Assembly: GCA_038153405.1 (NCBI GenBank)
Contig: JAYOYH010000044.1
Coordinates: 1 to 40,057, forward strand
Length of the DNA: 40,057 bases
Direction of reading: 5' to 3'
Source of the DNA: Gemmatimonadota bacterium
GTDB lineage: Bacteria; Latescibacterota; UBA2968; UBA8231
Part shown: positions 1 through 40,057 of the stretch, one piece after another
Layout of the letters: every line of letters starts with the position of its first letter
Numbering within the stretch: position 1 is the first letter of the stretch
Program-made: the position numbers and the translations under genes
The notes under the pieces: generated by a model
The model's input: only the letters and a program-made list of their open reading frames with translations
What the model was told of the DNA's origin: nothing
Database searches by the model: none

Positions 1-611
1 CTGTAGGGAATGACGCCGAGCTGCTCGGACTGCGCTAGGGGCAGGATTTCGACTTCGGCTTGGCGCTTGGCCAGGTTGTACATCGGCTGGATGCACTCAA
101 AGCGCGCCAGGCCTTCGCGCGCGCTGATGCCCAGCGCCTTGGCTATTTGCCAGGCGGCCCAGTTGCTGACGCAGGGATAGAGGATTTTGCCCTGCTGAAC
201 GAGGTGGTCGAGCGCGCGCAGCGTTTCGTCGATGGGCGTTTCGTCGTCGAAGTTGTGCACGAAGTAGAGATCGAGGCGATCGGTCTTCAGGCGCTTGAGG
301 CTGGCCTCGATTTGGGCACTGATATGACGGCGGGAAAGGCCGCGGTCGTTGGTATCGCTGCCCATGGCGCCGCACACTTTGGACGTGAGAACGAGCTGGT
401 CGCGCTCGGGGCCGATGAGCGTGCCAAGAATCTCTTCGGAGCGTCCGGACGTATATACGTTAGCCGTGTCAAAAAAGTTGATGCCGATCTCGCGGCAGCG
501 GCGATACATCGCTGCGGACGTTTTCTCATCCGCTTCACCGCCAAAGGACATCGTGCCGAAACACAGCGTGGAAACGCGGACGCCGGTGCGTCCAAGCAGG
601 GTGTATTGCAT
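1..611 (-). CDS. Aldo/keto reductase, 3' end truncated by the window edge; absent from the ORF track
   Basis: Manual translation from ATG at 611 (GGGAG RBS): MQYTLLGRTGVRVSTLCFGTMSFGG...GINFFDTANVY...SEEILG...YNLAKRQAEVEILPLAQSEQLGVIPYS, which are typical AKR motifs. Confidence 0.93.
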   Translation of the reverse strand, partial: MQYTLLGRTGVRVSTLCFGTMSFGGEADEKTSAAMYRRCREIGINFFDTANVYTSGRSEEILGTLIGPERDQLVLTSKVCGAMGSDTNDRGLSRRHISAQIEASLKRLKTDRLDLYFVHNFDDETPIDETLRALDHLVQQGKILYPCVSNWAAWQIAKALGISAREGLARFECIQPMYNLAKRQAEVEILPLAQSEQLGVIPY

Positions 612-731
612 AGCGAACTCCCGTCAGTGTGCGAAAAGGCGTGGGGAGAGGGTAAAGCGAGCGATGATCGCGTGCAAATGCAGCTTAGCGCGTTGGCTCC
701 TGTTGGCGCGCTGTGAGCATGCAAGATGCAC

Positions 732-1496
732 TCATTCGGCCAACGTCCACTGCGGATAAGATTCCGGAATGTGCAGTCCGTCCGGAGGCATGGGTAGAGG
801 CGTCCATACGGCGAGAAACGACGTGGCGCGGTGCTCGATCATCTGGCAGCGCGCGCAGGCGATTGATAGCGCAGTGCCCGGTGCCGGGGGCAGCGGTGCG
901 TCGAGCAGACGCGATAGCCCGTCCCACGGAAGGGCAATTTCTACCTGCCAGCCGCGGTCGATATCCGAGCTCTTGCCGAGCGTGCCGTCGATTTGTAAAG
1001 CGACCTCTAGGCCGGGGAATGTCCAGTCGAAAAAGCCCCAGCGCATACCGCGCTCGTGGTGCGGGCCGCCATCGCCGCCAAAGACCATGGGCTTGTGCAC
1101 GGCTAGGTCGAACTCGGGCACGTCGTAGCGACTGCCGCGCGCGTAGGCGTCTTTCCAGATAAAAAACATTTCCGAGCGACGGCCGTCTGGGGCGATGGCT
1201 AGCGAGTAGTAGGCGCCGGGTCCGGCGATGTAGAGCTCGACGGTATTTTCCGACCAGGCGAGTCCGGTGCGCTCGCTGTGCGTGCAGTAGATATTGCGTT
1301 CTTCGAGCCAAAACGCCGCGTAGAGTGCGCGCTCGTCCCACAGCAGTGCGCTGCGCGTATCGAAAAAGCCGAGGTTGCCGCTGTCTATGGAGCCAAAGCG
1401 CGCGGTGCGCTCTGCGCTGCGCCACGCCGCTTTGCTTAGATCGCCATTTATGGTAAATGGTTCGGGGGCGCGCTTGCACGGGAATCGCTGTGTCAT
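732..1496 (-). CDS. Carbohydrate-binding family 9-like (CBM9/DOMON-like) protein, paralog 2
   Basis: Motifs INGDLSKAAW, LLWDERALY, ENTVELYI, GWQVEIALPW. Start moved to MTQRF at 1496, which overlaps the upstream stop (ATGA). Confidence 0.75.
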   Translation of the reverse strand: MTQRFPCKRAPEPFTINGDLSKAAWRSAERTARFGSIDSGNLGFFDTRSALLWDERALYAAFWLEERNIYCTHSERTGLAWSENTVELYIAGPGAYYSLAIAPDGRRSEMFFIWKDAYARGSRYDVPEFDLAVHKPMVFGGDGGPHHERGMRWGFFDWTFPGLEVALQIDGTLGKSSDIDRGWQVEIALPWDGLSRLLDAPLPPAPGTALSIACARCQMIEHRATSFLAVWTPLPMPPDGLHIPESYPQWTLAE

Positions 1497-2323
1497 ACCG
1501 ACACCTCGTCGACGGTTTTCTCGCTGAAGTGGATATAGGTAAAGCGCTCGGGCGTGTGTGAATCGTATACGCCGTGGCTGTTCCACGCCCAGCCGGGACA
1601 GGTGCGGCGACCGCCCTCTTCAATCCACTGAAAGCGCGATATGTCCATGCGCCACACGTCGCCTTCTTTAGCCGGCAACGAGCGATCGCCGGCCAGGTGT
1701 TTGAGTCCCTTCCAGGGGAAGGCGACCTCGGCAAACCAGCCGCGGTCTACGTCGCTGCTGTCGTTGATGGTGCCATCTAGGTGAACGGCCCACTGTAGGC
1801 CGGGCATGTCCCAGGAGCGGAAACACCAGCGGCGTCCGCGCGCCGATTTGTGCCCGCTCCACTGGCCGCCAAGCGTGTCGATAATGCCGTTGTCAATCAG
1901 TGCAAATTCGGGTATATCGGCGTAGCCCGATTCGACGTAGCGATCCTGCCAGATGTAGAAGCGCTCCATAATGGTGCCGAGGGCGTTGAGTTCAAACTCG
2001 TAGTAGGCGTCCTGGCCGGCGATAAAGATCTCGACGTCGTTTTCGCGGCAGATCATACAGTCGCGCTCGGTCAGCGTGGCGCGGATATCGGGCTCTTCGA
2101 TCCAGAAACCGACGTAGAGGTGCTCGTCGTCCCACAGCATGGCCGCCTGCGTATCGAATAGGGCGGGTCGTCCGGGCTCTTCGAGGTCTTCAAAGCGCGG
2201 CGAACGCGGCGCCTTTTGCCAGCTTTCTTCGTCGAGATGGCCGTCGATAACAATCGGTCCAACGGCGCGGTAGCACGTGTAGTGCTTGAGGTTTTCCTCT
2301 GGATAGGGCGGATGTGGTTGCAC
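1493..2323 (-). CDS. Carbohydrate-binding family 9-like protein, paralog 1
   Basis: Motifs IDGHLDEESW, MLWDDEHLYV, ENDVEIFI, YYEFELNALGT, GWFAEVAFPW, GDVWRMDISR, HTPERF. GTG start; no signal peptide. Confidence 0.8.
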   Translation of the reverse strand: MQPHPPYPEENLKHYTCYRAVGPIVIDGHLDEESWQKAPRSPRFEDLEEPGRPALFDTQAAMLWDDEHLYVGFWIEEPDIRATLTERDCMICRENDVEIFIAGQDAYYEFELNALGTIMERFYIWQDRYVESGYADIPEFALIDNGIIDTLGGQWSGHKSARGRRWCFRSWDMPGLQWAVHLDGTINDSSDVDRGWFAEVAFPWKGLKHLAGDRSLPAKEGDVWRMDISRFQWIEEGGRRTCPGWAWNSHGVYDSHTPERFTYIHFSEKTVDEVSV

Positions 2324-2336
2324 GGTTTGGACTCAC

Positions 2337-2714
2337 TTATAAGTAGTTGGACAATTCGATGAGGTGGGCATCCGGGTCGCGAAAGTAAATCGACAGAATG
2401 GGTCCGTCAGCCCCCGTGTGCTCAAGGGGCCCGTCTTCTACGGAGACTCCGTTGTCGCGTAGGCGGCAGGCTATGTGCGCCAGCGGTTCACTGGTGATAA
2501 AGCAGAGGTCGGCCGAGCTAGACGTAGGCTGCTGCGCGCTCGGTTCGGCGTCCTGACCGTCGAGGCATAGATTGATCTGTCGTCCACCGAAGGTCAGCGC
2601 TCGATCCCCGCTATCCGAGCGCAGTTCGCACATACCCAACACGCGCGTATAGAATGCACAGGTGGCGTTCAAGTCGCGTACAGTGAGGTCGAGAGGGTCC
2701 ATTTCTACGTGCAT
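2337..2714 (-). CDS. VOC/glyoxalase family protein (YaeR-like)
   Basis: Motifs LTVRDLNATCAFYTRVLGM, ADLCF, GPILSIYFRDPDAHLIELSNY. Start overlaps the upstream stop (TAATG). Confidence 0.85.
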   Translation of the reverse strand: MHVEMDPLDLTVRDLNATCAFYTRVLGMCELRSDSGDRALTFGGRQINLCLDGQDAEPSAQQPTSSSADLCFITSEPLAHIACRLRDNGVSVEDGPLEHTGADGPILSIYFRDPDAHLIELSNYL

Positions 2715-3523
2715 TAGATGTCCAACAGGTCAGCTGCGTTAGCGCCGAGGATGAGGGTGCGCTGTGCATCGTCCAAATCGGGAGAGAACGTGCGCACGAC
2801 TTCTAGTGCTTGGCGATAGGTCAGGTGGCGACTGGTGGGAGGCCAGTCGGTGCCCCACACAACGCGCTTGGCGCCGATCGCGTTGACCAGCGATGCAAAA
2901 TAGCCGAGCGCGCGTGCGCAGCGCGGATCCCAGGAGGTTTCGGCAGCTGCGTAAAAGGCCGATGCCTTGACGTATACGTTGTCCAGCGCGGCGGCGGCAG
3001 AAAGACCGCCGTAGGTGGCATCGGTCGGGTCGAGCGACGACGGCAGGCCGAGGTGGTTGCAGAGAAAGCGCACGCTGGGATAGCGCCGCGCCAGTTCGAG
3101 CAGCGTGCCGTAGTTGGGTGGGGTGACCTGCAGATTGCAGACTAGTCTGCTGCTGACAAAGGCCTGCCACAGCGGTGCGCGGTCGTCGTCTAACATCCAA
3201 GCAATTTCGGCGCTGTTGGGATAGTAGCTGATGGCCACGCTGCCGTACTCCTCGCGGGCGCTCGCCACGCGTTCGGCCGCGTCCGCCTCGTGCAGCGGCA
3301 CGTCGGTCATGGTGGCTAGGCGGTCGGCGTGCTCGCGCGCCCAGCGCGCGCAGTCGGCGTTATTATCGGGTGAGAACGGGGCGACGACGGGCAGCATGAC
3401 GGCCTTTTCCACGCCGGCGTCGTCCATTAGGTGCAGCAGGCGGTCGACGCGGCCGGTGTCGGGAAAGGGATCCATCGGCTCGTAGGTCGCCAACACGTGT
3501 ACGTGGGCGTCGATAATGCGCAT
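2714..3523 (-). CDS. Amidohydrolase_2 family protein (possible lactonase)
   Basis: Motifs IIDAHVH, NHLGLP, NVYVKAS, VVWGTDWP; GGAG RBS. Confidence 0.85.
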   Translation of the reverse strand: MRIIDAHVHVLATYEPMDPFPDTGRVDRLLHLMDDAGVEKAVMLPVVAPFSPDNNADCARWAREHADRLATMTDVPLHEADAAERVASAREEYGSVAISYYPNSAEIAWMLDDDRAPLWQAFVSSRLVCNLQVTPPNYGTLLELARRYPSVRFLCNHLGLPSSLDPTDATYGGLSAAAALDNVYVKASAFYAAAETSWDPRCARALGYFASLVNAIGAKRVVWGTDWPPTSRHLTYRQALEVVRTFSPDLDDAQRTLILGANAADLLDI

Positions 3524-3535
3524 AGGTCAATCTCC

Positions 3536-3637
3536 TCAGGCGGCGTGCAGGTCGTGGCAGGGGAAAAGATCGTCGATAACGACGTAGCCCTCGCGCCGAG
3601 AGTGGGCCAATTCGCCGTCGGTGAGCGGGCGCTTCAC
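3536..3637 (-). pseudogene. 33-aa remnant resembling the N-terminus of a phytanoyl-CoA dioxygenase (PhyH) family protein
   Basis: GTG..TGA encodes MKRPLTDGELAHSRREGYVVIDDLFPCHDLHAA, matching the LTxxQxxxFxxxGYxVIxxLF PhyH start. It fills the gap between two co-oriented genes. Confidence 0.55.
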
Positions 3638-3654
3638 GGGAGGACTCGCAGCCT

Positions 3655-4560
3655 TCAGGCGTGCAGCAGACGGTCTACGTGCTGGCGCAGACCATCGGCG
3701 AGGGGCGTATTGGGCACGGCTGCGCCGCTCTGTTGGAGCTTGCTCATATCGTAGATGCGGTGGCAGAGGAAAGGAGCCGAGTTGGGGTTGTCGCGCAGGT
3801 AGGCGTCGACGGGCAGCTCTTCAACGACTAGCGGTGTGTCCAAATAGTCGGCGATGATCTGGTAGTAAGTGCGCGACTCGACGACGTCGGGTCCGGCGGC
3901 GCAAAAAATGTGTCCGCGCGTGTTGGCATTGCCGAGACAGCTCAGGCACAGGGCGGCCAGATCGGGTGCGAAGATGGGCTGCTGTAGGAAGTAACCGCCG
4001 CCGACTAGGCTTAGCGATTGGCCGGCGCGCAGCTTTTCAATGAGCGCGGCATCGCGTCCGTGCGCCGGCAGACAGCCCAGCAACGAGCCCGGACCGTAAA
4101 TATGGCAAGGCCGTAACACGGTCCAGGCCATATCGCCCGTATCGGCGTTGAGCAGCACTTCTTCACAGCGCCGCTTGTCGCCGCCATAGCCGCTCGTGGC
4201 GTAGTGTTCGGTCTCTTCGCTCTGCGGCAGTCGGCGATGGGCCGGATCAAAGGTGAAGTCGGTGGAAATAAACACCAGGTGGTCGGCCCTGTCTGTCAGC
4301 ACATCGATGTCCTGGCGGGCATCGTCGGGTTGAAAGCCGATGCAGTCGACGACGAGGTCCCACCGAGTGTCGGCGGCGCGCACGGCGCTGGCAAAGGCGT
4401 CGCGTTCTTTGCGGTCGGCGACAATGGCCTGCACGCCGTCGGCGACCGGGCGCTTTCCGCGGGTTACCGTCCAGACGCGGTGGCCCTGTTCCAGAGCTAT
4501 GCGGGCTAGGGTGCCGCTGACGAACCCGCTACCGCCGATGAGAAGGATATTGGCCGACAT
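3655..4560 (-). CDS. NAD-dependent epimerase/dehydratase (extended SDR)
   Basis: Motifs ILLIGGSGFVSG, YGGDK (YxxxK), LRPCHIYGPG. Start MSANI at 4560 with GGAG RBS. Confidence 0.88.
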   Translation of the reverse strand: MSANILLIGGSGFVSGTLARIALEQGHRVWTVTRGKRPVADGVQAIVADRKERDAFASAVRAADTRWDLVVDCIGFQPDDARQDIDVLTDRADHLVFISTDFTFDPAHRRLPQSEETEHYATSGYGGDKRRCEEVLLNADTGDMAWTVLRPCHIYGPGSLLGCLPAHGRDAALIEKLRAGQSLSLVGGGYFLQQPIFAPDLAALCLSCLGNANTRGHIFCAAGPDVVESRTYYQIIADYLDTPLVVEELPVDAYLRDNPNSAPFLCHRIYDMSKLQQSGAAVPNTPLADGLRQHVDRLLHA

Positions 4561-4588
4561 ACATGCTCCGCGCGAAGAGTAGTTCTCA

Positions 4589-4617
4589 TATGTAAGAATG
4601 GGCGCCTTTTGGCGCAA
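4589..4617 (-). promoter_or_regulatory. Possible sigma70-type promoter for the epimerase sub-operon
   Basis: TTGCGC-N17-TACATA on the minus strand. Confidence 0.3.
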
Positions 4618-4632
4618 GGAGCGGGTCCGCGC

Positions 4633-5727
4633 TCAGGGCATCCAGCGCGTGGCGGCTATGTAGCGCTCGCCGTCGGGTGCGTCGTTGTAGTAGTAGGCGC
4701 TGAGCAGATGGCCGTCGGGCAGGACCGCGGTGCGCGGATAGCCCAGGTCGCGGCAGCCGCCGTCGGCGCGCAGAACGATTTCTGCGCCCCAGTGCAGGCC
4801 GCCATCGTTGCTGATGCGCGCCCGGATGCCGTAGGGCTGTGCGCGAAAGCCGTAGACCAGGGCAATGCGTCCATCCGCCAGTAGGGTGAGGGTGGGTGGG
4901 TTGCCCCCCGTGCCGGTTGGGCCGACGGGTTGGCCCTGGCCGCGCCAACTCTGGCCGTCGTCGTCGGAACAGTAGAAGTCGATCCAATTGCCCTCGTCTC
5001 CACTCTGGCGCGAGCCCGTGCGCAGGCGTTGCGCCACGAGGATGCGGCCCGATGGCAGGCGCAGACTGGCCGGCATAATGGCAAACCCCTCGGGTTCTGC
5101 GCCAATAAAGGAGAGAAATTCAAAATGCCTGCCGCCGTCGGTGCTGCGCGCGCAAAAGACGCGTCCCTCCCTGCCGTTGCGCTTGGTTGCCGTGAGAAAG
5201 AGGGTGCAAGAAGTTGCATTGTCGACCAGATAGTCGGTGCGCGCCTCAACGCCCTTTTGTCCGTAGTCGGGCAGGGCAAAGGGGCCCCGCCAGCTGCGGC
5301 AGCGATCGAGGGAGTAGTAGAAAAACGAGCGCGTGCCCTCGCCCAGGCCAGAGCGCGCGCATAGGAGGGCAAAGTCGGGATGGGCGAAATCGATGCCGCC
5401 CGAGCAGGGCTGAGGGCCATCTGCACCGTCGAGAGCAGCAGCTACTTTTAGCGGTGGATTGACGTGTTCGTCAGCGGAGAAGCCGCGGCCTGCGGGCGTG
5501 CGCCCGGGAAAGGGTTCGACCTGCCAGCTGAGACCGCCATCTGTGCTGCGCGCCTGCATGGGTGCGAAGGGGCGATTGCGATCGGCGCTGTGAAAGCCGC
5601 TGTTGTCGCCGTCGTAAAATCCCAGCGCAAAGCTGACGACAACTTCTTCCCGCCACGACCAAATGCCGTAGTTGGCAGGCCAGCCGGCATAGCGGCCCGC
5701 TTCTCGGTATAGTTCGATGTGTTGCAT
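4633..5727 (-). CDS. Sialidase-like BNR/Asp-box beta-propeller protein
   Basis: Five Asp-boxes (STDGGLSW, SLDRCRSW, STDGGRHF, SDDDGQSW, SNDGGLHW) and C-terminal DLGYP; no signal peptide. Confidence 0.82.
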   Translation of the reverse strand: MQHIELYREAGRYAGWPANYGIWSWREEVVVSFALGFYDGDNSGFHSADRNRPFAPMQARSTDGGLSWQVEPFPGRTPAGRGFSADEHVNPPLKVAAALDGADGPQPCSGGIDFAHPDFALLCARSGLGEGTRSFFYYSLDRCRSWRGPFALPDYGQKGVEARTDYLVDNATSCTLFLTATKRNGREGRVFCARSTDGGRHFEFLSFIGAEPEGFAIMPASLRLPSGRILVAQRLRTGSRQSGDEGNWIDFYCSDDDGQSWRGQGQPVGPTGTGGNPPTLTLLADGRIALVYGFRAQPYGIRARISNDGGLHWGAEIVLRADGGCRDLGYPRTAVLPDGHLLSAYYYNDAPDGERYIAATRWMP

Positions 5728-5786
5728 AGGTGTCTTGCGGCGAGGGGCGGTGTGCGCGGAGGAATGGGCTCAGCGCGCGGCGGTAA

Positions 5787-6569
5787 TCACCTTCGCCACG
5801 CACCGTCTTTGAGCGCTGCGACGCCTTGTTTGAGCCCCTGCTGATAGATCCACAGATCACCCCAATAGGCGATGCAGCGGAATCCTTGGCGCATGCGCTC
5901 AACGCCCTCGTCTACGGAGGGAACCATAAATGCGGCCGTCTTGCCGTGGCGCTCGCAGGCGGCCACGACGCGCTCCAGTGCACCGAGAAACGTCGGGTGC
6001 TCAAACTGACCGGGAATACCGAGAAAGTTGCTCAGGTCAAATTGGCCGATCCACAGAATATCAATGCCGTCGATAGCGGCAATGCGCTCGACGTTTTCCA
6101 AGCCGGGTCGATTTTCAATCTGCGCAATGAGTACGACTTCGTCGTTGGCGCTGCGCATTTTCTGCAATACGTCGCCGCCGACATAGCCGTCGTGTGCTAT
6201 GTGAAAGGCCGCGCCGCGCTGGCCCAGCGGCGGGTATTTGGCCGACTGGACGATCACTTCGGCCTGCGCGGCATCGCTTACCATGGGTACCATAATGCCC
6301 ATGGCGCCCACGTCGAGGACGCGAGCGATAAAGTGGTACTGGGTAGCCGGTACGCGCACAAACGGAACGATCGGCGCACCGTCGCCGCTGGCAATCAGGT
6401 TGCGCACCGTTTCAATACTCCAGCCCGTGTGCTCCATGTCGTAGATGATGAAGTCGGCACCGGCATTAGCGGCTAGGCGGGCCAGTCCGGGCGTGCAAAA
6501 CTCAAAGGCCATGGTGCCGACGGACGTTTTGCCCTGTGCCAGCGCGCGCTTTACGGGGTTGCTCTTCAT
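5787..6569 (-). CDS. HpcH/HpaI aldolase family protein (2-keto-3-deoxy sugar-acid aldolase-like)
   Basis: Motifs DFIIYDMEH, PFVRVP, LDVGAMGIMVPMV, KYPPLGQRG, AQIE, IGQFDLS. Start MKSNP overlaps the upstream stop (ATGA). Confidence 0.9.
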   Translation of the reverse strand: MKSNPVKRALAQGKTSVGTMAFEFCTPGLARLAANAGADFIIYDMEHTGWSIETVRNLIASGDGAPIVPFVRVPATQYHFIARVLDVGAMGIMVPMVSDAAQAEVIVQSAKYPPLGQRGAAFHIAHDGYVGGDVLQKMRSANDEVVLIAQIENRPGLENVERIAAIDGIDILWIGQFDLSNFLGIPGQFEHPTFLGALERVVAACERHGKTAAFMVPSVDEGVERMRQGFRCIAYWGDLWIYQQGLKQGVAALKDGAWRR

Positions 6570-7633
6570 GAGTCGGGTCTTTCGCTGCGGGGTTGGGCGC
6601 GCTCGGCGTAGACGCGCAGTTTTTCGCGCATGCGCGGATGGCGCGCCGCCTCCGGATTGACGATGAATTCGGGCAGGCGCCCGGCGGCCAGGCGGCAGAT
6701 GGCGGCCACGGCGTTGCGACCAATGCCGGCAAAGCACTCGTCGGTCCAAGCCAGGCCGTGCGGCGAGACGATGATATTGTCGAGCTCGAGCAGCGGATCG
6801 TCTGGGTCTATGGGTTCCTTTTCAAAAACGTCGAGACCGGCACCGGCGATGCGCCCGTCCTGCAGGGCCTGCGTGAGGGCCTGCTGATCGACGATGGGTC
6901 CGCGCGCTACGTTGATTAAGTACGCGCTCTCCTTCATAAGCGACAGGGCCTCTTCGTCGATTAGGTGGTGGGTGCGCTCGTTGAGCGCACAGCAGACGAC
7001 GACGAAGTCGGACATGCGCAGCAGCGTGCCGAGGTCGACCAGTTCGGCTCCGGCCTGCTGGGCGTGGTAGGTGCTGCTCTGCGGGTCGCTGGCCAGCACG
7101 CGCACGCCAAAAGGATGGAGCAGCCCGCAGAGCTCGCGACCGATATTGCCCAGACCGATGAGGCCAACGGCGCGGTCGGTCAGGCCTACGCCCATGTGAT
7201 CCATGCGATCGTTCCAGCGGCCCTCGCGCACCAGCGAATCCTTGATCAGCATTTTTTGGCTAAGCGCTAGCATATAGGTCAGCGCCGCCACGGCCACCGG
7301 TCGGCGCACGCCGTTGGGCGTGATCGTCACGATGATGCCGTTCCGCGTGCACGCTTCTACGTCGACGTTGTCATAGCCCACGCCAAAGCGCGCGATAAGC
7401 GAGAGGCGCTCGCCGTCGGCGACGCTGTTGGTGTCGATCTGAGAACCCAGCAGCAGCAGGGCATCGTAGTCACAGAGTTGGTCGCCATAGATGGGCGAGC
7501 AGTCTTCGCTCAGAAACTCCCATTCGATGCCGGGCGTGCGGTCGAGGCGGTCGAGGCCGATATCGCCAAAGCTGATGGTGCCGTCGCTTTTGAGAAAATC
7601 GCGGGTCAGTGCTACGCGGAATGTGTTGGACAT
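6566..7633 (-). CDS. D-isomer-specific 2-hydroxyacid dehydrogenase (SerA-like)
   Basis: Motifs ARFGVGYDNVD, GLIGLGNIG, LINVARGPIVD, GLDVFEKEP, VSPH. Start MSNTF at 7633. Confidence 0.9.
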   Translation of the reverse strand: MSNTFRVALTRDFLKSDGTISFGDIGLDRLDRTPGIEWEFLSEDCSPIYGDQLCDYDALLLLGSQIDTNSVADGERLSLIARFGVGYDNVDVEACTRNGIIVTITPNGVRRPVAVAALTYMLALSQKMLIKDSLVREGRWNDRMDHMGVGLTDRAVGLIGLGNIGRELCGLLHPFGVRVLASDPQSSTYHAQQAGAELVDLGTLLRMSDFVVVCCALNERTHHLIDEEALSLMKESAYLINVARGPIVDQQALTQALQDGRIAGAGLDVFEKEPIDPDDPLLELDNIIVSPHGLAWTDECFAGIGRNAVAAICRLAAGRLPEFIVNPEAARHPRMREKLRVYAERAQPRSERPDS

Positions 7634-7848
7634 AAACTTATCTTGGTTGCGGTTGGGTATAGTAAAAGGACAGAGAAGATACCGAGAACACAAAAATACG
7701 GCATGCACTGCACAGTTGGAGAGAGAAAAAATAGGGCAACTCTTGTCGCGCCGCAAAAAATTGGTGCTAAGCAGGCTGTGTGGGGCAGAAAAGTCAAATT
7801 GCGCACAGGTCTACTGGTCCGCCGTGCCGAAGAGCGAGACTGCTTGGC

Positions 7849-10377
7849 TCAGCGCCACTCGTGTTTGGGGTAGCGGCGCTTGAGCTCTTTGCGCACTTCG
7901 GGATAGGTATTTTGCCAGAAGCTTTGCACGTCGTCGGTCACCTGAACTGGGCGAAAATTGGGCCCGAGGATTTCCAGCAACAGCGGCTGCTTGCCGCCGG
8001 CGATGCGCGGCGTCTGCGCTAGGCCGTATAGTTCTTGAATTTTGGCGCGCCCGCGCGGCGGCCCTTCGGCTTGGTACTCGATCTTCATGCGCGGTCCGGC
8101 CGGCAGGCGCCAGTGGGTCGGTGCCATGTGCTCGACAAAGTGCTGCTCGCTATAGGGCAGGGCGTTTTGCACGTAGCCCAGGCAGGGACGCGTGCGGACG
8201 TGGCTGTAGCGCGTGGCGCCGGCGACAATTTCGTGGTAGATCACGCGCAGGTCGTCGTCGTCGTAGGCGATGAGCGACCGATCGGGAAAGAGGCGCTGCA
8301 CAAGGCGCGTGCGCCAGATCCACTGCTCGACGTCGCGATCCCATTTTTCTAGGCGAATGCGCTCGGCGACAATTTCCTCGACTAAGAGTTCTTCGGCGCG
8401 CGCGGCCGGCACCGCGTCCAGCGGGGTCTGGTAGAACACGAGATCGCCGTAGAGATGCTGTTCAACGCCTTCGACGGCGCGCTCGCGCGCATTCCAACGA
8501 ACCTCTTCGCCGATGGATATGCGCGCCGAGTGCACTTCTTCAAGCCACGCTGTGGAGATCGCGCTGGCCAGCGACAGAGCGGTGCGCACCTGGCTCTCGC
8601 CGCGCGCTTCGAGCTCGCGCACTTCGAGGGCGATAAAGGCGTTGGCACTGCGCGCAGCGCTGTCGCGATCGAGTTCGACGCGGCGCTGACCGCTCATGGC
8701 ACACAGGAGGTCTTCGCGTCCACCGCGGCGCAGGGCGACGCGGTCGTAAAAGGCGACGAGGAGGGCCTTGCCTAGGTCGGCACTGCGGCCGCGTCCCTTA
8801 GACAGCAGTCCGGCGCGCTGCGTGGCTTGTCGGTAGAGGCGGGCCGTTTGGCTGGCCTGGCGCGCCGCGTGGGCGTTAATGCCGCGCGCCGCGCAGGCGG
8901 CGGGGTCAAAGTGGGTTTCTTCGGCGCGCTGTAGGGCGCGTTCGCGCACTTCGATATCGGACGGTAGGTCGCCATCCATTTCGCGGTATTCGCCGCGCAC
9001 GGGTCGCTGTAAGACGTCGCGCTCGCCGATGAGAGCGGCCCAGGTGCATGCGCGCTGCAGGGCATTGCGGTCCGCTGCCTCTATGATAAAGCGGCTCAGG
9101 CGCGGATGGCAGGGCAGCTGTGCCATGGTCCGACCGGTGGAAGTTAAGGCGTGGTGAGAACTGAGGGCGCCGAGGTCGCGCAGGAGCGCGCGCGCGCGGT
9201 CAACGGCATCGCCGTCGGGTGCGTCGAGAAAGGGAAAGTGCTCGACGGCATCGACGCCGAGAGCGGCTAGCTGCAGCAGGGCATCGGCTAGGTCCAAGCG
9301 CTGAATCTCCGGCGCGTCGCGCTCCGGTCGAGCGCGCTGTTCGTCCTGCGACCACAGGCGGGTACAGGTGCCCGGCGCCGTGCGCCCGGCGCGCCCGGCG
9401 CGCTGCTCGGAAGAAGCGCGGCTGATGTTTTCTATGAGCAGGGCGTCAATGCCGCGGCGCGGGTCGTGCCGGTGTACGCGCGCCAGACCGCTGTCGATGA
9501 CGTGGCGAATGCCCTCAATAGTAATGGATGTTTCGGCGACGTTGGTCGAGACGATGACGCGTCGTCTCGCGCCCGGCGTCAGCGCCGCGTCTTGCTCGTC
9601 TGCAGGCAGCGCCGAGTAGAGCGGGTAGAAGGCCAGCCCTTCGCGGCCATCGACCTGCTCCTGCATGCACTGAATGGTGCGGCGTATTTCATACGACCCG
9701 GGCATAAAAACAAGAACATCGCCCTCTCCTTCGCTTTGTAGCAGCTCTTTGAGTGCGTCTGTGGCCGCCTGCCACGGTGCGGTGTGGGGGCCTGCTGGTC
9801 GGTAGCGCATATCGACCGGATAGGTCCGTCCTTCGGCGCTGAGCACCGGGCAGCTGAGCCAGTTAGAAAGGGCACTGGCGTCCAACGTGGCCGACATGGG
9901 GACGAGCAGTAGGTCTGGTCGGCTGGCCTCCTGCAGCTGGCGCACCAGCCCTAGGCTCATGTCGGCGGCCAGGCTGCGCTCGTGAAACTCGTCGAGCAGC
10001 ACGGCGCCCACGCGCTGGAGTTGTGGGTCGCTCTGCAGTCGGCGCAGGAAGAGCCCTTCAGTGAGAAAGAGAATGCGCGTTTTGGAGCTGATCTGCTGGT
10101 CGTGGCGCGTCTGATAGCCGACGAGGCCACCAAGGGGAACGCCGCGCTCCTCGGCGATGCGGCGCGCCACTAGTCGCGCGGCCAGTCGGCGCGGCTGCAG
10201 CACGACGATCTCGCCGTCGATGAGCTGGCTGTCGAATAGAATCTGCGGCACCTGCGTCGTCTTGCCCGAGCCGGTGGGAGCCGTCAGCACTAGGCGATTG
10301 CCCGTGCGCACGTGCTGGCACAGCGACGCGGCGACGCGGCGCACGGGCAGCGTGGTGTGATCTGTGCTGCTATTCAC
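7849..10377 (-). CDS. hrpB: ATP-dependent RNA helicase HrpB
   Basis: Motifs APTGSGKTT, QPRRLAAR, DEFHER, MSAT, STNVAETSITI, QRAGRAGR, and the HrpB C-terminus RPVQVT..FW...YPEVRKELKRRYPKHEW. Confidence 0.95.
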   Translation of the reverse strand: MNSSTDHTTLPVRRVAASLCQHVRTGNRLVLTAPTGSGKTTQVPQILFDSQLIDGEIVVLQPRRLAARLVARRIAEERGVPLGGLVGYQTRHDQQISSKTRILFLTEGLFLRRLQSDPQLQRVGAVLLDEFHERSLAADMSLGLVRQLQEASRPDLLLVPMSATLDASALSNWLSCPVLSAEGRTYPVDMRYRPAGPHTAPWQAATDALKELLQSEGEGDVLVFMPGSYEIRRTIQCMQEQVDGREGLAFYPLYSALPADEQDAALTPGARRRVIVSTNVAETSITIEGIRHVIDSGLARVHRHDPRRGIDALLIENISRASSEQRAGRAGRTAPGTCTRLWSQDEQRARPERDAPEIQRLDLADALLQLAALGVDAVEHFPFLDAPDGDAVDRARALLRDLGALSSHHALTSTGRTMAQLPCHPRLSRFIIEAADRNALQRACTWAALIGERDVLQRPVRGEYREMDGDLPSDIEVRERALQRAEETHFDPAACAARGINAHAARQASQTARLYRQATQRAGLLSKGRGRSADLGKALLVAFYDRVALRRGGREDLLCAMSGQRRVELDRDSAARSANAFIALEVRELEARGESQVRTALSLASAISTAWLEEVHSARISIGEEVRWNARERAVEGVEQHLYGDLVFYQTPLDAVPAARAEELLVEEIVAERIRLEKWDRDVEQWIWRTRLVQRLFPDRSLIAYDDDDLRVIYHEIVAGATRYSHVRTRPCLGYVQNALPYSEQHFVEHMAPTHWRLPAGPRMKIEYQAEGPPRGRAKIQELYGLAQTPRIAGGKQPLLLEILGPNFRPVQVTDDVQSFWQNTYPEVRKELKRRYPKHEWR

Positions 10378-10471
10378 GGTCGGCTCTCAAAAGATTCTGT
10401 TTGGGTGCTGTAGTGCAGTAAGGAGGCCGGAGGGGGACGCCATAGCGTCTCGCCGAGTTGGGCTTCGGGGG

Positions 10472-10500
10472 AATGTAGGTATGGCAAAAGAGCCGGGCAA
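10472..10500 (-). promoter_or_regulatory. Sigma70-type promoter candidate for hrpB
   Basis: TTGCCC-N17-TACATT on the minus strand, about 95 nt upstream of the start. Confidence 0.4.
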
Positions 10501-10505
10501 CGCTA

Positions 10506-11144
10506 TCACCCGGTTGACGGGCCTACGGCAAGGAGCAGTCGCAGCGCCAGCGCGGCCAATACGCAGGCGGCCAGCGCGTTGACCGTGCGCTGGGCGCCCG
10601 GCATACGGCGTAAGTGCTCGCCGAGGGTGCCGGCCAGCACGGCGATGCCGCCGAATACGAGCAGCGTGGCCGCGATAAAGACGGCGCCGAGCGCGGCGAC
10701 CTGCCCGGTCAGAGCGCCGCGTTCAGGATCGGCAAACTGCGGCAAGAAGGCGAGGAAGAACAGCGATACTTTGGGGTTGGTCACGTTCATGACGATGCCG
10801 CGGCGATAGAGGGTAAAGCGGCTGAGAACGCTGCTGCGTGCGGTCGGCAGCGGCTGTGCGGCCGCACGCCAAGCGCCCCAGGCCAGGTAGAGTAGATAGA
10901 ATGCGCCAATGGATTGCACGATGTGCAGCGCTAGGGGAGCGGCTTGCAGGATGGCTGCCAGCCCTAGGGCCACGGCACTCGTGTGGATGAGCAAACCGCT
11001 GCACAGTCCCAGCGTGATGGCGATGCCGGCCGCGCGCCCATGCTGTGCAGATTGGGTCAAGACAAAGAGATTGTCCGGCCCCGGCGCCAGCGCGAGGGCA
11101 ATGGAAGCGGCAAAGAAAGGCAGCAGAACGTCGGGGGAGATCAC
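10506..11144 (-). CDS. LysE/RhtB family translocator
   Basis: Motifs APGPDNLFV, GAFYLLYLAW, NVTNPKVSLFFLAFLPQF; hydrophobic throughout. Confidence 0.93.
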   Translation of the reverse strand: MISPDVLLPFFAASIALALAPGPDNLFVLTQSAQHGRAAGIAITLGLCSGLLIHTSAVALGLAAILQAAPLALHIVQSIGAFYLLYLAWGAWRAAAQPLPTARSSVLSRFTLYRRGIVMNVTNPKVSLFFLAFLPQFADPERGALTGQVAALGAVFIAATLLVFGGIAVLAGTLGEHLRRMPGAQRTVNALAACVLAALALRLLLAVGPSTG

Positions 11145-11207
11145 GGCGTGCTAAAGCCGCGGCGTCCATCTGCGCAGCCTGGTAAACGGCGCGTCCGTTG
11201 GCCAGGG

Positions 11208-12323
11208 CTATGGCTTGCCAAGCGCGTCGATGGCCCCCTGGCCAATGGTTTCGTAGGCCGTATCGCCGTTGGGTGGGTGCATGTGGCCGGCGCGCGCGTC
11301 GCGAAAGAGGCGCTCCAGGGGCAGGCTGCGACTGAGACCGGCGGCGCCGGCAATGCGAATGCACTGATCCGTAACGGCGTTGGCCACTTCGACGGCAAAT
11401 TGCTTGGCGGCGGCTACGCGCGCGGCCGCCGCGTTCTCGTCTTCAGCCACTTCCAAGAGCAGGGCGCGGGCCGCCATCAGCTGCATATCGACTTCGCCGA
11501 TAAGCCGCTGAATCTTGGGCAGGGTGGCAATGCTCTTGCCCAGCGCTTTGGGAACGCGCTCCAACGCGTAGCGCACGACGGCGTCGCGTGCGGCCAGGCC
11601 TGCTCCCAAATAGGGCGTGGCAAAGAGCATGGGCGCCCAGGGCACAAAGCGCTGCGGTGCTCCATCGCGCGCGGCCAGATTGTCGAACGGCACGCGGACG
11701 TCGCGAAAAAAAACATCGTGGTTGTCGGCCGCGCGCAGGGACAGCGCATCGCGCCAGGCTTCGACGACTTCAATGCCGCTGCGACTGTTCTCGATTAGCA
11801 CGTTGGTCGGCTTGTCGTCGAGCGTGACGCCGACGATCATATGGGTCAGGTGCGCGCCGCCGGTGCTCCAAACTTTGCGGCCATTGACGATATAGCCATC
11901 GTCTGTGCGGGTCGCCGTGGTGGCGAAAAAGCGGCCGCGCGAGGGGCTGCCAATCTCCGGCTCGGAGGCCAGCGAGTTGATGAGCATATCGCCGGCTACG
12001 GCTTCGCGACACAGGCGCTGATAGAGTGCTTCGGGCCACGGCCGGGTCATGCGCGCTCCGCCCATGACCTGCAGCTGCATGGCGGCCACTAGTGCAGTAG
12101 AACAGCTGCCTTTGGCCAGTTCGAGCTGTGCTTCGACGCAGGTGCGCAACGGCAGGTCGGGGCCTCCGTACTGGCGCGGAATATTCATGGCAAGGTAGCC
12201 AGATTTTTTGAGCGCCCCCACGTCTTCTGCCGGTAGCGTGCCCGTGCGGTCGGCTTCTTCGGCGCGGGAGGCAAACTGCTCGGCCAGTGCGCGCGCTAGC
12301 GCTATGACATCGGCGTGCTGCAT
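11208..12323 (-). CDS. Acyl-CoA dehydrogenase superfamily protein (YdbM/flavin monooxygenase-like)
   Basis: Motifs IPRQYGG, LASEPEIGSPSRG, NGRKVWSTG, LERLFRDARAGHMHPP. Start MQHAD at 12323 with GGAGA RBS. Confidence 0.85.
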   Translation of the reverse strand: MQHADVIALARALAEQFASRAEEADRTGTLPAEDVGALKKSGYLAMNIPRQYGGPDLPLRTCVEAQLELAKGSCSTALVAAMQLQVMGGARMTRPWPEALYQRLCREAVAGDMLINSLASEPEIGSPSRGRFFATTATRTDDGYIVNGRKVWSTGGAHLTHMIVGVTLDDKPTNVLIENSRSGIEVVEAWRDALSLRAADNHDVFFRDVRVPFDNLAARDGAPQRFVPWAPMLFATPYLGAGLAARDAVVRYALERVPKALGKSIATLPKIQRLIGEVDMQLMAARALLLEVAEDENAAAARVAAAKQFAVEVANAVTDQCIRIAGAAGLSRSLPLERLFRDARAGHMHPPNGDTAYETIGQGAIDALGKP

Positions 12324-12511
12324 GCTGTCTCCGATGAAGTGAAATGGGAAGGAGATACGATAGTCCGGCGCTGTGCTTTCGGCAAGCGGATAGGCGTTGG
12401 GCGCCGCGTTCGTTTGCGGCAAAAGTTGTTTTGCCTTATCCGTTTGGTATACTCCCACCAGCTGTGTGCTCTGCACAGGAGCGTGCATTTATCCATCGCT
12501 GAGGATTCTTT

Positions 12512-15367
12512 ATGAAGAGCCTGTATATAGCGGCAATCGCCGCTCTCTCTCTACAACACTGCGCAACGGCACCACCGCCACAGCCCGCTCCTATAGCCGA
12601 GTACAGCGGGGCACTTGCCCAGAAATTATCCGTCGATTCGCTGGTGACTACCGGCGTGCTCGACAACGGTTTTCGCTACGTCATTCGCCAAAATGCCAAA
12701 CCGGAAAACCGCGCCGAACTGCGCTTGGTCGTCAACGTCGGTTCGGTGTTAGAGGACGAAGACCAGCAGGGCTTGGCGCACTTTGCAGAGCACATGGCGT
12801 TTAACGGCACGGAGCACTTTGACAAGCAGGAGCTGGTAGACTATCTCGAGGGCATCGGCATGCGCTTTGGACCCGATCTGAACGCCTATACGAGCTTTGA
12901 TGAGACGGTGTATATGCTGCAGATACCCATGGACAGCACAGAAGTCATAGAGACGGCGTTTCAAATCTTAGAAGATTGGGCGCACAACGTGCGTTTTGAA
13001 GGGGAAGAAATCGAAAAGGAGCGCGGCGTCGTCATTGAGGAATGGCGTTTGGGGCGCGGTGCCGAGCGGCGCATGTTCGATCAGCAGGTCCCGGTTCTGC
13101 TGCGGGATTCGCGCTATGCCGAACGCATTCCGATCGGCCAAAAGGCGGTGCTCGAGACCTTTGACCACGCGGCCCTGCGACGTTTTTACGAAACGTGGTA
13201 TCGCCCCGATCTAATGGGCTTTGTCGCAGTGGGTGACTTTGAGAAGTCATATATGGAGTCGTTGGCTAAGGCGTACTTTTCGCGCCTGCCGGTGGCCAAA
13301 GACGCGCGCCCCCGCGCCCAGTTTCCCGTGCCCGACCACGAGGAGACGCTCTTTGCCATCGCCTCCGATCCCGAGGCGACGCAGAACATCGTCAGCATCT
13401 ACACCAAGCAGGATGTGCGCGACGGCAGCACCGTTGGTGCCTATCGCCGCTCCATTGTTGAGCGCCTCTATCACAGCATGCTCAACCAGCGCCTTGCCGA
13501 GTTGACGCGCCTGCCGGAACCGCCCTTTCTCGGCGCCGGCTCTGGACAGGGCCGCTGGTTGCGCACAAAAGAGTTTGTCTCGCTGGGCGCGGCCGTGGAG
13601 AACAACGGCTTTGAGCCCGGTCTCGAAGCACTGCTGACCGAGGCCGAGCGCGTTCGTCAGCATGGTTTTACTCAGGCCGAACTCAGCCGCACCAAGAAGG
13701 AAATGCTGCGCGGCATGGAGCAGTCCTATCGCGAGCGCGACAAGCAGCCGTCGCGCAATTTTGCCGGCGAGTACGTGCGGCACCTGCTCATAGACGAGGC
13801 GATACCGGGTCTGGCCGAGGAATACGCGCTGTACCAGCAGCACGTGCCGACCATTTCGCTGGAGGATGTCAACGCGCTGGCCAGCGAGTGGAACAGCGGC
13901 CGCAACCGCGTTATCACCGTGGACGCACCGGAGAGCGCGGGCGTGCGCGTGCCGACACAAGCTGAGCTACTGGCGGTGTTTGCGCGCGTGGAGTCCCGCC
14001 AGGTAGAGCCCTACCGCGAAGACGTTTCGGACGCGCCGCTGGTAGACAATCTGCCGCCGCCGGGCCAGATCGCCGCGCGCGATTCCATACCCGAATTGGG
14101 CGTAGCGCTGTGGACGCTGAGCAACGGCGTGCGCCTGCAGCTCAAGGCGACGGACTTTAAAAACGACGAAATCCTGTTTTCGTCGCACAGCCCCGGCGGC
14201 CATTCGCTGGTGGAGGATGCCGACTATATTGCGGCGGCAACGGCTGCCTCCGTCGTGCGCGAGGGCGGCGTTGGCGCGTTTGATCAGATTGAGTTAGAAA
14301 AGAAACTGGCCGGCAAGGTAGTGGGCGTTTCACCGTCGATCGGCACTCTGCAGGAGGGCCTTTCGGGTTCGGCTTCGCCGCAAGACCTGCAGACCATGTT
14401 TGAATTGATCTACGCCTATTTTACCGCGCCGCGTGCCGACAGCACGGCTTTTCAGGCGCTGAAAAAGCGCATTGGGGGATCGATTCAGAACCGCAATGCG
14501 CGTCCCGAAACGGCCTTCGGCGATACCATACAGGTGACGATGTCATCGCACCATCACAGGGCGCGGCCATGGTCCATGGAGTTGCTCGATGAAATGGATA
14601 TGGAGAAGTCGCTGCAGATTTACCGCGCGCGCTTTGCCGATGCCGGCGATTTCACTTTTACCTTTGTCGGCAATTTTGACCTGGAGCAGATGGAGTTGCT
14701 CGCCTGTGCCTATCTGGCTACGCTGCCCACTGCGGGGCGCGAGGAGACGTGGCGCGATATCGACATGCGCGGCCCTGAAGGCGTGGTCGAGAAACTCGTC
14801 TACGCCGGCATCGAGCCCAAGAGCACGTCGCGCATCGTGTTTAGCGGCCCCTTCGAGTTTGACGGCTGGGAAAACAACTTCGCTATTGATGCGATGGCCG
14901 CCGTGCTGCAGATCAAGCTGCGCGAGGTGCTGCGCGAGGATTTGGGAGGCACCTATGGAGTGGGCGTCAGCGCCAGTCTCGAGCACTTCCCGCGCGAGGA
15001 GTACAGCGTCAACATTGGCTTTAGCAGCGATCCCGATCGCACCGACGAGCTGACGCGCGTCGTCTTTGAGCAAATCGATAGCCTCAAGGCGGTGGGGACT
15101 ACGCAGGTCTACGTCGACAAGGTGAAGGAAATGCGCAGGCGTGCGCGCGAAGTCGATCTGAAGGAAAACGGTTTCTGGCGCGGGGCGCTGCAGGGCTTTG
15201 ATATTGATGGCACCGATCCGCTCCAGCTGCTGCGCTACGAAGAGTTGGTCAGTGGCTTGACGCCGGATAAGGTGCAGCGTGCGGCGCAGCAGTACTTCAA
15301 CACCGAGCGCTACGCGCGTTTTGTGCTCTATCCGCGCAGCTACTACGGCGAGTTAGGGGTCGACTGA
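12512..15367 (+). CDS. M16 (insulinase/PqqL-like) zinc protease, exported, probable lipoprotein
   Basis: Inverted zinc motif HFAEH, NAYTSFDETVY, LREDLGGTYG. N-terminal signal ends LQHC and is followed by a Pro-rich linker. Confidence 0.93.
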   Translation: MKSLYIAAIAALSLQHCATAPPPQPAPIAEYSGALAQKLSVDSLVTTGVLDNGFRYVIRQNAKPENRAELRLVVNVGSVLEDEDQQGLAHFAEHMAFNGTEHFDKQELVDYLEGIGMRFGPDLNAYTSFDETVYMLQIPMDSTEVIETAFQILEDWAHNVRFEGEEIEKERGVVIEEWRLGRGAERRMFDQQVPVLLRDSRYAERIPIGQKAVLETFDHAALRRFYETWYRPDLMGFVAVGDFEKSYMESLAKAYFSRLPVAKDARPRAQFPVPDHEETLFAIASDPEATQNIVSIYTKQDVRDGSTVGAYRRSIVERLYHSMLNQRLAELTRLPEPPFLGAGSGQGRWLRTKEFVSLGAAVENNGFEPGLEALLTEAERVRQHGFTQAELSRTKKEMLRGMEQSYRERDKQPSRNFAGEYVRHLLIDEAIPGLAEEYALYQQHVPTISLEDVNALASEWNSGRNRVITVDAPESAGVRVPTQAELLAVFARVESRQVEPYREDVSDAPLVDNLPPPGQIAARDSIPELGVALWTLSNGVRLQLKATDFKNDEILFSSHSPGGHSLVEDADYIAAATAASVVREGGVGAFDQIELEKKLAGKVVGVSPSIGTLQEGLSGSASPQDLQTMFELIYAYFTAPRADSTAFQALKKRIGGSIQNRNARPETAFGDTIQVTMSSHHHRARPWSMELLDEMDMEKSLQIYRARFADAGDFTFTFVGNFDLEQMELLACAYLATLPTAGREETWRDIDMRGPEGVVEKLVYAGIEPKSTSRIVFSGPFEFDGWENNFAIDAMAAVLQIKLREVLREDLGGTYGVGVSASLEHFPREEYSVNIGFSSDPDRTDELTRVVFEQIDSLKAVGTTQVYVDKVKEMRRRAREVDLKENGFWRGALQGFDIDGTDPLQLLRYEELVSGLTPDKVQRAAQQYFNTERYARFVLYPRSYYGELGVD

Positions 15368-15832
15368 AGTCCGGTGAAGTCCGACGCGCGGTCGGTATGC
15401 TGCGTGGCCGCGCTGCCGATTGATGCGCTTGGCCGAGCGGTAGGCGTCGATTGTGGTCCAAGCCCAGGAAGCCATGTAGACGGCTAGGGCGATATTGGCC
15501 GTCTTGTCGTCGACGGCGGTTTGCCATGTGCCGATGCTCACCTGGCCAATACCAAAGAAGAACAGCCCTTTTCCCACGTCGCCGTTGTAGATTTGGCCCA
15601 GCCCCTGGACCGATAGCAAGGGCGGTGCAGCGGCCAGTAAAACGGAGATGGCTGGGTCCTTGCGGGCGGACTTGGAAAAAATGGTATCGAGCATATCGTC
15701 GAGAGGGTTTTGATGCAGCGGCGATTCGGCGTGGACTGCGCTGAGCAGGCAGAGCGAAACGAGCAGAGTAGTGCGCCAGCAGCCGGTGCAGGGATGGGGC
15801 GTGCGGAGTAGCATAGAGGAGAGGGTACGCAA
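15353..15832 (-). CDS. Hypothetical membrane protein with a TM2-like KxP..GLGQIYNG..KG motif
   Basis: Signal-like N-terminus, KDPAISVLL..QGLGQIYNGDVGKGLFFF, and WTTIDAYRSAKRIN. Start codon uncertain. Confidence 0.6.
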   Translation of the reverse strand: MRTLSSMLLRTPHPCTGCWRTTLLVSLCLLSAVHAESPLHQNPLDDMLDTIFSKSARKDPAISVLLAAAPPLLSVQGLGQIYNGDVGKGLFFFGIGQVSIGTWQTAVDDKTANIALAVYMASWAWTTIDAYRSAKRINRQRGHAAYRPRVGLHRTSVDP

Positions 15833-15858
15833 TAGAGGAGTGCTTTCCCAGAGAGCAT

Positions 15859-15910
15859 TTACGCAGAGCGCCCCACGCCGCAGTCTGACGGTGTGGGGCG
15901 CTCTGCGTAA
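15859..15910 (-). terminator. Long hairpin downstream of amt (terminator or mRNA-stabilising/REP-like element)
   Basis: TTACGCAGAGCGCCCCACGCCG-cagtctga-CGGTGTGGGGCGCTCTGCGTAA: 22-bp stem with one imperfect pair; no U-tract. Confidence 0.6.
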
Positions 15911-15925
15911 GGTCGTGCGCGAGGC

Positions 15926-17221
15926 TCAGATATCGTAGCCGACCTCGCCGTGTTCGCCTAGGTCGAGGCCGTTTGTCTCAACTTCCTCGTCGACGCGTAA
16001 GCCGATGGCCGCGTCAATGATCTTGAGCAAGATATAGGAGATGATCAGCGTGTAGACGGCCGTCCCCACCGCGGCGATGAGCTGTGCGCTGAGCTGGCCC
16101 ATCATGTCGAGTCCGTCCTCGGTGCCGCCCAGAGCCGACGAGGCGAAAAAGGACACGAGGATCGTGCCGACCAATCCGCCAAATCCGTGCACGCCCACCA
16201 CGTCGAGCGCATCGTCGTAGCCGGCGGTGCGCTTGAGCCAGGTGGCGGCCCAGTAGGCGACTAGCGAAGAGACAATGCCGATTACAACGGCTCCCAGAGG
16301 ACCGACCCAGCCGGATGCAGGCGTTATGGCCGCCAGGCCGGCAATTGCGCCGGTGGCAAAACCAAGTGCGCTGGGCTTGCCGTTTTTAATCCACTCTATG
16401 AAGATCCACACCAGCGCCGCAACGCTCGGCGATATCTGCGTTACGACGACGGCCATGGCGGCCTGTCCGTTGGCCGCCAGCGCGCTGCCGCCGTTAAATC
16501 CAAACCAGCCAACCCAGAGCATGGCCGTGCCGATGAGGTTCATGGTCATATTGTGCGGCGGCATGGGACGCTCGGGATAGCCGCGCCGCTTGCCCACCAG
16601 GATGGCGGCAACCAGTGCCGCCGAGCCGGCCGTGATGTGAACGACGATCCCGCCGGCAAAGTCCTTGACACCCATGGCGCCAAAATAACCGCCTTCGCCC
16701 CAGACCATATGCGTGATCGGCAGGTAGACGGCGATGCACCACAGGCCGCTAAACCACAGCACGGCGGAAAACTTCATGCGCTCGGCAAAGGCGCCCACGA
16801 TTAGACCCGGTGTGATAATGGCGAACGTTAGCTGGAATACGAAAAAAACCAGCTCGGGAATAGTTCCGGAGAGCTGGTCGCCGCTGACGCCGCTGAGCAG
16901 TGCTTTGGAGAGGTCGCCGAGAAAGGGGTTGCCGCCTGAGAAGGCTAGGCTGTAGCCGAAGACGGTCCAGATCACGGTCACTACGGCCGTGATGCCAAAG
17001 CAGTGCATGAAAACCGACAGAACATTGCGCGTTTGCACTAGGCCGGCATAGAACATAGCCAGGCCGGGAATCATCATAAATAGCACGAGCCCAGTAGAGA
17101 TGAGTATCCACGCGGTATCACCCGCGTTGAGACCTTCCTGTGCCAGGGCGCTGTCGGGCAGTAGGAAGACCGCAGCGAGGACCGCGATCACTGCGCCGGC
17201 TGACAACCGTTGAAACAGCAT
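15926..17221 (-). CDS. amtB: Ammonium transporter
   Basis: Motifs GDTAW, PGLAMFYAG, AFAERMKF, DFAGGIVVH, LWVGWFGFNGGS, DDALDVVGVHG, GLDLGEHGE; twin His present; GGAGG RBS. Confidence 0.96.
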   Translation of the reverse strand: MLFQRLSAGAVIAVLAAVFLLPDSALAQEGLNAGDTAWILISTGLVLFMMIPGLAMFYAGLVQTRNVLSVFMHCFGITAVVTVIWTVFGYSLAFSGGNPFLGDLSKALLSGVSGDQLSGTIPELVFFVFQLTFAIITPGLIVGAFAERMKFSAVLWFSGLWCIAVYLPITHMVWGEGGYFGAMGVKDFAGGIVVHITAGSAALVAAILVGKRRGYPERPMPPHNMTMNLIGTAMLWVGWFGFNGGSALAANGQAAMAVVVTQISPSVAALVWIFIEWIKNGKPSALGFATGAIAGLAAITPASGWVGPLGAVVIGIVSSLVAYWAATWLKRTAGYDDALDVVGVHGFGGLVGTILVSFFASSALGGTEDGLDMMGQLSAQLIAAVGTAVYTLIISYILLKIIDAAIGLRVDEEVETNGLDLGEHGEVGYDI

Positions 17222-17292
17222 GTATCGTTCCCTCCCTCAATCGTTGAGACCAAGACGCGTTTGGCACGCGCCGTGCGGTAGGTAGTTTCGCA

Positions 17293-17315
17293 GCGATATT
17301 TTGCAGAAATATCGC
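17293..17315. promoter_or_regulatory. Inverted repeat upstream of amt, candidate operator
   Basis: GCGATATTT-tgcag-AAATATCGC, with perfect 9-bp arms. Confidence 0.4.
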
Positions 17316-17388
17316 GCAAATACCCACCAATAGATACTGAAAAACTGTGGCAAACCCAAATAAATTGTCGCAGCATGTGCGGCGTTGG

Positions 17389-17871
17389 TTATGCGGAGCA
17401 CATCTCTTCGCCCAGCAAGATATGGCGCATGCTCTGCTGGCGATAGGTAAAGATGCGTTTTAACTGCCAGCGCACAGGGGGCACAGCGATCTGTCCGAGG
17501 GGCCACAGCGGCAGGCGGTAGAGCACGCGATCGGTCACGTGCGTTCCATCGCAGGTAGCCGCGAAAGTGTGCGTGTGGTGCCAGAGGGCGTAGGGGCCCA
17601 CGACCTGCTCATCGACGAAGACGTGCGGTGGCTCCCAGCGCGATATGAGCGAGCGCCAGCCAAAAGGTAGGCCAAATAGACGGAGGCGATAGTCTATTTG
17701 CGTACCTAGAGCAATGTCGATTGGCGTGGGACTGACGATGCGGAAGCGCAGTTCGGGTGGCGTGATGCGCTCTAAATTTTCGGCGGCGGCAAAAAAGGAA
17801 AAGACTTCGTCGATACCCAGCGGCAGCGTGCAGGTCGTTTCCAGCACCTGCGTGCCCCTGTTAACGGCCAT
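17389..17871 (-). CDS. SRPBCC family protein
   Basis: Motifs VFSFFAAAENLERITPP, FVDEQVVGPYALWHHTHTF, IFTYR. Start MAVNR overlaps the upstream gene end. Confidence 0.85.
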   Translation of the reverse strand: MAVNRGTQVLETTCTLPLGIDEVFSFFAAAENLERITPPELRFRIVSPTPIDIALGTQIDYRLRLFGLPFGWRSLISRWEPPHVFVDEQVVGPYALWHHTHTFAATCDGTHVTDRVLYRLPLWPLGQIAVPPVRWQLKRIFTYRQQSMRHILLGEEMCSA

Positions 17872-18826
17872 AGACGATTTGCTCCATAATAGCGCTGGTG
17901 CGCGCGCCGCTCTGGCCGCTACTGGGACAGTGCCCCTTGCCGAGCAGAGCGTCGACAACCGTTTGGACGAGCGGCTGTTGAACATGTGCGGGAGGCGCTA
18001 TATCAAAGATGTGCTCGCCGCTGCTGTGCAGGACGATGGGGGCAAAGGAAAAGGTGGAAAAGTCGATCTGGCCTCTTTCGCCGATGAGCTCGATGCGGTC
18101 GCGGTTTTCGTGCGCGCAAAAGCACCACGCACCGCTGCCCGTCAGGCCAGTGGAAAATTGAAAGGCGGCGCTGACGGTATCCTCGGCGGCGTAGAGATCG
18201 GCGCGATGGGCGGCCGCGCCGCTGGCCCGTTCGATGGGGCCAAAAAGAAAGTCGAGAAAATCGAGCTGATGGGAGGCCAGGTCAAAGAATAGACCGCCGC
18301 CGGAAATGGCAGGGTCGACGCGCCAGGGCAGGTGAGCGGGGTCTACGGCTAGCGGCTTTTGTAGCAGAGTGATGTGAACGGAGTGCACCGGTCCAATCGC
18401 ATCGCTCTCTACCAGTTCTTTTACTTTGAGGAAGTAGGGCAGTGCGCGGCGATAGTAGGCGACGAAGAGCGGCACCTGTGCTCTGTCACAGGCCTCGATC
18501 ATGCGCAGGCACTCCGCATGGGTGCGCGCCATGGGCTTTTCCACGTAGACGGGCTTGCCGGCGCGCGCCGCGCGCACGGTGTATTCGGCGTGCGAATCAG
18601 GCGGCGTCGCTATGTAGACGGCGTTGACTTCCGGGTCGTCAATCAAGGCGTCGGCATCGGCGTAGAAGCGCGGCACGCCGTGGCGCTCGGCATAGTCACG
18701 CGCCCTGTCGGCACTGCGCCGCATAACGGCGACCAGTGCCGAATCGCTGGCCTTTTGCAGAGCGGGGCCGCTCTTCACTTCGGTGACGTCGCCGCAGCCA
18801 ATAATGCCCCAATGCACCCGCTCCAT
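17861..18826 (-). CDS. Gfo/Idh/MocA family oxidoreductase
   Basis: Motifs WGIIGCG, VYIATPP, VYVEKPMA, YYRR, DLASHQLD. Confidence 0.93.
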   Translation of the reverse strand: MERVHWGIIGCGDVTEVKSGPALQKASDSALVAVMRRSADRARDYAERHGVPRFYADADALIDDPEVNAVYIATPPDSHAEYTVRAARAGKPVYVEKPMARTHAECLRMIEACDRAQVPLFVAYYRRALPYFLKVKELVESDAIGPVHSVHITLLQKPLAVDPAHLPWRVDPAISGGGLFFDLASHQLDFLDFLFGPIERASGAAAHRADLYAAEDTVSAAFQFSTGLTGSGAWCFCAHENRDRIELIGERGQIDFSTFSFAPIVLHSSGEHIFDIAPPAHVQQPLVQTVVDALLGKGHCPSSGQSGARTSAIMEQIVYGR

Positions 18827-18848
18827 CGACGTTTCTCCGCTTTTCTAA

Positions 18849-20738
18849 TCAGACCGCCTGGCGCACAACCTGAAGCAGGCCGTTGCCGTATCGCTCGGCT
18901 TTGGCCGGTCCCATGCCGTGCGCTAGCTTGAGTTCGTCGATCGTGGATGGCCGCAGCAGCGCGATGTCGCGCAGGGTGCGATCCGAGGCGACTACGTAGG
19001 GAGGCACGTGCTCTTCGCGCGCCACTTCCATGCGATGGCGGCGCAGCTCTTCAAAGAGATCGCTATCGTTGCCCACTAAATCCGCACTGTGGTCTACCCG
19101 GCGTTTTTTCAGGCGCGCGTGTGCGGGCAGCGCGGCGGTCGCACCCTGGCGCGGTGGCAGCAGTAGGCGCGCCGGCCGCCGCTCGTGAATGACGTCGTTG
19201 CCGGCCTCGGTGAGCACGACGAGCGGGCGATCGCCGCCGTGAAAGTCCATCCACCCGGCCGTCACGCAGCGGCGCAGGAGCTGCACAATCCAGCGCTCAT
19301 CGTACTCGCTGAGCATGCCCCACGAACGCGTTTCTTTGAATCCGGCGCGAACCAGTTTTTTGTCCTGCGTGCCGTGCAGTAGTTTGGCTACAGCCTGCAG
19401 ACCAAATAGACCGTGCAGGCGCGCTACCGCGCACAGCGCCTTGCGGACGACGGTGCTAACTTCCTCGGGACTGCTGGCCTCTTCATCTTCGAAGCGGGTG
19501 CAGACGTCGCAGCGACCGCAGCCCAAGAGCACTTCGTCCTCGTCGCCGAAGTAGCGCAGGATGGCGTCGTGGCGACAGGAGCCGCCCTCCGACCAACGCA
19601 TGAGCTCGAGAAATAGATTCCACTTGTGCTGCGCGGCATCGCCCTCGCCGTCGAGGTTGATCAGCTTACGGCGCAGGGCCATGTCGCCGGGGCCGATCAG
19701 CAGCAGGCAAATGGCGTCGTGACCATCGCGTCCGGCGCGCCCCACTTCTTGATAGTAGGCTTCGACGGAGCCGGGAGGAGCCAGATGGCCAATGGCGCGC
19801 ACGTCGCTGCGGTCGATGCCCATGCCAAAGGCGTTCGTGGCGACCACGACTTCGAGCTGGCCGTCGGCAAAGGCGCGCTGCACGCTATCGCGCTGTTCGC
19901 CTTCCATGCCGGCGTGATAGGCGGCACAACGCCATCCCTCCCCGGCCAGGCGCGCCGCTTCCTCTTCGGAGCTCTTGCGCGTCGGTGCGTAAATAATGGC
20001 CGTTCCTCTGTTGGCGCCGGGTTTACCCAGTGACTCGCCCAGCAGCGCATTGACGCGCCGGGTGCGCTCGGCGCGGCTGGGCGCTTCGGCTACGCGCAGC
20101 GCCAGATTGGGACGCGCAAAGCCGCGCACTAGCTGCGGCGTATTGGTGGGCAGACCGAGTCGCTCGAGAATCTCATCGCGCACGACGGGCGTGGCCGTGG
20201 CCGTGCAGGCCAGCACGCGCGCCTGTGGCAGGTCCTCAATTAAATTGCCGATTTGCAGGTATTCGGGGCGAAAGTCGTGTCCCCACTCGCTAATACAGTG
20301 CGCTTCGTCAATGGCGACAAGGGGGCAGTTGAGTTGGCGCAAGAGGGCGCGGAAGCCGCTGTGTACCAGGCGCTCGGGTGCCGCGTAGACAATTTTGTAG
20401 TGGCCGGCCGCTGCCGACTGCATGCGCAGGCGCAGCTCGTCGGCAGCGAGCGTGGAGGCCAAATACGTAGCGGCCAGGCCGCGCGCTTCGAGGGCGAGGA
20501 CCTGGTCTTGCATGAGCGAGATAAGCGGCGAGACGACGAGCGTGGTGCCTTCAAGAAGCGCGGCGGGCAGCTGGTAGGTCAGGCTTTTGCCGCCGCCGGT
20601 GGGGGCGACCAGCAGCAGGCGCCCGCCGTGCAGCAGCGTTTCAATGGCTTCGCGCTGTCCCGGTCGAAAGGCATCAAAACCGAGGCTCAGCAGGCCGCTG
20701 TCCAAGTCGAGTGGCTGTGGCTGCGCTACAGCGCTCAT
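18849..20738 (-). CDS. recQ: RecQ family DNA helicase with Zn-binding, RQC and HRDC domains
   Basis: Motifs FRPGQ, PTGGGKSLTYQLP, DEAHCISEWGHDFRPEY, ATNAFGMGID, QEVGRAGRDG, CRH..CGRCDVC, and HRDC VPPYVVASDRTL. Confidence 0.93.
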   Translation of the reverse strand: MSAVAQPQPLDLDSGLLSLGFDAFRPGQREAIETLLHGGRLLLVAPTGGGKSLTYQLPAALLEGTTLVVSPLISLMQDQVLALEARGLAATYLASTLAADELRLRMQSAAAGHYKIVYAAPERLVHSGFRALLRQLNCPLVAIDEAHCISEWGHDFRPEYLQIGNLIEDLPQARVLACTATATPVVRDEILERLGLPTNTPQLVRGFARPNLALRVAEAPSRAERTRRVNALLGESLGKPGANRGTAIIYAPTRKSSEEEAARLAGEGWRCAAYHAGMEGEQRDSVQRAFADGQLEVVVATNAFGMGIDRSDVRAIGHLAPPGSVEAYYQEVGRAGRDGHDAICLLLIGPGDMALRRKLINLDGEGDAAQHKWNLFLELMRWSEGGSCRHDAILRYFGDEDEVLLGCGRCDVCTRFEDEEASSPEEVSTVVRKALCAVARLHGLFGLQAVAKLLHGTQDKKLVRAGFKETRSWGMLSEYDERWIVQLLRRCVTAGWMDFHGGDRPLVVLTEAGNDVIHERRPARLLLPPRQGATAALPAHARLKKRRVDHSADLVGNDSDLFEELRRHRMEVAREEHVPPYVVASDRTLRDIALLRPSTIDELKLAHGMGPAKAERYGNGLLQVVRQAV

Positions 20739-21115
20739 TCGCTCTCCATGGCGCGCAGGACCTGGTCGGCGCGCGTCAGGCCATCCCAGGCGGCGGCAAA
20801 GCCGGCGTAGATGGCCACCTGAAAAAAGACCTCGACGATTTCCTCGCGCGTCGCGCCGTTGTTGATGGCCATGCGCACGTTGAGATCAAGTGCGTTGACC
20901 CGACCCAACGCCGATAGGATGGCGATGCTACACAGGCTGCGCGTGCGCAGGTCGAGCTGGGGTCGCGACCATATCTCGCCGCCGATAAAGCCCATAACGG
21001 CGCGCTCGAAATCCGGGGATAGCGCCTGAAAGCGCGCGCGCAGTTCGTCAATGGAGCTGCGCCCGACCATCTGCGCGAACTGCTCGATGCCCTTTCTGTA
21101 CTGTTCCTCGTTCAT
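20735..21115 (-). CDS. Carboxymuconolactone decarboxylase (CMD/PcaC-like) family protein
   Basis: Motifs GEIWSRPQLDLRTRSL, AINNGATREEIVEV, YAGF. Confidence 0.88.
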   Translation of the reverse strand: MNEEQYRKGIEQFAQMVGRSSIDELRARFQALSPDFERAVMGFIGGEIWSRPQLDLRTRSLCSIAILSALGRVNALDLNVRMAINNGATREEIVEVFFQVAIYAGFAAAWDGLTRADQVLRAMESE

Positions 21116-21129
21116 TGCGTCAGCGCACT

Positions 21130-21936
21130 TTAGGCCAACACGCCCTCGACGTGTTCGTCGAATAAGTCGACGTCTTTGGCGATCATATCGGGATCGTCTT
21201 TGAGGAATACGCCGATCAGCGCCACGTCGTTCTCGCGCATGGCGCCGCCCAGCGTCTCAAAGGCCTCGACTACGGGCCTATTGCCACCGGCGAAGATCTT
21301 GTAGTGCACGACGGGGCGGGCAATGGTGGCGATGACGTCGAGCATGGCCTGGCGGTCTTCCTCTTCCCACTTCTCGCCTTCGCTCCTGTGGTGGGCATCG
21401 CGCGAACGATCCGTCGGGTTGTAGTGCGAGCACATCTGGAAGTCGGGCTGCAGGTGGTCGCGTATCCACGCCTGCGCGCGCGGCTGGTGAGCGGCAAAGC
21501 CGCTGACAATACCGGCATCATCCATGCGCTGCTGCGCTTCTTCAAAGAGGTCCCAACGCTCACTGGCGTGCCAGTTATCGACCACGCCGCCGTGGATATA
21601 GGCTCCGGTGCACCCCAGTTTGACAGCGCCGTCCAGCCACTTGCGCCAGGCGTCGGGATCGCCGCGCTCAATGCACACCTGGGCAAACCACTGAATGCGT
21701 CCACCGCCGTCCCAATAGTCTTTGAGGACGGAGAATACGTGATCGTCCGTGCGGCCGAAAAAGGCGTTGATGCCGTGCTCCTCGGCCGTGCGGAGTACCT
21801 CGTGAATGCGCTCGGGCGTGTGATAGTCGAGCATTTCCCGATTGCGCTCGGGACTCTGGTGCGAAAAGCCGGAGAACGGGTTGCCGCCGATGCAGAGTCC
21901 CGAGACTTGGGCAGTGCCGATGGTGCGCAGTCGCAT
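21130..21936 (-). CDS. Conserved hypothetical protein, AKR-like barrel
   Basis: MRLRTIGTAQVSGLCIGGNPFSGFSH resembles an AKR N-terminus; also YKIFAGG. Start at 21936 with GGAG RBS. Confidence 0.65.
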   Translation of the reverse strand: MRLRTIGTAQVSGLCIGGNPFSGFSHQSPERNREMLDYHTPERIHEVLRTAEEHGINAFFGRTDDHVFSVLKDYWDGGGRIQWFAQVCIERGDPDAWRKWLDGAVKLGCTGAYIHGGVVDNWHASERWDLFEEAQQRMDDAGIVSGFAAHQPRAQAWIRDHLQPDFQMCSHYNPTDRSRDAHHRSEGEKWEEEDRQAMLDVIATIARPVVHYKIFAGGNRPVVEAFETLGGAMRENDVALIGVFLKDDPDMIAKDVDLFDEHVEGVLA

Positions 21937-22451
21937 GGTGTAACTCCGAAGAATGAAGACGGCGCGACGGCCCTGAAGCGATCTAACCGTTTGAAAGCGA
22001 GCGGAAGAGACGCCGCACCGCCACAGCAGTGCGCCGTGACGAAAAGAGTGCATGGAGCGATGGAAAGGCGATATATCAGAGGACAATATATGCGATTTCC
22101 CACCCTTATCAATGGAGGCGATAGGGCCGTAAGGACGGTAGCCGATCTTAAAAAACGGCCGCGGATCCGCATTGAATGGTCGGCGGGGCACGCGTATTGG
22201 CAGTTTGCGGGCCATGCCAGCCTTCTGCTGAGCGATGCGCTCGGCAGAGCACGAGCGGTGTAGGGGCCGTATCTGGCACGGCGCACTTGCCCAACGGAAA
22301 GCAAAGGTGTTCTATATATATTACTGATAAAAGGGCCATCGCCTTCAGGCGTGTCGCGCGTCAATGTGTCCGTCGCTGCTCTCCTACAAGTTGCTACGCC
22401 CTCTTTACGACAGCACTCGTCGCGTATTTTCAGCACCAATATGTCAAAGCG

Positions 22452-24221
22452 ATGCCTATGAGCAATTCCGCGCGAACAGCCGCTCCTTCTCACCGCTACC
22501 TGCCTTCGCTCAACTGGATACTGCACTATCGCCGCGACGATCTGGCCGGCGACTGCACGGCGGGCTTCGTCGTGGCCATTATGCTGGCGCCGCAGGGCAT
22601 GGCCTATGCCATGTTGGCCGGATTGCCGCCCGAGGCGGGCCTCTACTCCAGCATATTGCCCCTGATCGTCTATGCTTTGCTGGGCACCAGTCGCGCCCTG
22701 TCGGTCGGACCGATGGCCGTCACCTCGCTCATGGTGGCCAGTGGCCTGGCGCCGCTGGCTGCTGCGGGCAGTGCACACTACGTCGAATTGGCGCTCGCGC
22801 TGGCCATGCTGGTGGGGCTGATAAAGGTTTTTATGGGCCTGCTGCGCTTCGGCTTTTTGGCCGACTTGCTCAGTTACGCGGTTATATCGGGTTACACCAG
22901 TGCGGCTGCGCTGATTATCATAGCCGACCAACTGCGCCATCTGTTGGGCATACCGCTACCGCGTCAGGACGCCTTTTACTCGTCGGTGATCAACCTGATC
23001 GAGAAGGGACCGCAGGCCAACGCGTACACCGCGTGCATCGGACTGGCCAGCATCGCCTTTTTGCTGCTGTGCAAGGGGCCGTTTAAGCGCTTTCTGCGCG
23101 GCATGGGCGTTGCCGACAAGCTGGCTATACCGCTCGTGCAGGGCGCCCCGCTGGGGCTGGTGGTCATCGCAGCGTTCGCGGTGTGGAGCATGGAATGGTC
23201 TGATCGCGCCGGCGTGGCCGTCGTCGGCACGCTGCCGCAGGGCTTGCCCTCGTTGGCCCTGCCGACGCTGCAGGTGGACGTGCTGCGCGATCTGTTTCCG
23301 TTGGCCCTAGCAATCAGCCTGGTTAGTTTTACCGGCAGTATTGCCGTGGCCAAGTCGCTGACCAGTCGCCGCCGCCAGCGCATTGAGGCGAATTGGGAAC
23401 TCTTCGGTTTGGGCGCGGCCAATCTGAGCGCTGCCCTGTCCGGGGGCGTGGTGGTGACGGGTGGGTTGAGCCGCTCGTTGGTCAACTTTGCCGCCGGCGC
23501 CAATACCGGCTTAGCCTCTATAATCACGGCGTTGCTCATCACGTTGGTTGTGCTGTACTTTACCCCGCTATTTTATTACCTCCCGCGCGCGGCGCTGGCG
23601 GCGATCATCGCCGTGGCGGCCGCCAATATTATCGACCTGCGCACCGTCCTGCATATGTGGCGCTACAGCAAAGCGGACTCCGCCTCGCTGGTGGCAACTT
23701 TGGCGGCGGTGCTCGTCTTGGGCGTGGAGCGCGGCATCGCTATTGGCGTCGGCGCATCGCTCTTGCTCTTTCTATGGCGCACGAGCAAGCCGCGCGTGGT
23801 CGAGCTGGGGCGATTGGACGACGGCGAACTGTTCCGCAGCGTCGCGCACCACCGAGTGAAGACCTATGCATCGATTCTCATACTGCGCGTCGACGAGAGC
23901 CTCTACTTTGCCAACGCCAACCAGCTGGAACGCCAGCTGCTCAACGAGGTGGCTGAACGGCCTCAGGTCGATCATTTGGTGCTGGTGTGTAGTGCGGTCA
24001 ACTATGTCGACGCCAGCGCCTTAGAGACGCTGGAACGGCTAAATGAAGAGCTCGCCTCGGCTGGGGTAGACATGCATTTGGCCGAAGTGAAGGAAGCGGT
24101 AATGGACAGCTTTGCCAAAACGGAATTTGCGCGCCGGCTCAAAGCGGGGCGCATATACGCCAGCACGCACGAGGCCGTTGAGGCGCTCAACCGGCCACAG
24201 CAGGCATCATATCACATATAG
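22452..24221 (+). CDS. sulP: SulP/SLC26 anion transporter with STAS domain
   Basis: Motifs PQGMAYAMLAGLPP..GLY, SVGP, GGLSRSLVN, and STAS ESLYFAN, VNYVDASALE. Start at 22452 or 22458. Confidence 0.94.
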   Translation: MPMSNSARTAAPSHRYLPSLNWILHYRRDDLAGDCTAGFVVAIMLAPQGMAYAMLAGLPPEAGLYSSILPLIVYALLGTSRALSVGPMAVTSLMVASGLAPLAAAGSAHYVELALALAMLVGLIKVFMGLLRFGFLADLLSYAVISGYTSAAALIIIADQLRHLLGIPLPRQDAFYSSVINLIEKGPQANAYTACIGLASIAFLLLCKGPFKRFLRGMGVADKLAIPLVQGAPLGLVVIAAFAVWSMEWSDRAGVAVVGTLPQGLPSLALPTLQVDVLRDLFPLALAISLVSFTGSIAVAKSLTSRRRQRIEANWELFGLGAANLSAALSGGVVVTGGLSRSLVNFAAGANTGLASIITALLITLVVLYFTPLFYYLPRAALAAIIAVAAANIIDLRTVLHMWRYSKADSASLVATLAAVLVLGVERGIAIGVGASLLLFLWRTSKPRVVELGRLDDGELFRSVAHHRVKTYASILILRVDESLYFANANQLERQLLNEVAERPQVDHLVLVCSAVNYVDASALETLERLNEELASAGVDMHLAEVKEAVMDSFAKTEFARRLKAGRIYASTHEAVEALNRPQQASYHI

Positions 24222-24228
24222 GAGGCAT

Positions 24229-24717
24229 ATGGAACTACTGACCCAACCTTGGCCCTGGTATATAGGCGGGCCGCTCATCGGACTCACCGTACCGGCCTTG
24301 CTGCTGTTGGTGGGAAAGCCCTTTGGCATATCGAGCAGTTTCCGCCATCTGGGTTCGATCTGCTCGCCCAAGACAAGCATCGCCTACCTCAGGGAAAACG
24401 ACTGGCGCAGCGAACTGTGGAGCTTGGTCTTTGTAGTTGGCGTGATTGCCGGCTCGTTTATCGCGTCGCACTACTTGAGCGATTCGGTCGTGCGCCTATT
24501 ACCAGACCATTATCACCAGTGGAGCGGTGGGCTAAGGCTTTTCATCGGCGGCTTGCTGGTGGGATTTGGCACGCGCTACGCCGACGGCTGCACGTCGGGC
24601 CATTCTATAATGGGCCTGTCCAGCTTAAAGTGGCCCAGCCTGGTGGCGACGATATGCTTTTTTATCGGCGGTCTCATCGCGATCAATGCGTTGGACCTAT
24701 GGGCGCCAGCGCCTTAG
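24229..24717 (+). CDS. YeeE/YedE family sulfur-compound transporter subunit
   Basis: Motifs PWPWYIGG, FGISSSF, GFGTRYADGCTSGH; GGAGG RBS. Confidence 0.9.
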   Translation: MELLTQPWPWYIGGPLIGLTVPALLLLVGKPFGISSSFRHLGSICSPKTSIAYLRENDWRSELWSLVFVVGVIAGSFIASHYLSDSVVRLLPDHYHQWSGGLRLFIGGLLVGFGTRYADGCTSGHSIMGLSSLKWPSLVATICFFIGGLIAINALDLWAPAP

Positions 24718-24743
24718 GCGCTATTTTTCAAAGGACCGATCAG

Positions 24744-25154
24744 ATGAACCTCATTTTTTCCCTGTTGGCGGGAAGCATTTTTGGCGCCGTCTTGACCAAG
24801 TCAGAAGTGGCTTCCTGGTTTCGCATTCAGAAGATGTTTCGATTTGAAGAAGCGCATATGTTTTTGATCATTGGCTCGGCGGTGGCCGTTGGTGCCGTAT
24901 CCATTCTACTGATCCAGAAGTTGGGTTTACACACGCTGGAAGGTAGGGAAGTGGTCATCCGCGAGAAGTCCTACCACAAGGGCGTGGTAATTGGCGGCGT
25001 GCTTTTTGGCATGGGGTGGGTTGTTACCGGCGCCTGCCCCGGACCGATCTATGCGCAAATTGGCGCCGGCGAGTACTGGGCGGCGTTTTCTTTCTTGGGC
25101 GCGTTCTGCGGGGCGTACCTATACGCGTGGCTGCGTCCGCGCCTGCCGCATTAA
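24744..25154 (+). CDS. YeeE/YedE family partner subunit
   Basis: Motifs SWFRIQKMFRF, HMFLIIGSAV, GGVLFGMGWVVTGACPGP. Start MNLIF at 24744. Confidence 0.88.
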   Translation: MNLIFSLLAGSIFGAVLTKSEVASWFRIQKMFRFEEAHMFLIIGSAVAVGAVSILLIQKLGLHTLEGREVVIREKSYHKGVVIGGVLFGMGWVVTGACPGPIYAQIGAGEYWAAFSFLGAFCGAYLYAWLRPRLPH

Positions 25155-25169
25155 CCGAGAGGAAAGACC

Positions 25170-26555
25170 ATGCTGCTTAAGCAATACTATCTCCAATGCT
25201 TAGCCCACGCCTCCTACCTGCTGGGCGATGAGGAGACGGGCACGGCCGCCGTCATCGATCCGCAGCGCGATATAGACCAGTACATCGCCGATGCCGACGC
25301 GCGCGGATTGCAGATTCGGCACGTGTTTCTCACCCACTTCCATGCCGACTTTGTCGCCGGTCATTTGGAACTGCGCGAACGCACGGGAGCCCAAATTTAC
25401 TTGGGCGTTCGCGCCGAGGCGCAATACGAGTTCACGCCTATGGGCGACGGCAGCGAAGTGCGCTTTGGCCAGGTGCTGCTGCGCTCCATAGAGACGCCGG
25501 GCCACACGCCTGAGTCGGTTTGCATACTGATCTACGATCTGGCGGAGAGCGCCGATACACCCCACGCCGTGCTGACCGGCGATACACTCTTTATCGGCGA
25601 CGTCGGTCGCCCCGATTTGGGCGCGTCCGTCGGTTGGAAGGCCGAAGACTTAGCCGGCATGCTCTACGAGTCGCTGCACGACAAGCTGTTGCCCAAGGTG
25701 GTCGATGAAACGCTGGTCTATCCGGCACACGGAGCGGGTTCGATGTGCGGTCGCAGCCTCAGCGAGGAGACATTTTCAACCGTGGGCAACCAGCGGCGCT
25801 ACAACTACGCGCTGCAGGCTATGTCGCGCGACGCCTTTGTGAGTATGGTCACGGCCGACCAGCCCGAAGCACCGGCCTACTTTAGCTATGATGCCGAGAT
25901 GAATGCGCGCGAACGGGCCATCTTAGACGATAACCTAGCCGCCAATTACCGGGCGCTGTCGCTGGAAGACGTGCTGGCGCTACAGAAGGACGGCGCGCAG
26001 ATTTTGGACGTGCGCGAGGCGGAGGATTTTGCCGGTGCCCACCTCAAGGCCAGCGTAAATGTCGCGCTCGACGGCCGCTATGCTTCGTGGTCTGGCACGG
26101 TGTTGGACAGCGACCGTGCCATCGTCATTATCGCACCGCCCGGCAGCGAGCAAGAGGCGGCCATGCGCTTGGGTCGGATAGGCTTTGATCGGGTGTTGGG
26201 CTATTTGCAGGACGGCATGTTGGCGCTGCAGGACCGGGCCGATCTCATCGGTCGCGTGGCGCGGATAACGGCGCGCGACTTAAACGAGTGGTCGGGCGAT
26301 GCGCTGTGGGTGTTAGACGTGCGCACGGCATCTGAGCGCGAGGGATTCCACATACCGGGCAGCCAGAACATTCCCCTCAATCGCCTGAGGGAAGAAGTCG
26401 ATCAGGTGCCGGCAGACCGGCCGGTAGTCGTCTACTGCGCCGGCGGCTACCGCTCGTCCATTGCCGCCAGTATGCTAATGCAGCGCGGCAGACGGGTGTA
26501 CGATTTGGTCGGTGGCATTGCCTCCTACGAGGCCCTGCGGGAAGGAACCGGCTGA
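25170..26555 (+). CDS. Persulfide dioxygenase (MBL fold) fused to pseudo-rhodanese and rhodanese domains, CstB-like
   Basis: Motifs THFHADF, TPGHTPE, GDTLFIGDVGRPDL, PAHGAGSMCG. The middle rhodanese domain has no active-site Cys; the last has YCAGGYRS. Confidence 0.9.
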   Translation: MLLKQYYLQCLAHASYLLGDEETGTAAVIDPQRDIDQYIADADARGLQIRHVFLTHFHADFVAGHLELRERTGAQIYLGVRAEAQYEFTPMGDGSEVRFGQVLLRSIETPGHTPESVCILIYDLAESADTPHAVLTGDTLFIGDVGRPDLGASVGWKAEDLAGMLYESLHDKLLPKVVDETLVYPAHGAGSMCGRSLSEETFSTVGNQRRYNYALQAMSRDAFVSMVTADQPEAPAYFSYDAEMNARERAILDDNLAANYRALSLEDVLALQKDGAQILDVREAEDFAGAHLKASVNVALDGRYASWSGTVLDSDRAIVIIAPPGSEQEAAMRLGRIGFDRVLGYLQDGMLALQDRADLIGRVARITARDLNEWSGDALWVLDVRTASEREGFHIPGSQNIPLNRLREEVDQVPADRPVVVYCAGGYRSSIAASMLMQRGRRVYDLVGGIASYEALREGTG

Positions 26556-26557
26556 AG

Positions 26558-27466
26558 CTAGGCTGAATCCCAGGTCTTTTGCACTTGGGCGATGCGCGCC
26601 TTCCACTCGGCGCTGAGGGCGCCGCCGTTGGACGAAGCGACGTTCTCGCGCAGCTGCGCGCTGGTGCGCGCGCCGGGAATCGTGCACGAAACCGCGCTGG
26701 CGCTTAGGCTAAAGTGGTGGGCTAGGCGCGTCAGCCCGCCTTCGTACTGAGCGCCGAGCGGCTTGAGCGTTTCGGCGCGCGCAATGCGTTCTTGCATGCT
26801 CTTGCCGGCGCGCGCGGCGCGGTGATTATCGGGTACCTCTTGGCCAGGGGCGAATTTGCCGCTGAGGATGCCCTGCGCCAGCGGCAGCCTGCACAGCAGG
26901 GCAACGCCCTGCGCCTCGGCCAGCGGCAAGAGCGTCTCGGCGGCCGATGTATCGAGTAGGTTATAGGTGATCTGCAGCGCTTCGACGAGGTTCTGTTCGA
27001 GGAGCCACACCCCGTCGGCGGCGCTGTTGACGGCGACGGCGCGCGCGCCAATTTTGCCCTCTTCCTGCAGCTCTTGTAGGCCAAGCGCCCAGTCGTAGCT
27101 CTGCATGTCGTCGCGGCTGGGGCTGTGCAGCTGATAGAGATCGATGCGGTCGCGCTGCAGCCTTTTCAAGCTCGCCTCACAGGCCGCTTTCACGTGTGCC
27201 TTTGAAAAGTCCTTGCCCGAGCTGCCCCCTACTTTGCTGGCAATGTAGACGCCGGTGTCGTTGCCCAACGCCTTCCCCAAGATGGCCTCGCTGCCCCCCT
27301 GTTGATAGGCTTCGGCCGTATCGAAGATCGTCACGCCGAGATCGGCCGCTTCGCGCACGAGATCGATCCAATGCGATTCGGGACACTGGGCCTCGGCCAG
27401 TCTGTTGCATCCCATACCAACTTCCGAGACGAACAGCCCCGTGTTGCCCAGCGGACGCGTGTGCAT
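26558..27466 (-). CDS. Aldo/keto reductase
   Basis: Motifs RPLGNTGLFVSEVGMG, FDTAEAY, SLKRLQRDRIDLYQLH, IPGART. Start MHTRP at 27466 with GGAG RBS. Confidence 0.92.
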   Translation of the reverse strand: MHTRPLGNTGLFVSEVGMGCNRLAEAQCPESHWIDLVREAADLGVTIFDTAEAYQQGGSEAILGKALGNDTGVYIASKVGGSSGKDFSKAHVKAACEASLKRLQRDRIDLYQLHSPSRDDMQSYDWALGLQELQEEGKIGARAVAVNSAADGVWLLEQNLVEALQITYNLLDTSAAETLLPLAEAQGVALLCRLPLAQGILSGKFAPGQEVPDNHRAARAGKSMQERIARAETLKPLGAQYEGGLTRLAHHFSLSASAVSCTIPGARTSAQLRENVASSNGGALSAEWKARIAQVQKTWDSA

Positions 27467-27525
27467 ATCTATCGCTCCAATGAGAGTGTTGTCCAAAGAT
27501 AAAATCGCATGGCGCTGGCAGACAC

Positions 27526-28863
27526 CTAGCGCGCATCGACCTCGCCGATCATGCCCTGCTGAAAGTCTATTTCCAGCCACGGATCGCCGGTTTGGCGGCG
27601 AAAGTCGAGCAGCCGCTGCCGCATCTGCTCGGCGACGGCGCGATGAGCCGGATCGTCAATGAGGTTGCGCGTTTCCTGCGGATCTTCGACGATGTCGTAG
27701 AGCTCCTCCGGCGCGCGCGCAATGACGTGGCGCGTATCGCGCAGGCCCATCTGCGGCGCGTTGCTGTCGCGCACGGCCGTCCAGGTTCGCGAGCGGAACA
27801 GGTCAGTGGGAAAGGCCGTGTCCAGGCCGGCCGATAGGTGACGGGCGAATTTATAGCGGCGACCGCGCAGCACGCGGTAGGGGTTGTAGTCGACGACCTC
27901 GTGAAAACAGTGCGAGAAATAGGTCTCGTCCCAGCCAGGTGCGTCGGGCTCTCCAAGGATGGGCAGGATGGACTGCGCGGGCAGTTCGTCGGGCGCGGGC
28001 ACGCCGCACCAGTCCTGAACGGTTGGGCGAATATTCGTCCAGTTAATCAGCGCCTGATGGTGGATGCCGCGCCGCTGCAGATCGGGCGTGCGGATTAGGA
28101 AGGGACAGTGGTGACCGCTGTCGAAAAACGAGGCCTTGGCGCCGGGAAAGGGCATGGCGTGGTCGGTGGTGACGATGACCAGCGTTTCGTCGGCCCGTCC
28201 AGATTCGTCGAGGGCGTCCAAGAGCAGGCCAATGCCGTGGTCAAAGCGCGAGACGGCCTGGTAGTAGTCGGCCAGATCGGCGCGCACTTCCGGCAGATCG
28301 GGCAAGAAGTCGGGAACGACGACGTCTTCCGGTCGGTAGACCTGCTCGGGGACGCCGGGCCACGTCCGGTCGTTGGCAAAGCCGCGACCCGCTCGGTGCG
28401 GATCGGCAAAGCCGACGTGCAGGTAAAACGGGCGGTCGCTGCTGTCGCGCAGAAAGGCGCGCGCGGCGTCGGCCAGTTCGGCCGGAGAGCGCGGATTGAC
28501 TTTGGGCTCAAACTCGAACGGGTAGACCGACGTCGGCTCGACGTGCTTTTTGCCGATGCAGGCCGTGGCGAATCCGGCTGCGCGCAGGGCCTGCGGGGTC
28601 GACGTCATCGATGCGCTAGTGCGAAAGCCGTGTATGCCGTGGCAGTGGCCGTACTGACCGTGCGTGTGGCTGTGCTGGCCGGTGAGAATGCAGGCGCGGC
28701 TAACGGCGCACGATGGCGAGGTACAGAAGGCGTGATCAAAGACCACGCCCTGCTGGGCAAAGGCGTCGATGCGCGGCGTCTTGACGACGTCGTTGCCGTA
28801 GCAGGAGGCCAAGCGCGACCAGTCGTCGGCGATGAGAAAGAGGGCGTTTTTGTAGGTGGGCAT
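27526..28863 (-). CDS. Formylglycine-type sulfatase (N-sulfoglucosamine sulfohydrolase-like)
   Basis: Motifs LFLIADD, SPSCAVSRACILTG, GKKH, DPHR, TTDH, EELYD..DPQETRNL; no signal peptide. Confidence 0.9.
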   Translation of the reverse strand: MPTYKNALFLIADDWSRLASCYGNDVVKTPRIDAFAQQGVVFDHAFCTSPSCAVSRACILTGQHSHTHGQYGHCHGIHGFRTSASMTSTPQALRAAGFATACIGKKHVEPTSVYPFEFEPKVNPRSPAELADAARAFLRDSSDRPFYLHVGFADPHRAGRGFANDRTWPGVPEQVYRPEDVVVPDFLPDLPEVRADLADYYQAVSRFDHGIGLLLDALDESGRADETLVIVTTDHAMPFPGAKASFFDSGHHCPFLIRTPDLQRRGIHHQALINWTNIRPTVQDWCGVPAPDELPAQSILPILGEPDAPGWDETYFSHCFHEVVDYNPYRVLRGRRYKFARHLSAGLDTAFPTDLFRSRTWTAVRDSNAPQMGLRDTRHVIARAPEELYDIVEDPQETRNLIDDPAHRAVAEQMRQRLLDFRRQTGDPWLEIDFQQGMIGEVDAR

Positions 28864-28881
28864 GGTGGGTGTTCTCGCAGG

Positions 28882-29775
28882 TTATTGCGCCGCTGCGGCC
28901 AGGCGCTCCCTTTGTTCCTCGAGCATGTTCTGCTGGAGCTTGACCCGTTCGGGAACGATCCGCTCGCGCTGTCCGGTGATTTGGAAGTCGAGGCGCTCTA
29001 CGCCTAACCCGCGCAGCACGCCGAGTTCGACGGGTGAAAAGTCGGCGGGGTCGTCGCGGTTGAAGTTCATCGGTTCTTTTAGCGATATGGGCGGGTTGGT
29101 AATAAAGCGCGCGCGACCCGACGGATTGTTGGAGGCAGCGTGTAGAACAAAGGGATGCAGTATGGCCACGTCGCCGATCGCACCAGTCAGTTCGACAAAG
29201 TCGGAGCAGGCATCGATCAGGCCGCTGAACTGGCCGGGCAACAGGCCTTCGGGATGGGCCAACAAATGGCGCGCGACGACGGGGACCGAATCGCAGGCGA
29301 CAAAGGTGCCGCCGCTCTGCGGCTGTATATCGGACCAGATGACAATGGTCAGCAACCCCTGCTCGGGGCTGTCTAGAAAGTGACGAAAAAAGTCGCCGTC
29401 TTTGTGCCAGCCAGGGCACTGGGACGAGGGAGCCTGCCACGGCTCGTCGGCGCGCAAGTTAAAGTTGCAGATCAGGCCATCGCCCCACGACGGCTCGTCG
29501 CCGGCAATGCGCTGGCTGCCGCCGGCCAGATCGCACAGCGCGCCCCATGCGCGGGGGGCCAACTGGCGGATGGACACGCGGTTCATCGACGGCAGGTGTA
29601 CGCGGGGCTCGTTCCACGTGGTGGGATTGCCGGGGTCGTAGCCCAAGCGCTTAAACGCTAGGTCGGTCCACTCGTTGGCGAAGGCGCGGTCGAAGCAGCC
29701 GCGCACGACGACGTAGCCCTTCTCGAGAAAGTGATCGATATCGCTCGGCGCGAGCGTTTGGCATGCGCGCGACAT
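28882..29775 (-). CDS. Phytanoyl-CoA dioxygenase (PhyH) family Fe(II)/2OG-type protein
   Basis: Motifs FLEKGYVVV, GWHKDG, GGT, GDVAILHPFVLHAASNN, RFITN. Confidence 0.8.
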   Translation of the reverse strand: MSRACQTLAPSDIDHFLEKGYVVVRGCFDRAFANEWTDLAFKRLGYDPGNPTTWNEPRVHLPSMNRVSIRQLAPRAWGALCDLAGGSQRIAGDEPSWGDGLICNFNLRADEPWQAPSSQCPGWHKDGDFFRHFLDSPEQGLLTIVIWSDIQPQSGGTFVACDSVPVVARHLLAHPEGLLPGQFSGLIDACSDFVELTGAIGDVAILHPFVLHAASNNPSGRARFITNPPISLKEPMNFNRDDPADFSPVELGVLRGLGVERLDFQITGQRERIVPERVKLQQNMLEEQRERLAAAAQ

Positions 29776-29811
29776 ATGGCAAACTCCCCGTGTATAGAAT
29801 CGAGTGCACGG

Positions 29812-29840
29812 ATGATAGAGGCGAGGCCAGTGGCTGTCAA
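29812..29840 (-). promoter_or_regulatory. Sigma70-type promoter for the PhyH-sulfatase-AKR unit
   Basis: TTGACA-N17-TATCAT on the minus strand, near consensus. Confidence 0.65.
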
Positions 29841-29871
29841 CGCGCCGAAAACGATCGCGTGCGGCCAGCTT

Positions 29872-29912
29872 GTGCGCACCGTTGGTCGGCGACTGCGGCC
29901 AACGGTGCGCAC
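29872..29912 (-). terminator. Long hairpin downstream of phoX (terminator or REP-like element)
   Basis: GTGCGCACCGTTGGTCG-gcgactg-CGGCCAACGGTGCGCAC: 17-bp stem with one imperfect pair; no U-tract. Confidence 0.55.
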
Positions 29913-29949
29913 GACATAGGAGGGTATTGGACAGAGATCGCCTATGCGA

Positions 29950-31308
29950 TCAAACCCACGGACCGCGCACGGCCAGCGTGAGGCCCGGATTCTGTATGTT
30001 GACGTAGAGCGTCTGCCCGTCGGGTGAAAAGACGGAGCCGGTAAACTCGGAGTGGTTATGGGCGTTGTGGGCTAGCTGATAAAACTGGCCCTCAGGCGTG
30101 ACGCCGACTAGATACTGATCTTCGGGTCCGTCTTCGCATAGGACGACATCGCCCCACGGAGAGACGGTCAGGTTGTCGGCCATATCGATGATGCCGCCGT
30201 CGTTGGGTTCGACAAAGAGCTCCAACTGGCCCGGTTTCTCGCCTTCGCCGGGCGTTCCTTCAGCTGAACTGGGCATGTAGCGCCAGACCTGGCCCTTGCG
30301 GTTGGGGCCACCGCTGGTGCAGGCGAAGTAGATGGCCTCGCGGCCGTACCACATGCCCTCGCCGCGGGCAAAGCGCGCCGCGCCTTGCTCAAAGCCGCGC
30401 AGGCGCAAATCGTCCTTGGGTGCGCGCACGTTTTCCATATCGATCCAGCGCACCGGCATCGGCTGGCCGGGCTGCACCAAAGTCTCTTCCCAGTTGCGCG
30501 TGTCTAAGCCGGGTGCGTCCTGCACAACCAAGGCCTGCAGACGGCCACCGGAGGCCAGCTGGCCTTTGGTGTTGGGAATGTATCGGTAGATGAGGCCGTC
30601 TCCGCGGTCTTCTGTCTCATAGACGATGCCGGACTGTGGGTCGACGGCGACGGCCTCGTGATTAAAGCGCCCCATGTCGCGCAGCGGCACGGGCTGTGCG
30701 CGGCCGATTTCACTGCGCGCCGGCACTTCGAAGTTATAGCCATGGTGCTGCTCGTACAGTTCGTCGGCCAGCTGCACCGACTCTTCGCAGGTGATCCACG
30801 AACCCCACGGCGTTGGGCCGCCGGCGCAGTTGCGCACGGTGCCTGCCAGGCTCAAAAACTGTCGTTCGACTTCGCCGTTGGGGGCAATGACCACGGTCGT
30901 CGTGCCGCCGAGCGCGGGATCCGTGCCGTGGCCCCAGTCGTAGAACTCCTCTTTGGGCACCTTGCCGACCCACTGGTTGTTTTCGCCAAAGGCCCCCGCT
31001 GCTTTGGCTCCCGCTGTCAGCTCGTGGTTGCGCACCAGCAGCGTGCGCCCATTGGGGCCGGCGAACGTCGCCATGGCATCGGGCGCTCCGGGCAGCAACA
31101 GACCGTCGTCCATGGCGTCTCCCGTGCGCGAAATAACGCGATAGGAAAACCCCTTGGGGAGGTCGAGAATGCCTTCCGGATCGGGCAGTAGGGCGCCGTA
31201 GCCGTGCTCCACCGCTGAGGTATTGGCCCATAGGGCGTGGCGCTGCAGACCGGCAAATCCCACCGTGACGGCTGCAGCCGCTTTGATAAAGCGCCTTCTC
31301 GAAACCAT
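29950..31308 (-). CDS. phoX: PhoX family (DUF839) alkaline phosphatase, Tat-exported
   Basis: Tat signal SRRRFIK; motifs VRNHE, NCAGGPTPWGSWITCEE, MGRFNHEA, ETED, RGEG, DNL, CEDG, EFTG, NIQNPG; GGAGGAG RBS. Confidence 0.88.
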   Translation of the reverse strand: MVSRRRFIKAAAAVTVGFAGLQRHALWANTSAVEHGYGALLPDPEGILDLPKGFSYRVISRTGDAMDDGLLLPGAPDAMATFAGPNGRTLLVRNHELTAGAKAAGAFGENNQWVGKVPKEEFYDWGHGTDPALGGTTTVVIAPNGEVERQFLSLAGTVRNCAGGPTPWGSWITCEESVQLADELYEQHHGYNFEVPARSEIGRAQPVPLRDMGRFNHEAVAVDPQSGIVYETEDRGDGLIYRYIPNTKGQLASGGRLQALVVQDAPGLDTRNWEETLVQPGQPMPVRWIDMENVRAPKDDLRLRGFEQGAARFARGEGMWYGREAIYFACTSGGPNRKGQVWRYMPSSAEGTPGEGEKPGQLELFVEPNDGGIIDMADNLTVSPWGDVVLCEDGPEDQYLVGVTPEGQFYQLAHNAHNHSEFTGSVFSPDGQTLYVNIQNPGLTLAVRGPWV

Positions 31309-31530
31309 ATCTCCTCCCGTGCGTTTTAGTGTGCTAACCCAAATATGTGAAATCGTGCCCCTTCTGTCAGGCGATGCGCGGTGCGTTTGGTACAGCTGCA
31401 GCGAAAACGGCGCGCTCTTTTGGATCGCACGGTATGCCTACGGCAACGGATTGGGCGAGGGCGTTTGGCTGCTGGGTAGGTGAGAATAGGGTCGTCCATT
31501 ACGCGCGCGCTTCGGTCTTGTATCGCCGCA

Positions 31531-31560
31531 TTGACAGTCTGCGCTGGACCGGTTTAGATT
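31531..31560 (+). promoter_or_regulatory. Sigma70-type promoter candidate upstream of the gene at 31707
   Basis: TTGACA-N18-TAGATT. Confidence 0.5.
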
Positions 31561-31567
31561 AGCCGCC

Positions 31568-31595
31568 ACAGGGCGCGCGTGCGCGCTCTGTTTTT
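31568..31595 (+). terminator. Terminator-like hairpin with T-tract
   Basis: ACAGGGCGCG-cgtg-CGCGCTCTGT-TTTT. Confidence 0.35.
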
Positions 31596-31706
31596 CCTGC
31601 CTGCCCTCGAAAACTACGACGCAATGCGCAGCGTAGGCGGTGTTCCCATGCGCGCCCAGATCCATCTACTTTTCGAGCAGGCCCCTACCCACTGCGAGGT
31701 GAGCGC

Positions 31707-32885
31707 ATGACCGAATCGACCGCCCAACCCTATCGCGCCCCGGCTTTTGCCGACTTTAACCCGGAACACGCGGCGCCCGGCGCCACGCCCGAGCGCTTGG
31801 CCTATTTGGAAGAGCACAGCTTCGTCATCGTAAACGACTTTGTCGATAGCCCGTGGATATCCGTTCTGCGCGAGGCGGGGCGCCGCCTGACGGAGGCTAG
31901 CGCACCTGAATTGGGCTATAGCCAGCTCGATTTGTCAAAGGGCTATGTGCACCGGGCAAAGGAAGACGAACCGTGGGCCATTCGCGGGCTTATTCATCCG
32001 GCCTTTGGCGAGCCGAGCTTTGCCGAGTTCCACGGCTCCGACGAAATGCTCAACTTCGTCGCCTCCTGGTGCGACGGCTTGTCGGCAGAAGAGTTGACAC
32101 TGAGTGGCATGTTGTTGTGGTGCAACCCGCGCCGCAGCGAGCACAAGCTCGGCTGGCACCGCGACGTGACGTGGTGGGGTGATGGGCGGCCCTATTTTTC
32201 GCAGGAAAAGCGCGATGACGGAATAGACGCCTACAGCGAAGAAGTCGAGCGCGCGCGCTGGGAAGAAATCCGCGCCAACAATGCCAAGGCGGTGCACGAG
32301 CGCAGCGGCGTCAGCATGTTTTTGGCGCTGACCGATGACGAGTGCCACGAGCTGATACCCGGCAGCCACAATCGCTGGCGCACGCCCTTTGAACACGATG
32401 TCCTGCTACCTAAGAACATGAAGGACGCCGGCGTGCCCTACACGCCGAGTTGGGACGGCGAAAGTCCGCTGCCCGACCAGGTCGCCGTACGCCTGCGCGC
32501 CGGCGAGGCGCTCATACGCATAGGCTCCAATATTCACACCGGCCGTACGGTGCCCGAGCGCGAGCGCAACACGCTGTCGATTGGCTGGTCCAAGTGGAAG
32601 GGGCCGTCGGACGAGCCGCCCAAAGTAGCCGATGCGCGCAGCGCCTGGCAGCTCGATCCGGCCGTGCGCGACGCACTGCCGCACGCGTGGATGAAAACGG
32701 CCTGGGACCGCTGGGCGGCGACGCAGACGCTGGGCGACACGCTCGAAGATCGCTATGCGCCGTTTGATGTTCGACAGATCAAGTCAGGTGCGTTTGCCGG
32801 CTGGCGCTCCGCGTTGGAGCGCAGGGCGTCTGAATTGGGCGAGGCGTGGGAACCGTATCAGACGTTGGAAGGGAAAAAAGAGTAA
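31707..32885 (+). CDS. Divergent PhyH-like dioxygenase / hypothetical protein
   Basis: Motifs YLEEHSFVIV, GWHRD (HxD), LIPGSH, LRAGEAL, IHTGR. Confidence 0.65.
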   Translation: MTESTAQPYRAPAFADFNPEHAAPGATPERLAYLEEHSFVIVNDFVDSPWISVLREAGRRLTEASAPELGYSQLDLSKGYVHRAKEDEPWAIRGLIHPAFGEPSFAEFHGSDEMLNFVASWCDGLSAEELTLSGMLLWCNPRRSEHKLGWHRDVTWWGDGRPYFSQEKRDDGIDAYSEEVERARWEEIRANNAKAVHERSGVSMFLALTDDECHELIPGSHNRWRTPFEHDVLLPKNMKDAGVPYTPSWDGESPLPDQVAVRLRAGEALIRIGSNIHTGRTVPERERNTLSIGWSKWKGPSDEPPKVADARSAWQLDPAVRDALPHAWMKTAWDRWAATQTLGDTLEDRYAPFDVRQIKSGAFAGWRSALERRASELGEAWEPYQTLEGKKE

Positions 32886-32901
32886 TATATGGAGGAGCAC
32901 T

Positions 32902-33306
32902 ATGGCCGATTGGATGGTTAATCAGCACGACGTAGAGGTAGAGCACCAAGTGTGGCACTGGCAGGACCAGCGCTATGAGCGCTATCGCCAGCACCTGTCT
33001 GTAGCGCTGGGCAATACGGGCGATGCCCCCCACCCGTTTGACGTCGAGCTGACGCGCGTGCCGCCCGGCGCACGGCCGTGTCCGGTGCACGCGCACAAGG
33101 AACGCTGGGAGTTTTTTATCGTTGTCGAAGGGAGCGCTCGCGTCGAACGCGACGGCGAAGAAATAGAGGTGGGTCAGGGCGCCTGCTTTATGCAGCCGGC
33201 CGGCACGCGGCACCGCATTCGCAACGCCAGCGATGCGGACGATCTCGTTTTTTACGTGATTGCCAACGAAGTGGAAGACGAGACGACGGAACGCGTGCGC
33301 GTTTAG
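32902..33306 (+). CDS. Cupin domain protein
   Basis: Motifs PVHAHKERWEFFIVVEG and PAGTRHRIRN. Start at 32902 with GGAGGAG RBS. Confidence 0.88.
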   Translation: MADWMVNQHDVEVEHQVWHWQDQRYERYRQHLSVALGNTGDAPHPFDVELTRVPPGARPCPVHAHKERWEFFIVVEGSARVERDGEEIEVGQGACFMQPAGTRHRIRNASDADDLVFYVIANEVEDETTERVRV

Positions 33307-33380
33307 TCCGTCTCAAACATATTGGATGTAATGCCCGTTTCGCATGCCCGCACTGCGTTGCCGCTCATCTGGAGGCCGCT

Positions 33381-33962
33381 ATGTTTGATCGCCGTGTGCA
33401 GTACCCTAAAAAATGGATGCTTGGTGCCATCGCCTTAGCCGTAGCCCTGGCGGTTCCTGTTGGGGCCGAGCAAGGACACGGCGTGGGGTTTGTCGCCGGT
33501 TCGACGCACGGGATGGGCCTTTCCTATGCCCGCCAATACGCAAGCGGGATGGGATGGCAGGTGTCGGGCTTTCCCTATGTCTCACCCGATCGGCGCGAAC
33601 TCTTTGCCGGCGCGGCCCTGTTCAAGACGCTCAACGAGGGTAAGCGCGGGCGCGCTTTTGTTTCGATGGGTGTGAAAATTAACCACCACTACGATCGCTA
33701 CGAGCGCTGGGACTGCGGTGCACGGGTGGTCGAAGATCCGGCTAAAGATTCTTCCGCGTTCGAGGATCCCAAGTGGGATTGTGGCTATCAGACCACGGAA
33801 CGCAACGTGCTGGCGTTGGGTCCGGGCGTTGGCTTAGAAGTGCGCTTTTTAGATAATTTCGCGATGTATATGGACTTTCCTGCCGCCCTCTACGTCGATT
33901 CGGACGTCGATGGTCTCGCCGTCCGTCCGATACCCAACTTCGGACTATTCTACCGCTGGTAG
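33381..33962 (+). CDS. Hypothetical small outer-membrane beta-barrel protein
   Basis: Signal peptide, amphipathic strands (GVGFVAG, GPGVGLEVRF) and aromatic C-terminus FGLFYRW; GGAGG RBS. Confidence 0.6.
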   Translation: MFDRRVQYPKKWMLGAIALAVALAVPVGAEQGHGVGFVAGSTHGMGLSYARQYASGMGWQVSGFPYVSPDRRELFAGAALFKTLNEGKRGRAFVSMGVKINHHYDRYERWDCGARVVEDPAKDSSAFEDPKWDCGYQTTERNVLALGPGVGLEVRFLDNFAMYMDFPAALYVDSDVDGLAVRPIPNFGLFYRW

Positions 33963-33974
33963 ATCACTCCGCGC

Positions 33975-34952
33975 TCAATTGCCTCCCTTATTGACGGCTT
34001 CGATCATCGCGATGATATAGCCAAACTGGAAGGCCCAGGCCTGGCGCACGCGGCCAGACACGCCTTCGGGTGCCTGATCGTCTGGGTGTCCGGGGGCGTG
34101 GTCGGGCATCAGCATGTAGGGGTATTCGACGTCGCGCAGCACGCGCGCGATTTCGTACATATCGAGATCGCCCTCGTCGGGCCACACCTCTTGGAACTGG
34201 TGCAGGCCGCCGCGAATATTGCGATAGTGTATGTTGAATATTTTCTTGCGCTCGCCAAAGTAGCGTATGATTTCGTAGAGTTCTTTGCCCGGATCTTCGA
34301 GGCCTTCCGACGCTACGCCGCAGCAAAAGTTGAAGCCGTGGTTGGGGCTATCGACCAGCTCAGAAAAGCGCTTGAGACCGTCAAAAACGGGCCAATTCCA
34401 GCGCTCTACGCCGCGCAGCACCGGCGCCGGCGGGTCGTCGAGATGGCTGGCTAATTGCACGTTGTTGGCCTCGGCAACGGGAATGACGCGCTCAAGAAAA
34501 TAACCGGCGCGATCAAAGCTTTCGTCGCGGCTAACGACGCCGGCCTCGCTGAGCGTTTCGTTATCGTACTCTGCCATATCAAAGGTGCTGTAACTGCTGC
34601 CACCGCGGCCGGGCGTGCTCGGGGTGCGCTGGTGGGGCAGCACGCAGAAGTTGTAGTTGATGCCGCGTAGGCCCGCCTTGCCGACGGCTTCAATCACTCT
34701 GCAGTATTCTTCGATGTCGCGGTCGCGCTGGGGATCTTGCGCCAGCGTGATGCTGCGCGCCGGATCGTAGTGAATCATCTCTAGGCTGACGCCTTCGTCC
34801 GCAGCTTCTTGCCTGTGGCGAGCGAGCGTGTTGGCATCGTTGCCGTCAACCCGAGCGTCCATATGCGTGACGCCGTGGCGCATGAGAAACTGTAGCTCCA
34901 TTTTTGAGGTGCCGATGCCCTGAACGCCTACGTGCATTTTTTCGTTGGCCAT
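33975..34952 (-). CDS. uxuA: Mannonate dehydratase (UxuA) family protein
   Basis: Motifs YFLERVIPVAEANNVQLASHLDDPP, GFNFCCG, NIHYRN, EGDLDM, MPDHAP, AFQFGYI. Confidence 0.82.
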   Translation of the reverse strand: MANEKMHVGVQGIGTSKMELQFLMRHGVTHMDARVDGNDANTLARHRQEAADEGVSLEMIHYDPARSITLAQDPQRDRDIEEYCRVIEAVGKAGLRGINYNFCVLPHQRTPSTPGRGGSSYSTFDMAEYDNETLSEAGVVSRDESFDRAGYFLERVIPVAEANNVQLASHLDDPPAPVLRGVERWNWPVFDGLKRFSELVDSPNHGFNFCCGVASEGLEDPGKELYEIIRYFGERKKIFNIHYRNIRGGLHQFQEVWPDEGDLDMYEIARVLRDVEYPYMLMPDHAPGHPDDQAPEGVSGRVRQAWAFQFGYIIAMIEAVNKGGN

Positions 34953-35008
34953 ATTGCCTATCTCCTTCTATTGTATTTCTGCGCGTGCGCAGCGGAAGAG
35001 CCCTAATT

Positions 35009-35046
35009 ATTGAAATATATCAATTTCTGCTTATGTTGTGACAACA
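35009..35046. promoter_or_regulatory. Two palindromes in the AT-rich divergent promoter region between uxuA and the porin gene
   Basis: ATTGA-aatata-TCAAT (35009-35024) and TGTTGT-g-ACAACA (35034-35046). Confidence 0.4.
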
Positions 35047-35095
35047 ATGTTGACTTCTACACGGTGGGTTCCACAGCGCTTAAGGAAAGAAGACA

Positions 35096-36148
35096 ATGGC
35101 ATTTACCAGAGATGATAGTTGTAGAAGGATAGTATGGATTGCGCTGTTTTTAGGTGCACTCACTGCACCGGCAGCAGCGTTGGACGTGATGCTGGATAAG
35201 TGGTATGTAGGCGTGTTCTCTTACTTGAACGGCCAGGTGCTGTCTTCGGACAAGACGCACATAGGGATAGGCAAAGATGGCTTTTCGCTTGGGGAAACGT
35301 CGATTTTCACTCGGGGAAAACTCACGTCCAGAGTGTCTATGCTAAGTGAGCACACGCTGCAGTCACGCCACTACAGGGAGGATCAATTTAAGCTTGAGCG
35401 TTTGGTCGTTCGCTACGAGATAAGCGAACGCCACTGGGTTGAGTTTGGCAAGCTGCACACGCCGGTAAACTATTGGAACGACTGGTTTCATCACGGTCGC
35501 CTGTTCTTTCCCACCATTGATCGTCCCTTGTTCTTCAGCGACAAATTTTTTGCCATTCACGACATCGGTGCGCGCTTTAGCGGGGCGCTGGGCTCTGGCG
35601 CGTTGCAGTACGACGTGTTTGGTGGTTCCGGCAGGCATGCCGTGCCCAGCAGTGAGGATGGAGATCAGATATTTCCAGATGGGCTTCAGTCATTGAACAT
35701 CGCGCTGATCTACTCCTGGAAAAACTGGACGTTCCGCACGGCGACGTACTTGGATGGCATTCGAGACGCCAAGCCGCTCCTGCGTCTTCACACAGCGTCT
35801 GTCCACATGGAAGACGATCGCTTCCGCGGTTTACTCGAACTGGCAGCCAAGTTCTCCGAGGCAGAAGATAGCGCGCCTGAGGTGCGTAAAGTATCACTGT
35901 ATCAATATGTAGGCTACAAGCTGAGCGAGAGTATGATGCCGTACGTTGGCCTCGATGCTCTTTCTGCAAATAGAGCGCAAGCGGATGAAGAAACCACTGC
36001 CGTTGTGAAATCCATACTGGGGTTTGCATTTTCACCCGATGTGCGAACGACGCTAAAAACGCAGTTTGAACTACATAGGGATTCTACGACGAATCACGAA
36101 GAGGAATTTCACTCCGTTTTGGTCTTTCAGTTAGCTGTGGGGATGTAA
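35096..36148 (+). CDS. Porin-like outer-membrane beta-barrel protein
   Basis: Signal peptide (APAAA/L), FKLERLVVRY, FGKLHTPVNYWN..HHG...PTIDRP, and terminal strand VLVFQLAVGM. Confidence 0.7.
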   Translation: MAFTRDDSCRRIVWIALFLGALTAPAAALDVMLDKWYVGVFSYLNGQVLSSDKTHIGIGKDGFSLGETSIFTRGKLTSRVSMLSEHTLQSRHYREDQFKLERLVVRYEISERHWVEFGKLHTPVNYWNDWFHHGRLFFPTIDRPLFFSDKFFAIHDIGARFSGALGSGALQYDVFGGSGRHAVPSSEDGDQIFPDGLQSLNIALIYSWKNWTFRTATYLDGIRDAKPLLRLHTASVHMEDDRFRGLLELAAKFSEAEDSAPEVRKVSLYQYVGYKLSESMMPYVGLDALSANRAQADEETTAVVKSILGFAFSPDVRTTLKTQFELHRDSTTNHEEEFHSVLVFQLAVGM

Positions 36149-36149
36149 A

Positions 36150-36623
36150 ATGTTGAGCTACTACAGAACGAGTGGAATTGCATTTGTCATGGCCCTGGGT
36201 GCTATTGTCTTCTCCATGCCCGGTGAAGTCCTCGGCGAGGACAGTGCACAGCAGAAGCAAGTCCTTGTTGCCAATGTCGATCCTAGTCTGCTACCGGATT
36301 CGGTTAAAGTGGCGGATATTGTGCGCGGCGGCAAGCGCAGTTGGTCGGACGGGACTATACTGACGGTAGTGCTACCCGGCCGCAAGCATCCTTTTTTCAA
36401 ACAGACAGAAAAAGATTTCTTTGTGGGCAAGGGGCCATCGCTGCAGCGACACTGGGTTCGCCTTGTATTTAGCGGCCGTGGTAATCCTCCCTTATATGCG
36501 GAGAACCCCGAAGAAATGTGCGAGATGGTCAGGGTGACGCGTGGTTCGTTCGCACTCTTTTACGGACCGGTGCCGGATCCATGTCAGTCTCTTGCGCGGT
36601 CGCCTCTTCCGGTCGCGCCTTGA
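36150..36623 (+). CDS. Small exported single-lobe periplasmic-binding-like protein
   Basis: Signal peptide, then VLVAN..IVRGGKRSWSDG..VVLP..HWVRLVFSGRGNPP..EMVRVTRGSFALF. This resembles the short proteins usually auto-annotated as 'phosphate ABC substrate-binding'. Confidence 0.65.
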   Translation: MLSYYRTSGIAFVMALGAIVFSMPGEVLGEDSAQQKQVLVANVDPSLLPDSVKVADIVRGGKRSWSDGTILTVVLPGRKHPFFKQTEKDFFVGKGPSLQRHWVRLVFSGRGNPPLYAENPEEMCEMVRVTRGSFALFYGPVPDPCQSLARSPLPVAP

Positions 36624-36648
36624 TCTGCTACATATAGCACGGGCAATA

Positions 36649-38529
36649 ATGGGTTCCTCTTCGCTGTTATTAAAGCTGGTTGTGCCCTACGGCATAGCCC
36701 TGTTCGCGATTGCGTTCACGCTTCTATATGCAGTACCCGAGCAGCAGAAGGCATCTTTTTTCGAAGACGTAATGGGTGAGTTGCGCTCCATTAGTCTGAC
36801 GGCGGCAAATAGCGTCGAAATCGCCATAGAAAAAGAAGATTTCTCGTCTCTTTCGATGATAAATCGTCTTTTGGAATCGCATCCCAACGTCAGCTTTGCC
36901 GCCATATACGTCGATGAAGATGGCGTTAGCGAACGATTTTCCATTTATCCGAGCCACCTAGCCGACGATCCCACCTTCACAGCAGATCCCGAACGCTATC
37001 TGATGCACGACCATCCCATTGAAACGACGCTGTTTAGTGGGCGCGTCGTGGTGGGCTATGATGAGACCTTGTTCGAGTCACAGACACGGCAGCTGAATAG
37101 GCCGATCTATATGGCCTTTGCGTTTGTTTTGTTGGTCCAGTTCTGGAGCTATCGAACGATCTCTCGGTCTGTGGTTCAGCCCATTCGCCAGGCAGCAGCG
37201 GCGGCCGATTCTATGAGAGCCGGCGGGCTAGAGGCATCGCTGCATCTGGCTCCTCGAGAAGACGAAATTGGCCAGTTGCACAATTCGCTACAGAACCTGC
37301 AGCGCAGCCTGCTGGATCAGCAGGGTCGAAACGATGAGCTGATGGCCTCGCTAGAGGAGCGCGTTAGAGAGCGGACGGCCAAACTGCAAGAGGCGCTGTC
37401 GACAAAAGACAACTTTCTTTCATCCGTTAGTCACGAACTGCGCACGCCACTGCATAGTATTATTTCTTCGCTCGAACTGCAGCTGCAGACCGCTGACGAG
37501 ATGAATATGTCGGCTCATTCGCTTGAAGTTGTGGAAAATGGCCTAGTTGCTGCCCGGTCGCTGTTGACGCTAATAAACGATTTGTTGGACTACCAAAAGT
37601 TTGCTAGTCAAGGTGTTGAGCTGCGCCCTGAAGCCACCAATATGATCGAGCTATTACAGCGCCTTAAACGTGTGGTGAAACCGCTTTTTCATTCCGGTAA
37701 AGTTCGCTTGCGCATTGAGTATGCCGAGTGCGAGGGACTGTGGGTCAGCGTCGATCCGCAGCGTTTAGAGCAGGTACTCGTCAATCTGATAGGCAATGCC
37801 AGCAAATTTACGCACGAAGGGGAAGTTGCGCTGACGGTGCGAGCAGAGGTCGTTGACGACCACGCGCGCTGCACTTTTTCCATTGCCGATACGGGGATAG
37901 GCATGGATAGGGACACGATCCACCGGCTTGGCGAGCCCTTTTTCCAGGGCACAGAAGGCTATAGCCGCACGTTTGGCGGCACCGGGTTGGGGCTCAGCAT
38001 TGTAAAACGCCTGTTGGAATCTATGGAATCGCGCCTTGAGATAGACAGTGTTTCTGGCGAAGGCAGCACGTTCTCGTTTGCGCTGGAGCTGCCGGTGGCT
38101 GAATTGGGGGTTGCGGTATCCGATGAAGCGCCGCTGGAAATGGCTCTAACAGAGCGGCTGCGCGTATTGTACGTCGAGGATATGGAGATAAATCAGTTTT
38201 TCATGCGGGCTATGGCCAAACAGTTGAACGTAGATCTCGCACTGGCAAGCAGTGCGCTAGACGGCTATGAGCACATAAAGAACGAGGCGTTTGACTTGGT
38301 GCTGACCGACATTCAAATGCCCGAGCACGATGGCACCGAACTGATTAGATGGGTGCGAGAGAACCCCGACATATCACCCAATCTTCAGGTCATTGCCTTT
38401 ACGGCACATGCCGAGTACGAGCGCGTGGAACAGTTTCTGTCTATGGGTTTTAATAGCGTGCTGACCAAGCCCATGCGCATCAAAGAGCTGCGGCAAGCCC
38501 TCGAACGCGTGCAGCAGCAAAAAGCCTAA
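36649..38529 (+). CDS. Hybrid sensor histidine kinase (TM-periplasmic-TM-HAMP-HisKA-HATPase-REC)
   Basis: Motifs REDEIGQL (HAMP), VSHELRTPL, NLIGNASKFT, DTGIGM, GTGLGL; receiver VED, LTDIQMP, TAH, LTKP. Start MGSSS at 36649. Confidence 0.93.
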   Translation: MGSSSLLLKLVVPYGIALFAIAFTLLYAVPEQQKASFFEDVMGELRSISLTAANSVEIAIEKEDFSSLSMINRLLESHPNVSFAAIYVDEDGVSERFSIYPSHLADDPTFTADPERYLMHDHPIETTLFSGRVVVGYDETLFESQTRQLNRPIYMAFAFVLLVQFWSYRTISRSVVQPIRQAAAAADSMRAGGLEASLHLAPREDEIGQLHNSLQNLQRSLLDQQGRNDELMASLEERVRERTAKLQEALSTKDNFLSSVSHELRTPLHSIISSLELQLQTADEMNMSAHSLEVVENGLVAARSLLTLINDLLDYQKFASQGVELRPEATNMIELLQRLKRVVKPLFHSGKVRLRIEYAECEGLWVSVDPQRLEQVLVNLIGNASKFTHEGEVALTVRAEVVDDHARCTFSIADTGIGMDRDTIHRLGEPFFQGTEGYSRTFGGTGLGLSIVKRLLESMESRLEIDSVSGEGSTFSFALELPVAELGVAVSDEAPLEMALTERLRVLYVEDMEINQFFMRAMAKQLNVDLALASSALDGYEHIKNEAFDLVLTDIQMPEHDGTELIRWVRENPDISPNLQVIAFTAHAEYERVEQFLSMGFNSVLTKPMRIKELRQALERVQQQKA

Positions 38530-38760
38530 CGTCTGGCGTAGCCGCTGACTGCAAGCATGCATTCCCACATATATCCGTTTACATGGCTCGTGCGCGCGCT
38601 AGGTGCACGAGCACATCGTGCCGCAAAACGCAGATGACATGCAGCAGCCATTTCTGCTGCACGCACCGTCGCGTATATTTGCCCTCCTGCGAAATCGCAT
38701 ACATACGAGGGAACGGTGGCGATGGTTTCGGACGGAGAAGGTGAGTGCGATACGCGCGCC

Positions 38761-39906
38761 ATGGAGCGCCTGCCCAAGGCGTTTTACGCGCTCTACTACG
38801 GAGCCGGCGCGTGCCTATTTCCCTTTGTGCCACTCTACTACGACCAGATTGGTCTCAACGGCGACCAGATTGGTCTGCTGGCCGGCATCCCGTCGGCGAT
38901 GGTGCTGATCGGCGGCGCGCTGTGGGGCGGTTTGGCCGATGCGACGGGGCGGCACAGGGCCGTCTTGCTGCTGGCCATTGTAGGGTCGATTGGTCTATCG
39001 CAGCTGCTCCCGTCGCTGAGCGCTTTTCTCTGGTTGATTCCCCTGGTCTTTGCCATGGCCTTTTTCATGTCGCCCATCGTGCCGCTGGTCGATCACTCGG
39101 TGTTGGAGATGCTCGGCGCTCAGCGCGCGCGCTATGGCAAGGTTCGCATGTGGGGTGCGGTGGGCTGGGGTGTGGCTGGCCCGTTCATCGGTTGGATTGT
39201 CGAGCGCTCTAACCTGGACTGGGCATTCCGTAGCTATGGTTTGCTCATGGGCTTATGTCTGGTCGTTATTGCCTATTTACCCGTGCGTGCGGCCTCGCTG
39301 CACGGGCCCTTCCGCGGTGGTATAAAACAGCTCCTGAGGGATCGCCGCTGGCATCTGTTTCTGTTCTTGGCCTTTATCGGCGGCGTTGGTTTGGGCTTTG
39401 CCCACCACTACCTATTCCTCTATATGGATGGCTTGGGAGCATCGCGTGCTATGATGGGTTGGGCGCTGAGCATGGCAACCCTGAGCGAGTTAGTGGCATT
39501 TGCGCTGGCCGAGCGTGCCATGCGGCGCTGGGGAGCGCGCACGCTCTTTTTGGCGGCTCTGTTGGCCTCGGCGCTGCGCCTACTAGCCTATTCGCTGGCG
39601 ACCGAGCCGTGGCATGCGCTGTGTGCGCAACTGCTGCACGGTCCTTCTTTTGCTCTGATGTGGATGGCCGGTGTTTCGTGGGCCAACCGCATCGCACCAC
39701 CCGGTGCAGGGGCGACGGCGCAGAGCCTGTTTGGCGGTGTAAACTTTGGGCTGGGCGGCACGGCAGCAGCGCTGGCCGGTGGCGCTCTGCTCGAGCGCGT
39801 GGGAGCGGCCGCTATGTATGAGTGGGGTGCCCTGAGCGTATTGGTGGGTCTGGTTGCATGCGTATTGGCCGAGCGCGCGGTAGGAATAGACCAGGAAGCA
39901 GAATAA
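38761..39906 (+). CDS. MFS transporter (MFS_1_like)
   Basis: Motifs QIGLL, WGGLAD, YGKVRMWGAVGWG, QLLHGPSF, ATAQSLF; about 12 hydrophobic segments. Start MERLP at 38761. Confidence 0.9.
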   Translation: MERLPKAFYALYYGAGACLFPFVPLYYDQIGLNGDQIGLLAGIPSAMVLIGGALWGGLADATGRHRAVLLLAIVGSIGLSQLLPSLSAFLWLIPLVFAMAFFMSPIVPLVDHSVLEMLGAQRARYGKVRMWGAVGWGVAGPFIGWIVERSNLDWAFRSYGLLMGLCLVVIAYLPVRAASLHGPFRGGIKQLLRDRRWHLFLFLAFIGGVGLGFAHHYLFLYMDGLGASRAMMGWALSMATLSELVAFALAERAMRRWGARTLFLAALLASALRLLAYSLATEPWHALCAQLLHGPSFALMWMAGVSWANRIAPPGAGATAQSLFGGVNFGLGGTAAALAGGALLERVGAAAMYEWGALSVLVGLVACVLAERAVGIDQEAE

Positions 39907-39975
39907 CAGCCACATTGGCCGATGCAAAAGGGCTCACAGGCCGGGTGCGACGGCGTGGATGCAGAGGAGTGAACG

Positions 39976-40057
39976 ATGAAAAGTGAAAAGGTCTCCATGA
40001 CATTGGATGCTTCGGCTCTCGAAGCGCGAGGTCGGCTGTATAATACGCGCTTTTATG
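39976..40057 (+). CDS. 5' fragment of an unknown CDS running off the window
   Basis: GAGGAG RBS followed by MKSEKVSMTLDASALEARGRLYNTRFY with no stop. Confidence 0.5.
   Translation, partial: MKSEKVSMTLDASALEARGRLYNTRFY

Follow-up and report, generated by a model that had tools for sequence, protein, structure and literature searches.

A porin-like gene, a gene for a half-sized PstS-like protein and a hybrid histidine kinase gene as a candidate envelope-sensing cassette in a Gemmatimonadota bacterium

The window, meaning the whole stretch of 40,057 nucleotides that was analysed (contig JAYOYH010000044.1 of the Gemmatimonadota assembly GCA_038153405.1), contains three co-oriented genes for a porin-like outer-membrane protein, a small secreted protein resembling one lobe of the phosphate-binding protein PstS (referred to below as the half-PBP) and a hybrid histidine kinase (Table 1). 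The close spacing reported in the preliminary description, with gaps of 1 nt between the barrel and small genes and 25 nt between the small gene and the kinase, is borne out by the ORF coordinates. The second gap follows from the choice of kinase start: the frame is open from 36541 to 38529 on the + strand, and the ATG at 36649, which gives 626 aa, was adopted because it aligns with the first methionine of 17 homologues. Each protein has a single hydrophobic N-terminal stretch (residues 11-33 of the barrel, 7-29 of the small protein and 3-30 of the kinase). Next to the triad lie a minus-strand UxuA-like gene and a gene for an MFS transporter; as had been stated earlier, no ABC permease or ATPase was found among the flanking genes, and no response regulator or Hpt gene adjoins the triad. 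Metatranscriptome contigs of 150-216 nt from two libraries of one study match the barrel and kinase genes at an identity of at least 99%, and none from these libraries lies on the small gene or bridges a junction. Because such libraries may contain DNA, no inference concerning expression or co-transcription was drawn from these contigs.

Table 1. Positions of the genes, domains and conserved segments of the triad within the window
Feature	Position	Strand	Details
Porin-like outer-membrane protein	35096..36148	+	350 aa; signal peptide residues 1-29, ...PAAA/LD
Most conserved barrel segment, residues 118-145, GKLHTPVNYWNDWFHHGRLFFPTIDRPL	35447..35530	+	From column conservation
Secreted single-lobe (predicted lobe II) PstS-like protein, half-PBP	36150..36623	+	157 aa; signal peptide; no lipobox cysteine
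Family-specific half-PBP motif, residues 98-114, LQRHWVRLVFSGRGNPP	36441..36491	+	From conservation in 109 sequences
Hybrid histidine kinase	36649..38529	+	626 aa; TM, periplasmic domain, TM, HAMP, HisKA, HATPase, REC
Kinase N-terminus: TM1, ~120-aa periplasmic domain, TM2	36649..37158	+	No Pfam or PDB match; homologous across loci
HAMP, residues 171-222	37159..37314	+	PF00672, 32.2 bits (cut-off 25)
HisKA (253-318) and HATPase_c (369-481)	37405..38091	+	PF00512, 47.8 bits; PF02518, 92.9 bits
C-terminal REC, residues 506-618	38164..38502	+	PF00072, 80.2 bits

The barrel protein has 84 homologues of similar length. The window's own protein has no Pfam match, OmpA-family models included; its profile finds no PDB sequence at E<=10, and its score against the NCBIfam ExtI porin model is 15.5 bits (E 0.0056) for a cut-off of 150. 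Its relatives match OMP_b-brl, Porin_4, Porin_O_P or BBP2 weakly, with E values of 1e-4 to 1e-7 for the porin families, and barrels or porin-like genes in the upstream position at related loci score 29, 32.6 and 40.7 bits against Porin_4 (cut-off 27). The nearest neighbours of the barrel in an ESM language model are the Porin_O_P, BBP2 and Porin_4 clusters (0.97-0.98). Of the signal-peptide beta-barrel described earlier, the signal peptide was confirmed, while the barrel fold is supported indirectly, by the relatives' weak porin matches and the language-model neighbours. The C-terminal residue is phenylalanine in 27 of 42 family members and methionine in the window's protein. An alignment of these 42 sequences (26-61% identity) revealed one outstanding segment at residues 118-145, about one third along the protein, with a mean column conservation of 0.90-0.92 versus 0.3-0.6 elsewhere. 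This segment is polar and rich in His, Arg, Asp and Trp, and it may be a constriction loop or a partner-binding segment.

The 157-aa protein had been taken for a binding protein of about half the normal size, a view that modelling both sustained and refined. A first AF2 model, for which 10 close sequences were used, reached a pLDDT of only 58.7 and was set aside; a model from a 109-sequence alignment reached a pLDDT of 86.5. The best 12 VIA-align matches of this model are all PstS-type (Z 9.4-12.0, rmsd 2.4-3.5 A over 105-120 residues), with residues 33-157 superposing on the middle segment of PstS chains, e.g., 82-217 of 253 or 102-234 of 249, and the best Foldseek matches are also PstS. At the profile level, hhalign placed residues 34-141 on PstS 85-190 of 250. 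By these model-based and alignment-based measures, the protein corresponds to a PstS-type binding protein reduced to its lobe II: PstS (PF12849) consists of two hinged lobes in about 250-350 aa, whereas the half-PBP has one. The half size is native rather than the product of truncation, because almost every one of the best 150 of 286 representative relatives is likewise 140-160 aa long. The window's protein matches no Pfam or NCBIfam model at E<=1, PF12849 is matched by 40 of 109 family members at E<=0.01, and TIGR02136 by 4 of 109 relatives; such matches support homology to one PstS lobe and not membership as a PstS. The signal peptide and the missing lipobox suggest that the half-PBP is periplasmic and soluble.

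Two features distinguish the half-PBP from the corresponding lobe of PstS. Residues R139, S143, G144 and T145 of PstS, invariant in six full-length relatives, correspond in the alignment to P, H, P and F in the half-PBP (stretch P-G-R-K-H-P-F), and none of these R..SGT residues is kept in the column consensus of the 109 relatives; the anion site of PstS is lost. In addition, hhalign leaves the motif at residues 98-114 unaligned to full-length PstS. Within this motif, W102 and P114 are invariant in 109 sequences, G109 is kept in 99% and F107 in 94%, and the four residues may mark a protein-protein interface. In one relative, P0210, which is a BlaR1-type M56 signal transducer, the half-PBP domain forms the extracytoplasmic end, which indicates that it can serve as a sensor module.

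The OprP and OprO porins work with PstS in phosphate uptake, and the first two genes of the triad specify proteins of the same two superfamilies, one resembling a Porin_O_P barrel and the other a periplasmic PstS. PstS and Porin_O_P, the nearest characterised families or folds, both belong to phosphate uptake, and PstS can also signal, to the chemoreceptor CtpL, according to the available text of a review (PMC8050422). A canonical system for phosphate uptake or sensing is nevertheless very improbable at this locus, as the barrel's matches are weak, the PstS part is halved to one lobe in which the otherwise invariant R..SGT is replaced, and the window's half-PBP reaches no PstS model of Pfam or NCBIfam, with few relatives reaching TIGR02136. 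Furthermore, the partner is a sensor rather than PstCAB, genes for which are not adjacent in the window's flanks or among the scanned neighbours.

The HAMP, HisKA, HATPase_c and REC domains of the kinase all score above their Pfam cut-offs, and the enzyme was classed as hybrid because of its C-terminal REC domain; Pfam detected no Hpt domain within it. HAMP and REC had been recognised from the outset, whereas the periplasmic domain, put at about 100 aa, proved nearer to 120 aa when the stretch from TM1 to the hydrophobic segment preceding HAMP was measured. Upstream of HAMP, Pfam and PDB sequence searches gave no match, the sensor region returning only HAMP hits, and a word-based search with residues 1-170 retrieved only close relatives (65-100% identity). 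The periplasmic domain would, on these searches, represent an undescribed family.

Conservation of the arrangement was assessed in a narrow set of 32 related loci, from 3 genomes of the same genus, 6 further genomes of the phylum and 23 metagenome contigs, the last limited to half-PBP relatives in which one peptide pattern is conserved. Many of the loci are near-copies and hence not independent, and the tree of the small proteins has about seven deep clades. In 30/30 loci with upstream DNA the small gene is immediately preceded by a barrel gene of the same family, and in 29/29 loci with downstream DNA it is immediately followed by a gene for a signalling protein. The N-terminal sensor region of the window's kinase is present in 28 of these 29 proteins, the remaining one being a 4HB_MCP-HAMP-kinase. 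It is joined to HAMP-HisKA-HATPase-REC, to HAMP-PAS-kinase-REC and, in one of the 28, to a GGDEF-EAL protein (L026, E 4.5e-20 to residues 5-163 of the window's kinase). The region also occurs in an MCP (L090). The neighbourhood pattern anticipated in the preliminary description, in which the small protein accompanies this barrel family beside interchangeable outputs, was therefore found, with hybrid kinases, PAS-kinases, one GGDEF-EAL protein and one MCP as outputs. The opposing prospect, that homologues would lie mostly beside ABC permeases, was not: no ABC permease or transporter ATPase adjoins any scanned locus, the window's flanks and all scanned neighbours included. The sole ABC ATPase seen, at L004, is a two-cassette gene on the opposite strand without a permease, presumably an ABC-F protein.

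The recurring loci encode proteins only 19-39% identical to those of the window, which places the arrangement beyond chance. Besides Gemmatimonadota, marine Gammaproteobacteria such as Aequoribacter have the cassette. Because the three genes recur together in distantly related bacteria, they likely constitute one envelope-sensing unit. Pairwise identities of the three parts correlate across 152 locus pairs (r 0.91-0.96); this divergence in step points to joint inheritance and is not evidence of binding.

A broader sample of 27 further places in the phylum, outside the narrow set, gave a more varied picture. Context counts are drawn from these two sets, and the remaining ~280 or so representative half-PBP relatives lie outside them. 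A recognisably porin-like gene is upstream in 19 of 26 places; the other upstream genes encode four unknown proteins of similar size, unknown proteins of 552 aa and 243 aa, and a transposase. A HAMP kinase gene directly follows in 16 of the 24 places that could be assessed, and one place has a divergent MCP. In six others (L092, L095, L097, L101, L104 and L109), the nearest 4.5 kb or so contain no signalling gene, and the pair adjoins SDR, lipocalin-like or metabolic genes; L112 is in the denominator and was counted in neither class. The sensors of this sample include seven with a 4HB_MCP domain and three with an unrecognised N-terminus in place of the window-type domain, so that pairing with one sensor fold is not obligatory.

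Because six of the 24 places have no adjacent sensor, the porin/half-PBP pair can exist without one and may have a function of its own. It is conceivable, though rather unlikely, that the pair is self-contained, for example in capturing or retaining a solute at the channel mouth, and that the kinase, as a neighbour that is simply co-transcribed or regulates the pair, uses its own periplasmic domain to sense something else. That the sensors belong to two or more unrelated folds, the window type and 4HB_MCP among them, would fit such an arrangement. On the other hand, the sensor is the very next gene in all assessable narrow-set loci and in most of the broader ones, and the stop codon of the small gene often overlaps or abuts the start codon of the sensor gene. 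Furthermore, the window-type periplasmic domain was found only beside porin/half-PBP pairs when looked for there and among close relatives, and the three parts diverge in step.

The reading preferred here is that the triad is one conserved envelope-sensing cassette in which the half-PBP acts as an accessory co-sensor of the kinase, reporting a solute admitted by the porin; its probability is put at roughly 0.5. The porin-like protein and the secreted single-lobe PstS remnant would form the constant pair, and a candidate solute would enter via the dedicated porin. The half-PBP likely docks on the ~120-aa periplasmic domain of the kinase, and it may touch the porin instead or as well; its binding could switch HAMP, leading to autophosphorylation and transfer to REC and from there to a putative Hpt protein or response regulator encoded elsewhere. 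Because a single lobe cannot close in the manner of a Venus flytrap, a partner protein would have to contribute to any ligand site. A relay in which the barrel senses, the small protein carries the signal and the kinase receives it is suggested by gene order alone.

Receptors that depend on a binding protein are well established (PMC8050422 and PMC9602780, in their available portions), and include LuxP-LuxQ, TorT-TorS, NspS-MbaA, PstS-CtpL and GltB-GtrS (PMC8050422, PMC7927077). As these sources outline them, such systems resemble the triad in that a secreted partner with a binding-protein fold is encoded beside a receptor with a periplasmic domain, and in that the receptors may be kinases, GGDEF-EAL proteins or chemoreceptors; the binding protein of PstS-CtpL even comes from the family of the half-PBP, PBP_like_2. 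However, their partners are full, two-lobed, ligand-closing proteins, most of which feed a transporter, whereas that of the triad is lobe II only, without the ligand residues of PstS or an adjacent transporter. A dedicated porin gene in first position also sets the triad apart, and the terms "porin", "outer membrane", "single domain" and "YfiR" have 0 occurrences in the available text of the review PMC8050422.

A parallel in logic, proposed in the preliminary description, is YfiB-YfiR-YfiN of Pseudomonas aeruginosa (YfiN is also called TpbB), which likewise spans three envelope layers. As described in the accessible part of PMC4655355, YfiR is a small secreted middle component that regulates a HAMP protein, and YfiN, like the kinase of the triad, is an inner-membrane protein whose periplasmic domain is followed by HAMP. 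The analogy is apt because YfiR also has the fold of a single binding-protein lobe, but it does not extend to a family relationship. YfiR is a type I-like lobe (DUF4154), whereas the half-PBP resembles a type II PstS lobe and has no DUF4154 match, either for the window's protein (E<=1) or among 109 relatives (E<=0.01). In addition, YfiB is an OmpA/Pal-like lipoprotein and YfiN has a GGDEF output, in contrast to the porin-like barrel and hybrid kinase of the triad. No sequence relationship between the two systems was found, and YfiR is absent among the 50 VIA-align matches listed and among the Foldseek matches, which leaves room for similarity of fold.

RcsF is a lipoprotein, whereas the half-PBP has no lipobox. 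In the RcsF/OmpA-C-F/IgaA/RcsC-D system, which is not encoded as one cassette and has no homology to the triad, a small envelope protein and outer-membrane barrels again appear together with a hybrid-kinase phosphorelay, to which RcsF/OMP complexes signal (PMC9907809, in the portion available). By extension from YfiR, which is sequestered by its outer-membrane partner (PMC4655355, accessible part), and from RcsF, the half-PBP could serve to inhibit (or activate) the kinase and be held by the barrel, being released or captured upon envelope damage or a change in barrel state, the signal then being the state of the envelope and no solute. The barrel/small-protein pair is the most constant feature of both samples, and the half-PBP lacks the ligand site of PstS while keeping an invariant motif of surface type. 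This explanation is considered doubtful, however, since the polar barrel segment is no less suited to a specific channel than to a docking site, the barrel's relatives are porin families rather than OmpA/Pal-like lipoproteins, and the small protein differs from RcsF in having no lipobox.

The preferred reading, a solute-reporting cassette with the half-PBP as co-sensor, might belong to something larger. Speculatively, and with only a slim chance of being correct in full, the triad would exemplify a widespread class of three-layer sensors working as a "split flytrap", in which the lobe shares a ligand site with the receptor domain or the porin mouth and the front end plugs into kinases, c-di-GMP enzymes and chemoreceptors. 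Searches of the literature outside subscription-only papers found no published porin/half-binding-protein/sensor cassette and no report joining "single lobe", "periplasmic binding protein" and "histidine kinase".

For most bacterial sensor kinases the signals are unknown, and periplasmic accessory proteins have usually been found singly, by genetics. A dedicated porin together with a naturally half-sized binding protein offers a front end that can be recognised from sequence alone, beside receptors of several outputs. If the half-PBP binds receptors, this would be a new signalling use of the binding-protein fold, in which a single lobe either links proteins as an adaptor or supplies one half of a joint ligand site; should the pair work without sensors, it would still be an uncharacterised duo of the outer membrane and periplasm. 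The conserved polar segment of the porin and the invariant Trp motif of the half-PBP provide mutable handles toward the signal.

The triad differs in base composition from its surroundings, with a GC content of 52.8% versus 62.4% in the rest of the window, and of the 8 genomes available for the genus only 4 contain it. A recent horizontal arrival in this genome was considered and rejected, because GC3 is similarly lowered in relatives, where the triad likewise lies beside the UxuA-like gene.

The three plus-strand genes at 35096-38529, encoding a porin-like, putative barrel protein (the barrel), a small secreted protein resembling one lobe of PstS (the half-protein) and a hybrid histidine kinase, form a cassette that is real and conserved, for which a mechanism is proposed. 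In this proposal, to which a probability of about one half is attached, the half-protein would serve as a periplasmic co-sensor, docking on the periplasmic domain of the receptor and reporting a solute admitted through the porin. The ATG at 36649 matches in alignment the first methionine of 17 homologous sensors, and because the kinase starts there, giving a 626-aa product, the genes are separated by 1 and 25 nt, in full agreement with the preliminary description. Each of the three proteins carries one hydrophobic stretch at its N-terminus.

Positions of the cassette genes, the kinase domains and a nearby reading frame
Feature	Position	Strand	Remark
Barrel ORF	35096-36148	+	350 aa
Half-protein ORF	36150-36623	+	157 aa
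Kinase ORF	open from 36541, ATG start 36649	+	626 aa
HAMP	kinase residues 171-222		above Pfam cut-off
HisKA	kinase residues 253-318		above Pfam cut-off
HATPase_c	kinase residues 369-481		above Pfam cut-off
REC	kinase residues 506-618		above Pfam cut-off
Small upstream ORF	33390-33962	+	190 aa

The cassette is flanked by a UxuA-like gene on the opposite strand and an MFS transporter, and its GC content (52.8%) lies about 10 points below that of the remaining window (62.4%); lower GC3 at the same position is also found in same-genus relatives. The small reading frame 1.1 kb upstream, beyond the UxuA-like gene, has a signal-peptide-like N-terminus, a composition resembling small outer-membrane proteins and no Pfam match. 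In 11 metagenome runs from estuary, seawater, marine and ballast-water samples, spread over 6 studies, there is DNA near-identical to window positions 34800-38800 (at least half of the words sampled); 2 of these runs may be the source of the window DNA. Two metatranscriptome libraries contain short contigs that map to the barrel gene and the kinase gene.

Conservation of the arrangement was assessed in a narrow set of 32 loci besides the window, drawn from 3 same-genus genomes, 6 more distant genomes of the phylum and 23 metagenome contigs, the last from a scan limited to relatives keeping one peptide pattern. The small gene is immediately preceded by a same-family barrel gene in all 30 loci with upstream DNA (L025 and L027 start within the small gene), and immediately followed by a gene for a signalling protein in all 29 with downstream DNA (L021, L024 and L035 end too early). 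The first 170 residues of the window kinase match nothing in Pfam or among PDB sequences, and this type of N-terminal sensor region (a periplasmic domain between two membrane segments) is present in 28 of the 29 downstream proteins, the exception being a 4HB_MCP-HAMP-kinase at L019. Where readable, the outputs are HAMP-HisKA-HATPase-REC (L017, L022, L027, L034), the same kinase-REC without a HAMP match at E<=0.001 (L037, L041) or with the gene split (L018, L025), HAMP-PAS-kinase-REC (L014, L015) and GGDEF-EAL (L026). Stop and start codons of cassette genes frequently overlap in related loci, and the three parts show correlated pairwise identities (r 0.91-0.96) across the narrow set, whose loci are non-independent and represent about seven deep clades in the small-protein tree.

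With a 109-sequence profile, the half-protein was found in 21 of the 168 genomes of the phylum, at up to four copies per genome, which yielded a broad set of 27 places beyond the narrow set, 26 assessable upstream and 24 downstream. The upstream gene is porin-like in 19 of the 26 (15 by family profile, 4 by Pfam only), an unknown protein of similar size in four, and a 552-aa unknown, a transposase and a 243-aa unknown in the remaining three. Downstream, a HAMP sensor kinase is found in 16 of the 24 places, with N-termini that are window-type in six, unrecognised with PAS in three, and 4HB_MCP or fragmentary in seven; the others are an MCP with a window-type sensor divergent from the barrel (L090), L112, and six places lacking a signalling gene within about 4.5 kb. 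Across these sequences the pair of porin and half-protein forms the constant unit, with most copies probably read by a HAMP receptor. The six places without a sensor would fit a self-contained function of this pair, with the kinase a mere neighbour, a reading considered unlikely.

Decay or rearrangement is evident in several relatives: L030 retains the sensor domain alone, without an output domain (L030:4494-5189), kinases are split in two at L018 (6262-6882 with 4779-6284) and L106, the half-protein gene of L111 is interrupted by TGA, and a transposase occupies the expected place of the barrel at L107. L086, a locus from another genome of the L018 genus, encodes an unbroken 691-aa kinase of identical domain composition.

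The window barrel has no Pfam match; "porin", a label well supported by comparison with its relatives, describes a putative fold. There are 84 of similar length; 5 of 42 match OMP_b-brl, and the family profile extends to upstream genes of distant loci that match Porin_4, Porin_O_P or BBP2, clusters of which are also the language-model neighbours of the barrel at 0.97-0.98. Residues 118-145 are 90% conserved, against an alignment average of 38% elsewhere.

The half-protein of the window matches nothing in Pfam or NCBIfam, and a word search retrieved only 10 close relatives, while an exhaustive profile search yielded 286 representative relatives at E<=0.001. Its small size is native, since nearly all of the best 150 of these are 140-160 aa long. 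PBP_like_2 is matched by 40 of 109 aligned members, each covering the middle of the model, and a profile search of the PDB listed 23 sequences, of which 22 are binding proteins for phosphate or solutes, almost all of PstS type. An AF2 model from the 109-sequence alignment (pLDDT 86.5) gave PstS proteins as best Foldseek matches (probability 0.9-0.99, E ~0.02). In an independent all-against-representatives VIA-align search the top twelve were PstS-type (Z 9.4-12.0, rmsd 2.4-3.5 A, 105-120 residues), with model residues 33-157 mapping to the middle segment of each PstS chain, e.g. 82-217 of 253. In binding proteins of type II, this middle segment is lobe II. Alignment by hhalign with six PstS-like proteins of full length, taken from related genomes, placed residues 34-141 on PstS 85-190 (probability 64.6, E 6e-5), with P-G-R-K-H-P-F opposite the invariant PstS R..SGT. 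The best-conserved stretch of the family, LQRHWVRLVFSGRGNPP (W102 and P114 invariant, G109 99%, F107 94%), has no PstS counterpart in that alignment. Together, the PstS matches, the replaced R..SGT and the family-only stretch identify the protein as a single lobe that lacks a ligand site and has a new conserved surface.

Canonical phosphate handling, suggested by the PstS resemblance, is highly improbable, as the second lobe, the anion site and PstCAB are all missing. The absence of an ABC permease beside the cassette, claimed earlier, holds at the window flanks and in every locus scanned in either set; the only ABC ATPase seen is a two-cassette gene without permease at L004, presumably ABC-F, and the TRAP transporter upstream at L014 is unrelated. 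Since a lone lobe is unable to close around a ligand, any ligand site of the proposed co-sensor would have to be shared with a partner. A sequestration relay like that of YfiR or RcsF, a doubtful alternative, would also fit the loss of the ligand site and the constant pairing with the barrel. The half-protein has no lipobox cysteine. Among single-lobe regulators the closest precedent is YfiR (PMC4655355), although it belongs to another family and its outer-membrane partner is of another kind.

Binding-protein-dependent receptors are well known (PMC8050422, PMC9602780), and the 2021 review (PMC8050422) nowhere uses the terms porin, outer membrane, single domain or YfiR. The half-protein is not covered by any NCBIfam model, and its named relatives are annotated as "hypothetical" or "PBP domain-containing". 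Aequoribacter fuscus is one carrier that can be cultured. A literature search, subscription journals aside, found no description of a porin/half-binding-protein/sensor cassette.

In one relative of 744 aa (P0210), the half-protein domain (residues ~488-601; PBP_like_2, E 1.7e-4) is attached terminally to a BlaR1-type M56 peptidase signal transducer (PF05569, E 8.9e-30); its fusion partner there is a membrane sensor of another kind. With E<=0.01 as threshold, PBP_like_2 (PF12849) is unmatched in the genome of the window (93% complete) but matched in 26 of 41 genomes surveyed in the family, a total that includes this one; either the gene for canonical PstS was not assembled or another binding-protein family is used. 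In three related metagenome loci the barrel is immediately preceded by a methionine sulfoxide reductase gene (SelR/MsrB; L026:177-563, L031:4417-4803, L033:2553-2969), and in a Gemmatimonadota genome an MsrA-MsrB fusion follows the cassette at a distance of 1.2 kb (L019:4641-5723), which could reflect a link to oxidative stress, or shared ancestry and coincidence.
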